In this document: positions 1-64,000 of the stretch, one piece after another
Layout: each line of letters begins with the position of its first letter
How positions within the stretch are numbered: position 1 is the first letter of the stretch
Assembly: GCA_964559915.1 (NCBI GenBank)
Contig: CAZLJP010000001.1
Span: 1,044-65,043 of the forward strand
Direction: 5' to 3'
Length of the DNA stretch: 64,000 bases
DNA from: an uncultured Candidatus Saccharibacteria bacterium
GTDB lineage: Bacteria > Patescibacteriota > Saccharimonadia > Saccharimonadales > JALRHH01
Program-made: the position numbers and the translations under genes
Notes under the pieces: model-generated
Database searches by the model: none
Seen by the model: the letters and a program-made list of their open reading frames with translations, nothing else
Told to the model about the DNA's origin: nothing

Positions 1-388
1 GCACGCCTACACTATTTTCCCTGGTTGTAGTCTCTGGTATATAACGGCTGGGTATACGGAGCTCTGCAATATCTTCTTCTGGAAGGCGACTGGCAGCAAA
101 ATTAATGGCTGCTCGTTTGATACCACGCTGGGCACGCATGGTTTGCCACCAATTAAAATGTTCGTTCCCCACCTCGTAAGTATTATTCAGTGATGTTAAT
201 TTCCAGCGAACATCCTTGTCTGGTAGTTCTAGGCAGCCCTCTAGGGCTGACACAGGATCAACATTCCCAGATGCTAATAATAGAGCTGTCTCTTGATACA
301 GCTCAGGTGCCTCTAACTGACTGAAGTCAGGATGTGCTCTGTGGGCTTCATTAACAAATGTCAGGTTGAAATCAGGGTTAAGTGTCAT
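1..388 (-). CDS. hypothetical protein, N-terminal part only (gene runs off window start)
   Basis: Hand translation of the minus strand from the ATG (complement of 386-388) gives MTLNPDFNLTFVNEAHRAHPDFSQLEAPELY... and stays open to position 1. It is absent from the ORF track because it is truncated. No motif recognised. Confidence 0.4.
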   Translation of the reverse strand, partial: MTLNPDFNLTFVNEAHRAHPDFSQLEAPELYQETALLLASGNVDPVSALEGCLELPDKDVRWKLTSLNNTYEVGNEHFNWWQTMRAQRGIKRAAINFAASRLPEEDIAELRIPSRYIPETTTRENSVGV

Positions 389-598
389 GGTTTGTTGCAG
401 GTGTTTGTTTTAAACTTACCTATTAGGATTTAAACACTAACATAATTGCTGTTCAAGAGATTTTATAAAAATTGCTAATACAGATGTAATAAAGTGCCAT
501 ATTATTCTGTCTGTGATATATCTAACACATATTTGCTATTTTCGTCATATAATGGTTTGCGGAATTAAAAATGTGGGGTATGATTGACAAGTTTGATT

Positions 599-1057
599 AT
601 GAGAGAAGATAGACAAGATAATCCGGACTTATTGTCGGATGAATCACAGATGGCCTTCGCATGGTCTCGCTACGAGAGCCTACGCGATTTAGGTCTGTTG
701 CCTGCTAAGATAGCAGTCGCAGGTATTAAACATGTAGTACACGCGCTTGAGCGCGACGTTCAAAGCCCAGAAGAACAGCTGACTGAGAAATATGAGGCAT
801 TTGAAGCGTTCATGGCAAGCAATGATGGCGAATACCGCTATCAGGCTGATTTTGATACGCACACCAAACAAGGTGCAACCATGTTCCAGGCATTTACTGA
901 AATGGTTAAAGAAATACACGAGATTGAAATTACCGAACCTGATGAAACTGACCTAGCTCAGATACCAATGCTCAACGGTCATCGCCTGGAAATTCACCGT
1001 CAGAACAGCGGAGGCTACTTCTTGATGGGCCACATCGAAGCACCCAATAATAATTAG
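599..1057 (+). CDS. hypothetical acidic protein (152 aa)
   Basis: Track ORF 584-1057 begins at TTG; the first ATG is at 599. No recognisable motif. Its TAG (1055-1057) overlaps the TAA (1054-1056) of the convergent gene. Confidence 0.45.
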   Translation: MREDRQDNPDLLSDESQMAFAWSRYESLRDLGLLPAKIAVAGIKHVVHALERDVQSPEEQLTEKYEAFEAFMASNDGEYRYQADFDTHTKQGATMFQAFTEMVKEIHEIEITEPDETDLAQIPMLNGHRLEIHRQNSGGYFLMGHIEAPNNN

Positions 1058-3378
1058 TCGTTACTAAGATTCTGTAACTTGTACTGGGTGTAGCGTTCAG
1101 CAGCTAGACGAGTTAGTTTGTCATCCTCACCCTTGTTCACAAATGCCATAGCTTCTGTCATTAGTGGATGTACTTCTGCTAATTTTTCGTGCATTTGTAG
1201 TACAAGTTTGCGGTAACCAGGATGTCCCTGGGGGCTGGTTCGGAGTTCGTGGAAATGAAATGCTTCACGGGCATTATATGTTAGCTTCCAGCGCATTTTG
1301 TGGCCCAGCAGGGTGGCGTACTGTGCTTCAAGCTCGTAGCCTTCTGCCTGCAAGTAACTATAGAGTTCTAGACTCAGGTCAAAACAGTTCTCGAAGGTTT
1401 CGGTGAGCCCAGCTTCCTCTACCAGTTCAGGTACTTCATAGCCATAGCGAGGTGTCAGTAGTTGCCAATTGAGATCATCTACCATACGGTGACGTTGTAA
1501 ATCACGAAAAATACCGTAGTCACACACCAAATCCCAGCTATAATGTGCTTTCTCTAGTGCCCTACCTGGACGGTGACGACGGTTAAGACGTTCGCCAATG
1601 TAGGTCTTAAAGATTTCTTCTTTTTTATCGTATGGGAGTTTCTCGGTAGCTTTCTTTAGCTCACTTAGTGATAGATTGCTGTGCTCATACAACATATCAG
1701 GTATCAATTCTAGTTCGTTGCGAGGCCATACGGCTGTCAAGGTAACTGGCTCATTCGCCTCTGTGTGCGCTGCAGGTAATAGCTCTGACGCTAGTTTTGC
1801 GACGGCGCGCTTGGTATTTGCACGGTATGCAATAGTCGCACCACCGCGCTCTGGTTTATCTGCGCGCTCGAGAAAGGTTGGGATGATAGTACGGGCGTGT
1901 TCAAGTAGCTTCTGCCCTGTAATGCGAGCCTCCGGTAGCTCATCGGCAAGGAGGTTCATAATAAGATTTTCGACTGCCTGTCCAGATGCATATATGCCGA
2001 CAGTTGATTTAGTAGATACCGGCAACACAGCCCGAATAGCATCACAGGCCTGTGCACGAGTGGCACCTTGCCAGGCTACATCTTGTTCGGCCTTAGGCAC
2101 ATCTGAGTTAGCACGAACATAATCAGTTAACTGACGTACCATTGACGAGTACTGGTCAAATATCTTGTCCATTACCTCGTTGTAGTGGGTTTTAACCTTT
2201 TTGTTGAAATGGTCTGGTGTGTAGTATTTATATTTGCCGTTTGTATCCTTCTGGTCGAAGTAGATATAGCGAGTTGATTGTTCCAGATATGCTGCTAGAC
2301 GCCCCCATTCAAGCTTTTTAGTAAGCAGATTAGAGGCGTTTTCTACTGTCAGATGCAAACCAACAAGTTGTTGCACCGAATCATCACCATAAGCCGTAAT
2401 AACGCGTTGGAGGAGCTTTTCGTCTTTACCCATGGCATGGGCAAACTCATCAAGCAATGTAATACGCATATCATCACCACGTCGTGACAAACGGGCCATA
2501 GCAGCTGCAATAGTAGTCGGACTCAGCTTGTCATTAAAGACGTATACATCGTCATCGACACTTGATACGGTGCTGCGCAAGAAGTCCTCTCCGGCAGCTG
2601 TTACGGTATAGCCAGTATCTGTTTTCGTAACATATGGGTTTTCAGTCACGACTGACTGTTTTATAGCAGTTTTCGTCTTTTCTGGAAGCAGCGGAGTGAT
2701 AGTTTTCCAGAGCATATCATGAACAGTATCAATAGACAGTAGTTTATCGCCACGTACGCAATCCAGTCTCTGGAAGTCTTTGGGGAATAAATCACACAGA
2801 TTGTCATAGACTTCTACAGAACGGCGCAGGTGGTTGATGTCTGCTTCATGAATATCACGCTTTTTATCCGTGTAACTACGTGCCTCTTTATTATCTACAA
2901 GCTGTTGAGCGGTCTCAGCTGGTACACGCAGAACGAATGACTTGTCAGGGCGTGGAATGCCTAACATCTGGAATTCTAGATTATCAAGCCATATAAAGTA
3001 ACCACGTCGTTCTTCGGCATGTTCAAACTTGGTACCTTGGTGGGCCATATTACTGCCGGTAAAACGATTTGCTAGTACAACCTTACCAGCTGCCAATGCT
3101 CCACGAATATCGGCAGCAGCTTGATACCGATCAAGTGCGTAGAATAACGACCCCGTATAGGGGCCGACTTCTTCGGCAGTACCATATTTGCCATTCAGAT
3201 ATTCGCGCACAAAATAGCTCGATGGCTGCTCGTATTGCGGAAAATCAAATGTTGCTACGTCATAGCCTTCGCTACGAAGCTTATCGGCTAATTTGGCAAA
3301 TTGGGTGCCCTTTCCGGACCCATCAGTACCTTCTATGACAAAGAATGCACCAGCGCGGTTTGCGGTCTCGGTGCTCAT
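1054..3378 (-). CDS. tmk: fusion protein: thymidylate kinase (N-terminal) + two tandem ThyX-like flavin-dependent thymidylate synthase domains
   Basis: 774 aa. Tmk P-loop FFVIEGTDGSGKGTQ near aa 12-26. ThyX-like signatures WGRLAAYLEQSTRY (aa 358-371) and DLQRHRMVDD...LLTPRY (aa 626-645), plus C-terminal NAREAFHFHELRTSPQGHPGYR. Confidence 0.8.
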   Translation of the reverse strand: MSTETANRAGAFFVIEGTDGSGKGTQFAKLADKLRSEGYDVATFDFPQYEQPSSYFVREYLNGKYGTAEEVGPYTGSLFYALDRYQAAADIRGALAAGKVVLANRFTGSNMAHQGTKFEHAEERRGYFIWLDNLEFQMLGIPRPDKSFVLRVPAETAQQLVDNKEARSYTDKKRDIHEADINHLRRSVEVYDNLCDLFPKDFQRLDCVRGDKLLSIDTVHDMLWKTITPLLPEKTKTAIKQSVVTENPYVTKTDTGYTVTAAGEDFLRSTVSSVDDDVYVFNDKLSPTTIAAAMARLSRRGDDMRITLLDEFAHAMGKDEKLLQRVITAYGDDSVQQLVGLHLTVENASNLLTKKLEWGRLAAYLEQSTRYIYFDQKDTNGKYKYYTPDHFNKKVKTHYNEVMDKIFDQYSSMVRQLTDYVRANSDVPKAEQDVAWQGATRAQACDAIRAVLPVSTKSTVGIYASGQAVENLIMNLLADELPEARITGQKLLEHARTIIPTFLERADKPERGGATIAYRANTKRAVAKLASELLPAAHTEANEPVTLTAVWPRNELELIPDMLYEHSNLSLSELKKATEKLPYDKKEEIFKTYIGERLNRRHRPGRALEKAHYSWDLVCDYGIFRDLQRHRMVDDLNWQLLTPRYGYEVPELVEEAGLTETFENCFDLSLELYSYLQAEGYELEAQYATLLGHKMRWKLTYNAREAFHFHELRTSPQGHPGYRKLVLQMHEKLAEVHPLMTEAMAFVNKGEDDKLTRLAAERYTQYKLQNLSND

Positions 3379-4142
3379 CGTGCTTTTAAACCTTTGATTT
3401 CCACCGGTAATGTACGCGCATCTTTATAGGCTCTTGGCAGCATTGCTTCAGGACGCCAATTGGCAATAATTTCGTCTAAATCGTCACCTTGCTGGTACTT
3501 ACCGCTAAAGCCACCATCACGGCCTTTGCCGTAACTACCCTCTACTTCGCCCGTTTCTAGAAATACCGCTTGGGCAATACGCTCACCGACAGGCAATAAC
3601 ACTGTCTCGTGCTCGTTAAGATTATAGATTTCGAGTGTTAAGCGGTTAATATAGCCGGGGTCAACCCAGCCGGCGTCAAAACAAACAGCTACGCCGTTAC
3701 GGCCCCAGCTAGAGCGTGCTTTTACCTGGTACGCGCCTGGTGGCTTAATACCAAAGAATTCGTGTGTGTGGGCCAGTATGCGTTCACCAGGGCGCAACGG
3801 GATTACGGGATGGTCAGCTGGAATGTTTTCCTGTAACTGTACGTTGTTAGCATTGCACCAATCTTGGTGTGCCACTGCCTGATGGACTTCACCAAAGTAT
3901 CTCCTAGTATCAGTTTCACTAAAGGGATTGTAGACAAAGCCCCTCTTGGACTGACCGGTGCGGTAGTAGTAATAACCCAAGGTAACATCCAAGCTTGCAT
4001 GCGCAACGTGCTTGGGGTTAAACGGCGTGCAAACAATATGCCCTGATTCTAAGGCTTCTCGGATTTGTATGTTGCTGTACACGCCCATGCTTGTATTTGT
4101 CCCCTCATGTTCATTTGCGCCCAGCCCGCTATTACTGTCCAT
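3375..4142 (-). CDS. dcd: dCTP deaminase family protein
   Basis: The C-terminal 255 aa of track ORF 3375-4421 match the dCTP deaminase/dUTPase fold (SWGRNGVAVCFDAGWVDPGYINRLTLEIYN, ERIAQAVF). I start it at ATG 4142 (alternative ATG 4088, MGVYSNIQIREAL). The stop TGA overlaps the tmk-thyX ATG as ATGA. Confidence 0.8.
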   Translation of the reverse strand: MDSNSGLGANEHEGTNTSMGVYSNIQIREALESGHIVCTPFNPKHVAHASLDVTLGYYYYRTGQSKRGFVYNPFSETDTRRYFGEVHQAVAHQDWCNANNVQLQENIPADHPVIPLRPGERILAHTHEFFGIKPPGAYQVKARSSWGRNGVAVCFDAGWVDPGYINRLTLEIYNLNEHETVLLPVGERIAQAVFLETGEVEGSYGKGRDGGFSGKYQQGDDLDEIIANWRPEAMLPRAYKDARTLPVEIKGLKAR

Positions 4143-4186
4143 TGTACGGGGTGTCTCAACAGTTTTCAACGTAAAATGTATAACAT

Positions 4187-4423
4187 CTATTGGTTTTGGC
4201 GATATCGCTGCATTGCCAGGGTAATCCAGAGTATGCCAACAGTAATGTTCACAATGGCTGCATAGCGCAGATGTAGTGTCCAAGAGGCATATGCAAGTAT
4301 AAATTGTGTAATTGCAGTCGGTACGGCCGTAGTAAGTGGCGGCTTTTGTGTACCTAGAACCGTTGGGATAAGAGAGATAGCAAACACGCTGAGTCCAACT
4401 GTAAAGACATAATCTTGCCACAT
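4187..4423 (-). CDS. small integral membrane protein (78 aa, about 3 TM helices)
   Basis: MWQDYVFTVGLSVFAISLIPTVLG...ITVGILWITLAMQRYRQ is hydrophobic. It occupies the region that the 348-aa track ORF would otherwise read as a Cys/Tyr-rich junk N-terminus. Confidence 0.5.
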   Translation of the reverse strand: MWQDYVFTVGLSVFAISLIPTVLGTQKPPLTTAVPTAITQFILAYASWTLHLRYAAIVNITVGILWITLAMQRYRQNQ

Positions 4424-4437
4424 CTAGCTAGCATAGC

Positions 4438-4466
4438 AAAAAACGGCCCGAGATTGGGCCGTTTTT
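4438..4466. terminator. bidirectional intrinsic terminator after rplA
   Basis: Stem CGGCCC (4444-4449) / GGGCCG (4456-4461), flanked by an A-run and a T-run. Confidence 0.75.
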
Positions 4467-4486
4467 GTAGAAAATCTGGTTAGTAT

Positions 4487-5419
4487 TTAGATTTCGCTTA
4501 TTTCTACCTTGATAGAAGGACCCATAGTAGTAGCCAGGTGGATTGCCTGCACATATGTACCCTTCAGTGTAGTTGGCTTGTTGTGCTTGATGCTGGCAAA
4601 TATGGCACGAATGTTCTGTCCCAACTTGTCTGCGCCAAAGCTAACCTTACCGACACCAACGTGTACGATACCCGTGGTATCAACTCGGTATTCAACACGG
4701 CCAGCTTTAGCCTGCTCTACAGCCTTATCGATATCAGTGGTAACCGTACCACTTTTAGGATTTGGCATGAGGCCCTTTGGACCAAGCACGCGGGCGTACT
4801 TACCAAGCTTTGGCATGAAATCTGGTGTGGTCACCAAGATATCAAACTCAATTACACCCTTATCGAGTTTAGCTAGCAGGGCTTCGTCAGCTACTGCTAC
4901 ACGGATAGTCTTGCCAGTACCGGCAGGCAATACTACAACGTCACGTAGGTTCTGGTCTGCCTGACGAGGGTCAACGCCTAGGTTGATGTGTAGCTCTACG
5001 CCGGCATCAAACTTAACATGACTGGTCTTAGTAACCAGCACGAGGGCCTCCTTAAGACTGTATGCTTTGCCCTTTTCGATTAGTTCAGCAGATTTACGGT
5101 AGCCTTTAGCACGGCGATCCAGCTTAGTTGTAACGCGCTGTGGCTGCTTTGGCTTCTTGTCTGCTTCCGCTTCTGTTTCATCACGGTGTTGCTGAGCTTC
5201 GGCCTTGGCAATCTTTTCCTCGGCTTCTTTAATACCCTTTTCAGAGCGTTTGCCAGCTTTGGCAATCTTTACTTCTTTTTCTTCAATGCTCTCTTTAGAA
5301 TCAGTGTTCTTAGTAGACCCATCAATTAGCTCCTTTAATTGCGCAATTGTGTGCTTTTCTGTAACTTCTAGTTTGAGCGCTTTTGCTTCTGCAAGCAAGT
5401 CTGCTTTGCTTTGTGCCAT
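4487..5419 (-). CDS. rplA: 50S ribosomal protein L1 with about 100-aa N-terminal extension
   Basis: Canonical L1 core begins near AKGYRKSAELIEKGKAYSLKEAL...VELHINLGVDPRQADQ. ATG 5419 is preceded by AAGGAG. The extension is Lys/Glu-rich and starts with a helix-loop-helix-like SKADLLAEAKALKLEVTEKHTIAQLKELI. Confidence 0.92.
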   Translation of the reverse strand: MAQSKADLLAEAKALKLEVTEKHTIAQLKELIDGSTKNTDSKESIEEKEVKIAKAGKRSEKGIKEAEEKIAKAEAQQHRDETEAEADKKPKQPQRVTTKLDRRAKGYRKSAELIEKGKAYSLKEALVLVTKTSHVKFDAGVELHINLGVDPRQADQNLRDVVVLPAGTGKTIRVAVADEALLAKLDKGVIEFDILVTTPDFMPKLGKYARVLGPKGLMPNPKSGTVTTDIDKAVEQAKAGRVEYRVDTTGIVHVGVGKVSFGADKLGQNIRAIFASIKHNKPTTLKGTYVQAIHLATTMGPSIKVEISEI

Positions 5420-5469
5420 AGTTATTCTCCTTTGTGGTGCAAGCGGCTGCTTAGGGCCTCCCACGTTAA

Positions 5470-5733
5470 TTACATATCGTAAAATCTTTGATTGGTGATA
5501 GGGTCGATATTCGTTCGTTCTGCGGCATCATAACCCTTAATTATAGGGTTGAAACGGTCATAGTGAACAGTGATTGGTGCTTGTGGCACTTCTTGTGCTT
5601 CTATCTTAGGGAATTCTAGTTCGACAATACCCATGATAACAGGGCCGAATGGGCTGTTTTGCCTACTAATTTGCCTGCGATGTTCTTGGAAGTCCGCTGA
5701 AACTACGTTGGACTGCTCAAATTCTGGTGCCAT
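5470..5733 (-). CDS. hypothetical protein (87 aa) inserted between rplK and rplA
   Basis: The ATG lies 2 nt after the rplK TAG (TAGTAATG), with GAGG upstream. No motif recognised. Confidence 0.5.
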   Translation of the reverse strand: MAPEFEQSNVVSADFQEHRRQISRQNSPFGPVIMGIVELEFPKIEAQEVPQAPITVHYDRFNPIIKGYDAAERTNIDPITNQRFYDM

Positions 5734-5735
5734 TA

Positions 5736-6164
5736 CTAGGCCTCAATCTCGATTCCCATTGAACGGGCTGTGCCAGCTACCATCTTCTTGACCGCAGGAA
5801 TATCCTGAGTATTCATGTCGATAGCTTTTTCTTCTGCAATCTTGGTCAACTGAGCGTCAGTTAGCTTCTTAGCGATTTTCTCGCTATTCGGGCGCCCTGA
5901 GCCTTTCTTGATACCAAGTTCCGCCAAAATACGGTTGTCAGTAGGGATACTGACGACGCGCCAATCCATGGTGCGATCTTCGTAAATAGTAATGTGAACA
6001 GTAACGTCCTGTCCCATTTTGTCCTTAGTCTGCTCGTTGAACGGGTTGATGAAATCCATCATGTTCACACCGTGCTGACCAAGAGATGAACCAACTGGTG
6101 GAGCCGCTGATGCTTGTCCGCCTTTGATTTTCATCTTTAGATTCGCTTTTACAGCTTTTGCCAT
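5736..6164 (-). CDS. rplK: 50S ribosomal protein L11
   Basis: KGGQASAAPPVGSSLGQHGVNMMDFINPFN... is the typical L11 N-terminal domain. AAGGAG lies upstream. Confidence 0.95.
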   Translation of the reverse strand: MAKAVKANLKMKIKGGQASAAPPVGSSLGQHGVNMMDFINPFNEQTKDKMGQDVTVHITIYEDRTMDWRVVSIPTDNRILAELGIKKGSGRPNSEKIAKKLTDAQLTKIAEEKAIDMNTQDIPAVKKMVAGTARSMGIEIEA

Positions 6165-6403
6165 TAGTATTACTCCTTATGTGCGAGTCCTCGGTCTGAA
6201 GCTGCCGGGTACTCTCCCTCGTAATCGAGGTGTTAAGTCGTGCGTAACTGGATTATTCTAGCAGATTTACTCTGTTATGTCGAGTGTTTCTATGAGACCA
6301 TTCAAGGCAATATCAGCAAACTCACGGTCTTCGGTATACAGTTGCTCACCATACTCTATAAAGGTGTACAAATCCATAAATTCGTCTTCTAGTTCGTCCA
6401 CGT

Positions 6404-6679
6404 CTACACGCTATTTCCGTCAAAAGGGCCTATAGCCGTGTTATAGACTCCCAGCCATGCACAATAAGCGTCGTGATTGTAGGTTTCTAAGCTATGAGCC
6501 TCAATCATTTTGAGTTGAGCTACGCGAGCCATATCATGTTTTTCTAGAGCAGATAGTGCTATTTGTTCGGGACTAAGATGACCGTAGTGATAGGTAAGAC
6601 TTTCGTCGGTGCCTAGTATCTGGACGGGCACGGGCTGCTGATGTTCGCCACCCATATCTAGTTCGTGTATAACACTCAC
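6404..6679 (-). CDS. hypothetical protein (about 91 aa; track ORF extends to GTG 6730)
   Basis: GTG 6679 is preceded by GGGAG at 6-nt spacing. A TTGTGC-16-TATAGT promoter-like element (6705-6732) lies inside the longer track ORF, which favours the shorter start. Confidence 0.4.
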   Translation of the reverse strand: MSVIHELDMGGEHQQPVPVQILGTDESLTYHYGHLSPEQIALSALEKHDMARVAQLKMIEAHSLETYNHDAYCAWLGVYNTAIGPFDGNSV

Positions 6680-6740
6680 TGGATTCTCCCATTTATTTCC
6701 ACGTACTATACGCCGCTTAATCGTAAGCACAAGTACAAAT

Positions 6741-6766
6741 AAAAACAGCCCATTACTGGGCCGTTT
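6741..6766 (-). terminator. intrinsic terminator after nusG
   Basis: Minus-strand RNA CGGCCCA-GUAA-UGGGCUG followed by UUUUUAUUU. Confidence 0.7.
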
Positions 6767-6786
6767 ATATACCTTAAGCGATATAC

Positions 6787-7332
6787 TTAGACGCGTTTTA
6801 CCTGTAGGCTGTCGAGCTCTACTGGTGTTTCGCGGCCAAACATGTTGACCAGTACCTTGAGTTTACCCTTGGCTGGGTCGATTTCATTAATAGAACCGTC
6901 AAAGCCCTTAAATGGACCGTCAGTAATATTAACCACTTCTCCAACGTTGAAATCAATCTTGTGCTTAGGCTCTTCACGGCCCATACGCTTCATAATCTTT
7001 TCCATCTCATCAGCGTCAATTGGGCTTGGCTCTGAACCACTGCCTACAAAGCCGGTTACAGACGGGGTGTTACGCACGATATACCATGCATCTTCACTCA
7101 TTTTCATCTGTACCATAACGTAGCCTTGGAAGATTTTCTTCTCGACTACCTTACGCTTGCCGTTCTTAACCTCAATCATTTTTTCCTTGGGTACTAATAC
7201 CTGGAAGATTTGGGCCGCCATTTCGAGTGTCTCGGCGCGTTGGCGAATACTTTCTGCTACTTTTTCTTCATACCCACTATAGGTGTGAATGGCGTACCAT
7301 TGCTTGGTTGCGTCATATCTTTTAACACTCAT
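6787..7332 (-). CDS. nusG: transcription termination/antitermination factor NusG
   Basis: WYAIHTYSGYEEKV NGN domain and C-terminal KOW (GEVVNITDGPFKGFDGSINEI). Confidence 0.95.
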   Translation of the reverse strand: MSVKRYDATKQWYAIHTYSGYEEKVAESIRQRAETLEMAAQIFQVLVPKEKMIEVKNGKRKVVEKKIFQGYVMVQMKMSEDAWYIVRNTPSVTGFVGSGSEPSPIDADEMEKIMKRMGREEPKHKIDFNVGEVVNITDGPFKGFDGSINEIDPAKGKLKVLVNMFGRETPVELDSLQVKRV

Positions 7333-7408
7333 CCCGTTAGAAATTCCCTTCTTCTAAATGTAACTTATAGTTCATATCTGTCCTTCTCTCCCGTATATTT
7401 CTAACGGG
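7333..7408 (-). promoter_or_regulatory. 12-bp perfect inverted repeat enclosing the secE-nusG spacer, 3' arm ending at the nusG AUG
   Basis: cccgttagaaat (7333-7344) is the exact reverse complement of atttctaacggg (7397-7408), with a 52-nt loop. Confidence 0.55.
7337..7375 (-). CDS. putative 12-codon upstream ORF (MNYKLHLEEGNF) preceding nusG
   Basis: AAGGA lies 5 nt upstream of its AUG. Its UAA stop lies in the 3' arm of the stem, 4 nt before the nusG AUG, which has no well-spaced SD of its own. Confidence 0.3.
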   Translation of the reverse strand: MNYKLHLEEGNF

Positions 7409-7412
7409 GTTC

Positions 7413-7832
7413 TTAGTCAATAAACACTTTCTTAAATACTTTGTCGAGGCCGTAGTCGGTAATAGCGATAATTACGCCAAACACGAGAGAGAATACAAAC
7501 ACAGCTATGGTTAAACGAGTTGTTTCACGAGCTGTTGGCCACTGTACTTGTTTGAGTTCTTTCCATGCATCACGGAAAAACTTGAACAATAGAATCGATG
7601 CCAAAATCCTGCCAATACGGCGGACAAGCTTGGTCTTAAATGGCTTTAGCACAAATGCAAATGGCCGTGCGACCTTACCAATACCCTTGCCAACAATACG
7701 CACCGGCTTGGTTACAACACGTGCACCTTTCTTGAGACGATTGTTACCAGACTTTTCTATCGGGCCACGTTCGGCACGCTGTCTGACGGTTTCTACCTTT
7801 TTGAGCTGACGCTTTTTCTTGGCCTCTGCCAT
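7413..7832 (-). CDS. secE: preprotein translocase subunit SecE with basic N-terminal extension
   Basis: C-terminal WKELKQVQWPTARETTRLTIAVFVFSLVFGVIIAITDYGL is a typical SecE TM segment. Position upstream of nusG fits. Confidence 0.85.
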   Translation of the reverse strand: MAEAKKKRQLKKVETVRQRAERGPIEKSGNNRLKKGARVVTKPVRIVGKGIGKVARPFAFVLKPFKTKLVRRIGRILASILLFKFFRDAWKELKQVQWPTARETTRLTIAVFVFSLVFGVIIAITDYGLDKVFKKVFID

Positions 7833-7946
7833 TTCCTACTCCTGACCTTAAACCCAGATGGGTAATAAAAAAACCTACATAAAGCAGGTTCGTCAGCTGT
7901 CAATATAGCAGATTCGTTCGCATGCAGCAACCGAAACGTATATATT

Positions 7947-9446
7947 ATGCTTATGGTTCTTGCGATTTTGGGAGCAACACTACTATTAGAGCAATGTATG
8001 TACGCACGTTCATTATGGCGTTTTAGGTTGGCTTTCGTAGCGCTGCTGACTCTAACCATATCACTCACAAGCTCACAAGTGCTCATCAGCCATCCAAATT
8101 GGCTTGGAATACTGGCAGTTGCTTTGTCTATTGCCAGGTTGCTCAATCTCTTTAGGATTGCCCAGGCTCGCATGCATACCGATTACCTCAGGCTAGCTAC
8201 TCGTTATAGTAGCCGTGTCTTGGTTGTGGCACAGACGTTGGCGCTGCTGGCCCTGGCTGGGCTTATCCCTGTACATCTGCATATCGCTAATTTGCCGCTA
8301 CTCACTGCTGTTTTACAAGCCGTTGTAGCAATAGCAGTGTTAGCTGTTACGATTCGCGACATCTATAAGACCAGGTATCTGCAAGGTACTACATTCTATG
8401 CTGACCGAGAATTACCAACCGTGTCTTTGTTGATACCGGCTCGCAACGAAACATATGATTTAGAAGAGTGCTTGCGCAGCGCACTGGCTAGTGATTACCC
8501 CAAGCTTGAAATCATTGTATTGGATGATTGTAGCCAGGCTAGGACATCCGAAGTCATCAAAGGCTTTGCCCACGACGGAGTACGCTTTGTTCAGGGCGAG
8601 CCGCCTGCAGACCGTTGGCTGGCCAAGAATCAGGCGTATCAAAAGCTTTCTGACGAGGCTAGTGGTGAGCTGTTACTATTTTGTGGCGTGGATGTACGGT
8701 TTGGCCCACATGCTATTAAGGCATTGGTCACGGAGCTACTACGCCGTGATAAACAAATGGTCAGTATCCTGCCACATCGCCTGAGCGGCAGTGCTGCCGG
8801 AGCATTTATCCAACCAATGCGCTATTGGTGGGAACTGGCCTTGCCACGCAAGCTCGTTAACCGTCCAGCTGTACTCAGCACCTGCTGGTTAATCCGTCGC
8901 AAGACACTTCATAAACTAGGTGATTTCAAGGCCGTGAGTCATTCTATTATTCCAGAAGGCTTCTTTGCCCGTGAGTTGGTAAAAACCAATGATTACAGCT
9001 TTATTCGTGCCAACGACACACTGGATATCCAAACGCGCAAATCATATAAAGAACAACGTGCTACCGCTATTCGTACACGCTATCCACAGCTGCGCCGTAG
9101 ACCTGAGAATGTGTTTGTTGTAACAGTACTAGAATTATTGTTCTTATTTGGGCCGTTTGTCGGCTTGGTATTTGGCCTTTTAACGGATGACATGGCTGTT
9201 GTCGTAGCCAGTCTTACTGCCTCTTTACTATTGGTCATCAATCACATTATTATCGTGCAGCTGACCAGCCCAGCCAATGTTATTATTGCCGTATTTAATC
9301 TGCCTATAGAGGTCTTGACAGAGGTGGTAATAGCGCTTGTATCAATGGTACGCTACGAATTTGGCACCGTGGAATGGAAAGACCGAAACGTCTGCATCCC
9401 GGTCATGCATGTGATTCCAAGACTTCCCGATTTGCCAAAACAATAA
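7947..9446 (+). CDS. membrane-embedded family 2 glycosyltransferase
   Basis: N- and C-terminal TM bundles flank a GT2 core: SLLIPARNETYDLEECL, LEIIVLDDCS, FCGVDVRF. Confidence 0.8.
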   Translation: MLMVLAILGATLLLEQCMYARSLWRFRLAFVALLTLTISLTSSQVLISHPNWLGILAVALSIARLLNLFRIAQARMHTDYLRLATRYSSRVLVVAQTLALLALAGLIPVHLHIANLPLLTAVLQAVVAIAVLAVTIRDIYKTRYLQGTTFYADRELPTVSLLIPARNETYDLEECLRSALASDYPKLEIIVLDDCSQARTSEVIKGFAHDGVRFVQGEPPADRWLAKNQAYQKLSDEASGELLLFCGVDVRFGPHAIKALVTELLRRDKQMVSILPHRLSGSAAGAFIQPMRYWWELALPRKLVNRPAVLSTCWLIRRKTLHKLGDFKAVSHSIIPEGFFARELVKTNDYSFIRANDTLDIQTRKSYKEQRATAIRTRYPQLRRRPENVFVVTVLELLFLFGPFVGLVFGLLTDDMAVVVASLTASLLLVINHIIIVQLTSPANVIIAVFNLPIEVLTEVVIALVSMVRYEFGTVEWKDRNVCIPVMHVIPRLPDLPKQ

Positions 9447-9463
9447 GATATGTTCTATTATTC

Positions 9464-9964
9464 ATGTCTATGAATATGGATGAGAGCTACATCACAAGTA
9501 AGGTAACTACTTCACACGAATATTTTTTAAATGTACCTAGTAATGGTGTTGATGAACGAGTCCCTTTAGGCTCCAGGACAGATAGCCTAACGGTATACCC
9601 TGATAGTGCAGAAGATCTGCCGTTGACAGGCAACCAGTTAGAACAAGCCCTCGGTACGCTTGCAGATAGCTACCTTGAGAGTCAGCTTGCTAGCAGAAGG
9701 TTTGTTGCTTTAAGACGCGGGGTTTCGGCTGCAGCGATTGCAGCAGCGGGAGTGACAACATACGAAGGTGTTTCAAATGACAGTGCAGGTATCTTTATTA
9801 CAGGGGCTGGACTGGGCATTGCCGGGCTAGCATTTGCAATTCGTGGAGAGAGAACAATAGATACAGAAAAGCGTGTCAGGAGTCACGAATCAGGGCTCTA
9901 TAGAAAGCAAGTTTTAGCTCTAACTAGTCTTATAGCACAGAAAAAAACACAAAATCAGCTTTAA
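9464..9964 (+). CDS. hypothetical membrane protein
   Basis: First ATG downstream of the GT2 stop. Two Gly/Ala-rich TM segments (VSAAAIAAAGVTT, IFITGAGLGIAGLAFAI). Its stop abuts the stop of the convergent kinase gene (TAATTA). Confidence 0.45.
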   Translation: MSMNMDESYITSKVTTSHEYFLNVPSNGVDERVPLGSRTDSLTVYPDSAEDLPLTGNQLEQALGTLADSYLESQLASRRFVALRRGVSAAAIAAAGVTTYEGVSNDSAGIFITGAGLGIAGLAFAIRGERTIDTEKRVRSHESGLYRKQVLALTSLIAQKKTQNQL

Positions 9965-11071
9965 TTAGCTCAGGTTCGGAATAAAGATAGAGAACGTGGA
10001 GCCTTTGTTGAGTTCGCTGTTGAGCTCTATTTCGGCATGAATGAGACGTGTGAGCTTCATAGTGACATATAGTCCCAGACCAGTACCAGTGTTCTGGCGG
10101 GTTCGGTAATCTTCGCTTCTCCAGAACTTATCAAAGACCCGTTCTTGATCAGCCTTGCTCAGCCCAATACCCGTATCAGTAATCGTAAATAACACGCCAC
10201 CTTCACGATGCGTAGCGCCAATAGAGACATGGCCTTCCTCTGTATATTTGATGGCGTTAGTTATAAAGTTCTGCAGTATCTCACGTACATAGAGACGGGC
10301 AGATTTGAGCAGTTCTAAGTGTGGGTCGGTTTCTGTCAGTAGCTGTAGCCCCTTTGCCTCGGCATCAGGCGCATAGAGCTTGCCCAGCTCGTCTATAAGC
10401 TCATGAGCGTTGATATCCTCAACATCCACGGCTAACTTGCCACGCTCGGCCCTAGACAGTGTAGACAAATCATTAATCATGCCGCTGAGGAAGTTTACTT
10501 GATTATGTGCCTGGCCAAGTGCTTCTTTGATGTGTGTCGTATCACCGCTCTTCTCTAAGATGAATTCTGCATTGCCAATATTACCCTCGGCAATAGCAAT
10601 CGGTGTGCGCAGCTCGTGGCTGACCACACTAATAAACTCGTCTCGCTCTTCTTCTAGCGACTTTTCATGAGTGATGTCACGCAGCAACACCACATAACCA
10701 TGCATCCCCTCGTGGCCGTAACTCAGCTTAACTGGAGCAATACTCAGATAAAGGTTTACAAGACTACCATCAGGATACTGCAGGCGCCAATCGCGAGAAG
10801 TCATTTGTGTTTTGGTGGCCAGAATCTCGTTCTTGAGCTGTATTGGCTGATTATTCTTATCTACTAGTTTGACCACATTGGCGATTGGTTTGCCCGTTAC
10901 TGTGCTGTTGAGGTCCAAGATATTCAGTGCGGCACCGTTGTACAACACGATATGAGTTTTTTCATCTATAGCAATCACACCATCAGCCATGCTGTTGATG
11001 AGACTATTTAGACGCTCACGTTCAACGTCGGCGTTATGGGCATCGGTTACAGATGGTTTTTTAGTCGGCAT
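9965..11071 (-). CDS. cytoplasmic PAS-domain sensor histidine kinase
   Basis: H-box SHELRTPI, N-box NAIKYT, G-boxes DTGIGL and GTGLGL. No TM segment. No response regulator in the window. Confidence 0.85.
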   Translation of the reverse strand: MPTKKPSVTDAHNADVERERLNSLINSMADGVIAIDEKTHIVLYNGAALNILDLNSTVTGKPIANVVKLVDKNNQPIQLKNEILATKTQMTSRDWRLQYPDGSLVNLYLSIAPVKLSYGHEGMHGYVVLLRDITHEKSLEEERDEFISVVSHELRTPIAIAEGNIGNAEFILEKSGDTTHIKEALGQAHNQVNFLSGMINDLSTLSRAERGKLAVDVEDINAHELIDELGKLYAPDAEAKGLQLLTETDPHLELLKSARLYVREILQNFITNAIKYTEEGHVSIGATHREGGVLFTITDTGIGLSKADQERVFDKFWRSEDYRTRQNTGTGLGLYVTMKLTRLIHAEIELNSELNKGSTFSIFIPNLS

Positions 11072-11166
11072 TACGTACCATTATGCCATAAGCACCATTA
11101 AAGGGGTAAGGGTTTAGGGTTGAGGTAGAAAGAGCTCACTCAACCCTGCACCTTCTACCCTCACCC

Positions 11167-11859
11167 CTAGAGTGTTGGTTTATATTCCTTGATTAACTTT
11201 CTGTGTCGTTTTACGTCGTGTAGGCACCGTTCCATTTCTGTCCAGAAGGGCGCGCCGTGTGCCATAACGCGGGTATGGGCCAATTCGTGCAAAATAACGT
11301 AATCTATCAGGTCCCAGGGTAATTGCATCAGGAAACAGTTCAGAACTATGTCTTTGTGTTGACTACAGCTGCCCCAACGGCCCTTGAGCTGCTTAATAGC
11401 AACGGAGTTGTATGTGTAATCATATTGAGCTGCGAGTGTTTTTAGCCTGCTGGGCAGCAGCTGTGTGGCTTCTTTCTTGAGCGCTCTGATGGATGCCTTT
11501 TGAGCAGCTTGTTGAGCTTTGTCAGAAGTGTAATGTATGCCAGCAGGCAACAATACTACCACTTGGTTGCCCCGTAGCCTTGTAGAGACAGTATTATTTG
11601 TCGTGGATTCAAAATGCAGGTGATGAGCCTTGCCCACCACGTGCCCCTCAGCCAAGAAAGTACTTTCTGGTTGCTGAGCCTTTATCCACTCTAGCCGTTG
11701 CATCAAAAAATCCATACCGACTTTATATGGTGCCCACAGGGGGATGGTCACACGTACAGCTCCATTATGAGCAATGCTCAGTCGCACATTGCGCGCTCCC
11801 CGGCGCTTATACAGCTTTACCACGCCGATATCTTCGACTTCTACTTCTTTGACTGCCAT
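11167..11859 (-). CDS. YgjP/DUF45-like (M48-type) metal-dependent hydrolase
   Basis: GRWGSCSQHKDIVLN...YVILHELAHTRVMAHGAPFW contains the HExxH motif typical of this family. Confidence 0.7.
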   Translation of the reverse strand: MAVKEVEVEDIGVVKLYKRRGARNVRLSIAHNGAVRVTIPLWAPYKVGMDFLMQRLEWIKAQQPESTFLAEGHVVGKAHHLHFESTTNNTVSTRLRGNQVVVLLPAGIHYTSDKAQQAAQKASIRALKKEATQLLPSRLKTLAAQYDYTYNSVAIKQLKGRWGSCSQHKDIVLNCFLMQLPWDLIDYVILHELAHTRVMAHGAPFWTEMERCLHDVKRHRKLIKEYKPTL

Positions 11860-11878
11860 GTGTGCCTGTATCCGTTAA

Positions 11879-12541
11879 CTATCGAATTGATATGTTACGG
11901 CGGTTGTTATCTACTCTACCTGCGAGCGGGTTTGGGATAAGATTTACGAGACCTGGTTTGATAACTTTGTTGCCGGCATTGTCCGTAGATACAAGACCGC
12001 TATCGTACAGGCGCTTGATAATTGAGTTACGCTGCGTGTTGTAGTTGTGCTTGCCGCTGATAACTACGTATTCTTCATTAGGTTGAGGGTTCTGCATGCG
12101 GCCAGCAAAGGCTTCGAAAGTGCTCCTATCAATAGGTGGAGTGTATTTGTCGTCCGCCTTGCGACGGTCACGCTTGGCTACGCGTGCAAAAGCTGTTTCT
12201 GCATCAATCTGAAGCCAGATTAACAAAGTATCAGCCTTTTGTTTGCGGGCAAGCTCGCGTAGTTCTTTGCGTTCTGCTACGCGCAGGGCGTTCATATCGA
12301 ATACGACGCTGATGCCAGCATTCAGAAACTCTTCCGTCATGTATTCCATGAGGTGCTCGACAATCTGGTTTTCTTGCTTGTCATAGCGTGGTTGTTCAAA
12401 CAGCTCGTAGCGGATGCGGTCGCCGTGCACATGCGCTGCGTTGAGGTCTTCGCATAGCTGCCTGCCCAAGAAGGTCTTACCTGCGCCGGGGTAGCCATAC
12501 ATCAGAATTAGAGTTGGTCTCGTTAGGCTAAGTTTACTCAT
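11879..12541 (-). CDS. P-loop ATPase/kinase (AAA_33/zeta-toxin-like fold)
   Basis: Walker A MYGYPGAGKTFLGRQL close to the N-terminus. The rest is not diagnostic. Confidence 0.55.
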   Translation of the reverse strand: MSKLSLTRPTLILMYGYPGAGKTFLGRQLCEDLNAAHVHGDRIRYELFEQPRYDKQENQIVEHLMEYMTEEFLNAGISVVFDMNALRVAERKELRELARKQKADTLLIWLQIDAETAFARVAKRDRRKADDKYTPPIDRSTFEAFAGRMQNPQPNEEYVVISGKHNYNTQRNSIIKRLYDSGLVSTDNAGNKVIKPGLVNLIPNPLAGRVDNNRRNISIR

Positions 12542-12581
12542 TTGATACCTATTGTATAACAGATTACACGTATTTCACAAA

Positions 12582-12610
12582 GTGACAAACCGCCCCATAT
12601 AAGGTAAAAT
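12582..12610 (+). promoter_or_regulatory. candidate promoter GTGACA-17-TAAAAT for tRNA-Trp
   Basis: Hexamers at 12582-12587 and 12605-12610. The tRNA starts 26 nt downstream. Confidence 0.4.
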
Positions 12611-12635
12611 TCTCCTTCGTACACTATCTATACCA

Positions 12636-12710
12636 AGGGGTGTAGTACAACGGTTAGTATGCGGGTCTCCAAAACCTGTGATCACAGTTCGATTCTGTGC
12701 ACCCCTGCCA
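12636..12710 (+). tRNA. tRNA-Trp (anticodon CCA), CCA encoded
   Basis: Acceptor AGGGGTG/CACCCCT, anticodon loop CTCCAAA, T-loop TTCGATT. A hairpin plus T-run follows. Confidence 0.9.
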
Positions 12711-12820
12711 ATAAAAGTAAGTCTGCCCTAGGTAGGCTTATTTTTATTGCTGGGCTTTGCCGGCAGGAGCTTGCTCCGAGAAAGACCGAACATTATATCT
12801 AGATATAATGTAGTGTTGAT

Positions 12821-13249
12821 TTAGTCTTTGCGCTTCTGGAATCGTCCAGATTTTACCAAAATTTCACAGTATGCTTTCTCGTCACCATAGGCGGCGAACT
12901 TTTCTTGGTATGCGAAAACAGGGTTTGTAGGCTGATTATAGTGTTTTACGCCACACCAGTAGTACTCAGTACGGTGGCCAATTTCCGACACATATGCAAA
13001 AAGGCCATTCATATAACTACAGTAGGCACAGTTCATCCGATCAAAGTAGCTTAAATAGGCTAGCTTCTCTCTATCAAAAACCACGAAGTCACGAATGCGT
13101 ACCCGTTCAATGTCATATAAACGAAAGGTAACTGCTTGGTATAGGAATATGCCTGCGTGCAAGATTAGCCCTGGGATTACCATGGCCCAGATAAATGGCG
13201 TCGACAGCGTGTGGCGAATAAACTTAGGGTTCTCTAAAGCAGCTTTCAT
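12821..13249 (-). CDS. hypothetical membrane protein (142 aa)
   Basis: N-terminal TM segments, then Cys/aromatic-rich MNCAYCSYMNGLFAYVSEIGHRTEYYWCGVKHY. No family recognised. Confidence 0.5.
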   Translation of the reverse strand: MKAALENPKFIRHTLSTPFIWAMVIPGLILHAGIFLYQAVTFRLYDIERVRIRDFVVFDREKLAYLSYFDRMNCAYCSYMNGLFAYVSEIGHRTEYYWCGVKHYNQPTNPVFAYQEKFAAYGDEKAYCEILVKSGRFQKRKD

Positions 13250-13292
13250 GCAGTCTCTCCTCTACTTGATTGTCGATACGTTATTTACTATT

Positions 13293-13319
13293 AAAAATCC
13301 CCGGGTGTCCGGGGATTTT
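13293..13319. terminator. bidirectional terminator after rpmG
   Basis: ATCCCCGG (13297-13304) / CCGGGGAT (13309-13316), loop gtgt, with flanking A- and T-runs. Confidence 0.75.
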
Positions 13320-13320
13320 G

Positions 13321-13527
13321 TTAGCGCTTCTTGGCTTTGACTTCGTTTCGCCCAAGGTTTTTCTTGGTCTCAACAAACAGCACGTGTTTGCGCAGGATTG
13401 GGTCATATTTGCGCAGTTCCAGCTTGTCTGGAGTGTTCATGGTGTTCTTCTTGGTGTAGTAGGCACGTACGCCACTTTCCTCAGAAACCAAACCTACAAG
13501 CTTGCGTTTATCGCCTTTTTTAGCCAT
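13321..13527 (-). CDS. rpmG: 50S ribosomal protein L33 (non-zinc form)
   Basis: KLELRKYDPILRKHVLFVETKK matches the L33 C-terminal signature. There are no CxxC pairs. Confidence 0.85.
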   Translation of the reverse strand: MAKKGDKRKLVGLVSEESGVRAYYTKKNTMNTPDKLELRKYDPILRKHVLFVETKKNLGRNEVKAKKR

Positions 13528-13592
13528 TGTTCCTTACCTTTTATAAAGTTTATCCAAATAATCTTAACAGATTACGGAGTTCATTTCAATAC

Positions 13593-13667
<75 letters not shown>

Positions 13668-13738
13668 ACTTTGTTTGCTCTAGCTCAGTGGTAGAGCCGT
13701 GCAGTTTTTACTTCTACTCGGCTGCGCCTTCGGACAGG

Positions 13739-13755
13739 CACTGAGCTATCGCGGC
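13739..13755 (-). repeat. 17-nt duplicate of the 5' end of tRNA-Thr(GGU)
   Basis: cactgagctatcgcggc occurs at 13651-13667 (inside the tRNA) and again at 13739-13755. An inverted copy of the D-arm (tagctcagtggtagagc, 13681-13697) lies between them. Confidence 0.8.
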
Positions 13756-13801
13756 CTATTAGACCGATAGATTGTAGCAAATAACAGGGGTTATGCCAAG
13801 C

Positions 13802-15007
13802 CTATTTGTAATACCTGGCGAGCCACTCGTCGCGCAAACGATGGAAACTACCATTGCCTATGGATACACGAATATCATCTACGAGTTTAATAATAAAGTG
13901 CTCGTTATGTATAGATAACAGTGTCCCTGCTAGGCTTTCCTTAACCCTGAGCAAATGATGAATATACGCACAGGTGTAGTTTTGGCAGGTATAGCACTGG
14001 CAGCCTTCCACAACAGGCTGGAAGTGTTGGCGGTACTTGGAGGCAGTTATATTGACTCGGCCATCGTAGGTATACGCTGAGCCGTTACGAGCCACTCGGG
14101 TGGGCGACACGCAATCAAAAGTATCAATACCCTGTTCTATGGCTGCGAAGATGTCATCCGGCTCACTTATGCCCAGAAGGTGCCTTGGCTTACCTTCGGG
14201 TAGTATGGTATTGGTCCACTGGAGGATTTCTGCCATTTGGCTTTTTTCTAATGCTCCACCGATGCCGTAGCCGTCAAAGTCTCTGCCTGCCATAAATTGG
14301 GCTGCTTCTTTGCGTAAATCCTCGTAGTTGGCGCCTTGGAGCACGCCAAATAGCGCCTGATACGGCCTGTCTGGGTACAGTTTCCTGAGTCGTTTTACCT
14401 CGGCTAGTGATTGCTCCGCCCAGCGATGCGTTCGTGCCAGTGACTCAACCTGGTATTCGTAGGGGTCTAGTAACGAGGTTAGTTCATCAAATGCAAAGGT
14501 GATGTCTGCGCCAATTGCATGCTGTATCTGCATTGATGATTCTGGCGTAAAGCGATGCATGTCGCCGTTGATATGTGACTTGAAATTAACTCCTTCGTCA
14601 TCTACCCAAGCATTGCGCGAACTTTTCTTGGCCACAGCATCGGCCTTTTCAATATGCGTGTCCATAGCTAGCACCTTTTTGAAACCACTGCCCAGCGAAA
14701 GTACCTGGAACCCGCCACTATCTGTGAATGTTGGTCCGTCCCAGTGCATGAACTTACCGAGTCCACCCGCCGCTTCAACAAGCTTGTGACCAGGCTGCAA
14801 GTACAGATGATAGGCGTTGCCTAGCACAGCCTGAGCATTCACCTCTTTGACCTGTTCGGGCACCATGGCTCGCACCACCGCCTTAGTGCCCACCACTATA
14901 AATGCAGGTGTCTGTATGTCACCATGTGGCGTATGAATTACACCGGTACGTGCCAAAGTACCTTCCAAACGCTGGTCAATAGTAAATAAAAAGGGTTTCT
15001 TGCTCAT
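13802..15007 (-). CDS. tgt: tRNA-guanine transglycosylase (queuine tRNA-ribosyltransferase)
   Basis: FTDSGGFQV, GIGGALEK, and Zn site CQCYTCQNYTCAYIHHL. ATG at 15007 (the track starts at GTG 15013). Confidence 0.92.
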   Translation of the reverse strand: MSKKPFLFTIDQRLEGTLARTGVIHTPHGDIQTPAFIVVGTKAVVRAMVPEQVKEVNAQAVLGNAYHLYLQPGHKLVEAAGGLGKFMHWDGPTFTDSGGFQVLSLGSGFKKVLAMDTHIEKADAVAKKSSRNAWVDDEGVNFKSHINGDMHRFTPESSMQIQHAIGADITFAFDELTSLLDPYEYQVESLARTHRWAEQSLAEVKRLRKLYPDRPYQALFGVLQGANYEDLRKEAAQFMAGRDFDGYGIGGALEKSQMAEILQWTNTILPEGKPRHLLGISEPDDIFAAIEQGIDTFDCVSPTRVARNGSAYTYDGRVNITASKYRQHFQPVVEGCQCYTCQNYTCAYIHHLLRVKESLAGTLLSIHNEHFIIKLVDDIRVSIGNGSFHRLRDEWLARYYK

Positions 15008-15108
15008 AATCACGATAAATCAGAACGTATTATAGCCTATCTGGGGTCAATATATTGCTCGAAGAGGCACTTTTTGGTACACTCAATCGGTACTTTAAAA
15101 GAGTAAAT

Positions 15109-15185
15109 GCCACCTTAGCTCAGCTGGTTAGAGCATCTGTTTTGTAAACAGAGGGTCGTCGGTTCGAATCCGACAGGTGGCTCCA
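15109..15185 (+). tRNA. tRNA-Thr (anticodon UGU), CCA encoded
   Basis: GCCACCT...AGGTGGC acceptor, anticodon loop TTTGTAA, T-loop TTCGAAT. Confidence 0.9.
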
Positions 15186-15278
15186 TGGTTTTAGTGTCAT
15201 CTTTTGCGAGAACACTAAAACTCCCCTGGGCTGTAGTTCAGGGAGGTGTTACAGCCACTATGGAGTGGTGGCTGTTCT

Positions 15279-15363
15279 GCAGGGTTACTCAAGCGGTCAA
15301 CGAGGGCAGACTGTAAATCTGCTGGCTACGCCTTCGTAGGTTCGAATCCTACACCCTGCACCA
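15279..15363 (+). tRNA. tRNA-Tyr (anticodon GUA), long variable arm, CCA encoded
   Basis: GCAGGGT...ACCCTGC acceptor, anticodon loop CTGTAAA, variable arm TGGCTACGCCTTC. Confidence 0.9.
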
Positions 15364-15400
15364 AAAGAAATGTCCCCTATTTGGGGATTTTTCTTTTGGT
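15364..15400 (+). terminator. intrinsic terminator after the tRNA-Thr/Tyr pair
   Basis: AGAAA-tg-TCCCC / GGGGA-ttt-TTTCT hairpin ending in a T-run. Confidence 0.6.
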
Positions 15401-15495
15401 CTATAGTTTAGATGAGAACCGTTCTACGAAGCAGAGGTTCGGTCGACCAAGCCGCCCACAGAAGTTTACTTCGAGGACAGCTGCAGTCGTGCGTT

Positions 15496-15509
15496 ATCCT
15501 ACACCCTGC
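15496..15509 (+). repeat. 14-nt direct repeat of the tRNA-Tyr 3' end (att-like)
   Basis: atcctacaccctgc occurs at 15346-15359 (tRNA T-arm/acceptor) and again exactly 150 bp downstream. 18 of 20 positions match when extended. Confidence 0.8.
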
Positions 15510-15530
15510 TCTAATATCGGATTAATGCTG

Positions 15531-16718
15531 CTAGCGCTTACCAAGAGTAGGGAGTCCAGCAAGAATAGCAGGTCCACTATTCGAAGAAACCACTTCAGCA
15601 ATCGCAATTGATTCTTGGGTCAGCGACTCTTGGACTGCCTCTGCTGACATCCTATTAATTTTTCTGGTTGTGGCCACTATTGAAGGACCCAGCGTGTCAT
15701 TTGAACGACGGACATATACTCCGTATTCAATCTGTGAGTATATCTTAGGCTTACCTGTCGACTTGAGTTCTGCAATAAAGCGCAATCTATTAATCGTTTC
15801 TGCATATATCTCGTCTTTGAAATCACTGGTGTAATTCTCGGTAAGCCAGTCATCAGTGACTGGTAACTTCATGACACTAAGGTTCGTGACGGTACCATTA
15901 AATTTGTTCACTAATGACTCCGCAACCTTTTTTATTTCATGCTTTTTCCAATATCTTGTAGGAGCAGCCGTTCCTGAGGTGCCAATAATATTATTAACAT
16001 CAGCATTTCTCAATACATTATGGCTAAGTTTTGCTACAAGTTCATATACTACGGGTGCGATGTCATCTTTGCGAATCGGGGATTCAAGTACAGTAACAGG
16101 CTCAAGATCATCAGCTTCAAATATACTTTGCAATAAGGATTCGTCTACCGTCTCGCGAAATGGACCCACCATAATTTTTAAAAGATTGTTGTTTCGTATG
16201 ACTCTAGCCTTAGCATTTTTTGCTGCTTCTCGTTGCCTGTACATTTGTCTTCGTCTTGTGTTTTCCTGCTCAAGAACCAATTGTGGCTTACGCTTCATAT
16301 TCTCTAAATCATCAGAGGACATATTCGTTAATTCTTCATGATTGCCAATACGTAGTAGTTTTTCAATAAGCGAGAGCTTTTTGCGGCTATCTACAAGCTC
16401 TAGCTCGTGCACAGAAGAAGCAATCTCATAGCGGCCTAATCCTTTAAATTTGGGTTTATCTATACCAAGGTATTCAGCTAGTACTACGCCACTCGCATAA
16501 TTTGCCCTCTTGTCAAAGTAACCTACAAGACGACTTTCTGAGACTGTTGAAGAATGGTGATAACGGGTACTTTCGGCATACTCCACCTCCACTAAAGGGG
16601 CATAATCACGGGCTATACACGCTAATTTTCCAAGTACTCTGAACTCATTCTCTGCACAGGCCATGTCGTAGGCTAGAGATACATCGGTAATTTCTGGTTC
16701 ACTTGGAACAAAATCCAT
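15531..16718 (-). CDS. hypothetical protein (395 aa), AT-rich orphan
   Basis: Long uninterrupted ORF with a central charged coiled-coil-like stretch (QENTRRRQMYRQREAAKNAKARV). No motif recognised and no SD. Visibly more AT-rich than its neighbours. Confidence 0.55.
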   Translation of the reverse strand: MDFVPSEPEITDVSLAYDMACAENEFRVLGKLACIARDYAPLVEVEYAESTRYHHSSTVSESRLVGYFDKRANYASGVVLAEYLGIDKPKFKGLGRYEIASSVHELELVDSRKKLSLIEKLLRIGNHEELTNMSSDDLENMKRKPQLVLEQENTRRRQMYRQREAAKNAKARVIRNNNLLKIMVGPFRETVDESLLQSIFEADDLEPVTVLESPIRKDDIAPVVYELVAKLSHNVLRNADVNNIIGTSGTAAPTRYWKKHEIKKVAESLVNKFNGTVTNLSVMKLPVTDDWLTENYTSDFKDEIYAETINRLRFIAELKSTGKPKIYSQIEYGVYVRRSNDTLGPSIVATTRKINRMSAEAVQESLTQESIAIAEVVSSNSGPAILAGLPTLGKR

Positions 16719-16776
16719 AGTAAACTATCATGACATTAATTATGCAAAAAGTCAATGTCGGAGGGCTGTTCGGTTA

Positions 16777-17430
16777 TCAAATAACAACGCGGCGCTTGGG
16801 GCGCTGGATGCGCTTAGGTTTACCAGCTGGAATAACTAGCTTTTCTGCTTTTTGGTGTAGTTCTGCCGCTTCTTCGTGGCGCTCTGCCTCTTGGTAGGCT
16901 TTAGCTAGTAGCATAAAGCTCTCTTTGTTAGGCTCAAGCTCAACCGCACGCTCCAAGCCCTGGAACATCAGCTTGCTGTTACCAAGCTTTTCTTGGACTT
17001 TGGCGTAGGCAATATGACGGGCAGCCAGTTCCTCTTCTAATTTCAGTGCTTGCTCAAAGGCTGTTGCAGCCTTCTGATAGTTTTCCGTCTCGTAATAAAT
17101 CAGGCCGAGGTTATGAAGGCTCGATGCTGTAGGCTCGATGCTTGATGCAATTTCAAAACAATCAATCGCATCTTTGTACTCCTTCTGCTTGGCATACAAA
17201 ATACCCAGACGGTTATAGGCGGCAGCGTTCTTTTGGTCAATCTTAAGAATAGTTAGCAGGGCTTTTTCGGCACGCAAGAAACGGTTCTCGCGCATACCCT
17301 GGTGTGCGATGTCCCAGAGTTTGCCCATTTTATCACCGACTTTATGAGGAATATCACTCTCATTACGGCTAATGTCAGCCGCTCTGTAAGCGATAATCCC
17401 AAATCCCACCACCAAGGCAAGTTCGTACAT
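16777..17430 (-). CDS. membrane-anchored TPR-repeat protein
   Basis: N-terminal TM (YELALVVGFGIIAY), then TPR-like repeats (AAYNRLGILYAKQKEYKDAIDCFEIA..., LHNLGLIYYETENYQKAATAFEQALKL). Confidence 0.7.
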   Translation of the reverse strand: MYELALVVGFGIIAYRAADISRNESDIPHKVGDKMGKLWDIAHQGMRENRFLRAEKALLTILKIDQKNAAAYNRLGILYAKQKEYKDAIDCFEIASSIEPTASSLHNLGLIYYETENYQKAATAFEQALKLEEELAARHIAYAKVQEKLGNSKLMFQGLERAVELEPNKESFMLLAKAYQEAERHEEAAELHQKAEKLVIPAGKPKRIQRPKRRVVI

Positions 17431-17466
17431 ATGACGTCTATTGTACCACGAGATGGGCCTGCAACT

Positions 17467-17982
17467 TTACTTACGAGTCATCTCTAGCCATGGGATATGT
17501 TTGCCACTGGCCATTATCTTAGAGGGTCGTGGTTCAGAACTAATCTCAAATCCTAGTTTCTCATACAGCTTGATTGCCTTAGTGTTATGTCTTGCCACTC
17601 CTAGATGTATTGGCTGATCATCACCCAGCCATTCTAGACATTTTTGTGTCAATGCCAAACCGTAACCCTGACCTTGATACCCAGGCAACACAAAAACAAA
17701 GTCAAGTTCGTAGCTACTTCGTTCTCGTGTTGCTATAGAAAAACCCACCACCTCACCCATGCCAGTCAGTAATACCCACAATGCACTGTTGCTGCTGCTG
17801 AGTATTCCATCCCTCCAGATAACAAGCCTGTCACTATAATCGGAAAAGTAGTCTTCAATATCCTCTTTGGTCACTCCTGAATCAGATGACGGCATTGTTT
17901 CAAGCCAGAGCTGCTTATAAATTTTTAGCAACCGCTCTGCGTATTGAGGTGCCTCACTCGTTTCAATTCGAACAATTTGCAT
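17467..17982 (-). CDS. GNAT family N-acetyltransferase
   Basis: VLPGYQGQGYGLALTQKCLEW is the acetyl-CoA binding motif A. ATG 17982 (MQIVRIE); the track ORF extends to 18021. Confidence 0.7.
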   Translation of the reverse strand: MQIVRIETSEAPQYAERLLKIYKQLWLETMPSSDSGVTKEDIEDYFSDYSDRLVIWRDGILSSSNSALWVLLTGMGEVVGFSIATRERSSYELDFVFVLPGYQGQGYGLALTQKCLEWLGDDQPIHLGVARHNTKAIKLYEKLGFEISSEPRPSKIMASGKHIPWLEMTRK

Positions 17983-18046
17983 ACTGTCTATTCTACTCAT
18001 CTCGAAAGAAAACAAAAACACCCTATTTCAACAGAGCTTGGCTATA

Positions 18047-18907
18047 TTACATCGAAACGAACAAGTCGGTCAGCAACAGTTTTGTGTTGGGGTTTCTGGG
18101 CAGACTAGACTCTGCTTGTGATATAAGACCAAGTTGACGGTGCCAGGTGCTAATAGCTGCATCTTGCTGCTTGAGAGCCGCCTGCTCCAAAGCGCTGCTA
18201 CATATGCGCTTACAAGCGTAAAACAAGCTGGGTAGTTCTTCCTTTTGCTTTGCTAGTTCATCTACTTTCGTCAGGCGCTCAAAAGCCGTCATGCCATATA
18301 GTTGCTTAGCTAGAATAATCTTATCCTTTAGTACATGCTCATCAGTGGTATCTAACAGTGCAGTCAGTAGTCCTGGCTGGCCATTACTGATGCTGTATGC
18401 TTTCTCGATATCCGCTGGTACATAATTTTTGGCCGCAAAATACTCTATGGCGGTAGCTTTATCTACGGGCAGCAGGTTGAGTGTTTGAACACGTGAGTGA
18501 ATGGTTGGCTTGAGATTCTGCGGCTGGCTAGCTGTCAAAACGATAATAGTATCCGTTGGTGGCTCTTCTAGGACCTTTAGGAGCGCGTTTTGGGCCTCGG
18601 TGGTCATCGTGTCGGCATCTTCTACTAATATGGCTCTACGAAGCGCCCCAGTACCTGTGGTTTTGAGCTGCACGAAAGCTTGTAATTCACGTATCTGGTC
18701 AATACCCGTACTGTTATTGATAGGAGTTAAATGCTTAAAATAGGCAGATTGCAGTAATTTGGACGTGTCTGTGATGCTGCTTAGCAATTCTATGGCTAGG
18801 CTGTACTTGCCCGCCCCAAGTGGACCAATTAGTAATAATGCATGTGGCGGAGCCTCAACAAGGCTGTGGATGCTATTAGTAATACGAGGATGGAGCAACA
18901 AAGCCAT
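18047..18907 (-). CDS. holB: DNA polymerase III subunit delta'
   Basis: LLIGPLGAGKYSLA Walker-like motif and ILVEDADTMTTEAQNALLKVLEEPP. Confidence 0.8.
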   Translation of the reverse strand: MALLLHPRITNSIHSLVEAPPHALLLIGPLGAGKYSLAIELLSSITDTSKLLQSAYFKHLTPINNSTGIDQIRELQAFVQLKTTGTGALRRAILVEDADTMTTEAQNALLKVLEEPPTDTIIVLTASQPQNLKPTIHSRVQTLNLLPVDKATAIEYFAAKNYVPADIEKAYSISNGQPGLLTALLDTTDEHVLKDKIILAKQLYGMTAFERLTKVDELAKQKEELPSLFYACKRICSSALEQAALKQQDAAISTWHRQLGLISQAESSLPRNPNTKLLLTDLFVSM

Positions 18908-18909
18908 TA

Positions 18910-19815
18910 CTATATGACCGCCCTATCAAATGCCTGGGGCACGGGTGATTCAAATACTTTACGTTGCTTGTTTGGCAGAGTAATCTCAAGTGACTTTGCG
19001 TGCAAAAACAACCTAACTGCCGTCGGACCACGGTAGAATGTATCACCCACGATAGGATGCCCTTGATGCTCCATGTGAACGCGTAGTTGGTGTGTGCGGC
19101 CGGTTACGGGTCGCAACTCCACAAGATCTGTCTTGTTACCACTTCTGAGTACCTCATATTCAGTAACAGAATCCTTACCACCAGGGCTAACATGAAATGT
19201 CTTGGGCTTTTTGGGGTTGCGTACTATTGGCATGTCGATAATGGCATGTGCAGGCTTGAGGTGGCCAGCAACTACAGCCACGTACACTTTCTTGGTTTTG
19301 CGCTGACTAAATTGCTTCTGCAGATAGGCTAAGGCAGCCGGTGTTTTGGCACAGATAATGACCCCACTGGTAGCGCGGTCAAGGCGGTGCACTATACCAG
19401 CCCTGGGGTTATTAGGACTGCCTTTTTCTACGTCCTGCTCCAATATCCAAGCCGGTTTTTGGCCCTCGTTAATTAAATGTTCTGCTAGCCAGGAAGCTAC
19501 CGTTGCCTCTGGATTAAACTCGCCTTTACTGTGTGACAGAATACCAACCGGTTTATCTATCACAACACAGTCATCATCTTCGTACAAAATGGGCAAATCG
19601 ATAGACGGGATGGCTGTCATAATCTCGTAGTTATAGGTCACCTCTATATCATCACCCGGCTTCAGCTTATAACCAGATTTCTCTACTACCTTGCCGTTAA
19701 CCGTCACCTTTCCTTGGTCAATCAGACGCGACGCAGCAGTTCGGGTCAAATCCGGATACATTGCAATAATCCGCATATCCAACCGTTCCGCTCGAGAAAT
19801 ATTCAAATTAGCCAT
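18910..19815 (-). CDS. rluD: RluA-family 23S rRNA pseudouridine synthase (RluD-like) with S4 domain
   Basis: N-terminal S4 domain (RLIDQGKVTVNGK) and catalytic HRLDRATSGVII. Confidence 0.85.
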   Translation of the reverse strand: MANLNISRAERLDMRIIAMYPDLTRTAASRLIDQGKVTVNGKVVEKSGYKLKPGDDIEVTYNYEIMTAIPSIDLPILYEDDDCVVIDKPVGILSHSKGEFNPEATVASWLAEHLINEGQKPAWILEQDVEKGSPNNPRAGIVHRLDRATSGVIICAKTPAALAYLQKQFSQRKTKKVYVAVVAGHLKPAHAIIDMPIVRNPKKPKTFHVSPGGKDSVTEYEVLRSGNKTDLVELRPVTGRTHQLRVHMEHQGHPIVGDTFYRGPTAVRLFLHAKSLEITLPNKQRKVFESPVPQAFDRAVI

Positions 19816-19867
19816 TAAGTACTATTCTAACAGAGATATTTGCATACGTTATGCTAAACTGCAATCT

Positions 19868-20398
19868 ATGAAGTATGGTGAGAAAACACCTATTGAGGAC
19901 AGCTTGGAACAATATTTTGTCAGCATCCATAGTGCATTTGAGCTTAATCCCAGTTTAGAAGTGCAAAGTGAGCAAATTGTTGTAGGTGGTATTTTACGAA
20001 TTTTAAGAACATATAGACTTTCTGACGAAGAGCTAAAACAGATAGCTACAAACGACCAATTCGAAGCTGGCATTGTTACAACCAGAACAAGCCCACAAGA
20101 TAATGACGATCCTGAGTGGGTGCATTTGTCACTGGTGGACAAGGGCCCTTCACCTGATAGTGTAACAACCTACATGCTTGATAAAGCTGTTGGTTTGGGA
20201 CCTACGGAAGAAAAGTGTTTTCGATATTCTTTGGCAAAAATTCTGCCGTATTTAGAAGAAATCGACGATAACAGTTTGGATGATGACTGGTCAGAAGACG
20301 AAGAAGCGTTTGCTGATTTTGTAGATAGTGAAATGACCACTATCACCGGCGAGGACGTAGCAATTTTTGATCGTCTGGCTACTGTTCTATCTAGATAA
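19868..20398 (+). CDS. hypothetical acidic protein (176 aa)
   Basis: The first ATG clear of rluD is at 19868; the track ORF start at 19691 lies antisense inside rluD. Asp/Glu-rich C-terminus. No motif recognised. Confidence 0.45.
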   Translation: MKYGEKTPIEDSLEQYFVSIHSAFELNPSLEVQSEQIVVGGILRILRTYRLSDEELKQIATNDQFEAGIVTTRTSPQDNDDPEWVHLSLVDKGPSPDSVTTYMLDKAVGLGPTEEKCFRYSLAKILPYLEEIDDNSLDDDWSEDEEAFADFVDSEMTTITGEDVAIFDRLATVLSR

Positions 20399-20403
20399 GT
20401 TAC

Positions 20404-21492
20404 TTAACGGAGTCCGACGGCTTTTTGTACTTTGAATAAAGTTATATTTGCCTGTTCGTTCATACGTTCTTCATCTGTTTCAAGTTTTGCCAATAGAGTT
20501 CTGTCGTCCACCGCAGCGAGTTTGGCCTGGAAGGCAGTTAGAAATGGTGCCACGCGGTCAGCTACTGCAGTTTTGAGCGGGCCATATTGCTCTTGGCCTA
20601 TGAATTCCTCTGGTTTACCACCAAATAGCTTCAAAAGGTCTAGTAGATTACTAATACCAGGCTGGTTTTCGGAATCGTACTGAACCTTACCGGCACTATC
20701 AGTAGTAGCGCTAGTAATCTTTTTGCGCGCTACATCTGGTGTATCAGTTAGGAATATCACGCCCTTGCCAGATTCATCTGACTTGCTCATCTTTTTGGTT
20801 GGGTCTGCTAAGTCTTTGATGCGCAGACCCTGGTCTTTGCCAAAAAAGCCATGTTGTTGCTGAACTGCCTTAGGGACCACGAATAGTTCACCAAACTTAT
20901 TATTCATACGTTCGGCTATATCACGTGTAAATTCGAGATGTTGTGTTTGGTCGTCGCCAACAGGCACATAAGTGGCACCGTACAACAAAATATCTGCTGC
21001 CATGAGTACAGGATAATCAAATAGGCCTACACTTACTCGGCTCCTAGCAGTATCGAACATATCTTTTACTGGCTGGGAGGATAGGTTCGCTAAATCTAAA
21101 TTGCCCTTAATTGGTACCTCTTCTATTTGACGAGATTTATCCTTGAACTGGGTCATGCGGGACATTTCACCAAAACCAGTAAAGCTATTCAGAATAATCG
21201 TTAGCTCGCTATGTGCTGGCACATAGCTCTGACGGTAAATATGTACATCTGCATTATCGAGCGGTAAGCCAGCTGCCACATAGACGCGCAGGTTATTCAG
21301 AATGGCCTCTTGGAGCTTGCTGTGGTCAATTGGGGTAGTAAAGCTATGTAAATCAGGCACAAACAAATTAACCTGGTAGTCGCCAGCTTTTTGAGTTGCC
21401 ATATCAACCATAGGTAATAATGCACCCAAATAATTACCAATATGTAGGTCGTTATTTGCCCTGAGCCCCGTGAGGATAACTTGCTTAGTCAT
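20404..21492 (-). CDS. trpS: tryptophanyl-tRNA synthetase
   Basis: Class I motifs LHIGNYLG (HIGH) and KMSKS. The MTKQVILTGLRA start at 21492 overlaps the upstream 72-aa ORF by 8 nt. Confidence 0.93.
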   Translation of the reverse strand: MTKQVILTGLRANNDLHIGNYLGALLPMVDMATQKAGDYQVNLFVPDLHSFTTPIDHSKLQEAILNNLRVYVAAGLPLDNADVHIYRQSYVPAHSELTIILNSFTGFGEMSRMTQFKDKSRQIEEVPIKGNLDLANLSSQPVKDMFDTARSRVSVGLFDYPVLMAADILLYGATYVPVGDDQTQHLEFTRDIAERMNNKFGELFVVPKAVQQQHGFFGKDQGLRIKDLADPTKKMSKSDESGKGVIFLTDTPDVARKKITSATTDSAGKVQYDSENQPGISNLLDLLKLFGGKPEEFIGQEQYGPLKTAVADRVAPFLTAFQAKLAAVDDRTLLAKLETDEERMNEQANITLFKVQKAVGLR

Positions 21493-21703
21493 TAACATTA
21501 AGTATACCCTTATCGGCTTCTAGAGGGTAGGTTCTGAGCGCATATTCTGCCATTTGGCTACTTATATCTCTTTTTGGCTCCATAGCCACGTCATTTTCTA
21601 TCCTTCTTCTATTTATTGCGTTGAGTATTTCTTGGGCAGAGCGTGGGTCATCAGTTACTTCGATGCCCATTCTCTGCAATATGATTCCTGGATTCGTTTC
21701 CAT
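21485..21703 (-). CDS. hypothetical small protein (72 aa) directly upstream of, and overlapping, trpS
   Basis: Strong SD (AGGAG 7 nt upstream of ATG 21703). No motif recognised. Confidence 0.45.
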   Translation of the reverse strand: METNPGIILQRMGIEVTDDPRSAQEILNAINRRRIENDVAMEPKRDISSQMAEYALRTYPLEADKGILNVND

Positions 21704-21723
21704 AGTTATTCTCCTGTTATCTT

Positions 21724-21816
21724 AAAATTTAAAAACCGCCTAGTGGCGGTCTTTTCTATAGGTTCGTGGTGAAGTTATACAAACACACGGAACAGACCGT
21801 CACGGGTAGTGCCGGT
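21724..21816 (-). promoter_or_regulatory. attenuator 2: anti-antiterminator / antiterminator / terminator RNA segments
   Basis: Minus-strand RNA segments: seg1 ACCGGCAC (21809-21816), seg2 GUGACGGUCUGUU (21791-21803), seg3 AAAAGACCGCC (21745-21755), seg4 GGCGGUUUUU (21731-40). 3:4 forms a terminator with a U-run. 2:3 pairs at 9 of 11 positions and excludes 3:4. Confidence 0.55.
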
Positions 21817-21852
21817 AAACCAATACTGCTGTGTTTGCATCTGTTTCATCAT
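21775..21852 (-). CDS. putative 25-aa leader peptide MMKQMQTQQYWFTGTTRDGLFRVFV
   Basis: The ATG immediately follows the TAA of the 70-aa ORF, with AGGA upstream. Its single UGG (21820-21822) lies 3 nt before seg1. Confidence 0.45.
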   Translation of the reverse strand: MMKQMQTQQYWFTGTTRDGLFRVFV

Positions 21853-22065
21853 TTATCCTATTAGAATGCCTGCGTGCTCGAGCGCAGTACGCCCTGCCGC
21901 AATACTGGCTTCCATGATTTCTCTCTCTTGCCTGGCGCTTTCTGTTGCTAGTAATCCACGCTGCAATGCAAGCAGGATGTTTTCTGCTGCCAACTCCTGC
22001 AAGGGGATACCTTCAGCAAGCAGCCCGAGGGCTGCCTCTGATTCGAATTGTTCTATTACTGTCAT
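21853..22065 (-). CDS. hypothetical small protein (70 aa) between the two attenuators
   Basis: AAAGGAA lies 9 nt upstream of the ATG. Ala/Leu/Glu-rich and helical-looking. No motif recognised. Confidence 0.4.
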   Translation of the reverse strand: MTVIEQFESEAALGLLAEGIPLQELAAENILLALQRGLLATESARQEREIMEASIAAGRTALEHAGILIG

Positions 22066-22086
22066 CTTGTTGTATTCCTTTAGATT

Positions 22087-22184
22087 AAAAAACCGCCACC
22101 TTTTCGGGTAGCGGTTTGCTTGTCGTCTTGTGTATTAATTACTGTGTACGTACATAACAAACCGCTACATCTTGCTTGATGTAG
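22087..22184 (-). promoter_or_regulatory. attenuator 1: anti-antiterminator / antiterminator / terminator RNA segments
   Basis: Minus-strand RNA segments: seg1 CUACAUC (22178-22184), seg2 GAUGUAGCGGUUUG (22158-22171), seg3 CAAACCGCUACC (22107-22118), seg4 GGUGGCGGUU (22091-22100) with a six-U run (last two U of seg4 plus four more at 22087-22090). 1:2 is 7 bp, 2:3 is 11 perfect bp, 3:4 is 10 bp. Confidence 0.65.
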
Positions 22185-22228
22185 AACCAGCGCATAGCGC
22201 ACACAAAATTAGTTACGGTTTGTTTCAT
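22139..22228 (-). CDS. putative 29-aa leader peptide MKQTVTNFVCAMRWFYIKQDVAVCYVRTQ
   Basis: The ATG lies 9 nt after the -10 hexamer, so it is near-leaderless. Its single UGG (22187-22189) lies 2 nt before seg1. Confidence 0.5.
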   Translation of the reverse strand: MKQTVTNFVCAMRWFYIKQDVAVCYVRTQ

Positions 22229-22237
22229 AACACTCAC

Positions 22238-22266
22238 ACAGTAGTACTATTTGAGTGACTTGTCAA
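22238..22266 (-). promoter_or_regulatory. sigma70-type promoter TTGACA-17-TACTGT
   Basis: -35 at 22261-22266 and -10 at 22238-22243 (minus strand), 3 nt after the stop of the upstream membrane gene. Confidence 0.6.
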
Positions 22267-22268
22267 TA

Positions 22269-22658
22269 CTAGAGAAAGTAAAGGATGCCGCAAGTCACCA
22301 AGGTGGCCCCCAATCCAAACATAGTTGCCTGGACGCTAATGATACGAGCGCAGTTAAGGTCAGATTCGTGTTCCGAGGCATCAAGTACCTTGGCGACATC
22401 GTTTTTTTCTGATGAGCTATAGAGCCCTTTTGCACCAAATAGCACACAGAATTTGTGCCGAGCCTGCAGATAACCAATTGCAGCTGCACAGGCTGGCAAG
22501 AAAATAATAAGTCCAAAAATATAATTAGCCCTGGCGTATACCAGAGCCGCGATGATAATAAGCGTGAATAATAAGCCTAGAGTGCCGATTCGTTGGCGAT
22601 ATTTTATCTGTTCGTCGCTAATATTGCGAATGCCTGGCCGATAATATGCTTTGCCCAC
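22269..22658 (-). CDS. hypothetical membrane protein (129 aa)
   Basis: Several TM segments (GLLFTLIIIAALVY, IFGLIIFLPACAAAIGYL, LGATLVTCGILYFL). No family recognised. Confidence 0.5.
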   Translation of the reverse strand: MGKAYYRPGIRNISDEQIKYRQRIGTLGLLFTLIIIAALVYARANYIFGLIIFLPACAAAIGYLQARHKFCVLFGAKGLYSSSEKNDVAKVLDASEHESDLNCARIISVQATMFGLGATLVTCGILYFL

Positions 22659-22687
22659 ACCTCTAGTGTATCATGCTTATCCTAAGA

Positions 22688-22714
22688 TAAAAGGAGGCCA
22701 CATGGCCTCCTTTT
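22688..22714. terminator. bidirectional terminator after rpsI
   Basis: GGAGGCC (22693-22699) / GGCCTCC (22704-22710) with flanking A- and T-runs. Confidence 0.75.
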
Positions 22715-22734
22715 CTTGTACGGATACGTAATCC

Positions 22735-23136
22735 CTAGCGCTTGGTGAACTGGCGTTGCTTACGTGCGCCCTTGAGGCCGAACTTCTTACGTTCTTTCTC
22801 ACGTGGGTCACGGCCAAGCAGGTCAGCACGACGGAGCGTACTCTTGTAATCTTCGTTCAACAGTACCAATGCCTTAGCAACACCCAAACGGATGGCATCA
22901 GCCTGGCCAGCGTGACCGCCACCAGATACTAATACGCTGATATCGAACTTAGCTGACTCAATCTCTAAAATGCCGAATGGCTTCTGGAGTTCTGCCAGCA
23001 AAGTTTTGCTGTTCTCGAAGTAATCTGCAGCAGGCTTGCCGTTGATAACAACATTGCCTTTGCCCGTCATCAGACGAACACGAGCAGTTGCGCTTTTGCG
23101 GCGGCCAAGTGCGTAGAAGTAATTCTGTGCAGCCAT
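22735..23136 (-). CDS. rpsI: 30S ribosomal protein S9
   Basis: GGGHAGQADAIRLGVAKAL and a C-terminal ...ARKQRQFTKR. Confidence 0.95.
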   Translation of the reverse strand: MAAQNYFYALGRRKSATARVRLMTGKGNVVINGKPAADYFENSKTLLAELQKPFGILEIESAKFDISVLVSGGGHAGQADAIRLGVAKALVLLNEDYKSTLRRADLLGRDPREKERKKFGLKGARKQRQFTKR

Positions 23137-23585
23137 TACTTACCTTCCTTACTTACTGAAAATACCTGTGGTTTCTGAGCCTCATGGTTGTGTTCGCTAC
23201 CAGCGTACACCTTAAGACGAGCCAAACGGCCGTCTCGGAGCTTGTTAACAGGCAACATACCGCGGATTGACTTAATGATTGCCTTGGTTGAATCCTTAGC
23301 CATAACTTCCTTCAATTGCAGTTCTTTGAGGCCACCTGGGTAACCACTGTGCTTGTAGTACATTTTGTCTTCCATCTTGTTACCAGTAACCACGAGGTTA
23401 TCGGCATTGATGACAATGACGTAGTCGCCACAATCGATATGCTTCGTAAACTGAGGCTTACCCTTACCAGTTAGCAATGTTGCTGCATGAGTAGAGATAC
23501 GGCCCAGTGGAGCTTCGGCAGCGTCGATAACGTACCATTTGCGCTCAACATCAGTTGGCTTTGCGCTATAAGTCTTTTGGGTCAT
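23136..23585 (-). CDS. rplM: 50S ribosomal protein L13
   Basis: ERKWYVIDAAEAPLGRISTHAATLLTGKGKP...YYKHSGYPGG. Confidence 0.95.
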   Translation of the reverse strand: MTQKTYSAKPTDVERKWYVIDAAEAPLGRISTHAATLLTGKGKPQFTKHIDCGDYVIVINADNLVVTGNKMEDKMYYKHSGYPGGLKELQLKEVMAKDSTKAIIKSIRGMLPVNKLRDGRLARLKVYAGSEHNHEAQKPQVFSVSKEGK

Positions 23586-24085
23586 TATTTAGTCTCCTTC
23601 TTGGCTGCCGGCTTTTTAGTGGCTGGCTTCTTAGCAGGAGCTTTCTTGGCAGCTGGTTTTGCAGCAGGCTTGTCAGCGGCCTTTGCTACTGCAGGCACAG
23701 CTTTCTTAGCAACAGGAGCTTCCTTGAGGTCATCAACAAAGCTAACACGAGCTAACTGTGCGTTGTCACCACGACGTACACGAGTACGCGTAACACGCAA
23801 GTGGCCACTGTTACGAGCACCAAGCTTAGGTGCAATTTCATCAACTAATTTGTGTGCGCTGGCAACAGTCTGCAGGCTAGAAATAACCTGACGACGATTG
23901 TGAAGGTCACCTTTCTTAGCCTTGGTAATGAGCTTCTCAACGTAAGGAACGATTTCCTTTGCCTTGTGAAGCGTGGTTTCAATGGATTCGTACTTCACGA
24001 GACTATCAGCCAGGCCCTTGATAAGGGCGCGGCGCTGATCGGTTTCGCGGCCGAACTTCCTTCCTTTATATCCGTGACGATGCAT
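23585..24085 (-). CDS. rplQ: 50S ribosomal protein L17 with Lys/Ala/Pro-rich C-terminal tail
   Basis: MHRHGYKGRKFGRETDQRRALIKGLADSL core. Tail: [41 protein letters not shown]. Confidence 0.93.
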   Translation of the reverse strand: MHRHGYKGRKFGRETDQRRALIKGLADSLVKYESIETTLHKAKEIVPYVEKLITKAKKGDLHNRRQVISSLQTVASAHKLVDEIAPKLGARNSGHLRVTRTRVRRGDNAQLARVSFVDDLKEAPVAKKAVPAVAKAADKPAAKPAAKKAPAKKPATKKPAAKKETK

Positions 24086-25027
24086 CTAAAGCTCCAACTC
24101 CGCTAGTTTTTCCTTAACTTCGTCCAAAGCTTTGCTACCAAAGCCCTTGAGCTCACGTAGTTCGCCGTCACTTAGAGAGAACAAGTCTTTCAGGGTGTGG
24201 ATTTCGTTATTGATAAGCGCGTTAGTTGTACGAGCACTCAGGTTCAGGTCTTCGATAGAAGTCATCAGTTCAGCTGGCTCATCGCCATCAACTGCAGTCT
24301 CTGAGTCACCATCACCAGCACCGTGGGCGCTTGACTCAACACGAGTCTGGCCTGCCAGTGCAGTGTACTGGTTAACCAAGATAGCAGCAGCTTCTTCGAA
24401 TGCCTCACGAGGAGTAATTGAACCGTCGGTATCTACAGTTAGGTGTAGCTTATCAAGGTTGGTCATCTGGCCAACACGGGTGTTTTCTACCTTATAACGT
24501 ACACGTAGTACTGGGGTAAAGATTGCGTCGATAGCAATCATGTCGCTAGCCTTACGGCTGGCGCCTTCTTCGATAGTGCGGTAACCGCGACCTGGTTCTA
24601 CGACGAGGTCCATGACAAAGTTAGCTTTGTCATCATCGATAGTTGCGATAACTTGCTCAGGGTTCACAACCTCAACATCAGCGTTAACCTGAATGTCTTT
24701 GGCCGTTACAACGCCCTTGCCTTTTTTAACAATACGTAGTGTCTGAGCGTCGCCGCCGAATACGCGGAAGCGTACAGACTTGAGGTTGAGCATGATATCA
24801 ACAACATCTTCCTTAACGCCCTTGAGTGTAGTGAACTCGTGGGTTGCGCCTTCTACCTTAAAGGCAGTAACAGCAGCACCAGCAATACTGCTCAGCAGTA
24901 CGCGGCGTAGTGAGTTGCCAAGAGTCATACCGTAACCGGTGTGCAGTGGCTCTACAGTAAAGGTTGCGCTGACAGCACCGTGGTCCTCTACGTTAACAAT
25001 TCCTGGGGTGTGAATCACTTTTGACAT
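24086..25027 (-). CDS. rpoA: DNA-directed RNA polymerase subunit alpha
   Basis: GMTLGNSLRRVLLSSIAGAAVTAFKVEGATHEF, plus a C-terminal domain with helix-hairpin-helix (LNLSARTTNALINNEIHTLKDL). Confidence 0.95.
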   Translation of the reverse strand: MSKVIHTPGIVNVEDHGAVSATFTVEPLHTGYGMTLGNSLRRVLLSSIAGAAVTAFKVEGATHEFTTLKGVKEDVVDIMLNLKSVRFRVFGGDAQTLRIVKKGKGVVTAKDIQVNADVEVVNPEQVIATIDDDKANFVMDLVVEPGRGYRTIEEGASRKASDMIAIDAIFTPVLRVRYKVENTRVGQMTNLDKLHLTVDTDGSITPREAFEEAAAILVNQYTALAGQTRVESSAHGAGDGDSETAVDGDEPAELMTSIEDLNLSARTTNALINNEIHTLKDLFSLSDGELRELKGFGSKALDEVKEKLAELEL

Positions 25028-25045
25028 ATTCCTTCTTAGCCTCCG

Positions 25046-25663
25046 TTAGCGTGAGTAGTATTCCACGATTAGTTGTTCATTAATATCTGGTTCTGCTTCC
25101 GCACGCGTTGGCAAACCAGTTACAGCAATTTCAAACTTCTTGCGATTGACCTTGAGCCAGCCTGGAGTCTCTGTTGGAGCAGGACTAACATCATCAATCT
25201 TCTTGAAGTATTCGTTGGCCTGGCTCTTGGCACGTAGTACCAATGTGTCGCCAGCCTTCAGACGAATAGATGGGATATCAACACGACGGTCGTTCAACAT
25301 GAAGTGACCATGGCTCATAAGCTGACGAGCAGCACGACGTGAAGTTGCAAAACCAGCACGGTAGACAGCGTTATCTGCACGCTGTTCGAGAAGCTGCAAG
25401 AGGTTTTCACCGGCAGCACCGCTGCGCTTGGTTGCTTCTTTCATCAGGTTGCTGAATTGCTTTTCGAGCAAGCCGTACAGGCGCTTGACCTTCTGCTTTT
25501 CACGCAGTTGCAGGCTGTACTGACTTGGTTTGTTGCGTGTACGAGCGTTTGGAGCCTTACCTGGCATAGTTGCGCGCTTGGCCAATGCCTTGTGGGCCTT
25601 GGGGTGGAGCGCATAGCCTTCACGGCGGCTCATCTTGACGATAGATTGAGTATCACGTGCCAT
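25046..25663 (-). CDS. rpsD: 30S ribosomal protein S4
   Basis: S4 N-terminal region and S4 RNA-binding domain (RQLMSHGHFMLNDRRVDIPS). Confidence 0.95.
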   Translation of the reverse strand: MARDTQSIVKMSRREGYALHPKAHKALAKRATMPGKAPNARTRNKPSQYSLQLREKQKVKRLYGLLEKQFSNLMKEATKRSGAAGENLLQLLEQRADNAVYRAGFATSRRAARQLMSHGHFMLNDRRVDIPSIRLKAGDTLVLRAKSQANEYFKKIDDVSPAPTETPGWLKVNRKKFEIAVTGLPTRAEAEPDINEQLIVEYYSR

Positions 25664-25665
25664 GA

Positions 25666-26073
25666 TTAGACCCTCCGTGCTTTCTTAGGACGTGTGCCAC
25701 CATGTGGTACACCAGTCACATCTTTAATACTTTCTACAGCGATATCGAGGCCAGCAAGCGCACGAACGGCAGCTTCACGACCTAGACCGATACCCTTGAT
25801 GTAGACATCTGCTTTAGCAAAGCCATGAGCTTGCTTAGCAGCCTGGCCGGCACGTTCTGCTGCAATCTGAGCAGCATATGCAGTACCTTTCTTAGAACCA
25901 CGGAAACCGCAGGCACCAGCGCTAGATGCGGTCAAAACGCCGCCCTTGCTATCAGTAAAGGTAATGATGGTGTTGTTAAACGTTGCCTGAATATGAACCT
26001 GGCCAGCAGGAACAGAACGCTTAGATTTTTTTCGTTTGACCACCGGAGTAGTCGTAGTAGTTGCTTCTGCCAT
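25666..26073 (-). CDS. rpsK: 30S ribosomal protein S11
   Basis: VHIQATFNNTIITFTDSKGGVLTASSAGACGFRGSKKGT. Confidence 0.95.
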   Translation of the reverse strand: MAEATTTTTPVVKRKKSKRSVPAGQVHIQATFNNTIITFTDSKGGVLTASSAGACGFRGSKKGTAYAAQIAAERAGQAAKQAHGFAKADVYIKGIGLGREAAVRALAGLDIAVESIKDVTGVPHGGTRPKKARRV

Positions 26074-26087
26074 ATACTTCTTCCTCC

Positions 26088-26474
26088 TTAAGTCTTAGAT
26101 GCTGATTTAGGTTGTGAGCCACCAATTGCTACACGCTTGCCACGCTTGGTGCGACCGTTGGTACGAGTACGCTGACCACGTGAGGGCAAGTTTTGCTTAT
26201 GGCGAACGCCACGGTAAGCATTGATGTCTTTCAAACGTTTGATATTAGTCACCACGATACGCTGTAACTCACCTTCAACAGTGTAGTTAGCGTTAATCGC
26301 CTCTTGGATGCGCTGAACTTCAGCGTCCGTAAGGTCTTTTACACGGACCGTTGGTTCTACCTTAGCGGCAACCACGATATCTCCGGCTGTTTTTGGCCCA
26401 ATGCCGTACACGTAGGTCAGAGCAATCTGAACCTGCTTAGCATCGGGGATAGTTACACCTGATATACGAGCCAT
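26088..26474 (-). CDS. rpsM: 30S ribosomal protein S13
   Basis: MARISGVTIPDAKQVQIALTYVYGIGPKTA. Confidence 0.95.
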   Translation of the reverse strand: MARISGVTIPDAKQVQIALTYVYGIGPKTAGDIVVAAKVEPTVRVKDLTDAEVQRIQEAINANYTVEGELQRIVVTNIKRLKDINAYRGVRHKQNLPSRGQRTRTNGRTKRGKRVAIGGSQPKSASKT

Positions 26475-26476
26475 GA

Positions 26477-26593
26477 TTAACCCTGCCTCTGCTTATGCTT
26501 AGGCTTAAGCTTGTTTATAACGTACAATCGGCCCTTACGACGAACAATCTTGTCGTCGGGGCTGATTTTTTTCACACTTGCACGTACTTTCAT
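26477..26593 (-). CDS. rpmJ: 50S ribosomal protein L36 (38 aa; below ORF-track cutoff)
   Basis: Hand translation gives [45 protein letters not shown] lies upstream. It sits in the expected infA-rpmJ-rpsM position. Confidence 0.9.
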
Positions 26594-26716
26594 ACGGATC
26601 ATTGTTCCTTTCGTTAAATAGGCAATGACACACTGCTTAAGATTTAATATTGTGAATGTAGGATTGTCACAGAATAGCGCGGCTAAAGGAAGTTGCCATA
26701 CCCTTCTGTGAAAACC

Positions 26717-26938
26717 CTACGATTTGCGATAGGTGATTCTGCCCTTAGTAAGATCGTAAGGGGTCAACTCGACCGTCACGCTGTCTCCAGGTACCAAACG
26801 GATGTAATGTTTCCGCATTTTACCGGCGACATGAGCTATAATCTTATGGCCGTTTTCAAGCTCCACACGAAATTGTGTGCCGGGTAAGGCCTCCACAACT
26901 ACGCCTTCTAACTCGATAACTTCCTTATTTTTAGCCAT
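26717..26938 (-). CDS. infA: translation initiation factor IF-1
   Basis: [46 protein letters not shown]. Confidence 0.95.
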
Positions 26939-26957
26939 AAATGTATAACAGGTGAAA

Positions 26958-26987
26958 ATTATACTACATTTTACAGTGGTGTGTAAA
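26958..26987 (-). promoter_or_regulatory. candidate promoter TTTACA-18-TATAAT for infA
   Basis: -35 at 26982-26987 and -10 at 26958-26963 (minus strand), in the secY-infA spacer. Confidence 0.45.
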
Positions 26988-26994
26988 GTGTTTT

Positions 26995-28500
26995 CTAATC
27001 TTTTTTCTTCTTAGGGCGTTTCAGTTTGCTAAGTGGCTTCTTGATAAAGCTCAGTCGAGAGGCTGTGACACCTGGTAAATCGTTTTCGTAGAAGTAGTCT
27101 GGCTGTTCGTATTGGTCATAGGTCACCATCAGGGCACGTGACTCAATCTGACGCATTGTCTCAAGCGATACAGCTACCAAGATAAGGATACTGGTACCGC
27201 CGATAGCTATGCTGGTGTTCAAGAACACCTGGCCGATTATTGGCATGATAGCCAGCATACCGAGTGCTAAGGCACCAAAGAACGTCAAACGATTAACCAG
27301 CCCGCCCAGGTACTTTTCTGTGGCCGAGCCACCACGGATACCCTCGATAAAGCCACCTTGCTTCTGCAAATTCTCACTAATGTCTTTTGAGTTAAACGTA
27401 ATACCGGTATAGAAGAAGGTAAACAAGAATACCAACAGGAAGTAGACCACAGGATAGATATATGGCTCCCAGCCACCAGCAGCAAAAGTCTGAGCAGAAG
27501 GGTTCTGGAACCAAAGCAACAAATTTGCACCAATTTCACGAAGATGCGCGCTGTTATTGGTAGAAAGAATTTGTCCTACAAAGCTCGGTACGCTGAGGAA
27601 CGCCACAGCAAAGATAATTGGTACCACACCAGCAGTTATGAGCTTGACGGGTAATTCGGTGGTTACGCCGCCGTACGCACGGTTACCTTGCACACGTTTG
27701 GCATAGTTTATGGTTATACGCCGCCGGGCTTCATTAAGCCGTACCACTAGTACTGTTACCACAATGGTTATCAATAGGATTATCATTGCTGTCGTAAACT
27801 GCTGTTGGTTAATTGGTAATTGATGACCAAAGATAGTCGTCTTGTTGGTTTCATCCACTACACCACTAATAATACTGCCGAGCATACCCGGCAGACCGCT
27901 GACGATACCTACAGTAATCAATAGTGAGATACCGTTACCGATACCCTTTTCAGTAATGATTTCACCCATCCACATCAGCATCATGGCTCCACCAGTTAGC
28001 GCGGCAACCATGAGCCCCCACTGAAGTAGTGACGTATTGGCGGTGATATCACCGATACCAGCCACCTGAGAAGCTTGCTGACGAACTAGGTAGATTGCAC
28101 CAATAGACTGAATAATTGCCAGTGGTAGTGTCAGGATACGGGTATATTGGTTAATCTTCTTGCGGCCAAACTCACCGTCCTTGTTCATTTCTTCAAGCTT
28201 AGGGATTGCCTTAGTCAGTAGCTGCATGATGATAGAGGCGTTAATGTATGGGCCAAGACCGACTAGTACAATAGAGAAGTTCTGCAAGGCGCCACCAGAG
28301 AGCACGTTGATAAAGTTCAAGAGCTGGGATGTATCTGAATTAAAGAGGTTCGTCAGGACTTGTTTGAGCGTCTCTGGATTGCTGAGTGGCACCGGAATGT
28401 GGGCTAAAATACGGAATATAAGCAGCATGCCCAGCACCGCCAAAATACGGTTGCGCATATCGCTGCTCTTGAGTGCTTTCAGAATCAGACGCCAGTTCAT
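26995..28500 (-). CDS. secY: preprotein translocase subunit SecY with extended basic C-terminus
   Basis: About 10 TM segments and a typical N-terminus ([23 protein letters not shown]). About 50 extra C-terminal residues end in KRPKKKKD. Confidence 0.93.
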
Positions 28501-28619
28501 AGAATTACAGTAGTTCCCTCTTTAGTTTCAAACAAATTACTCCTAGTATACAACAAAACTGGCACTGTAAGCATAAAACTGCCAATCGCTGTAAAAGTTA
28601 CTTTGTGGACAATATATAC

Positions 28620-28648
28620 TTGACATATAGTTGTTTTTATATTATTAT
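28620..28648 (+). promoter_or_regulatory. promoter TTGACA-17-TATTAT
   Basis: -35 at 28620-28625 and -10 at 28643-28648. The ATG at 28656 lies 7 nt after the -10, so the transcript would be leaderless. Confidence 0.55.
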
Positions 28649-28655
28649 GTACTTC

Positions 28656-29081
28656 ATGACTTACGAGATAAACGGAACTAATTTAGAGATTCTTGAAAAT
28701 CAGGACGCATTTTTGACTGTGTACCCTGTTAATACGGAAGCCTTTGACGAAGAAATATTTGATTCAGGCCATGCTGAAAAGTTCATGGATTGGTTCAGTG
28801 CTGATGAAGCTAGCGCAACGGAGTTTTTACAAAAAGTAGTAGAACATCAGGATGCAAGTGTTCGTGGACTTGGTGTTTATTTGACAAAACAGCTCGTCCT
28901 AATAAATCCTGGATATGTCACCGATGTATTAGTAAAACTTGCTAATGATTCTGATGAAAAGGTTCGCAATGAAATCGAAATTGCAGAACTTATCAAGATG
29001 GATGGTGATATTAATAATGCTATTGGCCTAGTGGGCTTAGCCAAGATTGTAACCGCTCTCAATACCCACCCAGAAGCCTAA
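28656..29081 (+). CDS. hypothetical protein (141 aa, possible HEAT-like repeats), opposite strand inside the spc cluster
   Basis: ATG chosen downstream of the promoter; the track ORF starts at GTG 28605. HQDASVRGLGVYLTKQL...LANDSDEKVRNEIE weakly resembles HEAT repeats. AT-rich. Confidence 0.45.
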   Translation: MTYEINGTNLEILENQDAFLTVYPVNTEAFDEEIFDSGHAEKFMDWFSADEASATEFLQKVVEHQDASVRGLGVYLTKQLVLINPGYVTDVLVKLANDSDEKVRNEIEIAELIKMDGDINNAIGLVGLAKIVTALNTHPEA

Positions 29082-29096
29082 ACAAGGTTCCAATAA

Positions 29097-29130
29097 AAAC
29101 CGCTAGGAGAATTAACCTGGCGGTTTTTAT
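29097..29130 (+). terminator. intrinsic terminator of the plus-strand insert gene
   Basis: ACCGCTAGG (29099-29107) / CCTGGCGGT (29116-29124), followed by TTTTT. Confidence 0.7.
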
Positions 29131-29270
29131 TTAGGATTCGGCGTCGACTCCAAATGGACAGAGACGGAGTTATTTTTCAATTTCTTCCGAGGACGGCATG
29201 GGTAGCTGTAGATAAGCTACTGCTGCTTATGCACCCACAGGAAAAATTGGAAAAGGGCCCGTCAGCAAAC

Positions 29271-29296
29271 AAAAAAGCCCCGACTTATTCGGGACT
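29271..29296 (-). terminator. intrinsic terminator directly after rplO
   Basis: Minus-strand RNA GUCCCGA-AUAAG-UCGGGGC followed by UUUUUU. Confidence 0.75.
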
Positions 29297-29314
29297 TTAT
29301 TGTTTGAGGTCTGT

Positions 29315-29815
29315 TTATTTGGAAGCTGTGGCTGATTTTTGAGTAGACTTAGTCTCGTTCTTTTCGAGCTTAGAGCGCTTTACTTGCTCTACGACTGTGA
29401 ATGAACCGCCAGCCTTCTGCACAGCTGCAATAGCGGTCTGAGAAGCACCTTGTAGCTTCACTTCAGCTTTCTTAGTCACGTCACCCTTAACAACGAGCTT
29501 GACGCGGACGTATGGGCTAGAGGTAATACCGGCATCAGCCAGGCTAAAGTTATCTACAACGCCCTTGATAGCATCGAGTTGACCAGTGTACACGTTCTCT
29601 GCAGGAACACGAATACTACGGAAGCCTGGAAGCTTAGGTAGACGCTGCATAAGTGGCAGCTGACCACCAGCAAAACCGGCTTTCTTAGATGAACCAGTAC
29701 GTGAGCGCTGACCCTTGGTACCACGACCAGCGGTCTTACCCTGACCAGCAGAGATACCACGGCCGACACGCTTTGGTGAGCCCTTAGATGCGACTTTTAG
29801 TTCGTGATATTTCAT
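29315..29815 (-). CDS. rplO: 50S ribosomal protein L15
   Basis: KRVGRGISAGQGKTAGRGTKGQRSRTG. Its start shares nt 29815 with the rpsE stop, so there is no rpmD between them. Confidence 0.95.
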   Translation of the reverse strand: MKYHELKVASKGSPKRVGRGISAGQGKTAGRGTKGQRSRTGSSKKAGFAGGQLPLMQRLPKLPGFRSIRVPAENVYTGQLDAIKGVVDNFSLADAGITSSPYVRVKLVVKGDVTKKAEVKLQGASQTAIAAVQKAGGSFTVVEQVKRSKLEKNETKSTQKSATASK

Positions 29816-30441
29816 TATTTGGCCTCCTTGGGAGCTGCAGTTTTCTTGGCTGCAGGCTTAGCTTCTACCTTGGCAGCTACTGGCTTTTCAGCCTTCTTGG
29901 GAGCTTCCTTGGTTGTCACCCACTGCTTGAATGGAACCAATGACTGTAGTGCTTCAATAGTTGCGTAGGCAGTGTTAATCTTGTTGCTTGATCCAAGTGA
30001 CTTGGAAAGCACGTTAGATACACCAGCTACTTCCAATACAGTACGGACTGTACCGCCAGCAATCAAACCAGTACCAGCGGCTGCTGGCTTGATAAGAATC
30101 TTGGCGCCACCAACCTTGGCTTCTGTTTCGTGTGGCAGTGTACCCTTGTACAGATTCACCTTAATGAAGTTCTTTTTGGCTACATCAACAGCCTTGGCTA
30201 CAGCCGTAGTAACGTCTGCACCCTTAGCGATACCGATGCCAACCTTGCCCTTTTTGTCACCAACGACAACAAGTGCACGGAAACGGAAACGGCGACCGCC
30301 CTTTACAACACGAGCAACACGGTCAATATTAACTACGCGCTCATCAAATTGTTTTTCTTCTTCTACGCGTGGGCCACGATCATTACGTGGACCGCGCCCT
30401 TGTCCGGTAGGACCATGTGAATTGTTTCCAAATTCTGCCAT
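29815..30441 (-). CDS. rpsE: 30S ribosomal protein S5 with Lys/Ala/Pro-rich C-terminal tail
   Basis: VVNIDRVARVVKGGRRFRFRALVVVGDKKGKVGIGIAKG. Tail: KKAEKPVAAKVEAKPAAKKTAAPKEAK. Confidence 0.95.
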   Translation of the reverse strand: MAEFGNNSHGPTGQGRGPRNDRGPRVEEEKQFDERVVNIDRVARVVKGGRRFRFRALVVVGDKKGKVGIGIAKGADVTTAVAKAVDVAKKNFIKVNLYKGTLPHETEAKVGGAKILIKPAAAGTGLIAGGTVRTVLEVAGVSNVLSKSLGSSNKINTAYATIEALQSLVPFKQWVTTKEAPKKAEKPVAAKVEAKPAAKKTAAPKEAK

Positions 30442-30442
30442 A

Positions 30443-30799
30443 TTAGAACTCTAAGCCTCCTGCACGTGCAGCATCTGCCAGTGCTTTAACGCGGCCGTGA
30501 TAGAGCTTGCCGTTGCGATCAAATACTACTGATTTAATCTTGGCAGTCTTAGCCTTCTTTGCAATTTCGGTGCCAATCCACTCTGCCTTGGCAGTCATAG
30601 TACCGGTAGCTGCCTTTTGGCCAACGGTAGTTACTGCAGCAATGGTGGTTTGCTTGGTGTCGTCAATCAGCTGAGCACTGATGTGCTTATTACTAATGAA
30701 AACAGTAAGACGTGGGCGCTCGGTAGTACCGCTCACAACACTACGAATGCGGTGTTTGCGGCGGGCGAGGTTCTTCAGTTTGCTTGAAAGATTACTCAT
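30443..30799 (-). CDS. rplR: 50S ribosomal protein L18
   Basis: RPRLTVFISNKHISAQLIDD...GRVKALADAARAGGLEF. Confidence 0.95.
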   Translation of the reverse strand: MSNLSSKLKNLARRKHRIRSVVSGTTERPRLTVFISNKHISAQLIDDTKQTTIAAVTTVGQKAATGTMTAKAEWIGTEIAKKAKTAKIKSVVFDRNGKLYHGRVKALADAARAGGLEF

Positions 30800-30801
30800 G
30801 A

Positions 30802-31341
30802 TTACTTGTCCTTACCTGACTTACCAGACTTGCGGATAATGCGCTCGCCTACGTACTTAATACCTTTGCCCTTATATGGCTCTGGCTTCTTGAGGGCGCG
30901 GATTTCGGCCGCAACCTGACCAACTTGCTGCTTGTCAAAACCTTCTATAGTAATAACGTTCTGCTCAACCTTGGCGCTAACTCCCTGTGGAAGGGTATAT
31001 ACCACTTCGTGAGAGAACCCAAGGTTCATTTTAAGTTGGTTGCCGGCTAAAGCGACACGATAACCAACACCGTTGATTTCGAGCTGCTTATTAAAGCCAG
31101 TTGATACACCAGTAATCATGTTTGCTACCAATGAACGCATCAAGCCGTGCTTGCTGCGGTTCTTTGGTTCGTCATTCTCACGAGTGACGACAATCTGATC
31201 ACCATCGTGCTTGACAGTTACACCAGGCATCGTGAATTGCTTCAAGGTGCCTTTCGAACCCGCTACCGTAATGGTCTCAGGGTCGATAGTGATTGTCACG
31301 CCCGATGGCACTGCGATCGGTAGTTTTCCTATACGACTCAT
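30802..31341 (-). CDS. rplF: 50S ribosomal protein L6
   Basis: MSRIGKLPIAVPSGVTITI... Confidence 0.95.
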   Translation of the reverse strand: MSRIGKLPIAVPSGVTITIDPETITVAGSKGTLKQFTMPGVTVKHDGDQIVVTRENDEPKNRSKHGLMRSLVANMITGVSTGFNKQLEINGVGYRVALAGNQLKMNLGFSHEVVYTLPQGVSAKVEQNVITIEGFDKQQVGQVAAEIRALKKPEPYKGKGIKYVGERIIRKSGKSGKDK

Positions 31342-31359
31342 ATTATTTTCCTATACCTA

Positions 31360-31761
31360 TTAATAAACTTTACAAATTAACTCACCGCCAACGCCAGCCT
31401 TCTTGGCTTGGTCGCCGCTCATGATACCTTTGCTGGTACTAATAATGACGAGACCACGACCGCGCTTAACGGTTGGGATTTTGTCGCTACCAGCATATGC
31501 ACGACGGCCGGGGGTGCTCAAACGAGCAATCTCGGTGATACGTGCGTTGGTACCTTCTGAGTTGATAGTGATTGTTAAACTTTTGCCAATATCTGCTTTG
31601 CCAACTGAAACGCCGTCTACGAAACCACTGGTCTTCAGTAGGTTTGCAACAGCTTCTTTGACCTTGCTGTGTGGCAAGGTGACTTCCGTCTTACGTACCG
31701 CGATTGCGTTACGGATACGAGTCAGCATGTCAGCGATTGGATCTGTACTAGTTTTTGACAT
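31360..31761 (-). CDS. rpsH: 30S ribosomal protein S8
   Basis: TDPIADMLTRIRNAIAVRK... Confidence 0.95.
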   Translation of the reverse strand: MSKTSTDPIADMLTRIRNAIAVRKTEVTLPHSKVKEAVANLLKTSGFVDGVSVGKADIGKSLTITINSEGTNARITEIARLSTPGRRAYAGSDKIPTVKRGRGLVIISTSKGIMSGDQAKKAGVGGELICKVY

Positions 31762-31774
31762 CGATACTCCTTCC

Positions 31775-32044
31775 TTACCAGCTACTCTTAGTTATACCAG
31801 GGATTTCTCCCTTGCTTGCATGCTCACGGAAACTAATACGGCTCAGACCAAACTGGCGCATGTAGCCGTGAGGACGACCGGTTTCAGAACAACGATTCTT
31901 CCAACGGGTTGGAGATGAATTACGAGGCAACTTGTGCAGGCCTTCGCGGTCACCAAGCTTCTTGAGCTCGGCGCGCTTGGCTGCGGTTGCAGTAATCATC
32001 TTCTGACGCTTGAGGTCGCGTGCGATTGCTGATTTCTTAGCCAT
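31775..32044 (-). CDS. rpsN: 30S ribosomal protein S14 (long, 89-aa form)
   Basis: [16 protein letters not shown]...[27 protein letters not shown] at 32044 (the track ORF starts further upstream). Confidence 0.92.
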
Positions 32045-32045
32045 G

Positions 32046-32642
32046 TTATTTAGCCTCCTTCTCGAACGGCATGCCAAACTTCTCTAGTAGGGCACGACCA
32101 TGAGCTTGCTCTTGGCACTTAATTACAAACACTGCCTGCATACCGTGAACGGTAGTAGTTTCTTCGAATGTAAGCTCTGGGAATACTGACTGGTCATTAA
32201 GACCGAGGCTGAAGTTGCCAGACTTATCAAAAGCTTTGGCAGATACACCGTGGAAGTCACGCAAGCGTGGCAATACGATGTTTACCAGACGGTCCATGAA
32301 CTCGTACATATAGTCACCACGAAGGGTAACCTTGAGACCAATTTTCTGACCTTCACGGAGCTTGAAGCCAGCGATTGAGTTCTTGGCGTAGGTTTCTACT
32401 GGCTTTTGGCCGGTAATCTTGGTCAGGGTGTTGGTAGCAACCTCAATCATCTTCTTGTCTTCCTTGGATTTGCCAAGGCCAACATTTAGGACAATTTTTT
32501 CGAGCTTTGGTACCTGCATGATGTTCAAACCAAGCTCTTTTTGCAGCTCTGCAATAAACTTGTTCTGATAATCAGCCTTTAGATGAGTAACGGTAACAGG
32601 AGCTTTCTTAGCAGCCGGTTTCTTAGTTGTAGATTCAGCCAT
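32046..32642 (-). CDS. rplE: 50S ribosomal protein L5
   Basis: [16 protein letters not shown]... Confidence 0.95.
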
Positions 32643-32968
32643 TATTTAATCTCCTTTCCACTCTTCTTAAATACGCGAGTCTTAGCACCTTTAGCATCAA
32701 GCTTGTAACCGATACGGCTTGGCTTTTTGCTGGTTGGGTCCTGGATACCTACCTTGCTAACAGCAATAGGCTTAGTAATCTCAATAATGCCACCCTGTGG
32801 GTATGCCTTGTTAGGCTTGGTAGCTTTCTTGACAATGTTGATACCTTCGACGGTAACCTTGTTTAAATCAGGGTGCGTTGCAACAATCTTGCCACTCTTG
32901 CCCTTGTACTTGCCGGAACGAACCACTACGGTATCGCCCTTCTTCAGGCGGATTTTAGTGATGCTCAT
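32642..32968 (-). CDS. rplX: 50S ribosomal protein L24
   Basis: KKGDTVVVRSGKYKGKSGKIV KOW motif. Confidence 0.95.
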   Translation of the reverse strand: MSITKIRLKKGDTVVVRSGKYKGKSGKIVATHPDLNKVTVEGINIVKKATKPNKAYPQGGIIEITKPIAVSKVGIQDPTSKKPSRIGYKLDAKGAKTRVFKKSGKEIK

Positions 32969-33336
32969 TATAGTACCTCCGGTGCAAGGCTAATAATCTT
33001 CTGGTAGCCGAGTTCACGTAGTTCACGTGGGACTGGGCCAAAGATACGAGTAGCCTTAGGATTCTTATCGTCGCCAATCACAACGGCTGCATTGTCATCA
33101 AAACTGATGGTTGAGCCGTCTTTGCGGCGGATTGTGTCGCGAGTGCGAACAACTACGGCACGGATAACTGACTTCTTCTTGACGGTGCCAGTTGGGCTCG
33201 CTTGCTTTACGGTAGCGACAATAACGTCACCAACACGAGCGTAACGCTTGCGGGTACCACCAAGAACACGGATACAGAGGATTTCCTTAGCACCGCTGTT
33301 ATCACAGATACTCAGACGTGATTCTTGCTGTATCAT
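32968..33336 (-). CDS. rplN: 50S ribosomal protein L14
   Basis: [27 protein letters not shown]. Confidence 0.96.
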
Positions 33337-33599
33337 TACGCCTCCTCCTTGTGTACAACACCTGCGCGCTCTACAACCTGGACTAGTGTGTGGCGCTTGC
33401 GAGCAGAAAGTGGACGAGTCTCGGCGATTACCACAGTATCACCTGCTTTAGCATCGTTCTTCTCATCATGTGCGATGAACTTCTTGCTGGCAGAATACTG
33501 CTTTTTATAAATTGGGTGTGTCTTACGTGTAGTGACGGTAACGACAATGGTCTTGTCGGCTTTGTCAGACGAGACGACACCTTGTAGGGTCTTAGCCAT
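33336..33599 (-). CDS. rpsQ: 30S ribosomal protein S17
   Basis: [29 protein letters not shown]. Confidence 0.95.
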
Positions 33600-33799
33600 T
33601 ACGCTACCTCCTTAGTTAATTGTTCACCCAAAACAGTCAGCACACGTGCAAGGTCTTTGCGCTTGTTGCGTAGACCACGAACATTCTGGACTTCGCCCAT
33701 ATGTACACGACGCTTCATCTCGGTAATTTCAACTCTTAATTTAGTACTCTCGGTAGTAAGGTCTATGGTAGACAACTTACGGATATCGGCGATTTTCAT
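33599..33799 (-). CDS. rpmC: 50S ribosomal protein L29
   Basis: 66-aa helical protein in the conserved rplP-rpmC-rpsQ position, with an L29-like pattern ([24 protein letters not shown]). Confidence 0.9.
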
Positions 33800-34212
33800 T
33801 ACGCTTCCTCCTTCACCAAGAACTTGGTCTTAACAGGTAATTTATGCGCTGCGAGGCGCATTGCTTCGCGGGCCACTTCTTCGGTTACACCCTGCATCTC
33901 GAACATAATAGTGCCGGGACGAACAGGGGCAACAAAGAATTCAGGGCTACCCTTACCACTACCCATTTTGGTACCCAACGCTTTGCGAGTAACGGGTGTA
34001 TGTGGGAAGATACGAATCCAGATTTTACCACCACGCTTAATGTAGCGGGTCATCGCCTGACGAGCAGACTCAATCTGACGACTGGTAATACGCTCGTGGC
34101 CTTGGGCTTGGAGTGCATAGTTACCAAAAGCGATGTAGTTGCCGCTGGTTGCGGGGCCGCGAACACGACCCTTGAACACCTTGCGGTGCTTGGTTCGGTT
34201 AGGGACTAACAT
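33799..34212 (-). CDS. rplP: 50S ribosomal protein L16
   Basis: [19 protein letters not shown]... Confidence 0.96.
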
Positions 34213-34844
34213 TAGCTATTCTCCCCCTTGTAAATCCATACTTTGACACCGATGATGCCAGCACCAGGATACTGGGCACGAGCGGCGTGGTAATCAATGT
34301 TGGCACGGATAGTGTGTAGAGGTACTGAACCTTCTACGGTCTTTTCACGGCGGCTCATCTCTGCACCACCGAGACGGCCAGCAATTTCAATACGGATACC
34401 CTGAGCACCTGAACGCATAGCGTTCTGGGCTGCCATCTTGGCGGCACGACGGAAAGCGATACGTCGTTCAAGCTGGTGGGCGATATTTTCGGCAACCAAC
34501 TTGGCGTATAGCTCTGGCTTCTTGATTTCTTCGATGTTAACACGAGATGGGAAACCGTAAATCTTTTCGATTGCGGCCTTGAGCTCCTGAGCACCAGTAC
34601 CACCACGACCAATGACAACACCAGCTTTAGCAGTAGTGATAGTCACCGTCACGAGGTTTGGTGAACGCTCGATATCAACTTTGTTAATGGCGGCACGTGA
34701 ACCCAGCTTATCTTGGATTAAACGACGCACCTTAAGGTCTTGTGTCAAAAACGCAGCGTACTCACGCTTGTTTGCGAACCACTTGCTACGCCAGTCCTTA
34801 TTAAGCTGGAGACGCATGCTAATTGGGTTTACTTTTTGGCCCAT
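34212..34844 (-). CDS. rpsC: 30S ribosomal protein S3
   Basis: [24 protein letters not shown], with KH domain. Confidence 0.96.
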
Positions 34845-35230
34845 TACTTGCTCTCCTTCTTATCTGCTGCTTTCGCGGCTGGTTTCTTAGCAACACGCTG
34901 ATCACCTTCAACTACAACATGGATATGTGAAGTCTTGCGCTGGAATGGCAAGGCACGACCATGTGCGGCTGGGCGGTATCGCTTTAAGCGAGCTCCGGGT
35001 GTAACGCTGATACTAACAATTCGTAGGGTATCTGGCTTGTAGTTATGGTTGTGGTCGGCGTTTGCACGAGCACTCTCGATAACTTTCTTAACAGGTAATG
35101 CAGAACGGCGTGGGGTGTGTTCGAGGATAGTCAGCGCATCAGCAACGGTACGGCCACGTACTAACTGAGCAACGATACCAACCTTACGAGGGCTCATACT
35201 GACGCCTTTAGCGATAGCTGTAACTGCCAT
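34844..35230 (-). CDS. rplV: 50S ribosomal protein L22
   Basis: GVSMSPRKVGIVAQLVRGRTVADALTILE. Confidence 0.95.
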   Translation of the reverse strand: MAVTAIAKGVSMSPRKVGIVAQLVRGRTVADALTILEHTPRRSALPVKKVIESARANADHNHNYKPDTLRIVSISVTPGARLKRYRPAAHGRALPFQRKTSHIHVVVEGDQRVAKKPAAKAADKKESK

Positions 35231-35379
35231 TATTTGTTCTCCTCTGATGCAATCGCTTCTTCAGCAGACATAACCATCGAACCAAGTCGGTGACCAGCTT
35301 CTGTGTAGAATACTGTTACATTCTGAAGTTCAATACCAGTTTCAGTCTGAATAGGGCGAGATGTCATAACTTCAGCCAT
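35230..35379 (-). CDS. unannotated 49-aa ORF between rpsS and rplV
   Basis: Hand translation gives [49 protein letters not shown]. Its ATG shares the A of the rpsS TAA, and its TAA shares the A of the rplV ATG (TAATG at both ends). It exactly fills the 150-nt gap. Confidence 0.55.
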   Translation of the reverse strand: MAEVMTSRPIQTETGIELQNVTVFYTEAGHRLGSMVMSAEEAIASEENK

Positions 35380-35654
35380 TACTTCTTACCTTTCGCCAGC
35401 TTACCACCGTGGCTGCGGAACTTACGGGTTGGGCTAAACTCACCGAGTTTATGACCAACCATGTTTTCTGTCACAAACACAGGAACGTGGACTTTGCCGT
35501 TGTGCACAGCAATAGTACGGCCAACAAATTCTGGTGGAATTGTTGAGGCACGTGCCCATGTCTTGATAATTGTGCGGTCTTCGGCTCCGAGGGCTGCTAC
35601 TTTCTTAGCAAGCTTCGGATCGATAAATGGACCTTTCTTAAGTGAACGACTCAT
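35379..35654 (-). CDS. rpsS: 30S ribosomal protein S19
   Basis: [15 protein letters not shown]...[29 protein letters not shown]. Confidence 0.96.
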
Positions 35655-35665
35655 CTATATGCTCC

Positions 35666-36502
35666 TTATTTCCTCTTCGCCGCGTGACGGCTCTTAACGA
35701 TAAAGTTACCATTGTCTTTACGACGACGGGTCTTGAAACCAAGTGTCTTCTGACCCCATGGCGTAACTGGTGCACGTGCCATACGGTGACGACCACCATC
35801 ACCACCACCGTGTGGGTGATCAGCTGCGTTCATCACGACACCACGGACACCTGGACGCTTGCCCTTAAGGCGGTTACGGCCAGCTTTACCAATCTTTACG
35901 TTCTGATGCTGTTCGTTGCCAATAACACCCATTGAGGCTGTGCACTCTACGTGTACCTTGCGGACTTCGCCACTTGGCAGACGCAATTGTGCATAGTCGC
36001 CTTCTTTAGCCATCAGCTGAGCTGAAGCACCAGCGCTACGTACGATTTGTGCACCACGACCTGGTGTTAGCTCAATAGCATGAACTGTTGAACCAACTGG
36101 GATGTTCTTGATTTGTAAGCGGTTGCCAGTCTCGATAGGAGCTTCCTCGCCACTAGTGATTGTCTGGCCAACCTTCATGCCGTTTGCGGCAATGATGTAG
36201 TGATACTTGTTGTCTTGGTCCTTGATACGGGCAATGCGAGCTGAGCGGTTCGGGTCGTATTCGATGTGCTCGATAGTAGCGATTGTGCCAGCAGCAAGGT
36301 TAAAGTTCATAATACGGTAGAACGCACGGGTACCACCACCACGGTGGCGGGTAGTGATGCGGCCCATGTTGTTGCGGCCACTGTGCTTTTTCTTGATAAC
36401 AGTCAGTGACTTCAGTGGCTTCTTAGTAGTGATAGTACTGAAGTCTTGATTGGTCATGCCACGAGTACCGGGAGTATTTGGCTTGTATGCTTTAAGTGCC
36501 AT
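35666..36502 (-). CDS. rplB: 50S ribosomal protein L2
   Basis: GRNNMGRITTRHRGGG...NAADHPHGGG. Confidence 0.96.
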   Translation of the reverse strand: MALKAYKPNTPGTRGMTNQDFSTITTKKPLKSLTVIKKKHSGRNNMGRITTRHRGGGTRAFYRIMNFNLAAGTIATIEHIEYDPNRSARIARIKDQDNKYHYIIAANGMKVGQTITSGEEAPIETGNRLQIKNIPVGSTVHAIELTPGRGAQIVRSAGASAQLMAKEGDYAQLRLPSGEVRKVHVECTASMGVIGNEQHQNVKIGKAGRNRLKGKRPGVRGVVMNAADHPHGGGDGGRHRMARAPVTPWGQKTLGFKTRRRKDNGNFIVKSRHAAKRK

Positions 36503-36861
36503 TATTTCTTCTCCTTCGCATTCTTCTGCGCAGCAGTTGAGCTAGCTGACTTCTTGTCATCGTCTTCGCCTGCAAAGATAGCAAGCTGATCGCCTTCTTT
36601 GAGGGTAACGTAGGCTTTCTTGAAGTCGTTATCACGGCCAATGCTCTGTCGGCCGCCCTTACGGACGGTACGCTTTGCTTTGCCTTTAACATTCAGGATA
36701 TTTACATCAATGACCGTTACCTTGAACTGTGTTTCTACAGCTTGGGCAACTTCAGTACGATTAGCATTGTTAGGTACTACGAACACGTATGTGTTCTTAG
36801 CGGTGCTTTGGCCATAGGCCTTTTCACTAATACGTGGCTTCAATAAAAGAGTGTCAGACAT
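36502..36861 (-). CDS. rplW: 50S ribosomal protein L23
   Basis: MSDTLLLKPRISEKAY...NTYVFVVPNNANRTEV. ATG 36861 shares a nucleotide with the rplD stop (TAATG). Confidence 0.92.
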   Translation of the reverse strand: MSDTLLLKPRISEKAYGQSTAKNTYVFVVPNNANRTEVAQAVETQFKVTVIDVNILNVKGKAKRTVRKGGRQSIGRDNDFKKAYVTLKEGDQLAIFAGEDDDKKSASSTAAQKNAKEKK

Positions 36862-37496
36862 TATGCTTTGCCTCCTAGCCATTCGTGTACTACGCTCAAA
36901 GCTTTGTTAGTCACCACAATATGGTCAGCATTCAAGATATCGAAGACATTCAGGTACTGTGCGGTTACAACCTGGACATTGCCAAGGTTGCTGACAGCAC
37001 GAGTGATTTCGTCCGTTTTAGACTCAACTACGAGCAGTACGCTACGGTCTACACCAATCTTGTTGAAGAACTTAACAGCTTCGGTAGTCTTAGCCTTGAA
37101 AGTGACATCTTCTACGACAACGAGCTTATTAGCAGTTGATGCGGTTGTCAGTGCCTGACGAAGTGCAACACGCTTAGTAGCGGTTGGTAGCTTGTGGCTG
37201 TAGTTTTCTAGGCCTGTTGGGCCAAAGGTGATACCACCACCACGCCAAATTGGCACGCGGCTTGAACCGAAACGTGCTCGGCCAGTGCCCTTTTGCTTCC
37301 ATGGCTTCTTACCACCACCACGGACTTCGCCGCGAGTCTTGGTAACAGCTAGGTTCTCACGACCATTTGCGAGGTAGGCTACGTAAGCCTGCTTCAACAG
37401 TTCATGATTTTTGATTTCGACGCCAAAGACGGCTTTGTCGAGTTTTGCGGCAGTTGTAGCCTTAGTACCAGTCTTGGTATAAGTAGGAACAGCCAT
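36861..37496 (-). CDS. rplD: 50S ribosomal protein L4
   Basis: VRGGGKKPWKQKGTGRARFGSSRVPIWRGGG. Confidence 0.95.
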   Translation of the reverse strand: MAVPTYTKTGTKATTAAKLDKAVFGVEIKNHELLKQAYVAYLANGRENLAVTKTRGEVRGGGKKPWKQKGTGRARFGSSRVPIWRGGGITFGPTGLENYSHKLPTATKRVALRQALTTASTANKLVVVEDVTFKAKTTEAVKFFNKIGVDRSVLLVVESKTDEITRAVSNLGNVQVVTAQYLNVFDILNADHIVVTNKALSVVHEWLGGKA

Positions 37497-37499
37497 GAT

Positions 37500-38120
37500 T
37501 TAAGCCTCCCCTCGGATTACAACAATCCCTTTACGTGGGCCAGGGACAGCACCAGTCACACCAATAACACCGAGTTCGGTGTCAACAAGCGCAATACGTA
37601 GGTTCTTTACAGTTACCTGATCGGCACCGTATTGACCAGCCATTTTCTTGCCCTTAAAGATGTGCTGTGGGTACATAGAGCCGATAGAGCCGACTTTACG
37701 GGTGTTACCCTTACCACCGTGTGTTTTACGCTGGCGATGGAAGTTATGGCGCTTAATAGTACCAGCCCAACCTTTACCTTTGCTCACGCCAGTAACCGTA
37801 ATCGTGTCACCAACTGAAAAGACCTCGGGGTTGATAGTTTCTCCAACCTTGAGGTCTTCAGTGATTTCGTCTACACGGAACTCGCGAATAATCTTCGGGA
37901 GCATTCCGGCAGCCTTGAAGTGACCCTGCTGTGCCTTGTTAACGAGCTTTTCGCGTGCTTCTTCAGCACCGATTTGTACAGCCGTATAACCGTCGGTCTC
38001 AGCAGTTTTGATTTGCGTAATAACGCACGGACTAGCGGAAAGCAAAGTAATAGCAGTAACAACACCATCGTCTGCGATAGTGCTTGTCATGCCAACCTTT
38101 CTCGTAATGAGTGCTTTCAT
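37500..38120 (-). CDS. rplC: 50S ribosomal protein L3
   Basis: GVSKGKGWAGTIKRHNFHRQRKTHG. Confidence 0.95.
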   Translation of the reverse strand: MKALITRKVGMTSTIADDGVVTAITLLSASPCVITQIKTAETDGYTAVQIGAEEAREKLVNKAQQGHFKAAGMLPKIIREFRVDEITEDLKVGETINPEVFSVGDTITVTGVSKGKGWAGTIKRHNFHRQRKTHGGKGNTRKVGSIGSMYPQHIFKGKKMAGQYGADQVTVKNLRIALVDTELGVIGVTGAVPGPRKGIVVIRGEA

Positions 38121-38313
38121 AGTATGTGTATGACCTTATTATTTATCTTTCTGTGATTATGCCGCCCGCAAAGCGTGACATAAAAATGCTTGGCAAATGG
38201 CAGTTTCTACCTCTGTTACAAGACAGACTTACCTACTCACCAAGTACAGAAATACTTTATATACCAATACAGATTAGCACAATTATACTACCCCTGTCAA
38301 TATGTTGTGCATT

Positions 38314-38682
38314 CTACACGTTTTGGCGGGCAGCGTGGTCCTGTTTTGAGACAAGCAAGGTTTGGTCTAATGTATCACCAAAGGCAGTAAGGTTTGACAA
38401 TCTGACCTCATCTCGTCTAATGCTGGCCTGTAATACCACACGACGAAGCGCATTGCTGGACCTACTACGTATATTTGCTTCTAGACACAGTGCGCCGACC
38501 CTGAGTGCATGACGTACCAAATAGCTCTCTTCTACAGTCAGCTCAAGTGGGCTAGTTGGGTCGGTATCTGGGCTAATGGGCATCCGACTAAAAGGTCGGC
38601 AGTTCTCTATGTACTCATCCTGGATATACCCGATATCCTGGGACTCCAATATTATTCCTGGTTCTGTGTCTCGTGGTTTCAT
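38314..38682 (-). CDS. hypothetical protein (122 aa) inserted between rpsJ and rplC
   Basis: Intact ORF with no SD and no motif recognised. It lies downstream of the rpsJ terminator. Confidence 0.4.
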   Translation of the reverse strand: MKPRDTEPGIILESQDIGYIQDEYIENCRPFSRMPISPDTDPTSPLELTVEESYLVRHALRVGALCLEANIRSRSSNALRRVVLQASIRRDEVRLSNLTAFGDTLDQTLLVSKQDHAARQNV

Positions 38683-38777
38683 GAGGAATCACTATAACAC
38701 CAAAATGTGAAAATTATCATATTTTATGGTCTGAAGTAACGTTACAGTGAGGCTACCATAAGTGGAGTGAGGACAAT

Positions 38778-38882
38778 ATGACCAATCGTTATTACTTGAG
38801 AGACAGCGAAACGAATGAACTGTGGTGCTTTGATTATCGCTATTTTAGCGGCGAAGTTACCATAGCCACCAAACAGTCATAA
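38778..38882 (+). CDS. possible 34-aa small protein MTNRYYLRDSETNELWCFDYRYFSGEVTIATKQS
   Basis: Strong SD (GGAGTGAGGA) ends 5 nt before the ATG. It ends 17 nt before the hairpin at 38903-38920. Below the ORF-track cutoff. Confidence 0.3.
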   Translation: MTNRYYLRDSETNELWCFDYRYFSGEVTIATKQS

Positions 38883-38898
38883 CTATTTGTCCGTCACT

Positions 38899-38920
38899 AA
38901 AAAGAGCCCCGTAGGGCTCT
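38899..38920 (-). terminator. intrinsic terminator immediately after rpsJ
   Basis: Minus-strand RNA AGAGCCC-UACG-GGGCUCU followed by UUUUU. Confidence 0.75.
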
Positions 38921-38928
38921 TCTATGTA

Positions 38929-39270
38929 CTACATCTTAATTTCGGCGTCACAGCCGGCAGGAAGACTCAAATTCATAAGACTGTCGATAGTCTTAGGAGT
39001 TGGGTTAAAGACGTCAATTAGGCGCTTGTGTACGCGCATTTCAAACTGCTCACGACCCTTTTTGTAGATGTGAGGGGACTTGATAACGGTGTATAAAGTC
39101 TTCTTGGTTGGTAGTGGAATTGGACCAGCAATGGTTGCACCAGTACGAAGAGCGGTGTCAACAATCTGTTTTGCAGACTGGTCAATTACTTTGTGGTCAT
39201 ATGCCTTTAGGCGAATACGAATGCGCTGCTGGGTAGCAGGCGCCTTTGCGGGGGTTTTGGCCTCAGCCAT
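38929..39270 (-). CDS. rpsJ: 30S ribosomal protein S10
   Basis: [34 protein letters not shown] 39270 is preceded by AAGGAG (the track ORF starts upstream at 39333). Confidence 0.95.
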
Positions 39271-39384
39271 GGATATTATCTCCTTGTATTGCAATCTCTT
39301 ACGGGGTGTGGAGTCTACCGCACGAGTAACCAATACGATTAAATTTACTGGCTAAGTGTACAATATTTTGCCGTCTAACGCCAG

Positions 39385-39789
39385 CTATTTACGGAAGATA
39401 CCCTTGAACTTGCCGCCCTTGCCTTTATCCTCTGGCTCGTCCTTGCCATAAAATTCGGCGTATATTTGGTCTACAAAGTAATCGGCGCTTGCGTCATCTA
39501 CGTCCTCGTCTGAAGTAGGCACTTCATACTCATCCTTCAGCTCTAAGTCTTCTGACAGACCACCGTGATGGAGGTTATATAGTTTGTTATAAGCAGCGCG
39601 TTTAGTATCATCCTTGAGCGTTAGATATGCTGTATTAATCAGTTGCATCTGTTCCGTAGAGCCGCCCGCATCCGGGTGATGGTCCTTGGCGAGCTTAAAA
39701 TAGCTGGTCTTTATCTGCCCAGCCTCGGCTGTAGGCTCCACGCCCAACAGCTCATAGTAATCTACAAATTCTCCCTCGGAACCTTTCAT
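39385..39789 (-). CDS. J-domain-only (DnaJ-like) protein with acidic C-terminus
   Basis: DYYELLGVEPTAEAGQIKTSYFKLAKDHHPDAGG contains the HPD tripeptide. There is no Gly/Phe or zinc-finger region. Confidence 0.75.
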   Translation of the reverse strand: MKGSEGEFVDYYELLGVEPTAEAGQIKTSYFKLAKDHHPDAGGSTEQMQLINTAYLTLKDDTKRAAYNKLYNLHHGGLSEDLELKDEYEVPTSDEDVDDASADYFVDQIYAEFYGKDEPEDKGKGGKFKGIFRK

Positions 39790-39799
39790 ATCACTTACA

Positions 39800-40093
39800 T
39801 TATATCAGGGGGCTGAACCATGGCTTAGTTGGAGGAAATTCACAAAGTACTGCATAGCGACAAGCTACACTCCCAAAACAGCCAGCAACATCTATTGCAC
39901 CATATTTACAGTCGTTCTCATACTCGTCCTTATGGTGACTCTGTGCTTCTTCAATTGTAATCTGGTCTGCAATAACTTGGTCTGCAAGATATCCTGCAGT
40001 CATTCGTGGACGATAGCATGGTTTACATCTATCGGGCGTGACTTCACAAATACGTTCTCTAATCTCACCATAGTTAGTTGCATCTTTAGTCAT
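39800..40093 (-). CDS. hypothetical Cys-rich protein (97 aa)
   Basis: MTKDATNYGEIRERICEVTPDRCKPCYRP...DCKYGAIDVAGCFGSVACRYAVLCEF. Seven Cys. No family recognised. Confidence 0.45.
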   Translation of the reverse strand: MTKDATNYGEIRERICEVTPDRCKPCYRPRMTAGYLADQVIADQITIEEAQSHHKDEYENDCKYGAIDVAGCFGSVACRYAVLCEFPPTKPWFSPLI

Positions 40094-40108
40094 AAGCACA
40101 TTATATAC

Positions 40109-40134
40109 AAAACTCCCGGTTTCCCGGGAGTTTT
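40109..40134. terminator. bidirectional terminator after tuf
   Basis: CTCCCGG (40113-40119) / CCGGGAG (40124-40130) with flanking A- and T-runs. Confidence 0.75.
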
Positions 40135-40157
40135 CTTAGGTAGCTTAGTTAGGCTAT

Positions 40158-41342
40158 CTATTTGTTGATTTTGGTTACAACACCAGCACCAACAGTACGG
40201 CCACCTTCGCGGATAGCGAAGTTTAGACCCTGTTCCATGGCGATAGGTGCGAGTAACTTGACCTTGAAGGTGATTGTGTCACCAGGCATGACCATTTCTT
40301 TGTCAGCTGGTAGCTCAACTTCACCGGTTACGTCAGTTGTACGGAAGTAGAACTGTGGCTTGTAACCCTTGAAGAATGGCGTGTGACGTCCACCTTCTTC
40401 TTTGGTCAGGATGTAAACCTCAGCATCAAACTCGGTGTGAGGAGTGATTGAACCAGGCTTACAAAGGACCTGACCACGCTCGATGTCATCACGCTCGATA
40501 CCACGGAGAAGGATACCAGCGTTGTCGCCGGCTTGACCCTGGTCAAGGCTCTTCTTGAACATCTCGATACCAGTAATAACTGACTTCTGGGTGTCACGAA
40601 TACCAACGATTTCAACTTCGTCGTTAACCTTGGCAATACCTTGCTCGATACGACCAGTTGCAACAGTACCACGACCCTTGATTGAGAATACATCCTCAAC
40701 AGGCATCAAGAATGGCTTATCAAGTTCACGTGTTGGTTCTGGAACGTATTCGTCCAAAGCCTTAACGAGCTCCATAATAGCGTCTTCGTTAGCAGCGTCG
40801 CCTTCAAGAGCCTTAGTAGCAGAACCCTTTATGATAGGCGCATCTTCGTCGAAACCGTTCTTAGCAAGCAGCTCACGAATGTCCATTTCTACAAGTTCTA
40901 CCAACTCTGGGTCAGCAAGGTCCATCTTGTTCATGAAAACAAGAATCTTAGGCACACCAACCTGCTTAGCAAGCAACACGTGCTCACGAGTCTGTGGAAG
41001 TGGGCCGTCGTTAGCACCAACAACAAGAATAGCGCCGTCAATCTGAGCAGCTCCAGTAATCATGTTCTTAACGTAGTCGGCGTGACCTGGCATATCGACG
41101 TGAGCGTAGTGACGCTTCTCTGACTCGTATTCCTGGTGAGAAGTAGCGATGGTTATGCCACGAGCCTTCTCTTCTGGTGCGTTGTCAATTTCGTCGTAAT
41201 TCTTAGGTTGGTTAACAGCGCTTGGAAGGCGCTTTGCGAGTACATGCGTGATAGCAGCAGTAAGAGTAGTCTTACCGTGGTCAACGTGACCCATAGTACC
41301 AACGTTTACGTGTGGCTTGGTTCGGTCAAAGGCATCTGCCAT
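40158..41342 (-). CDS. tuf: elongation factor Tu
   Basis: [34 protein letters not shown] 41342 is preceded by AAGGAG. Confidence 0.97.
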
Positions 41343-41466
41343 ATATTTTCTCCTTATATGCGTAGGCAATATAAAACCTACTACACAGTATTTAATGATG
41401 ATTTATTATTCGATTTTCGCGGTCCATGTTGCATGACGAGCAACGCCCTCGCGCGAGATAGCATGA

Positions 41467-41495
41467 ATTATAGGGTAAATACCCCCTATTTGTAA
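41467..41495 (-). promoter_or_regulatory. promoter TTACAA-17-TATAAT for tuf
   Basis: -35 at 41490-41495 and -10 at 41467-41472 (minus strand), about 120 nt upstream of the tuf ATG. It is embedded in two GGTATTTAC repeats. Confidence 0.6.
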
Positions 41496-41515
41496 ATACC
41501 CTAAGAAACCGCTTT

Positions 41516-41776
41516 TTATGCGCCGAATTGTGCCAAACGAGTAATCATCCCGCCAATACTGCGCGATTTGTCCAGCGGCTGGTGATTACGCGACGCAATC
41601 AACCGTCGGCCAATCGCATCAGCCGCTTCAACCAAATCCTCGAGTGGTTGCCACGATTCACGTACACCATCGGGGGTGATAAGATGCCTGACAATATTCA
41701 TGTTGGCGGCTCTGAACTCTTCAAGCAGGCCTGTTTGTGGTTCTTCTGGTTGGGTTGGTTGTTCGCTAAATTCCAT
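41516..41776 (-). CDS. hypothetical protein (86 aa), second gene of the fusA|tuf insert
   Basis: ATG 41776 is preceded by GGAGGAGG (the track ORF starts further upstream). Acidic Pro/Glu-rich N-terminus. Confidence 0.45.
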   Translation of the reverse strand: MEFSEQPTQPEEPQTGLLEEFRAANMNIVRHLITPDGVRESWQPLEDLVEAADAIGRRLIASRNHQPLDKSRSIGGMITRLAQFGA

Positions 41777-41789
41777 ACTATGCCTCCTC

Positions 41790-42080
41790 CTAGGCGGCTG
41801 TTTTTGTTTCTGGTGACAATGACAATATAAGCGCGCGGTGAAATACCTCAAGCTCTCTGGCTTTTGCTAAAAGTTCTGATTCTGTGGCGCCGGCTTCGGC
41901 AGCCACGTCATAAGCAATATATTTATCTGTTAAGCAAGAAATAAGCACTTCGCGGCCAAGTATCCGGGATAAGCCACGTGCACCTTGGGCTTCGTCAGCA
42001 TCCAACTCAATATGGTGGTCATGGCCATAGCCGTGCGCGTCTTCCCATTGTTGATGTGAATAGATAGCTTCAGCGTTCAT
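41790..42080 (-). CDS. hypothetical protein (96 aa, His-rich N-terminus), first gene of the fusA|tuf insert
   Basis: HGYGHDHHIELD stretch. The ATG lies 6 nt after a TTGAAA-17-TATTAC promoter (42087-42115), so the transcript would be leaderless. Confidence 0.45.
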   Translation of the reverse strand: MNAEAIYSHQQWEDAHGYGHDHHIELDADEAQGARGLSRILGREVLISCLTDKYIAYDVAAEAGATESELLAKARELEVFHRALILSLSPETKTAA

Positions 42081-42125
42081 GCCTATGTAATACCACTACT
42101 ATGTGATTATTTCAAGTTGGTACAA

Positions 42126-42150
42126 CAAAAAAGCCCCTCACGGGGCTCTT
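42126..42150 (-). terminator. intrinsic terminator after fusA
   Basis: Minus-strand RNA AGCCCC-GUGA-GGGGCU followed by UUUUUU. Confidence 0.75.
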
Positions 42151-42171
42151 TGTCAAAAGTCGTAGAAACTT

Positions 42172-44259
42172 CTATTTGGCGTTCTTAGCAATGATTGCTT
42201 CAGCAACATTGTTTGGCACATCAGCGTAGTGATCGAGCTCCATAGAGCTTGATGCACGGCCCTGAGTGTTAGAACGAAGGTTGGTTGTGTAACCAAACAT
42301 TTCACCGAGTGGTACAAAGCTAGTGATTTGCTTCACGTTGTTCTGCAAGTCTTCCATGGCTTCGATACGGCCACGCTTGCTGTTCAGGTCACCAATCACA
42401 TCACCCATGAACTCTTCAGGAGTCACCACAACGACTTTCATCACAGGCTCAAGCAAGGTTGGCTGAGCTTTCTTAACACCCTCTTGAAGTGCCATAGAAC
42501 CAGCAATTTTAAAGGCCATTTCGTTAGAGTCAACATCGTGGTAGCTACCATCATATAGTTCGGCCTTGATATCCACTACTGGATAACCAGCCATCACACC
42601 ACTTGCCATGGCCTCAACAATACCGTTCTCAACAGGCTTGATGTATTCACTTGGGACCACACCACCCTTGATAGAGTTGATGAATTCAAAGCCCTTACCA
42701 GCTTCATTCTGGCTCAAGCGAAGCCATACGTCACCGTACTGACCACGACCACCAGATTGCTTGATGAACTTGCCTTGGACTTCGACACCATCTTTGCGGA
42801 TAGTCTCACGGTAGGCAACCTGAGGCTGACCGATATTAGCTTCGACACTAAATTCGCGCTTCATACGGTCTACCAAGATTTCAAGGTGCAGCTCACCCAT
42901 ACCAGAGATGATAGTCTGGCCAGTTTCGTCGTCCACACGCACGCGGAAAGTTGGGTCCTCTTCTGCCAAGCGCTGCAGGGCGATGCCCATCTTTTCTTGG
43001 TCGGCTTTGGTCTTGGGTTCGATAGCAATAGATACCGGTGGTTCTGGGAAGGTGATACTTTCTAGAACAATAGAGTTGTTAGGGTCACACAGGGTGTGGC
43101 CGGTTGTAGTGCCCTTGAGGCCCACAATAGCAGCAATATCACCTGCACCAACTTCAGTAACGTCGGTTCGCTTATCGGCTTGTAGACGCACAATACGGCC
43201 TACACGCTCTTTTTCGCCTGTAGAGCTGTTCAGTACATAGCTACCAGCTACAACCTTGCCAGAATAGACACGGAAGTAAGCAAGCTTACCTACGAATGGG
43301 TCAGTTGTAATCTTGAATGCAAGGGCTGCAAATGGCTCAGCCTCAGTTGGCTTACGCTCAATTTCATCGCCGGTCTTAGGGTGTGTGCCCCAAGTTGACT
43401 TCACGTCCAGTGGGCTTGGCAGGTAGTCGTTGACCATGTCTAAGACCTTTTCAACGATTACGCCACGACCATCACCACCGGTAACCGCAAAGAACTGGCC
43501 GGATAGTACGGCAGTACGGATAGCTTGCTTAACTTCAGCGACCGATAGGCCCTCTTCGCCAACTTCGAAATATTTCTCGAGCATGACTTCGTCTTCGGCT
43601 ACGGCGTTTTCAATCAGTAAACTACGAGCCTTCTTGACCTGATCCATCATATCGGCAGGAATTTCTGCTTCAACAAGTTCTTTATCATGGAAATCTTTGT
43701 AGGTGTAAGCCTTCATTTCTACCAAGTCAACAATACCGTTGATGCTCTGCTCAAAGCCAATTGGCAGGTGCACCGGGAAAGCGCGCTTGCTCAAACGAGC
43801 ATGGATAGAATCAAGTGATTTGTAGAAATCACCACCAGTTTGGTTAATCTTGTTGATAAAACAGATACGAGGCACACCGTATTTGTCGGCCTGACGCCAT
43901 ACAGTCTCTGACTGTGATTCCACGCCCATCTTGCCATCAAATACTACACAGGCACCATCAAGCACACGGAGTGAACGCTCTACCTCAACAGTAAAGTCGA
44001 TGTGTCCTGGTGTGTCGATGATGTTGATTTGGTTGCCCTTCCAGAAACAAGTAACAGAGGCGGCAACAATGGTAATACCACGTTCACGCTCTTGAGCCAT
44101 CCAGTCGGTCGTAGTTTCACCTTCGTGCACAGCACCAATCTTGTGGCTCAGGCCGGTACGATACAGAATGCCTTCAGTCGTAGTGGTCTTACCGGCGTCA
44201 ATATGCGCGATAATACCAAGGTTACGAATCTTATCAATAGGGGTTTTCTTTTCTGCCAT
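42172..44259 (-). CDS. fusA: elongation factor G
   Basis: [27 protein letters not shown], and full five-domain length. Confidence 0.97.
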
Positions 44260-44274
44260 GTGTGTGTTCCTTTA

Positions 44275-44754
44275 TTAGAACCGCGCAAAGTGAGCGAAGG
44301 CGCGGTTGGCTTCGGCCATTTTGTGGGTGTCTTCCTTTTTCTTAACAGCGATACCAGTGTTGTTGAAGGCATCAACGAGCTCGAGAGCTAATCGGTCTTC
44401 CATGCTCATACCCTTGCGGCTACGGGCTGCGGCTACAAACCACATCAAGGTAAGGTGCGTCTGGCGCTGACCCTTTACCTCGAATGGAATCTGGTAGTTA
44501 GCACCACCAACACGACGAGAACGAGTCTCCATGTGCGGCTGTGCATTCTTGATAGCTTGGTCGAATACTTCGATAGGGTTCTGAACCTTTAGCTTGTCTG
44601 CTGCCTTTTGCATACCACCGTATACGAGGCGCTCTGCAACCTGCTTTTTACCATTCAACATAACGCGGTTGATGAGCTTCTGAACCATAACGCTGTTGTA
44701 CACGCGGTCTGGCTGAATATCACGAATAAGTGAAGCTGTCTTTTTCCTAGGCAT
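44275..44754 (-). CDS. rpsG: 30S ribosomal protein S7
   Basis: DRVYNSVMVQKLINRVMLNGKK...MAEANRAFAHFR. Confidence 0.96.
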   Translation of the reverse strand: MPRKKTASLIRDIQPDRVYNSVMVQKLINRVMLNGKKQVAERLVYGGMQKAADKLKVQNPIEVFDQAIKNAQPHMETRSRRVGGANYQIPFEVKGQRQTHLTLMWFVAAARSRKGMSMEDRLALELVDAFNNTGIAVKKKEDTHKMAEANRAFAHFARF

Positions 44755-44756
44755 GA

Positions 44757-45170
44757 CTACTTACTCTCCTTCTTGGCACCGTACTTAGAACGGCCCTGTT
44801 TGCGGTTAGCGACACCTTGGAGGTCCAATGTGCCACGAACGATGTGATAACGCACACCAGGAAGATCCTTTACGCGTCCACCACGTACCATAACAACGGC
44901 ATGCTCCTGGAGGTTGTGACCTTCACCACCAATATAGGCCCATACTTCGTAGCCATTGGTCAGGCGCACACGTGCAACCTTACGAAGGGCTGAGTTAGGC
45001 TTCTTTGGTGTTTTGGTAGTTACCTTGATACAGACACCACGCTTGAACGGCGCAGGCTTCTCATAGTTTTTAGTCTGGAGGTTGTTCACCACGCGCTGCA
45101 GGTGAGGGGCACCAGACTTCTTGCCCTTACTGGTACGCGGCTTGCGCACCAATTGATTGATAGTTGGCAT
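44757..45170 (-). CDS. rpsL: 30S ribosomal protein S12
   Basis: [12 protein letters not shown]...[19 protein letters not shown]. Confidence 0.97.
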
Positions 45171-45253
45171 TTAATCTCCTTCTACGGTCGCATCTTATCT
45201 GCTGCAAGTGTCAATGCCAGACACACGGCTCGAGATGCATTAATAACCTGTAG

Positions 45254-45282
45254 ATTGTAACAGATACGGGTTATTTAATCAA
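45254..45282 (-). promoter_or_regulatory. promoter TTGATT-17-TACAAT for rpsL-rpsG-fusA
   Basis: -35 at 45277-45282 and -10 at 45254-45259 (minus strand). Confidence 0.55.
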
Positions 45283-45322
45283 GCAGGTGTACAGGGTTGG
45301 GTTATTTACAAAGCAACTAAGC

Positions 45323-45604
45323 TCAGATTTGGTCTTCTATTCTGTCAGCTGGTTCTGGTTCATCACAGTTTATTTCGGTGCAGGTAGTCTGTATATCCAA
45401 AGCTTGATTCGTATCTGCCTGGGATGTGTTGTTTTGATACACGCTATAGCCGACAAATCCGGTCACACCGATTGTCAACATAACGAACAATAGAAGCCCG
45501 AAATGAACGATGCCTGCCTGATTATCAAAAAGGCAGGCAAATTGGGTCTTATGTGTGGGTTTTATTCTGCCGTTATTATAGCTCACTGGTTGGTCCTTCA
45601 TCAT
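45323..45604 (-). CDS. small anchored/secreted acidic protein P3 (about 93 aa) with shared N-terminal motif
   Basis: DNQAGIVHFGLLLFVMLTIGVTGFVGYSVYQ, then an acidic tail with TTCTEINCDEPEP. The first track codon is TTG; the first ATG is at 45604. Confidence 0.55.
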   Translation of the reverse strand: MMKDQPVSYNNGRIKPTHKTQFACLFDNQAGIVHFGLLLFVMLTIGVTGFVGYSVYQNNTSQADTNQALDIQTTCTEINCDEPEPADRIEDQI

Positions 45605-45836
45605 CAATTACATCTGCATCCGCGCGAGAGTCTGAATCTTGACACTCATCAGGTAGTGGTTCCTCTTCCGTACAGCCGCTGGCCTGCTTAACTTCATCAA
45701 TCGTCAAGCCACTGGGAGTACTATTGTGTCTGTACACGCTGTAGCCAACCAGGCCCACTAAACCGATTGCTATCACTATCAATAGTATGAGTGTGATATG
45801 TGCGATTCCTGATTGGTTAGATTTTAGTTGTGTCAT
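45576..45836 (-). CDS. small anchored/secreted acidic protein P2 (86 aa) with shared N-terminal motif
   Basis: SNQSGIAHITLILLIVIAIGLVGLVGYSVYR, then SGCTEEEPLPDECQD. AGGAAA SD upstream. Confidence 0.6.
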   Translation of the reverse strand: MTQLKSNQSGIAHITLILLIVIAIGLVGLVGYSVYRHNSTPSGLTIDEVKQASGCTEEEPLPDECQDSDSRADADVIDDEGPTSEL

Positions 45837-45844
45837 TAATTTTC

Positions 45845-48187
45845 CTATAAACCATTTATGTTACAGATATGGAAACCGGCTTTCTTTCCATCTTTGCGTC
45901 CTGGGAACTCCCACTCCAGTTCATGACCATTGTATGTCCCTTTGCAGGCACTACTTGTTCTCAGTTTTGCGCAATACTTACCGCTTGTATATGCTGCTGT
46001 TGAATTTGCTATACCACACTTACTGCCAACGTCTGAACTTGAACCCTTGTCGTCATCTTTCTTATCGTCTTTTGACTTACAGATGCTCCAGTTATGATCT
46101 TTTTCACTGCTTAACATTAGACTTGATGGTGAACAGCCGCCACATCGACCATTACCCCCGCCATCAAAGTAATGAGTTCTTTTTAGCTTCTTACAGAAGC
46201 TAGGGCTTACACTTGATGTGTTCTTGCCGTCATCACCTTTTACTATCACTCGGCATTGTCGCCAGCCTTTGTATTCACCGCTGGTGATTGTTCGCCAATA
46301 CTCATAGTTCTTTAGGCATTTAGGCGCGCACTTTTTGGTCTTATCGTTCCAAACACGCTTTAGATAACCTTCACAGCCAGCCTTTTCTTTAGGCCCAGTG
46401 TCAGGATTATTGCCATAATATGTATATTTACAGATACCTGCCGGCGTAATTGTGGTGCCACTTATCGTCTTCAAAATTGATGGTGTACTGAGATAAAGAC
46501 CGACGCCTGCCTTTTTAGGAGGACACGCTTTGTTTGGATCTGTATTTGTATTCTTTGGACATTGATAATAGTAGGTATTTACTTTATTAAGATACTGGCT
46601 GCATGCAATTGTTTCGCCGGTGGACTTATTATTTTTACAAACCCTTATTTTGTATGACTTCCCGTCCGTTGCGAAGCTGTAATTATTAAGGGTAGTTGTG
46701 TTCTTGGGACATTCATCCTTACCAAGTGTATCGCTATCCGGACAGACATAGCCTCTCTCTTTTAGGAATGAAGCGACTTCCCTACATCTAAATCCATCTT
46801 GTATGACTTTTTCACCTTTGTATTTTTTAGCATTAAGGCATAGGTCATAAGTATATTTCTTTTTATCTTTAGTGCTCACAAACGTAAACTTCGGCAGATA
46901 CAGGTCTTTTGATAGGTTAGTGTTCCTCTCTGCTGCATAATCAAGGCATGCGTATCTCTCGTCAGTAGATTTTGCACAAGCATATTTTCCGGATACAATG
47001 CCGGCTTTTTCGGCGGCCGTACAGCTCATGGTACCCTTTTCTGGACCACTCGCCGATGGCTGGGGGGTTGACCCTTCGGCGTAACATTTCTTATTAACCC
47101 CGCCTACTATGGCGAAACCGGGATTTGATGCTGTCCAGCCCTTACCCAACTTACATTGAGTCCAACTAGATACACATTTATCGAGCGCGCCATTAGCGTA
47201 GTTCGTAAGAAACTTAGACGTGTTCTGACATACACGCTGACATCCATCCTTATAGACACGGCCTACATCAGCACTAGTACACTTCTTCTGGTCTACGTTT
47301 GCGCCAACATTACCCCTGACACATCTGTGTTGAGTAGTGCCTCCGACAACCTTACCGCCAGGGCATTTGTCCTTTGTAACACACCCATTGTTGCCATTGG
47401 GGTTGTCGGTAAGATAATACTGGACATCTTCATAGCCGCAATCATCGAGACATGCTCCACTTGATTTGTTGTATGCTTGGTGCGGCATACTACATTTATT
47501 GCCCGAGGAAGACCCATTGTCAGAAGAATTATCTGAATCATTAGAAGATTGGTTTGATTCATCGTCTGAAGGCGAGCTAGCTGAGTTTCCTGAGCTAGAA
47601 TTACCATTATCTGAACTTGATGAGTCTTCAGAATCCCCGGTGTCAGACCTCTCGTCGAGGTTAACAATAACCCCAGAATCATTGTTGCTAGGATTTTCGT
47701 TTACGGTACTACCCGTGACTTTCTTGTTGTCGTCAGTTACCTTATTGTCATTTTTGGTAACGTAGTTTAGCTTTTTGCTCAACAGGCTTGAGACGCGGGT
47801 CTTTGCATCATCGGTTGTATAAAACGAATCACCGAACAACTTATTGAATTGTGCTTCATTAATCGTGCCGTCATCACTCACGAGCCCATTCAGCTGCTCA
47901 TCACTGAGCCCATCAACCTTTGCTTTGAAATCAGCTTCGGATATCTTGAGGGCTTGGCCATTCTTTAGTCCCGGTGCTAAGTCCTTGAGCTGATCTTTGA
48001 TAATCTTACTATCCAGGTCATTGAGCTGAGCAGAGTTTGACTGAGGCTTGTGGAATACTGAATAGCTGGCGATGCCGATAATACCAACAACGAATACCAC
48101 TGCTAGGACAAGACCTAGGTGGGCGATGCCAGATTGATTGGTACGGATGTTTGCTGATTTTTTGCTTAAGCCAAAGAGTTTGCGCAT
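45845..48187 (-). CDS. large Cys-rich surface/secreted protein P1 (780 aa) with shared N-terminal motif
   Basis: TNQSGIAHLGLVLAVVFVVGIIGIASYSVF anchor, a charged region, a Ser/Asp/Asn low-complexity linker, then about 550 aa carrying 36 Cys (hand count). AT-rich. Confidence 0.7.
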   Translation of the reverse strand: MRKLFGLSKKSANIRTNQSGIAHLGLVLAVVFVVGIIGIASYSVFHKPQSNSAQLNDLDSKIIKDQLKDLAPGLKNGQALKISEADFKAKVDGLSDEQLNGLVSDDGTINEAQFNKLFGDSFYTTDDAKTRVSSLLSKKLNYVTKNDNKVTDDNKKVTGSTVNENPSNNDSGVIVNLDERSDTGDSEDSSSSDNGNSSSGNSASSPSDDESNQSSNDSDNSSDNGSSSGNKCSMPHQAYNKSSGACLDDCGYEDVQYYLTDNPNGNNGCVTKDKCPGGKVVGGTTQHRCVRGNVGANVDQKKCTSADVGRVYKDGCQRVCQNTSKFLTNYANGALDKCVSSWTQCKLGKGWTASNPGFAIVGGVNKKCYAEGSTPQPSASGPEKGTMSCTAAEKAGIVSGKYACAKSTDERYACLDYAAERNTNLSKDLYLPKFTFVSTKDKKKYTYDLCLNAKKYKGEKVIQDGFRCREVASFLKERGYVCPDSDTLGKDECPKNTTTLNNYSFATDGKSYKIRVCKNNKSTGETIACSQYLNKVNTYYYQCPKNTNTDPNKACPPKKAGVGLYLSTPSILKTISGTTITPAGICKYTYYGNNPDTGPKEKAGCEGYLKRVWNDKTKKCAPKCLKNYEYWRTITSGEYKGWRQCRVIVKGDDGKNTSSVSPSFCKKLKRTHYFDGGGNGRCGGCSPSSLMLSSEKDHNWSICKSKDDKKDDDKGSSSDVGSKCGIANSTAAYTSGKYCAKLRTSSACKGTYNGHELEWEFPGRKDGKKAGFHICNINGL

Positions 48188-48228
48188 GTGTTATATGTGT
48201 TTCTTATTCTAAAGATATCTTAAGCATT

Positions 48229-48257
48229 ACTGTATTGCTTATGCTACATAATGTCAA
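48229..48257 (-). promoter_or_regulatory. promoter TTGACA-17-TACAGT for the P1-P2-P3 operon
   Basis: -35 at 48252-48257 and -10 at 48229-48234 (minus strand), just downstream of the rpoC terminator. Confidence 0.6.
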
Positions 48258-48280
48258 CGATTGGCTACAGTCTAGGGAAA

Positions 48281-48311
48281 CAAAAACCCGGTGCAGGAAC
48301 ACCGGGTTTTG
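48281..48311. terminator. bidirectional terminator after rpoC
   Basis: ACCCGGTG (48286-48293) / CACCGGGT (48300-48307) with flanking A- and T-runs. Confidence 0.8.
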
Positions 48312-48329
48312 TTGCACGTTAGCTTTACT

Positions 48330-51300
48330 CTAGACTTGGGCGTCTTCGAGCTCTGCAGCTTCAGCCTCGAGCTGTTCTGGGCTTCTATAGCCAGTACCCA
48401 CAGGGATACGGCGACCCAAGATAACGTTCTCTTTCAGGCCGATGAGGCGGTCAATCTTACCACTGGTTGCAGCAGCAATCAGTACACGAGTTGTGTCCTG
48501 GAATGATGCAGCACTCAAGAATGAGTCAGTAGATAGAGATGACTTAGTGATACCAAGCAGTAGCTGGGTAAACTTAGGTGGGTTCTTCTTGTCAGCAACA
48601 AGTGACTCACTAGCTTCTACGGCAGCAAGCTTGGATACGACGTCGCCCGTTACGAATTCACTGTCGCCAGCTTCTTCAATTTGGACACGGCTAAACATCT
48701 GACGAACGATGATTTCAAGGTGCTTGGCAGCAACGTCTTGACCCTGTGATGCGAACATACGTAGGATTTCGTTCATGATGTAACGCTGAGTTGGCTCAAC
48801 ACCTTGCAAGGCCATAAGGTCCTGGAGGTTGATAGAACCGTTGGTCAAACGCTGGCCGGCCACAACTTTATCGCCGTCCTTAACAAATAGCTGCTTATAG
48901 CCAGGGATTTCGTACTTAACGACAGACTTGCTGGTTGGAACGATGATAATCGTCTTGCCCTTGATTTCTACCTTGCCAGCCATTGGGGAAACAATTGGAT
49001 TGTCACCACCATCTTCGGCTGCCAGTACATCACCAATAGCTACTTCTGTGCCACCAGCAACATGTGCCTTACGTGGACCGAGCTTGAATTCTACCTGGTC
49101 ACTATCGCTTGCGTTGATTTGAATCACGTAGTGATCACCCTCTTCCCAAACATTGGCAGTACCCGCAATATCAGTAAGATATGCAAGACCCTTCGGCTGA
49201 CGAGCTTCGAACAACTCTTCGATACGGTTCAGACCCTGTGCAGTATCATCTGATAGTGCACCACCTGAACGGTGTTTAGAGTCGAGAGATAGCTGTGTAC
49301 CAGGCTCACCAATAGACTGAGCGGCAATCACACCAATCGGATGGTGGCCAGCAACCAAGTTACCAGTAGCTGGGTCAACGCCATATGACTGTTGTGGTAC
49401 GCCACGGACAGAGGTCGCAGACAATGCACTCATAATCTTGACGCCGTCAATCTTCTCTTCGGCTTCAATCTTAGCAGCAATTTCTGGAGTAAACGCTTCG
49501 TGCTTCTTAATAAAGCCCTTCACGTCTTCTGCGGCGTAGCGGCCAATCAAACGTGAACCATAGCTCACACCGATAGTCGCAGCATCCTCACGGAGCATTG
49601 CGTAGCCTGGGTCGCTCATATCGTCATCGATAGTAAATACATCCTGAGATACGTCTACCAGACGACGAGTCAAGTAACCAGCGTCAGCGGTCTTCAGGGC
49701 GATGTCGATAAGCGCCTTACGAGTACCACGAGTACCGGTAAAGTATTCGAGTGGCTCGAGACCCTTGACGTAGCCAGACTTAATAGGAAGCTCAATCAGG
49801 TTACCAGCGGCATCCTGGAGTACACCTAGCATACCAACGGCGTTCTTCATCTGAGAGATGTTACCACGAGCACCAGAGGTGATAGCAATAGCAGTCGCTG
49901 TATCTTCGTCTTTGAGCTGCTCTGCTAGCAGGTCTTGTACCTTGTTTTCAATCTTGGTCCAGTTATCTACAGTTAAGCGGAAACGCTCTTCTTCAGTAAT
50001 GAAACCTTGCTCGAACTGCTCAGCAATAGCAGCTGAGCGCTCTTCGCCTTCGTTAATCTGCTTGTCCATGCCCTTGATTGGCAAGAAGTCGCCCATACCC
50101 ATTGATAGACCAGACTTGGTTGCATAGTAGAAACCAACGTCTTTAAGGTCGTCAGCAATAGCAGCAGTCTTTTCCTGACCGTACTGTTGGTAGGCCAAAG
50201 CCATAACAGCAGTCAGCTTCTTCTTGGTCATGGCGTCAGACTGGAATGGGAAGTCTTCAGGGAAGATTTCGTTAAATAGCAACTGACCGAGTGTAGTTTC
50301 GCGGACTTCACCACGGAATGGTGCGCGAATACGAGTCTGTAGCTTAATGTGGCGACCATCAAGTGCCATCTGAGCTTCAGATAGGCTTGCGAATGGCTTA
50401 GCCTTTTCACCAGCAAAACGGTCGTAGGTTAGGTAATAACAACCAAGTACGATATCTTGCTCGATGTGAAGGATTGGTGAACCATCAGCTGGTTTCAAGA
50501 GGTTCTTGTTGCTAGCCATGATGTCACGAGCCTCGGCCTGAGCAGCGTCTGACAATGGAAGGTGTACAGCCATCTGGTCACCATCGAAGTCGGCGTTGAA
50601 GCCCTTACAAACGAGTGGGTGCAGCTGAATAGCCTTACCTTCAATCAAACGAGGCTGGAAAGCCTGGATAGACAGACGGTGGAGCGATGGTGCACGGTTA
50701 AGGAGCACATACTTGCCCTTAATAACTTCGTCCAATGCATCCCAAACGGCAATTTCACCCATCTCAATCATACGAGTCGCAGAACGGATGTTATGCGCAT
50801 GTTCGTTAGCAATCAAGTGGCCAATTACGAATGGCTTAAATAGCTCTAGAGCCATCATCTTTGGCAGACCACACTCATTAATCTTGAGCTCTGGACCAGC
50901 CACAATAACAGAACGACCAGAGTAGTCTACGCGCTTACCAAGAAGGTTCTGGCGGAAACGACCCTGCTTACCCTTAAGCATGTCGCTGAGGCTCTTGAGT
51001 CGGCGGCGCTGACCAGTTGCAGCAACTGCACGGCCAGAACGGGCGTTGTTGTTATCAATCAATGCATCAACAGCTTCCTGAAGCATACGCTGCTCGTTGC
51101 GGCGGATTACTTCTGGGGCATTTAGCTCAATCAGCTTCTTCAAACGATTGTTACGGTTGATAACACGACGGTATAGGTCGTTCAGGTCAGAAGTAGCAAA
51201 GCGACCACCAGTTAGCTGCACCATAGGGCGAAGGTCTGGAGGGATTACTGGCAATACTGACAAACACATGCTTGATGGCTTGATGCCAGCACGATGCATA

Positions 51301-52145
51301 CTTTCGAGAAGGCGGAGACGCTTCAATAGCTTCTTCTTACGTTGGCCCTTAGCATCTTCAGCTTCTTCGGTCAGTTGAGCAATCAGCTGTGCAAGATCGA
51401 TTTCTTCGAGCAAGTCCTTGAGTGATGAACCACCCATGCCAACACTAATAAGGTCAGCGAGTTCATCTGGCAATGCACGGTAGTCGGTCTCTGACATAAG
51501 GCTGAGTTTCACAAGACTGTCGAGCTGTGCCTTAACGACATCGTACTCAGCAGCAAGTTCTTCTAGCTCTTTGTTGCGCATCTCGGCCAAAGCCTTGATG
51601 TTGGCATCTTCAGCCTTAGCTTCGTTGTCGTAGCGTAGCGTAATAGCCTCTTGTGCGGCTGCAAATTCAGCTTCTTTATCAGTTAGGAGCTGGTCGCGCT
51701 TTGCAGTATCTACGCTCTTAACGATGTAGCTAGCAAAGTAGGCAACGCGCTCGAGGTTCTTGACCGTGAGGCCAAGGAGTAAGCCGACTGCACTTGGTGT
51801 ACCACGGAGGAACCAAATATGTGCAACAGGACTTGCAAGGTTAATGTGACCCATGCGCTCACGACGAACGATAGACTTAGTAACGATTTCACCATTTTTA
51901 TCAACGGCTGCTTCGCGTGAACGAACACCTTTGTACTTGGCGTCATGTGGGTTGATATCCTTGACCGGGCCAAAAATACGCTCACAGAATAGACCATCAC
52001 GCTCTGGTTTTTGGGTACGGTAGTTAATAGTTTCTGGCTTGGTTACTTCGCCGTAACTCCAATCCAGGATGTCTTCTGGGCTAGCGACCGCTAGGCGGAC
52101 TGCATCAAAGTCAGCAATGTTAGTTCCGTATGAGTATCGTCGCAT
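48330..52145 (-). CDS. rpoC: DNA-directed RNA polymerase subunit beta'
   Basis: [16 protein letters not shown] catalytic motif. ATG 52145 is preceded by GGAGGAGG within the rpoB 3' end. Confidence 0.97.
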
Positions 52146-52146
52146 G

Positions 52147-55100
52147 CTAGACCTCCTCCCCTTCTTCATCATCTGCGGCGGTGACTACTAATTCTTCGTC
52201 ATCGTCATTACTAATCACGGTAGTAGCTGGCATGTCATCATCCATTTCCATAACGATGAACTCGTCAGCCGCTGCGTCTTCGGTTACATCAACATCTGAA
52301 GCTGATGGTGCAGGCACCTCAACTTCTGATTGGTGCTCAGATTCGTCTTTGATGTTTTCGGCCAACACGGCTTCGGCATCAATAACGACATCGCTCGTAA
52401 CCAGGTCAACCTTCAGGCCAAGACCCTGTAGTTCCTTAACAAGCACGTTGAATGATTCTGGAACCTTTGGACCAACAATTTCAGTCTGCTTGATAATGGC
52501 TTCGTAGGCCTTTGAACGTCCGTAGACATCATCAGACTTAATAGTCAGCATTTCCTGAAGCGTATTAGATGCACCGTAAGCTTCCAGCGCCCAAACCTCC
52601 ATCTCACCAAAACGCTGGCCACCGTTTTGAGCTTTACCGCCCAGTGGTTGCTGCGTCACCATGGTGTATGGACCAGTTGAACGGGCGTGAATCTTATCGG
52701 CAATCATGTGATTGAGCTTAATCATGTACATAGCACCGACAGTTGTGCGCTCCTGGAATGGTTCACCAGTACGACCGTCGTATAGTTGCTGCTTGCCGTC
52801 TTCTGGCAAACCAGCTTCTTTCAATAGTTCTTTGATTTTGCTTTCTTCAACGCCGTCAAAGGCTGGGCTAGCCACCTTGATACCAAGGGCATGTGCTGCC
52901 ATACCAAGGTGTGTTTCAAACAGCTGGCCAATGTTCATACGACTTGGCACACCGAGTGGGTTCAAGATGATATCGATAGGTGTACCGTCTTCGCTAAATG
53001 GCATGTCTTCGATAGGCAAAATACGGGCGATAACACCCTTGTTACCGTGACGACCACCAAGTTTGTCACCAACAGAGATTTTGCGCATCTGGGCAACGAA
53101 TACCTGAATTTGCATAATAACACCGGCTTTTAGCTCGTGGCCATTGGCGCGTGAGAATACTTTCACACCAACAACCTTACCGTGCTTACCGTTGCTCATG
53201 CGCTGTGAGGTATCACGAACTTCCTTGGCTTTTTCGCCAAAGATGGCACGCAGCAGACGCTCTTCAGAACTGAGCTCTTGCTCACCCTTAGGAGTAATTT
53301 TACCAACCAAGATATCGCCAGGATGCACTTCTGCACCAATACGGACAATACCGTCTTCGTCTAGGTGACGCAGCGCTTCCTCTGAAACATTAGGGATATC
53401 ACGAGTTACGATTTCAGGGCCGAGCTTGGTTTCACGAACTTCTACCATGTAGTCCACGATGTGAACTGATGTGAGGGTGTCGTCTTCTACCAACTTACGG
53501 CTGATAATAATCGCATCCTCGAAGTTATAGCCACCCCATGGCATAAATGCCACACGAAGGTCCTTACCAAGTGCCAATTCACCGCCTTGGATAGACATAC
53601 CCTCGACAAGTGGATCACCAGCGTTAACCTTCTGGCCAGTTTCTACAACGACGTTTTGGTTAATGCTAGTACCTTCGTTGCTACGCACAAAGTGTTGTGG
53701 CGTGTAGCTAACGGTGCCTTCTTTCTTATACTTAACAACTACTTCTTCGGCAGTTGCCTTGATAACTTCACCTTCGCCTTCGGCAGAAATCAGCTGACCA
53801 GTGTTCTGAGCAGCATTTGCCTCGGTACCAGTACCCACAATCGGAGATTGTGGACGAACCAACGGTACAGCTTGGCGCTGTTGGTTACTACCCATCAGTG
53901 AACGGTACACGTAGTTCTTTTCAACAAATGGAATCAAGCCAGCAGATGAACCAATGATTTGCTTACGGCTCGCGTCCATGTGGGTCACTTCGCCAGCATC
54001 CATTTCCACTGAGTTCAAGCGGTTACGTACAGAAACACGCTCGTTAATAAACTTGCCTGATGCGTCCAAAGATTCACCAGCACCAGCGATAACAGCTACT
54101 TCTTCGGCAGCTGCATCAAGATAGACAACATCGTTGGTAACTTTCTTGTTCTTAACCACACGGTATGGAGTTTCGATAAAACCGTAGTCGTTGATACGGG
54201 CGTAGCTAGCCAGGTTCAGCACCAAACCAATGTTGGCACCTTCTGGCGTTTCTACGGCACAGATACGGCCGTAGTGAGTAGCGTGAGCATCACGAACCTC
54301 AAAACCAGCTCGCTCACGTGAGAGACCACCAGGGCCCATAGATGACAAACGACGCTTGTGAGCAAGTTCTGAAAGTGGGTTAATCTGGTCCATGAACTGT
54401 GACAGCTGTGAGCTGGCAAAGAATTCACGGACGGCAGCTACGATTGGACGAGCGTTAATCAGCTGAGCTGGAGTAACAGTCTCGATTTCGCTCATAGACA
54501 TACGGTCTTTGGTGTTACGTTCCATGCGTAGCAAACCAATACGGAACTGACGCTGTACCAATTCACCAACCAATTTCACACGACGATTTGCCAATGAGTC
54601 GATGTCATCAGCAGGGTCCTGAGTATTGTTCAGGCGAATGAGCTCGGCAATGATAGCAACGAGATCTTCAATACGCATAGTGCGGTTTTCGATAGTGTTA
54701 GGAATGTCTAGATTTAGACGCTTGTTAATCTTGTAACGGCCAACACGGCTAAAATCAAAGCGCTTGAAGTTGTAGAACATATTCTCAATCAGACCACGAG
54801 CGTTGTCGACAGTCGCCAAATCACCTGGGCGAAGACGACGGTATACCTCAATGAGGGCTTCGTTTGTAGTCTTGGTTGGGTCTTTTTCAAGTGTCGTTTC
54901 GATGTAGCTTTGCTTGCCAGTATCAACACCTTTGAACTGGTCTTTAATCTGGGCTTCGTTCAGACCCAGCGCGCGCAGCAGGGTCGTAACAGCTATTTTT
55001 CGTTTGCGATCAATTTTTACATACAGAGCACCTGCAGCAGCGGTCTCAAATTCCAGCCATGCACCACGGCCAGGGATAACCTTGGCACCGTAAATGTTGC

Positions 55101-55563
55101 TTGTACCATGCAAATCAGAGGTAAAGAAAACACCAGCAGAACGAATCAGCTGGGATACAACAACACGCTCGGCACCGTTAATAACGAAAGTACCGCGCTC
55201 GGTCATCCATGGGTAGTCACCCAAGTAGATTTCCTGCTCTTTGATTTCACCGGTCACTTTGTTAGTTAGTTCTACGGTTGCCTTGAGCGGCGCTTCGTAG
55301 CTAACATTATTTTCGCGGGCAATAGCTTCAGATAGCTTTGGCTCCTCGAATCGATAATCTTTAAAGCTTAGTGATAGCTTGGTACCAGTGTAGTCGTCGA
55401 TTGGGCTGATTTCGGCAAGTAGTTCGCCGAGGCCTTCTTCTACAAACCATTGGAATGAGCGGTTTTGATGGTCAACGAGGTTTGGTAGCTCGAGAGCATC
55501 ATCAGTTTTAGTATAGTAGACACGCTTGTTCGTCGCCTTAGGGGCGGTGACGGTTTTAGCCAT
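52147..55563 (-). CDS. rpoB: DNA-directed RNA polymerase subunit beta, acidic C-terminal tail
   Basis: Full-length beta with conserved blocks (GRHGNKGV, FGEMEVWALEAYGA). About 70 extra acidic residues at the C-terminus. Confidence 0.97.
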   Translation of the reverse strand: MAKTVTAPKATNKRVYYTKTDDALELPNLVDHQNRSFQWFVEEGLGELLAEISPIDDYTGTKLSLSFKDYRFEEPKLSEAIARENNVSYEAPLKATVELTNKVTGEIKEQEIYLGDYPWMTERGTFVINGAERVVVSQLIRSAGVFFTSDLHGTSNIYGAKVIPGRGAWLEFETAAAGALYVKIDRKRKIAVTTLLRALGLNEAQIKDQFKGVDTGKQSYIETTLEKDPTKTTNEALIEVYRRLRPGDLATVDNARGLIENMFYNFKRFDFSRVGRYKINKRLNLDIPNTIENRTMRIEDLVAIIAELIRLNNTQDPADDIDSLANRRVKLVGELVQRQFRIGLLRMERNTKDRMSMSEIETVTPAQLINARPIVAAVREFFASSQLSQFMDQINPLSELAHKRRLSSMGPGGLSRERAGFEVRDAHATHYGRICAVETPEGANIGLVLNLASYARINDYGFIETPYRVVKNKKVTNDVVYLDAAAEEVAVIAGAGESLDASGKFINERVSVRNRLNSVEMDAGEVTHMDASRKQIIGSSAGLIPFVEKNYVYRSLMGSNQQRQAVPLVRPQSPIVGTGTEANAAQNTGQLISAEGEGEVIKATAEEVVVKYKKEGTVSYTPQHFVRSNEGTSINQNVVVETGQKVNAGDPLVEGMSIQGGELALGKDLRVAFMPWGGYNFEDAIIISRKLVEDDTLTSVHIVDYMVEVRETKLGPEIVTRDIPNVSEEALRHLDEDGIVRIGAEVHPGDILVGKITPKGEQELSSEERLLRAIFGEKAKEVRDTSQRMSNGKHGKVVGVKVFSRANGHELKAGVIMQIQVFVAQMRKISVGDKLGGRHGNKGVIARILPIEDMPFSEDGTPIDIILNPLGVPSRMNIGQLFETHLGMAAHALGIKVASPAFDGVEESKIKELLKEAGLPEDGKQQLYDGRTGEPFQERTTVGAMYMIKLNHMIADKIHARSTGPYTMVTQQPLGGKAQNGGQRFGEMEVWALEAYGASNTLQEMLTIKSDDVYGRSKAYEAIIKQTEIVGPKVPESFNVLVKELQGLGLKVDLVTSDVVIDAEAVLAENIKDESEHQSEVEVPAPSASDVDVTEDAAADEFIVMEMDDDMPATTVISNDDDEELVVTAADDEEGEEV

Positions 55564-55820
55564 AAATATAGCACTCCCACGTTAGGTGATTAATAATGGT
55601 TTAACGCTTGCAGCGTTGAAACGTTCGGTACTCGGAAAATATGAGCAAGCTCCTATTTTCTTGTGTGCCTTCGTTATAACTACAAAATCCAGCAATGTCA
55701 TCTGGATAATGATTAGTGTTTATATGAGTATTTGCGCGCGAAGATTTCTACGTGGGAGTTCTGGTGTTGTCTAGGGTACGAGACAACACTAAACCCACAG
55801 TACCCTACTTCTTATCCACT

Positions 55821-55849
55821 AGTATGGAGTAAAAATTACACTGTGTCAA
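55821..55849 (-). promoter_or_regulatory. promoter TTGACA-17-CATACT for rpoBC
   Basis: -35 at 55844-55849 and -10 at 55821-55826 (minus strand). It implies a leader of about 250 nt. Confidence 0.5.
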
Positions 55850-55861
55850 CAGTTGTGAAGT

Positions 55862-56449
55862 CTATTTTGGCGGGTTCTTGATAATGTTATCAACGATGCC
55901 ATATTTATGAGCTTCGTCAGCGGTCATCCAACGGTCACGCTCCATGTCATCGTGAATCTGCGCCTGTTTTTGGCCGGTATTCTTAGCCATGATGCTTTCC
56001 AGCAAGTCCTTAACACGCAGAGATTCCTTAAGGTCAATCTCTTGGTCGGTTACCTTTCCACGGGTGCCGCTGCTTGGCTGGTGAATCATGACCGTACTGT
56101 GCGGCAGCAAGAATCGCTTGCCTTTAGCACCACTACTTAACAGGAAAGCTGCTGCAGATGCCTGCACGCCGATGCCCACGGTTTGCACGTCGGCTTTTAC
56201 GAAGTTCATGGTGTCATAAATAGCCAGGGCGTCGTAGACGCTTCCGCCGGGGCTATTGATATAGAGGAAGATATCTTTCTTGGCATCTTCGTTATCGAGG
56301 AACAACAGCTGTGCCACAATGAGATTAGCGGTGTGTTCGTTTACATCTTCGCCCAGGAAGATAATACGGTCTTTGAGCAGACGAGAATAAATGTCATAGG
56401 CGCGTTCTACGCGGCCTTCTTGTTCAATAACGGTTGGAATCAATGGCAT
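55862..56449 (-). CDS. clpP: ATP-dependent Clp protease proteolytic subunit
   Basis: [51 protein letters not shown] 56449 is preceded by AGGAG. Confidence 0.95.
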
Positions 56450-56611
56450 AACTTTCTCCTTGATGTGCACGCTTATTCTGAGAGTAGTCATTTCCGCCCA
56501 GTTGAGGACATTTCCCAGTCGTATGTATATACGTCTTATAAAATGGAAGCCTCACCTGAGCGCAAATGACTCTTGGCTCAGAATAACCCCTTAACAGTGG
56601 TTATATGTACT

Positions 56612-56640
56612 ATTCTACGCTTCAAGTTAGCACTCGTCAA
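56612..56640 (-). promoter_or_regulatory. candidate promoter TTGACG-17-TAGAAT for clpP
   Basis: -35 at 56635-56640 lies in the loop of a 9-bp hairpin (56627-56635 / 56645-56653) directly after the tig stop. Confidence 0.4.
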
Positions 56641-56653
56641 TGCTGAGTGCTAA

Positions 56654-57937
56654 TTACTTTTCCGTGGCGTATTCGACTAACTTGGCTACGGCTTTGTCGG
56701 TAAGAATGCGGCTGGCAATGTCACGACGATTCGTGTCTTTATCAAGCTCGGCCTGCATAGCCTCGTCTGCATATTGGCCTTTTAGTAGCTTGATTCTCAG
56801 GTCTAGTTCTTCGGAGGTAACGTCAAGTTCTTCTGCTTGGGCTATCTCTGCTAGTAGCAGGCTCGCCTTGATGGTCTTCTCTGCTTCAGGACGCTTCTGC
56901 TCTGCGTGTTCTTCGGCTGTCACACCTTCTTCCTTGAGATGCTCTTCCCAGGTCTGACCACGGTACACAAGATTCTGTCTCTCGCCGTCTTCTATCTTCT
57001 GAATCTGTTCGTCTACCATAGATTTTGGCAGCGCAACTTTGGTCTTCTCGGCTAGCTCACCAACAATCTCGGCTTCAAACTGGCGGTCAGCTTCACTCTG
57101 ACGCTCTGCCTGTAGCTGCAGTTTAACGTCATCCTTAAGCTGTTGTAATGTCTTGAAAGGGCCAACCGTGGCGGCAAATGCATCATCAAGCTTTGGCTCA
57201 ACGACTTCTTGCACTTTGTTTACGGTTACCGCAAACGTAACTTTTTGTTTAGCCAATATCTTGGCGTGATAATCAGCCGGGAATGTGACGGTAAAAGATT
57301 TGTTATCATTCGCCTTCATGCCAATAAGATTCTCTTCAAAGCCTGGAATAAACTGTTTGCTGCCAATAGTCAGTGGATAGTCTTTGCCATCTGCACCATC
57401 TACGGCCTTACCCTTGGTATCCGTGCCGGCAAAGTCGATATATACCTGGTCGCCATCTTTAGCAGCACGGTCAACATCTTTTTTGGCTGCAGCCCGGGTG
57501 CGGAGATTCTGTAATACATCCTTTACATCGTCTGCGGTTATGGTGACAGCTGGTTTAGTTTTCTTGAGCTTTTTGTAATCAGGAATCTTTACCTCTCCAA
57601 TAACACTTACCTTTGCCTCAAATTCCAAAGTAGTAAACGGCACAAACTTAGTGATATTCACCTCTGGGTTCGTAACAGGACGCAGCTTTTCGCTCTCGAC
57701 AGCACGGCCGTACAAGCTGTTAATTGTTTCCTCCAAGAATTCTGACTGCAACGCGCTTGGATCTACGTTTTTCTCTATAAGCTCGAGTGGTGCTTTACCC
57801 TCACGAAAGCCGGCGATTTTGACGCTGCCACGGAAATGGCCCAGCACATGCTCTTTCATAGAGCTGAGTTCTTGCTCGCTCGCAACAATAATTAAAGTAA
57901 TATCAGTATCGTTTGAATTGGTTCGTTTAACTTGCAT
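56654..57937 (-). CDS. tig: trigger factor
   Basis: N-terminal ribosome-binding domain (GFREGKAP), a central PPIase-like region (FIPGFEENLIGMK), and a C-terminal domain. Confidence 0.92.
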   Translation of the reverse strand: MQVKRTNSNDTDITLIIVASEQELSSMKEHVLGHFRGSVKIAGFREGKAPLELIEKNVDPSALQSEFLEETINSLYGRAVESEKLRPVTNPEVNITKFVPFTTLEFEAKVSVIGEVKIPDYKKLKKTKPAVTITADDVKDVLQNLRTRAAAKKDVDRAAKDGDQVYIDFAGTDTKGKAVDGADGKDYPLTIGSKQFIPGFEENLIGMKANDNKSFTVTFPADYHAKILAKQKVTFAVTVNKVQEVVEPKLDDAFAATVGPFKTLQQLKDDVKLQLQAERQSEADRQFEAEIVGELAEKTKVALPKSMVDEQIQKIEDGERQNLVYRGQTWEEHLKEEGVTAEEHAEQKRPEAEKTIKASLLLAEIAQAEELDVTSEELDLRIKLLKGQYADEAMQAELDKDTNRRDIASRILTDKAVAKLVEYATEK

Positions 57938-57978
57938 AGGTATCTATGCTAACAGATATAAACCATTTTTTCTACAGA

Positions 57979-58428
57979 TTAGCGAACAATCTGCCAAAAA
58001 ACGGTCAATAGAGCTACGAGAACTACCGCCTCTAGATATATGCCCCATGGGTGTTCACCCCATTGTATCCATTTAGAAAAGCGCGCAAAGGCTCCGGGTT
58101 GCTTGGGTTCTTGGCGCATATCAGCCAGATAGTGTGGTATCCATATAGCGTCGGGTAGCACCGCCACCAGTGCGCAAAATAGCAAGAGCCCCCAGTTAGT
58201 AGGCTGAATAACTGTCACTGCGGTCAGAAACGACACCATAATAAGTGCGTCAGTTACCAGCACATACTTAAAGTGTCTGTTAAGCCACGAGCTTTTGTTC
58301 TTATCGCCATAATGCGGCAATGCGTCCATCAAAAAATGAGAGGCTAATGCGGCCGGAATAGCCACGGCGGGTTGCAATACAACCGCACCTATTAAAGCCC
58401 CCGCGACTACATGGTTACTGCCTGTCAT
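57979..58428 (-). CDS. membrane-bound metal-dependent hydrolase-like protein (YdjM/DUF457-like)
   Basis: Polytopic. NHVVAGALIGAVV...HFLMDALPHYG and LPDAIWIPH motifs. Confidence 0.5.
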   Translation of the reverse strand: MTGSNHVVAGALIGAVVLQPAVAIPAALASHFLMDALPHYGDKNKSSWLNRHFKYVLVTDALIMVSFLTAVTVIQPTNWGLLLFCALVAVLPDAIWIPHYLADMRQEPKQPGAFARFSKWIQWGEHPWGIYLEAVVLVALLTVFWQIVR

Positions 58429-58431
58429 AGA

Positions 58432-59742
58432 CTATTTAGATTTCCTGTAATCCTTAACAGTACTGACAATGCGCTGCAGCCCGTGCTTTTCTTCGGCACC
58501 TGTTTCTAGGTCCTTAAACGGATACTGTTCTTCTTTCAGCTCGTTCTCGCCAATGAATAATGTGTAGCGAATACCCTGTTTGCTGGCAGACTTAATCTGC
58601 TTGTCTAGCTTGCGGCCACTCGAATCAACGGCAATATTCAAGCCCATTTCACGCAGCTCGGCAATTGGCTTTTGTGCTGCTTCATACACGTCACCAATTA
58701 GGACAACGTAGATATCTGTCTCTGACTTGAGCTCTGGCAGCAGCTTGTGCGAGCGCAAGAAATTCTCGAGCGTCACGTCACCCATTCCAAAACCTACAGT
58801 TGGTACTGGTTCTACGCCGAATAACCCAACCAGACCATCGTAGCGACCGCCGCCAAACATAGAACGGTTGTTTTCTGGGTCTGCATCAAATACTTCAAAC
58901 ACAATATCGGTGTAATAATCAAAACCACGCGCCAATGTTGGGTCAAACTCAGCATTAGCTACGCCAGACTTATCTAGCAAAGTAATGAGTTTTTGTAGCT
59001 CAACAACAGACTCATGCGCCTGTAATGAGGCTGGTAAATCCTGGATAGTCTTGGCCCTCAAAAAAGCCAATAACGTATCAGCCGCACCGGCTTCGCGCTG
59101 GCTTGGGCTAAATACGGCATCAATTTGACCGATAAATTCAGCGTGCTCGAGCTTGTGCATGCGATCTATGATGCGTAGTAATGTGGTTGCCTGTGTATCG
59201 TCCAGACCAAGTTGTTCGTGTAGCACTGTGTTGAGTAACACACGACTGTTGAGCTTAATTGTGTACATATCTGGCTTGGCACCAAAGGCTTTCATAATAC
59301 TGTCAGTCAGAAGGATAAGTTCATGTTCTGCTTGAAGTCCTGCTAGCCCAAAGACATCTACATTCAGTTGCCAGAATTCACGCAGACGCCCACGCTGCGG
59401 CCGCTCATAGCGCCATAGGTTAGGGATGGAGTACCAACGTACCGGATAGGCTAGTTCCTGTCGTTGGCCAGCCACCATACGGCTAACACTTGGGGTCATC
59501 TCAGTGCGAATCGTTACACTACGGTCACCACGATCCGTAAATGTATACGTCTGTTCGTTAACGATTTCGTCAGAGGTCTTGCTGGCAAACAGCTCTGTTG
59601 GCTCTAAAATTGGCGCGTCGTATTCTTGGTAGCCGTAGCTTTCGCAAACAGACCGGAATGTACTAAATATGTATTTTTGGAGGCGCTTATCCTCAGGATA
59701 AAAATCCCGCGCGCCCTTATACGGTTGTGTTGATAAAGACAT
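58432..59742 (-). CDS. hisS: histidyl-tRNA synthetase
   Basis: Class II motifs (YRYERPQRGRLREFWQ, GGGRYDGL) and a C-terminal anticodon-binding domain. Confidence 0.93.
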   Translation of the reverse strand: MSLSTQPYKGARDFYPEDKRLQKYIFSTFRSVCESYGYQEYDAPILEPTELFASKTSDEIVNEQTYTFTDRGDRSVTIRTEMTPSVSRMVAGQRQELAYPVRWYSIPNLWRYERPQRGRLREFWQLNVDVFGLAGLQAEHELILLTDSIMKAFGAKPDMYTIKLNSRVLLNTVLHEQLGLDDTQATTLLRIIDRMHKLEHAEFIGQIDAVFSPSQREAGAADTLLAFLRAKTIQDLPASLQAHESVVELQKLITLLDKSGVANAEFDPTLARGFDYYTDIVFEVFDADPENNRSMFGGGRYDGLVGLFGVEPVPTVGFGMGDVTLENFLRSHKLLPELKSETDIYVVLIGDVYEAAQKPIAELREMGLNIAVDSSGRKLDKQIKSASKQGIRYTLFIGENELKEEQYPFKDLETGAEEKHGLQRIVSTVKDYRKSK

Positions 59743-59773
59743 CTTGGCAGTTATTATACAGTACGTTTACTGT

Positions 59774-60031
59774 CTAGCTTACTAAACGACCAAAGAACCT
59801 GCCAATACGTGACGAGCTAGCCGCTTGATTTCGATTCTGATGCTCTTCTGTCACTTTTTGATATTCCAGAGCATACGCCAGCCTAAAGTAATCATCACCT
59901 TGTGTTGCCATTATATCCATTCTTTCGGCAGGTCGATTTTTCAGAACGTCCAGTATCTCTTCGTCACTATACCGAGGAGTTTCAGTTGGTTCAGGTACTT
60001 CGTTTCCCATAATTGATTGCAAGTATGCCAT
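59774..60031 (-). CDS. hypothetical protein (85 aa)
   Basis: ATG 60031 (MAYLQSIMGNEVPEP...); the track ORF begins upstream. No motif recognised. Confidence 0.4.
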   Translation of the reverse strand: MAYLQSIMGNEVPEPTETPRYSDEEILDVLKNRPAERMDIMATQGDDYFRLAYALEYQKVTEEHQNRNQAASSSRIGRFFGRLVS

Positions 60032-60095
60032 ATTGTTATCAACAATACAATGTACTGGGAAAAACAATGATTCTCTTGTAGAATATTATGGTTCA

Positions 60096-60180
60096 GCGCG
60101 AGTGGTGGAATTGGTAGACACGCTAGTTTTAGGAGCTGGTGCCGTAAGGTGTGGAGGTTCAAGTCCTCTCTCGCGCACCA
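60096..60180 (+). tRNA. tRNA-Leu (anticodon UAG), long variable arm, CCA encoded
   Basis: GCGCGAG...CTCGCGC acceptor, anticodon loop TTTAGGA, variable arm TGCCGTAAGGTGT. Confidence 0.9.
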
Positions 60181-60182
60181 AT

Positions 60183-60211
60183 AAAAAGAGTCCCACTCAG
60201 GGACTCTTTTT
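60183..60211. terminator. bidirectional terminator shared by tRNA-Leu and rsmD
   Basis: AGAGTCCC (60187-60194) / GGGACTCT (60200-60207) with flanking A- and T-runs. It overlaps the rsmD stop. Confidence 0.75.
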
Positions 60212-60743
60212 AAATGTTTAGTTTACGGTAAATTACCAGTGTGGCGTCACCATATGACTTATCGGCAATCTTTTCCATAGAATCTGGCAATACCAGCCGG
60301 GCCTTGGGCGGTAGCGAATAGACTAAGATGCCTCCTGGCTTTACCAGTTCGGGCAGCTTATCAAGCGTCTTATATACAAGGTTGTCGTACGGGGGGTCGG
60401 CAAGCACAACATCAAATTGGTCGTTAGTACGGTTTAGCCAGCTATGGACAAACATTTTGTGTGATTTCATTACCTCGTCTAAGCCCAATGCCTGTATATT
60501 CTTAGTAATCACCGCGGAGGCAACCTTGTCTGCCTCAATAGCTACCGCACTTGCAGCACCCCTGCTAATAGCTTCGATTGCTAGCGCACCACTGCCCGCA
60601 TATAAATCTGCCACGGTTAGGCCTTCAATGTCACCGAGTGTGTTAAAAATGGCACCGCGGACTTTATCGCTCATCGGATGTGTACGATGGCCCCGCGGAG
60701 CGTCAAATGTCCTACCACCAAGTTTTCCAGCAACTATTCTCAT
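60210..60743 (-). CDS. rsmD: 16S rRNA (guanine966-N2)-methyltransferase RsmD
   Basis: MRIVAGKLGGRTF...VADLYAGSGALAIEAISRGA...LADPPY. The ATG overlaps the upstream stop (ATGA). Confidence 0.85.
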   Translation of the reverse strand: MRIVAGKLGGRTFDAPRGHRTHPMSDKVRGAIFNTLGDIEGLTVADLYAGSGALAIEAISRGAASAVAIEADKVASAVITKNIQALGLDEVMKSHKMFVHSWLNRTNDQFDVVLADPPYDNLVYKTLDKLPELVKPGGILVYSLPPKARLVLPDSMEKIADKSYGDATLVIYRKLNI

Positions 60744-61549
60744 TTTTTGCTGTCCTCCAGGGCGGTGTACCACGCCAGTGTAATAGTTTTTATCAAAATA
60801 GGGGCCAGCTTATAGCGAACTCGGTAGGCAAGACGCAAATTCCAACCCTTTTCATAATAATCATTAAACAAGTCTAGGACCGCGACCTCGCGCGCTACCT
60901 GGACAAAGTATTCGCGTAAACCCAGCTCCTGCATACGTGCGATATCTTGCTGTGATGGCACTGCATCTGTAAAGTTCATAGGTGCAATTAATACCGAAAA
61001 GCCCCATTCAAAACTACCATGGGTGGTCATCAAGCCCTTAGTTCCCCACATACGCCAATTGTTCATCAGCATCTCGGTATGCGTATCACCGTGCATCACC
61101 AGCTTTTCCTTGATAGTCGTACGCGAAGCGTTGCTCTTGCCCTTGCGCAATTTGGTCAATTCTTCTTCGTAGGGATAATGATGTGCAGGAGTCAGGCCAT
61201 CAACCAACGCATGTGCTAACCAGGCAGACTCAAACGCCGCACGCTCCATATTGCCCGCCCGCAACTCACCCGATAACTGCTTGTAATGATCATCTATCAA
61301 ATCAAGCAGCTGGGTATCATTAGTCACGAACGGATTGAAATAGTGCCATGGTTCATCTTTGGCCGGGCTTTTGCGCTTGATTGCATCGGGCCCGTTCTTG
61401 CCCTCGAAGTGTAAAATCTGGCGTATAAACGGAAAATCCCGATTATTTTCCATCAGTATACGCAAATGACGCCGTGAAATGCGGTCAATCTTTTGATGAG
61501 CCCCCAGCACACGGCCAGAGTATTTGGTGAGAGTTGTTCCACTATACAT
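60740..61549 (-). CDS. hypothetical protein (269 aa); weak His/Asp-rich resemblance to Zn-dependent phospholipase C / P1-nuclease-like folds
   Basis: WLAHALVDGLTPAHHYPYEEE and HGDTHTEM. The assignment is tentative. Confidence 0.45.
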   Translation of the reverse strand: MYSGTTLTKYSGRVLGAHQKIDRISRRHLRILMENNRDFPFIRQILHFEGKNGPDAIKRKSPAKDEPWHYFNPFVTNDTQLLDLIDDHYKQLSGELRAGNMERAAFESAWLAHALVDGLTPAHHYPYEEELTKLRKGKSNASRTTIKEKLVMHGDTHTEMLMNNWRMWGTKGLMTTHGSFEWGFSVLIAPMNFTDAVPSQQDIARMQELGLREYFVQVAREVAVLDLFNDYYEKGWNLRLAYRVRYKLAPILIKTITLAWYTALEDSKK

Positions 61550-61551
61550 AG

Positions 61552-63588
61552 CTAGTTGAGATTAGTGACCGCTCTGAGTTTTTGGACAAGGTCATGTAAC
61601 TCCTTATATTGTAGCAAATCATCACCTCTATCGATGAATTCCTGGGCACTCCGTCGGGCAGCGGCTATCAGCTTTGTATCCGTTAGTTTGGCAATACGCA
61701 GGTCTAATTGCCCATGCTGCATAGTGCCATAAATAGCACCTGGGCCGCGGATTTCTAAATCTAGCTCTGCTAATTTGAACCCATCACCACTACTTTCCAG
61801 AGCCTTGAGGCGTCTTGGTGGTTCACTATCATCCGTGAGCAGCAGATAACAATACCCTTGGTGCTCGCTTCGGCCCACACGGCCACGCAGCTGATGCACC
61901 TGGGCCAAACCGAATCGCTCAGCACTTTCTATCAACATTACCGTAGCATTAGGTACGTCCACACCCACTTCGATTACTGTAGTCGATACTAATATGTCCA
62001 GTTCATGTCTGACAAATTGAGCCATGATGGCGTCTTTTTCATCTGCCTTGAGCTTGCCGTGCAATAATCCAATGCGCCACTGCTTAAACGGCCCTTTACT
62101 CAGCTCCGCGTAGACCTGCTCGGCAGATTTGGCAGGCAACGTATCGGATTCCGCAATGAGCGGACACACCACAAATACCTGCCTGCCATCAGCCAACTCT
62201 GCACGTATGTGTTCGTAAGTTCGTTCTATACCGGTTGGCTTGAGAATCTTTGTCTTAATAGGTAATCGTCCGGCCGGTTTGGTGTCAACAATGGATATGT
62301 CCAGTTCACCATACAGGGTCAGCGCCAAGCTGCGTGGGATTGGCGTGGCAGTCATGTTCAGTACATGAATAGCATGGCCGGCTTTAGCCTGTAGTGTCTT
62401 ACGCTGCTCTACGCCAAAGCGGTGTTGCTCGTCAATAATAACTAAACCAAGCTGATGCATGTCTACCTTCTCTTGGATAATGGCATGCGTACCGACGATT
62501 AGTTTGATATCACCAGATTTTACTCGCTCATGGGCAATCTTTTTCTGAGCTGGTTTTAGCCCACCTATCAGCAGCCCTACACTATCAGCCATACCAAGCG
62601 GCTGTAATAGTTTACTGAGCGTTTCGGCGTGCTGTCGGGCCAATAGCTCGGTTGGTGCCATAAAGGCCACCTGAAATCCCTGTTGCATAGCCATAACAGC
62701 CGCCATGGCCGCAACAACAGTTTTACCAGAACCTACGTCGCCTTCCACTAGCCTATTCATAGGTATAGTTCGCTCCATATCCTGATACACCTGCCAGACC
62801 GTTTTACGCTGAGCGTCGGTCAATTCAAATGGCAGATGCTTCACAAAATCTTTAGCCAACGTTTCGCCAAACGGTATAGCAATCGCCTTATCCTGCATTA
62901 GTTCATACTTATTCAGTAGTGCGGCCAAAGTTAGCCCAAACACTTCTTCAAAACCCAGTCTTAGTCGGGCCGCCTGCAACTGCTCTGGGCTGGCCGGAAA
63001 ATGAATTGCCTCCAATGCCTCGGCATGAGAAATAAGCTTGTAATGCTCTACAATCCACTCTGGCAAATTCTCCGGCGAGCTACGAATAAGTGGTAATACT
63101 TGCCCTAAAAGTTTGCGGATTTGAGCGGATTTGAGTCCCTTGGTCTCACGGTATATCGGCACAATTCGGGCAGTGTTTATCGGAAAGCTACTGACAAGCT
63201 CCATTGATGGATTCAAAATACTGAGCCGAGTAGCCCTGAGGCCAAAATCACCAGATATATAGTATTCCTGGCCAGATTTAATGCTAGCTGCACGGTATGG
63301 TTGATTGAACCAAACTATTCGTACGCTGCCCGTCTCATCACTGGCAACAGCCTCTGTAATGTGCAGGCCACGTCTGGCATACCTGCCAGCGGACTGTTTT
63401 ATCACCGCTTTGATAGTAACCACCCCTGGCTTAATACTGCCAATAGGCTGGATGTCAGAATAGTCATCATAGCGTCGTGGGAAATACTGAATTAATTCGC
63501 CGGTTGTTTTGATACCCAAAATAGCCAGCTTCTTAGCCAGCTCTGCGCCCACGCCCTTAATATCAGTCAACGGACTATCAATAGTCAT
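61552..63588 (-). CDS. recG: ATP-dependent DNA helicase RecG
   Basis: Wedge domain plus helicase motifs GDVGSGKT, DEQHRFG, QLRGRVGR. Confidence 0.93.
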   Translation of the reverse strand: MTIDSPLTDIKGVGAELAKKLAILGIKTTGELIQYFPRRYDDYSDIQPIGSIKPGVVTIKAVIKQSAGRYARRGLHITEAVASDETGSVRIVWFNQPYRAASIKSGQEYYISGDFGLRATRLSILNPSMELVSSFPINTARIVPIYRETKGLKSAQIRKLLGQVLPLIRSSPENLPEWIVEHYKLISHAEALEAIHFPASPEQLQAARLRLGFEEVFGLTLAALLNKYELMQDKAIAIPFGETLAKDFVKHLPFELTDAQRKTVWQVYQDMERTIPMNRLVEGDVGSGKTVVAAMAAVMAMQQGFQVAFMAPTELLARQHAETLSKLLQPLGMADSVGLLIGGLKPAQKKIAHERVKSGDIKLIVGTHAIIQEKVDMHQLGLVIIDEQHRFGVEQRKTLQAKAGHAIHVLNMTATPIPRSLALTLYGELDISIVDTKPAGRLPIKTKILKPTGIERTYEHIRAELADGRQVFVVCPLIAESDTLPAKSAEQVYAELSKGPFKQWRIGLLHGKLKADEKDAIMAQFVRHELDILVSTTVIEVGVDVPNATVMLIESAERFGLAQVHQLRGRVGRSEHQGYCYLLLTDDSEPPRRLKALESSGDGFKLAELDLEIRGPGAIYGTMQHGQLDLRIAKLTDTKLIAAARRSAQEFIDRGDDLLQYKELHDLVQKLRAVTNLN

Positions 63589-63737
63589 TGCTTATAAGTA
63601 TAGGTGATTAATTCCTTAGCCTAAAATCTCAAGGATTTGAAACCTTAGGTTAAGTGACAGAGTAGAGATAAAAATGCATGAAGTGAGAGGGGGTGCAATC
63701 AGCACAATCAACCGAAGTCAACCACACCCCCTCAGCT

Positions 63738-64000
63738 TCACGACTGTTTTTCAACCATCTTGTCGATGACCATGTCGACGCACTTCAGGGCGATGTCCAC
63801 AATCCATACACGTGGATGCAATCCATCCGTCTCGTTGTACATGTACAGTCCATCGACGTACTTGTCAGGGAAGTTCAAGACGACATCCAGTGCAACCTCT
63901 TGAGTCATCTTCTGCTGAAGGTAGTCATTGATTGTCTTCCTGATGTTGTGAACATCGAGTTCGAACGGTGTAAGTTTGAAGTGCTCGATGCACTCGGCGG
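63738..64000 (-). CDS. hypothetical protein, C-terminal 87 codons only (gene runs off window end)
   Basis: Hand translation of the minus strand gives ...AECIEHFKLTPFELDVHNIRKTINDYLQQKMTQEVALDVV...DMVIDKMVEKQS, with stop TGA (complement of 63738-63740). No motif recognised. Confidence 0.4.
   Translation of the reverse strand, partial: AECIEHFKLTPFELDVHNIRKTINDYLQQKMTQEVALDVVLNFPDKYVDGLYMYNETDGLHPRVWIVDIALKCVDMVIDKMVEKQS

Follow-up and report, generated by a model that had tools for sequence, protein, structure and literature searches.

Saccharibacteria and other Patescibacteria have tiny genomes with few recognisable regulators, and in the searchable literature we found no description of a cis-regulatory amino-acid sensor from either. 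The locus examined here raises the question of how such an organism might match its tryptophanyl-tRNA synthetase to the supply of charged tRNA: in the window (the whole 64-kb stretch of DNA that was analysed), the synthetase gene, trpS, is preceded by two successive units, each comprising a mini-ORF with a Trp codon and a hairpin resembling an intrinsic terminator. A first-pass annotation had read both as ribosome-dependent attenuators working by the logic of E. coli trpL and pheM. We describe the anatomy of the two units, their relatives in other genomes, and the extent to which that reading accounts for them.

Organization of the trpS locus

All of the features described here lie on the minus strand, in the order promoter, attenuator 1, a 70-aa ORF (orf70), attenuator 2, a 72-aa ORF (orf72) and trpS; every element of the tandem architecture proposed in the first-pass annotation was found in its place. 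The trpS gene (20404-21492; Pfam PF00579, E = 1.8e-54) is that of the conserved rplM-rpsI-trpS-rluD arrangement. Its ATG (21490-21492) is overlapped for 8 nt by orf72 (21485-21703), which has a strong SD (AGGAGA), and alignments to relatives cover the longest ORF from its third residue on. The two attenuators are separated by orf70 (21853-22065), whose TAA abuts the ATG of mini-ORF 2. The ORFs 3' of the attenuator hairpins carry strong SDs of their own, and a Pfam search of orf70, orf72 and a 129-aa ORF upstream of unit 1 returned no match.

Unit 1 opens with the promoter reported earlier, TTGACA-17-TACTGT: the -35 hexamer (22261-22266) sits 3 nt past the stop of the 129-aa ORF, a 17-nt spacer separates it from the -10 hexamer TACTGT (22238-22243), and the mini-ORF 1 ATG (22226-22228) follows after 9 nt. 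Because the -10 hexamer ends so close to the ATG, the unit 1 transcript is predicted to be nearly without a leader. Mini-ORF 1, MKQTVTNFVCAMRWFYIKQDVAVCYVRTQ (22139-22228), comprises 29 codons plus the stop. Its UGG (22187-22189), the putative sensor codon, is followed by Phe and Tyr codons and lies 2 nt 5' of segment 1, CUACAUC (22178-22184), which the 1:2 duplex energy marks as the anti-antiterminator arm. Segment 2, GAUGUAGCGGUUUG (22158-22171), is identified as the 5' arm of the antiterminator by a 2:3 duplex with 11 perfect base pairs and by its covariation with segment 3 across the family. Folding and covariation place segment 3, CAAACCGCUACC (22107-22118), in both the antiterminator and the terminator, and segment 4, GGUGGCGGUU, with its U-tract (22085-22100), provides the 3' arm of the intrinsic terminator (hairpin 22090-22117). 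The computed duplex energies are -7.5 kcal/mol for 1:2, -17.5 kcal/mol for 2:3 and -16.5 kcal/mol for 3:4.

Unit 2 is built in the same order from an internal mini-ORF, MMKQMQTQQYWFTGTTRDGLFRVFV (21775-21852; 25 codons plus the stop), with an AGGA and the orf70 stop in front of it; a promoter scan found no promoter belonging to unit 2 itself. The putative sensor UGG (21820-21822) lies inside Tyr-Trp-Phe, 3 nt 5' of segment 1, ACCGGCAC (21809-21816; family consensus ACCGRCAC). Folding and covariation define segment 2, GUGACGGUCUGUUC (21790-21803), as the 5' arm of the antiterminator and segment 3, GAAAAGACCGCCAC (21743-21756), as the strand common to both hairpins, while folding and pairing define segment 4, GGCGGUUUUU, with its tail (21726-21740), as the 3' arm of the terminator. 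The 2:3 pairing had been put at 9 of 11 positions; the pairing is real, but the helix is longer, with 12 of 14 positions paired (21790-21803 with 21743-21756) and one uncompensated A.C mismatch in its core. The duplex energies are -7.2 (1:2), -10.0 (2:3) and -14.0 (3:4) kcal/mol.

By sequence comparison, the two window units are old paralogues within one family. A recent tandem duplication was considered and rejected: the units can be aligned only between segment 2 and the terminator, and the 70-aa and 72-aa proteins have no similarity to one another. The number of units differs elsewhere. One related locus (L157) has a single unit and encodes a 53-aa homologue of orf72 immediately 5' of trpS, and another (L127) has the tandem layout, including a 70-aa homologue of orf70 (49% identity) with attenuators on either side and a stop/start overlap. 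In L127 the mini-ORF 1 orthologue is MQQIAQNIICTMRWFYGKHFAVAVCSVHLK, and a 7-bp hairpin differing from that of unit 1 occupies the same place as the segment 1 hairpin. The idea that the small ORFs behind attenuators form a single family was also rejected: those adjoining trpS yielded one family of 5 members, which the window ORFs fail to join at E below 0.05.

Small ORFs are not the only cargo, since in other genomes DAHP synthase and prephenate dehydratase genes are located between the attenuator and trpS. Gene order thus indicates that regulation covers trpS together with a variable cargo and is not confined to trpS, and the presence of these two enzymes fits an aromatic or Trp signal. We found no support for more Phe or Tyr codons in leaders that precede DAHP synthase or prephenate dehydratase genes (Mann-Whitney P = 0.55, for a metagenome set that is biased by the search pattern).

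An RNA family linked to trpS

A covariance model built from relatives matches unit 1 (22084-22222; 63.6 bits, E = 2.2e-11) and unit 2 (21727-21855; 120.7 bits, E = 2.8e-24) and nothing else in the window. Of 72 Saccharibacteria species representatives, 30 have the element in the rpsI-trpS interval, and all 33 confident model matches in the window and 30 loci are on the trpS strand, 5' of trpS. For the other 42 species representatives, a structure-agnostic heuristic (a Trp-containing mini-ORF followed by a terminator) revealed no divergent copies apart from one weak hit (L063). We also scanned metagenome contigs free of gene context, with the RNA core alone as the query; 120 contigs were returned and 98 confirmed by the covariance model. 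Where at least 3.5 kb of downstream sequence was available, trpS followed on the same strand in 29 of 31 contigs. Of the two exceptions, one (L159) has no covariance model match, and the other (L191) is a high-GC contig without Saccharibacteria marker genes that lay outside the model search. This distribution indicates that the window units are members of a widespread Saccharibacteria family and not peculiar to this genome.

The family does not correspond to a known one. No Rfam family matched the window at its gathering score, and the best sub-threshold match, Phe_leader, scored 19.3 bits, where its gathering score is 55, and fell on the wrong strand. The T-box model gave no match in the window even at E up to 10, in agreement with the earlier remark that no T-box-like element is visible. 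With both the gathering and the E-value searches empty, membership of a known RNA family (Trp_leader RF00513, Phe_leader RF01859 and others) was rejected, and we found no prior description of the element in Saccharibacteria, Patescibacteria or CPR in the searchable literature.

The alternative structures are conserved together. In both window units the terminator hairpins fold, are good stand-alone intrinsic terminators, and lie in regions that exceed shuffles in stability (z = -2.98 and -3.77). Across the family the antiterminator helix is paired at 89.9% and 90.0%, as compared with 35-62% in slid registers; 6-7 of its pairs show double changes, its covariation score was reached by 0 of 500 shuffles, and RNAalifold independently predicts the helix from an unfitted alignment. 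The terminated state is paired at 87.5% and 94.7%, with double changes at 10 pairs. Within it, pairing is 98% for the 1:2 helix (99 sequences) and 92.2% for the 3:4 helix, in which 8 of 10 pairs show compensatory changes. The covariation in 2:3 and 3:4 that had been proposed as a check on relatives is thus present, with pairing maintained at about 90%. Support is only partial for a longer antiterminator helix that takes in the mini-ORF's end (pairing of 63.8% vs 32-50% in slid registers).

The promoter is also a family feature. With a match defined as at least 9 of the 12 hexamer positions, a TTGACA-16/17-TAnnnT geometry precedes the mini-ORF in 70% of 99 family members but only 2.8% of control ATGs, and in 48 of the 69 leaders with such a match the -10 hexamer ends about 7 nt (the mode) before the ATG. 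From these promoters we infer transcription starts that would typically make the family mini-ORF leaderless.

The conserved leader frame and the proposed mechanism

Frame and codon counts were made on 125 distinct copies of the element. An ATG-initiated ORF that passes through the UGG column and segment 2 and ends before segment 3 is present in frame 0 in 114 of them, whereas the same test in the other two frames succeeds in 3 and 1 copies. As anticipated for an alignment of relatives, the UGG is conserved in position: 115 of 125 copies have it in the aligned column and most of the others 1-4 codons upstream, although one family member (L021) has no Trp codon. Leaders contain one Trp codon, or two in a few cases, and in 110 of 114 the ATG and the Trp codon are 9-11 codons apart. 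In the stretch of roughly 30 nt before the UGG the sequence varies and no structure is conserved, but the frame, the ATG and the length are kept. Downstream of the UGG the situation is different: the segment 2 nucleotides are decoded as RGG in 77 copies, VAV in 32 and AWR in 5, and the stop codon falls 16-18 nt past the segment 2 core whichever of the three frames is used. The use of all three frames for segment 2 in different members, with the stop kept in position, points to selection on the RNA and not on the peptide. The Tyr and Phe codons adjoining the Trp codon are also conserved, are located outside any helix, and are left unexplained by a simple Trp-only model.

Taken with the conserved UGG, the frame constraint, and the paired and covarying 2:3 and 3:4 helices, which all support the first-pass interpretation, we think it probable that both units are classical ribosome-dependent transcription attenuators, most likely responding to charged tRNA-Trp, perhaps together with tRNA-Tyr and tRNA-Phe. 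Assuming that transcription and translation are coupled in Saccharibacteria, we infer ribosome positions and a response to charging as follows. Transcription would begin on the mini-ORF 1 AUG or immediately beside it; a ribosome would load on the leaderless, or nearly leaderless, RNA and trail RNA polymerase. When Trp-tRNA is scarce, the ribosome would wait with the UGG in its A site and cover segment 1, which begins 2-3 nt downstream in both window units (the family consensus is 3 nt); segment 2, left uncovered, could then capture the emerging segment 3. The resulting antiterminator would sequester the terminator's 5' arm, and polymerase would read through. When Trp-tRNA is plentiful, the ribosome would reach the stop about 17 nt past the segment 2 core and cover the 3' part of segment 2; segment 1 could re-pair with the segment 2 core behind the finishing ribosome, and the 3:4 hairpin with its U-tract would stop transcription. 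The masking geometry proposed earlier for the UGG is retained, with the refinement that the stop lies after segment 2 and not before it. In this genome the device would work twice in series, attenuator 1 and then attenuator 2, with ribosomes for mini-ORF 2 supplied either by termination-reinitiation at the orf70 UAA-AUG junction or by the AGGA in front. The net outcome would be homeostatic induction of TrpRS when charging of tRNA-Trp drops.

Folding with parts of the RNA masked by a ribosome, whose footprint sizes were assumed from E. coli, agrees with this scheme for unit 1 and its L127 orthologue, both of which switch between antiterminator and terminator as predicted; together with the 2:3 and 3:4 energies given above, this bears out the mutually exclusive pairing claimed for unit 1. 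For unit 2, which had been assigned the same logic, the 2:3 and 3:4 helices exist, but the terminator is favoured at equilibrium even if segment 1 is masked, and the antiterminator is the best fold only while segment 4 is still unmade. In these models, then, the unit 2 antiterminator is weaker than the terminator and prevails only kinetically, which counts against the attenuator model. In unit 1, as long as segment 4 has yet to be transcribed, the antiterminator is favoured over other folds even with no ribosome present, and the 1:2 hairpins have little stability (about -7 kcal/mol); therefore termination would need a ribosome to be at the stop in time. Textbook attenuators employ runs of regulatory codons, and with one Trp codon per leader the sensitivity may therefore be low.

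Some of the same observations could be read otherwise. The conserved codons might specify a TnaC-like arrest peptide whose N-terminal motif, (N/Q)-Y-W-F-T, responds within the ribosome to a ligand such as a free aromatic amino acid, with the decision carried out by the same RNA alternatives; the UGG would then not be reporting tRNA charging. In keeping with this, Y/F-W-F/Y is conserved as amino acids (both TAT and TAC are used) outside every predicted helix, the distance from ATG to Trp is tight, and TnaC likewise has a critical Trp followed by Phe. We nevertheless judge this quite unlikely: the C-terminal half of the peptide, encoded in three different frames, shows no conservation at the amino-acid level, so there is no conserved fixed spacing to a C-terminal residue or the stop, unlike in TnaC, the T-(D/G)-T is accounted for by segment 1 pairing, and a cell would have little physiological reason to induce trpS when free Trp is high. 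That the peptide's C-terminal half is not conserved also speaks against a functional micropeptide upstream of ordinary constitutive terminators or insulators, with the 2:3 complementarity as a by-product. Each hairpin would be adequate for that role, the ORFs behind the hairpins have strong SDs, and one copy in L127 lacks a terminator. This reading strikes us as highly improbable, however, given that the antiterminator covaries with the terminator arm, that the element is associated specifically with trpS and aromatic-pathway genes, and that constitutive terminators before the essential trpS, with no promoter visible after them, would be deleterious.

We give very little credence to a sensor made of RNA only, whether a riboswitch or a tRNA-binding, T-box-like element, in which the UGG would be a specifier and the open frame incidental. 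The UGG is conserved in an unpaired stretch directly 5' of a switchable helix, as a specifier might be, and aminoacyl-tRNA synthetase genes are classic T-box targets (PMC1262725). On the other side stand the lack of any Rfam match, T-box included, the frame, ATG and length kept in the variable region 5' of the UGG, a promoter that puts the 5' end at the ATG, and an RNA too short for a tRNA-docking Stem I. Returning to ribosome-dependent attenuation, a broader version of it is conceivable but on balance doubtful: a Saccharibacteria-specific leaderless "aromatic triad" attenuator, whose adjacent Tyr, Trp and Phe codons integrate all three charging states and hence report the host-derived supply of these epibionts, carried in a modular cassette (promoter, mini-ORF and terminator) that duplicates and captures variable cargo. 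If so, the cargo would comprise trpS, DAHP synthase, prephenate dehydratase and hypervariable small proteins, and duplication of the cassette would account for tandem and triple arrays.

Relationship to known attenuation systems

Attenuators of trpS and leaderless sORF attenuators are already known; the family itself is new. It adds to the catalogue a well-defined RNA family missing from Rfam, with about 125 distinct sequences and a covariance model, and it flags for study the small proteins and aromatic-pathway genes predicted to be co-regulated with trpS. A conserved ribosome-dependent attenuator would imply coupled transcription-translation and leaderless initiation in these organisms, and the element offers a measurable readout of how Saccharibacteria may sense the host's supply of Trp and other aromatic amino acids.

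Among the closest parallels are E. coli trpL and pheM (pheST), which have a short leader with a cognate regulatory codon, four segments with 1:2, 2:3 and 3:4 pairings, and an intrinsic terminator before the structural genes; the target of pheM is also an aminoacyl-tRNA synthetase gene. There is no sequence or Rfam relationship to either, and the details differ: the Saccharibacteria leaders have one Trp codon amid Tyr and Phe codons rather than a run, a predicted leaderless rather than SD-led start, a weak 1:2 hairpin, and a stop that falls about 17 nt past segment 2, not inside or ahead of it.

The S. coelicolor trpRS1 attenuator has reportedly been studied experimentally, by Vecchione and Sello (J Bacteriol 2010). 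In Streptomyces, classical attenuators have been predicted 5' of trpS (trpS2) and leuS (Seliverstov et al., 2005, PMC1262725). As here, trpS is placed under a Trp-codon leader peptide and a terminator/antiterminator pair, but the phylum and the sequence are different, and the Streptomyces gene is an auxiliary antibiotic-resistant paralogue, whereas ours is the trpS of rplM-rpsI-trpS-rluD. The Actinobacteria, to which Streptomyces belongs, include known hosts of cultivated Saccharibacteria.

Mycobacteria have leaderless polycysteine sORF attenuators (Canestrari et al., 2020, bioRxiv 10.1101/834739). These resemble the Saccharibacteria family in that a mini-ORF at the 5' end of the transcript (predicted here) reports amino-acid supply to the operon through its translation, and differ in having runs of Cys codons, where the units described here have a single Trp codon and an evident terminator/antiterminator pair. 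The mycobacterial attenuators are not known to work chiefly through a canonical intrinsic terminator switch.

Compared with TnaC, the leaders described here have no residues conserved at a fixed spacing up to the stop, and their terminator is intrinsic. The T-box leaders of Firmicutes aminoacyl-tRNA synthetase genes resemble what we propose here in their outcome, synthetase induction on uncharged cognate tRNA via a terminator/antiterminator switch; the T-box, however, senses tRNA by RNA-RNA contact without translation, whereas in the Saccharibacteria family the translated frame is conserved.

Anatomy and folding of the two units

On the minus strand of the window, the genes run rpoA, rplQ, rplM, rpsI, a 129-aa membrane-like ORF, the attenuator region, trpS and rluD. 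The closest species representatives encode a TrpRS ~72% identical to this one and share the rplM-rpsI-...-trpS-rluD synteny. The first-pass annotation had described two Trp-codon attenuators in series here, and when we checked the sequence all of the elements it listed were in place. Unit 1 opens with the promoter TTGACA-17-TACTGT, followed after 9 nt by a 29-codon mini-ORF (short leader ORF) whose sole UGG lies at 22187-22189 (minus strand), with RNA segment 1 beginning 2 nt further on; its antiterminator (segments 2:3) is a perfect 11-bp helix, and its terminator (3:4) has 10-11 bp and a U-tract. In unit 2, also on the minus strand, a 25-codon mini-ORF directly follows the TAA of orf70 (the 70-aa ORF behind unit 1), with its UGG at 21820-21822 and its terminator at 21731-21755. 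Nearby, a putative 235-aa ORF without a Pfam match (19691-20398, plus strand) is convergent with trpS and shares ~125 nt with the 5′ end of rluD (18910-19815, minus strand); this region has a short tblastn match in locus L141, on the opposite strand there.

Both unit regions are predicted to be more stable than shuffled sequences (z = -2.98 for unit 1 and -3.77 for unit 2), and the hairpins of both passed a terminator scan. The predicted duplex energies for 1:2, 2:3 and 3:4 are -7.5, -17.5 and -16.5 kcal/mol in unit 1 and -7.2, -10.0 and -14.0 kcal/mol in unit 2, where the antiterminator contains an uncompensated A.C mismatch in its core and is the best fold only while segment 4 is absent. For unit 1 and the orthologous unit of L127, a locus with three copies, folding under ribosome masks at the UGG and at the stop codon gave the antiterminator/terminator switch; the 1:2 hairpins of these two differ in sequence and occupy the same position.

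A conserved RNA family upstream of trpS

With the unit 2 peptide as a tblastn query, we found matches in the rpsI-trpS interval of other Saccharibacteria. The 17 sites extracted share a leader (ATG, 9-11 codons, UAU UGG UUU ACC GRC ACN ... GUGGCGGUUUGUUC ... stop) and, ~25 nt past the stop, GAAGAGACCGCCAC, a loop, GGCGGUUUUUU, a strong SD and a variable ORF. A covariance model seeded with 19 sequences gave 33 confident matches (in the window and 30 of 80 loci), 14 of them outside the seed set and all upstream of trpS on its strand; within the 64-kb window it matched only units 2 and 1 (120.7 and 63.6 bits). An Rfam search returned no family match. Of 72 species representatives whose upstream sequence was long enough, 30 carry the attenuator, and nothing comparable was detected in the remainder, Nanosynbacter-type genomes included. 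Three contigs titled Verrucomicrobiia, Limnocylindrales and Pristimantibacillus (L002, L015 and L053) have a TrpRS that shares 65-72% identity with the window's and, like the window, rluD directly 3′ of trpS; upstream rplM-rpsI and two attenuator copies are present in L002, and one attenuator copy in L053. These contigs are probably mis-binned.

The association with trpS was also examined without trpS as an anchor, by scanning metagenome contigs for the RNA core only (TGGTTTACCGRCAC N4-5 GTGRCGG). This yielded 120 contigs, and 98 of the 100 searched had a full model match. Among the 31 with at least 3.5 kb of downstream sequence, trpS followed on the same strand in 29; of the two exceptions, L159 was searched with the model and gave no match, and L191, outside the model-searched set, is a high-GC contig without Saccharibacteria marker genes. 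The Trp codon and trpS are separated by a median of 506 nt (range 285-3529 nt).

Covariation in the 2:3 and 3:4 pairings, which the first-pass annotation had proposed as a check, was borne out by double changes in both competing states. In an unfitted MAFFT alignment, pairing in the 13-bp antiterminator is 89.9%, versus 39-60% in slid registers, with both-sided changes at 6 pairs and a covariation score reached by 0 of 500 shuffles; for the terminated state (1:2 plus 3:4), pairing is 87.5%. The consensus structure that RNAalifold returned unprompted was the 2:3 helix. In 99 distinct metagenome sequences, aligned with a fit to the terminated state and not to the antiterminator, antiterminator pairing is 90.0% (G-C in 73, A-U in 12 and G-U in 6 at one position) and terminated-state pairing 94.7%, the latter with double changes at 10 pairs. 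A longer antiterminator that also takes in the end of the mini-ORF has only partial support.

Probable translation of the leader, and the Trp codon

Upstream of the ATG in 70% of the 99 distinct leaders, versus 2.8% of control ATGs, at least 9 of 12 positions match TTGACA/TATAAT with 16-18 nt between the hexamers. The gap from the -10 element to the ATG is 7 nt in 48 of the 69 promoter-matching leaders (range 6-11 nt); unit 1, at 9 nt, conforms. No promoter belongs to unit 2, its ATG being preceded by AGGA and the orf70 stop (UAA-AUG), and in L127 the orf70 homologue overlaps the ATG of the next mini-ORF. This junction and this overlap suggest that the ribosome on mini-ORF 2 may be supplied via termination and reinitiation.

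Over 125 distinct copies, an ORF that starts at ATG, spans the UGG column as well as segment 2, and ends ahead of segment 3 is found in frame 0 in 114, and in the other two frames in 3 and 1. The UGG, whose conservation in relatives had likewise been put forward for checking, occupies the aligned column in 115 of the 125; in the others, window unit 1 among them, it mostly lies 1-4 codons upstream. One match (L021:3662-3788, 102.6 bits) has TAT (Tyr) in place of TGG, and its leader (...NAYYFTDT...) has zero Trp codons. In 110 of the 114, ATG and Trp lie 9-11 codons apart. The 1:2 loop varies by 1-nt indels, so that segment 2 is read as RGG in 77 copies, VAV in 32 and AWR in 5, and the stop stays in place despite the frame, 16-18 nt past the core of segment 2 and 21-32 nt short of that of segment 3. 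Conservation therefore extends to segment 2 as RNA, to the reading frame as far as the Trp codon, and to the point at which the ribosome ends translation. Beside the Trp codon are Tyr and Phe codons (mostly Y-W-F, W-F-Y in unit 1, FYFFWF in some); they lie outside every predicted helix (window 22181-22189 and 21817-21825), and both TAT and TAC occur. They could reflect sensing of all three aromatic tRNAs or a nascent-chain contribution; in our biased sample, leader Phe/Tyr content showed no association with cargo.

Judged from sequence, classical ribosome-mediated attenuation is most likely the mechanism of both units, its main weak points being that each leader has one Trp codon and that the 1:2 hairpins and the unit 2 antiterminator are weak.

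Cargo, copy number and known systems

Each terminator is directly followed by a variable ORF that has a strong SD, and a frequent layout, seen also in the window, is a small protein without an assigned function, then trpS. These first ORFs encode hypervariable proteins of 48-147 aa without Pfam matches (window 21485-21703 and 21853-22065, minus strand; L007:3838-4008; L017:3729-3920; L072:540-749; L028:2740-2973; L032:3437-3664). The 72-aa orf72 behind unit 2 has a homologue in L157 (oriented 3588-3749), and orf70 one in L127 (oriented 1087-1299). A weak family with the motif LLRxxGIEVxxDDPRxxxEI, present in the L157 homologue, lies immediately 5′ of trpS in several genomes. In some genomes the cargo is instead DAHP synthase (PF00793), prephenate dehydratase (PF00800) or an apparent chorismate mutase-PDT fusion, located between attenuator and trpS (L026:3025-3966; L025:449-1552; L080:2824-3762; L119, oriented 8032-10099). 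Such cargo is unexpected because, to our knowledge, Saccharibacteria are regarded as lacking amino-acid biosynthesis; it fits a Trp or aromatic signal. Asp/Glu racemase, M15 dipeptidase and further genes also occur, typically with trpS next. In several contigs the first gene encodes a 400-436-aa protein without a recognised domain (L156, oriented 947-2149; L113; L186 and L188, oriented 2030-3340 and 1662-2972; L064:2219-3484); trpS is absent from the 2.5-3 kb of downstream sequence at hand for L186 and L188.

Multiple copies recur, with two each in L002, L169, L114 and L135 and three in L127. The closest relative by ribosomal proteins (L157, ~90% identity) has a single promoter-driven unit, the orf72 homologue and trpS. 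L127 (oriented 911-1561) repeats the window's layout of unit 1, orf70 and unit 2; in its middle copy, the unit 2 orthologue, the terminator has been lost, and directly behind that copy lies a complete third one with a new consensus promoter. The unit thus acts like a module, with copies gained, lost or decaying.

Attenuation has reportedly been demonstrated experimentally for S. coelicolor trpRS1. Classical attenuators predicted upstream of trpS in Streptomyces (PMC1262725) are of the same kind as the Saccharibacteria family, and the sORF attenuators known from mycobacteria (bioRxiv 10.1101/834739) are leaderless, as many members of this family probably are too. Our literature search found no description of such an element in Saccharibacteria, Patescibacteria or CPR and, as far as it showed, the phylum was previously without reports of such regulation. 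Given the precedents elsewhere, we therefore regard these attenuators as a new family whose type of mechanism is already known.

Follow-up and report, generated by a model that had tools for sequence, protein, structure and literature searches.

Between rpoC and rpsL of this Saccharibacteria genome lie three genes whose products, P1, P2 and P3, begin with the same motif, which raises the question of whether that motif is an ordinary membrane segment, a signal peptide or a sorting signal of another kind. In the ORF list of the window, the whole 64-kb stretch of DNA analysed here, the minus strand carries in series rpoB (55563-52147), rpoC (52172-48330), P1, P2, P3, rpsL (45170-44757), rpsG and fusA. 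An intrinsic terminator follows rpoC at 48279..48313 (minus strand; hairpin CCCGGUG-loop-CACCGGG, then UUUUUGUUU), and its RNA fold (-22.4 kcal/mol, z -3.8) was equalled by none of 200 shuffles. Beyond it, a consensus scan placed a sigma-70-like promoter, TTGACA-17-TACAGT, at 48229..48257 on the minus strand with 10/12 matches. Promoter-like sites as a class were no commoner in the region than expected (4 versus 6.5), and this one was taken as real mainly because it is conserved in a related locus, L003, in which TTGACA-17-TATAGT follows the rpoC terminator at the equivalent place of a spacer that has otherwise diverged. The promoter is predicted to drive the P1-P2-P3 block from between the rpoC terminator and rpsL. 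Moreover, P1 and P2 are separated by 8 nt, and P3, taken from its GTG start, overlaps P2 by 11 nt, an arrangement consistent with a single transcript. The downstream limit of the block is marked by a second promoter-like site found by the scan 5' of rpsL, the TG-extended TTGATT-17-TACAAT (45254..45282, minus strand); no terminator-like site was seen in the P3-rpsL gap, so that read-through into rpsL is possible. The GC content is 0.39-0.44 across most of the block versus 0.48-0.51 in rpoC and rpsL-fusA. No Rfam family was matched within the block, and a mobile-element reading was set aside since flanking direct or inverted repeats were absent.

P1 (45845..48187, minus strand) is a protein of 780 aa with 36 Cys. 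By composition, residues 1-16 form a basic leader (20 residues when counted to the Gly at -1, with 5 K/R ahead of the motif). The prepilin-like motif and hydrophobic helix follow, NQSG|IAHLGLVLAVVFVVGIIGIASYSVF (48050..48139, minus strand; residues 17-46), as located by regex and DNA pattern, and then a charged region (residues 47-185), a low-complexity Ser/Asp/Asn/Gly linker (47495..47632, minus strand; residues 186-231) and a predicted Cys-rich ectodomain (45848..47494, minus strand; residues 232-780). The first Cys is residue 232, directly past the linker, and all 36 are distal to it, a distribution that fits a predicted oxidising, extracytoplasmic location. Four copies of a C-x13-C-x3-C-x18-C module were found at 232-269, 303-338, 605-645 and 665-703, and the same four modules, together with an equivalent linker, are present in P0002, the P1 homologue at the equivalent genomic position (48% identity). 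Self-BLAST of the domain revealed no repeats, the 4-Cys modules being visible through Cys spacing only. Furthermore, no curated family matched the domain, a PDB profile search with it gave 0 matches at E <= 10, and homologue searches with full-length P1 and with the Cys domain only each returned just P1 itself and P0002. The domain is an orphan with two relatives, P0002 and a partial one in another locus, L092. An AlphaFold2 model of the domain (pLDDT 36.9, pTM 0.22) was too poor for use.

P2 (45576..45836, minus strand; 86 aa) consists of a six-residue leader (10 residues counted to the Gly at -1), an NQSG|IAH motif, a hydrophobic helix and an acidic tail with a C-x10-C element, CTEEEPLPDEC. 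P3 (45323..45586, minus strand; 87 aa from GTG) has a long leader of about 24-31 residues counted to Gly, with one Cys in it, followed by an NQAG|IVH motif, a hydrophobic helix and an acidic tail with CTEINC. The P3 ORF reaches a TTG at 45607, which would give 94 aa; the GTG at 45586 is the more likely start, favoured by an AAGGA Shine-Dalgarno sequence 7 nt upstream and by the length of 87 aa as called on Logan contigs. D+E number 15 and 10 in P2 and P3, respectively, and K+R 4 in each. P1, P2 and P3 each contain one hydrophobic segment (KD19 2.2-2.8), and matched the local family HMM at E = 5e-15, 8e-18 and 2e-15, respectively. The sequence-only reading of this DNA had proposed a promoter-driven operon of three ORFs behind an rpoC terminator, more AT-rich than its rpo and rps flanks, which encodes a 36-Cys protein without Cys ahead of the linker and two short acidic proteins with CTE-type paired Cys. 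The RNA fold, the promoter scan with its conservation in L003, the GC values and the Cys positions bear out this description in each part.

The motif NQ[SA]GI[AV]H-18 aa-YSV[FY] is common to the three proteins. A six-frame search with NQ[SA]G[IV][AV]H gave exactly 3 matches in 64 kb, all of them P1-P3, and a degenerate DNA pattern of the whole motif matched 3 times in the window versus 0 in 100 shuffles, which confirms the single N-terminal module noticed earlier. The search for further carriers by HMM, which had been suggested with it, revealed a large family. An exhaustive profile search recovered 418 cluster representatives at 50% identity; such a search was required, since a word-indexed one gave 3 proteins and missed known members. 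In all 150 listed of these 418 matches, the motif lies inside the first ~80 residues (starting at residue 1-39) and Gly occupies position -1. The consensus is MK.K.NQ[SK]G|[IFV]AH[LIV], followed by ~21 hydrophobic residues and an aromatic belt. Among 149 members, the leader is 7-12 residues with a mean of 2.2 K+R and 0.3 D+E, and position +1 is I in 74, F in 47 and V in 22, followed by A+2, H+3 and [L/I/V]+4; over the family, leaders are free to differ in sequence and in length, which spans 5-47 residues. His+3 is present in 218 of 223 distinct carriers, the uncharged run past the motif has a median of 22 residues, and the helix bears G15/G18/G21 and a Tyr/Trp belt, its core being followed by G-[YW]-x-V-[YW]. 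A relaxed DNA pattern matched 83 metagenome loci. The strict pattern with fixed 18-residue spacing matched once in 185,579 species genomes and never in JGI metagenomes, a scarcity that reflects how narrow the close subfamily is; the family itself is not absent. No model in Pfam or NCBIfam covers the motif, cluster look-ups for carriers returned 'hypothetical protein' throughout, and literal motif strings had no match in the literature searched. As judged from these matches, the families of predicted surface proteins that bear the motif would number in the hundreds in metagenomes. It is not the peculiarity of one operon for which it could have been taken; the suggested lineage specificity has held, as far as the data show, since the carriers appear confined to CPR/Saccharibacteria-type sequences.

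In layout, the motif corresponds to a class III (prepilin) signal, in which the conserved site lies ahead of the hydrophobic stretch and not past it: a short positive leader ends in Gly -1, and a hydrophobic +1 residue opens ~20 hydrophobic residues. When the motif profile, built without Glu+5 members, was compared by hhalign with 11 canonical prepilin N-termini (8 of them entered by hand), the score was 20.1 (P 5.8e-5) with Gly aligned on Gly; 150 column shuffles had a mean of 6.8 and a maximum of 14.1, and the reversed alignment reached 12.3. Moreover, Glu+5 is retained in 9 of 223 distinct carriers, all with Phe+1 (e.g. NQKG|FAHLE, QSG|FSHVE and QSG|FGALE). Seven of these combine it with His+3 (or Ala), and two, with G|FTAVE and G|FTAIE, are canonical throughout and adjoin or sit ~1.3 kb from ordinary carriers (L018, L046). 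The Glu+5 members gave in-register, sub-threshold matches to N_methyl, TIGR02532, PRK10506/PRK10574, GspG/H/J, PilV and ComGC, those to N_methyl/TIGR02532 reaching just 10.8-15.5 bits. Glu+5 is missing from the other 214 carriers; the residue is Gly in P1, Thr in P2 and Gly in P3. N_methyl (PF07963) and TIGR02532 did not match P1-P3 even at E <= 1 and were absent from the family lists of the 150 listed motif matches. Downstream of the helix, Pro/Gly and low-complexity sequence (+26 to +39) is seen where a pilin would continue into its amphipathic alpha1C helix and globular domain. P1-P3 are therefore not canonical pilins, lacking Glu+5 and failing the pilin HMMs, nor, judging by the sequence past the helix, are they likely to be classical ones. 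A Flp/Tad signal was not found either, as no Glu-Tyr at +5/+6 provides G|xxxxEY and Flp1_like scored E 0.022 (14.7 bits against a 33.5-bit cut-off). A lipobox was rejected, since the hydrophobic segments of P1 and P2 and their surroundings are free of Cys, and the sole early Cys of P3 is in the leader. The sequence-only reading had recognised a prepilin-like layout without Glu+5 or the Flp G-x4-EY, which these searches corroborate. It had also held the motif to be unassignable to any known sorting signal; this stands in that no curated model matches, and gives way in that the profile match and the Glu+5 intermediates point to a divergent class III signal. The tag may thus be a glutamate-less form of the type IV pilin signal that no model had captured so far.

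The best explanation, to which we assign a probability of roughly 0.45, is that P1-P3 are extracytoplasmic proteins which owe their targeting and anchoring to a divergent prepilin-like (class III) signal, one common in CPR/Saccharibacteria-type bacteria. The cargo of other carriers agrees in location: PsbP_2 (11), PepSY (3), Peptidase_M23 (2), CHAP and metallopeptidase domains were found, all extracytoplasmic. The wide occurrence of PilD and type IV pili in CPR (PMC6744442) fits as well. The main rival, a realistic possibility, is that the segment is an uncleaved, N-in/C-out signal-anchor descended from a pilin-like N-terminus, with P1-P3 as type II membrane proteins and the motif kept for insertion, lateral sorting or partner binding. 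The long hydrophobic run, bounded by Tyr/Trp and Lys/Arg, resembles a stable anchor, a flexible linker follows it directly, Glu+5 is missing, and M23 and CHAP hydrolases are often simply membrane-anchored in monoderm bacteria. Furthermore, the gene neighbourhoods show no tie to pilus machinery: PilB, PilC, PilM, PilD or other type IV pilus components were not found among the window ORFs scanned, and neither pilus machinery nor a prepilin peptidase recurred as a Pfam family in the 205 carrier neighbours, whose top families were Sortase (5) and ComEC (3). No dedicated peptidase co-occurring with carriers was found in the sequence searched. However, a plain anchor leaves the invariant Gly, the near-invariant His+3 and the Asn-Gln at -3/-2 unexplained across hundreds of unrelated proteins, and leaders so free in length and sequence are what would be expected of a discarded peptide.

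It is also conceivable, if rather improbable, that the motif is a conserved N-region steering secretion within a cleavable Sec/SPase I signal peptide, by analogy with the YSIRK/GS or KxYKxGKxW signals of Gram-positive bacteria, whereby the whole 30-35 residues would be removed and P2 and P3 freed as ~50-residue acidic disulfide peptides. A leader plus ~21 hydrophobic residues falls in the length range of Gram-positive signal peptides, the hydrophobic run has helix-breaking Gly at +15, +18 and +21, close to where it ends, an S26 signal peptidase gene sits ~0.9 kb from a carrier array at one locus, and Sortase genes recur around carriers. However, the residues conserved beyond the hydrophobic run, G-[YW]-x-V-[YW], include no small-x-small site, and the motif profile scored 20.1 against the prepilin N-termini but 6.1 against the small Sec signal peptide set. 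The carriers are not sortase substrates, as 0 of 160 (>=150 aa) had a C-terminal hydrophobic segment and none an LPXTG. The sortases themselves were rejected as motif carriers: a jackhmmer search from a neighbouring sortase had drifted into carriers via transmembrane-segment similarity, and the sortases lack the motif.

The block has diverged rapidly at a conserved position. In L003, the series is rpoC-354aa-758aa-83aa-72aa-rpsL with the motif in all four inserted proteins, and the orthologues of P2 and P3 share 52.6% and 47% identity, respectively, with those described here; in L092, a P1-like C-terminus (the partial third homologue) is followed by a P2-like gene. In one genome pair, protein identity is ~50% in the block versus 92-99% in the flanks. 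It is thus hardly credible that P1-P3 are not genes but frames that arose by chance or are decaying within a widened rpoC-rpsL spacer, as the missing strong Shine-Dalgarno ahead of P1, the lowered GC and the absence of annotated homologues might suggest; this reading is effectively refuted by conservation, since L003 keeps reading frames, lengths, order and motif at 47-53% protein identity, 33 of the 36 P1 Cys align to Cys in P0002, and a further relative in L092 and hundreds of family members exist.

The class III reading implies the following route. The short basic leader (6-28 residues in P1-P3) would close on the invariant Gly, after which the signal would probably be cut by a prepilin-peptidase-type enzyme at the cytoplasmic membrane face. 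The new N-terminus, [I/F/V]-A-H-[L/I], would head the ~21-residue helix with its G15/G18/G21 and Tyr/Trp belt, which would either keep the protein in the membrane or admit it to a pilus-like assembly. Gly-1 is the main determinant of prepilin peptidase cleavage, and Glu+5 of canonical pilins is required for assembly/polymerisation, not for cleavage. With Glu+5 replaced and His+3 near-invariant, processed but anchored or tip-type subunits would thus be expected and not bulk filament subunits. In P1, the signal, a charged stalk and the Ser/Asp/Asn linker might carry the disulfide-rich orphan domain as a projecting binding module, an architecture that suggests a candidate role in host attachment. 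P2 and P3 would be minimal members, each a helix with an acidic disulfide-looped tail, translationally coupled to P1 and probably its partners. Attachment to other microbes is the way of life of CPR/Saccharibacteria, whose surface proteins mostly lack annotation. A divergence such as that of the block would be expected of proteins that act in host contact or as antigens, so that P1 is a reasonable candidate adhesin in Saccharibacteria. The motif, missed by current HMM libraries, would class hundreds of 'hypothetical' proteins as exported surface proteins of pilin-signal type, and may be an informative natural variant in which the Gly cleavage determinant was kept, the Glu+5 assembly determinant lost and a near-invariant His gained.

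Compared with known systems, the carriers resemble type IV prepilins (N_methyl PF07963, TIGR02532; [KRQ]-G|F-[TS]-L-[IL]-E) in the basic leader, Gly-1, Phe/Ile/Val+1 and ~20 hydrophobic residues, and the leader end NQKG|F recalls the LQKG|F of classical pilins. They differ in having A-H at +2/+3 and not [TS]-L, Gly/Ala/Leu at +5 instead of Glu in 96% of carriers, and G15-G18-G21 with the Tyr/Trp belt instead of the Pro22/alpha1C continuation. Modular type IV pilins have been described in Streptococcus sanguinis, PilB and PilC (PMC8179133), and large minor pilins, PilX1 and PilX2, in Saccharibacteria, of which PilX2 was reported with a non-canonical signal peptide (PMC11623550). These pilins join a pilin-type N-terminus to a large C-terminal module thought to bind ligands, a layout like that of P1; unlike in them, no pilin globular domain is recognisable between the helix of P1 and its module, P1 lies outside any pilus locus, and its Cys-rich module is an orphan. 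The YSIRK/GS and KxYKxGKxW motifs of Gram-positive bacteria likewise are lineage-restricted, sit where the hydrophobic core begins and occur on many unrelated surface proteins, but show no sequence similarity to the present motif. In those systems, signal peptidase I takes off the signal and the proteins usually have a C-terminal LPXTG, an element absent from the present carriers. In archaea, class III signals also occur on non-pilin proteins, such as the sugar-binding proteins and the bindosome of Sulfolobus, which are processed by PibD. There, a prepilin-type signal displays varied non-filament cargo, as the present carriers would display enzymes, PsbP-like and PepSY domains, and P2 matches BasC weakly (E 8e-4, 19 bits, far under the 260-bit cut-off); the carriers differ in being bacterial, in their consensus and in that no assembly system was identified. 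A more far-reaching proposal, which we consider doubtful as a whole, is that NQ[SK]G|[IFV]AH defines a CPR-specific surface-display pathway in which hundreds of cargo proteins other than pilins (hydrolases, binding domains and adhesins) would be substrates of a prepilin peptidase, or of a paralogue dedicated to them, and would be held on or assembled at the surface by a His+3-dependent, Glu+5-independent helix contact. The rpoC-rpsL block would then be a fast-evolving host-contact module beside the core expression operons, and the pathway a bacterial counterpart of the archaeal bindosome.

The N-terminal NQ[SA]GI[AV]H-type tag of P1, P2 and P3, the three co-directional ORFs between rpoC and rpsL, marks a large protein family without an existing model. 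Within this family the rpoC-rpsL block is a fast-evolving case, and its Cys-rich cargo is an orphan. The sequence-only reading of the block was a real observation with a roughly correct interpretation. Its significance would rise if the cleavage and display pathway were confirmed, and is otherwise moderate.

The minus strand carries rpoB (55563-52147), rpoC (52172-48330), P1 (48187-45845; 780 aa), P2 (45836-45576; 86 aa), the P3 ORF (45607-45323) and rpsL (45170-44757), after which come rpsG and fusA. A gap of 8 nt separates P1 from P2, and the P2-P3 overlap is 11 nt. P3, earlier put at about 93 aa, is probably shorter; a GTG at 45586, giving 87 aa, is the most likely start because AAGGA lies 7 nt upstream and the gene calls of independent assemblies of the same sequence also give 87 aa. 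In L091, a 922-base contig assembled from this same population, the interval from P2 to the following gene, where P3 is expected, has no gene call; this may reflect strain variation in P3 or an effect of assembly or gene calling. The RNA fold of the rpoC 3' hairpin gave -22.4 kcal/mol (z -3.8), and the hairpin was followed by UUUUUGUUU. Moreover, a consensus scan placed a TTGACA-17-TACAGT promoter at 48257-48229. Since 4 promoter-like sites were observed in the region against 6.5 expected, a consensus match by itself is weak evidence of a promoter; in L003, a related contig with the same block, a terminator and TTGACA-17-TATAGT lie at the equivalent place, and the rest of the spacer is alignable over 42 nt only. 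The GC content of the block was below that of its flanks, and the motif occurred three times in the window, confined to P1-P3, against none in shuffled sequences. The gene order, the terminator, the promoter (by the scan and its counterpart in L003), the AT-richness and the single N-terminal signature that the sequence-only reading had claimed were all borne out.

In L003, rpoC is followed by proteins of 354, 758, 83 and 72 aa and then by rpsL, and each of the four inserted proteins bears the motif. Identity between the window and L003 was 99.3% for S12 and 91.5% for the RpoC C-terminus, and 48.7%, 52.6% and 47.0% for P1, P2 and P3, respectively. By such comparison, P1-P3 are real genes that are diverging fast. 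A mobile-element origin of the block was rejected, as no flanking repeats were present. Furthermore, another locus (L087) encodes a 216-aa carrier of the motif at 36-686 (plus strand) immediately upstream of tuf (794-1975), whose EF-Tu is 87% identical to that of the window; therefore, carriers recur in the spacers of core str/rpo operons.

The earlier count of 36 Cys in P1, with none before the linker, proved correct, the first lying not before residue 232. The ectodomain contains four C-x13-C-x3-C-x18-C modules, in which the first Cys is often followed by [KG]-R-[VIT]-[WY]. P0002, the large P1 homologue at the same genomic position, keeps each of the four modules, and 33 of the 36 P1 Cys were paired with Cys in the alignment of the two Cys-rich domains. 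A third P1-like C-terminus, partial and followed by a P2-like gene, was found in contig L092. Besides P0002 and this fragment, the ectodomain had no detectable relatives, and it matched nothing in Pfam, NCBIfam or PDB; its AlphaFold2 model was too poor for use. From its architecture, one might guess that the ectodomain binds a ligand.

The window spans a region of core housekeeping genes, with the rpoBC, str, S10, spc and alpha operons, SecY, tRNA synthetases, trigger factor, ClpP and RecG. The S5 gene is directly followed by that of L15, and the L30 gene is missing (29315-30441, minus strand); this arrangement is typical of candidate phyla radiation (CPR) bacteria and fits a CPR origin. From this and from the one species-representative genome matched by the strict motif pattern, a Saccharibacteria assembly, the source is probably a Saccharibacteria-like CPR bacterium. 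A second unexplained insertion within the str operon lies between fusA and tuf (41516-42080, minus strand), where two ORFs (111 and 96 aa) overlap each other; they had no Pfam match and lack the motif. A 774-aa ORF (1054-3378, minus strand) joins a thymidylate kinase domain to a ThyX (Thy1) domain, the latter matching in two stretches, and appears to encode a fused enzyme of dTMP synthesis and phosphorylation. The ORF of ribosomal protein L1 (4487-5464, minus strand) extends to 325 aa from GTG and exceeds a typical L1, either through an N-terminal extension or because the true start lies further downstream.

The HMM search for other carriers that had been proposed, run exhaustively over 1.84 billion representatives at E <= 0.001, matched 418 proteins, and the match began at residues 1-39 in all 150 of the matches listed. 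Carrier lengths were bimodal (60-100 and 200-300 aa). The consensus anchored on Gly reads M-K-[LI]-K-[KN]-N-Q-S-G|[IFV]-A-H-[LIV]-[GA]-L, and in the hydrophobic run that follows, Gly recurs as G15, G18 and G21; next come Y/W-x-V-Y/W-x-N-N and a stretch of polar, low-complexity sequence. Of 223 distinct carriers, 218 have His+3, numbered from the residue after Gly. With a relaxed DNA pattern, 83 metagenome loci were recovered, nearly all of them protein N-termini of the motif type, and the sole match of the strict pattern in species-representative genomes was a Candidatus Saccharibacteria metagenome-assembled genome (L006). No model in Pfam or NCBIfam describes the motif, and its literal strings did not occur in the literature searched. 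Some carriers have recognisable C-terminal domains (PsbP-like, PepSY, M23 and CHAP peptidoglycan hydrolases, and metallopeptidases), all of which are extracytoplasmic.

Tandem carriers are frequent, with four each in L003 and L004 and more than one in L052, L062, L034/L041 and L026/L073. In L004, three paralogous carriers of 184, 224 and 224 aa, whose helix is a variant (AHLLYPILG), lie in tandem (6507-8739, plus strand), with PIN and antitoxin genes interspersed in the region; about 0.9 kb downstream, the opposite strand encodes an S26 signal peptidase (9616-10290, minus strand). The N-termini of ORFs of 500-880 aa form a long-carrier subfamily (L012, L015, L023, L028, L034, L041, L063, L067 and L079), in which a conserved motif, Q-x-[IF]-F-[KR]-P-[KR]-A, comes after a shorter helix and is possibly a second site of processing. 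Tandem pairs or triplets of such genes occur in L034 and L041. Sortase genes adjoin or lie near carriers at five loci (L044 7906-8556, L084 421-1089, L010 2947-3615, L055 4169-4954 and L057 5483-6079), with LPNTG/LAETG substrates nearby; the carriers there have no C-terminal sorting signal, and the loci are possible islands of cell-surface genes.

The motif had been considered unassignable to any known sorting signal, a view now superseded by in-register profile alignment and Glu+5 intermediates, which relate it to the prepilin class. A motif profile stripped of all Glu+5 members scored 20.1, Gly on Gly, against 11 canonical prepilin N-termini, eight of them entered by hand; 150 column shuffles gave a mean of 6.8 and a maximum of 14.1, and the reversed alignment gave 12.3. 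Seven carriers combine A/S-H (or G-A) at +2/+3 with Glu+5 and Phe+1, and these have in-register, sub-threshold matches to N_methyl, TIGR02532, PRK10506/PRK10574, GspG/H/J, PilV and ComGC. In addition, the local family HMM recovered canonical G|FTAVE and G|FTAIE proteins in L018 and L046, adjoining ordinary carriers or about 1.3 kb from them; their N_methyl scores of 28.6 and 20.6 bits pass or nearly pass the 21.2-bit cut-off, and the L046 protein also exceeds the TIGR02532 threshold. The clearest example of a carrier within a pilin gene cluster is in L013 (331-2149, minus strand), where two canonical prepilin genes, KRG|FTLIE and KRG|FSLVE, come after the carrier on its own strand.

We propose that carriers would be inserted by the Sec pathway and then cut after Gly by an enzyme of the prepilin-peptidase type, the helix headed by [I/F/V]-A-H being kept as a membrane anchor or a tip-type subunit. 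In P1, a charged stalk and the Ser/Asp/Asn linker would hold the disulfide-rich domain out from the cell, with P2 and P3 as minimal partners. PilD is reported to be widespread in CPR genomes, and these genomes to be rich in thiol-disulfide oxidoreductases (PMC6744442); such enrichment would suit the 36-Cys ectodomain of P1. The main rival to cleavage after Gly is that the hydrophobic segment is never cleaved and serves as a plain anchor. The lesser rival is a Sec/SPase I signal whose targeting motif would resemble YSIRK, and a small set of Sec signal peptides scored 6.1 against the motif profile, compared with 20.1 for the prepilin N-termini.

That P1-P3 are themselves pilins is unsupported. 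The canonical Glu+5 is absent from them, as the sequence-only reading had stated, with G, T and G at +5, and pilin HMMs did not match them. No pilus machinery turned up in the window ORFs scanned or in the families that recur among 205 carrier neighbours; Sortase (5) and ComEC (3) were the most frequent of these families. In canonical pilins an amphipathic helix runs into a globular domain, whereas in P1-P3 the helix is followed by low-complexity sequence containing Pro and Gly. The tag itself has the same layout as type IV prepilin (class III) signals: the conserved site precedes the hydrophobic run, the leader is short, variable and basic, and an invariant Gly is followed by Phe, Ile or Val. 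With this layout and the profile matches above, the NQ[SK]G-type tag is a relative of the prepilin signal that has lost Glu and bears His, and it may work in a similar manner.
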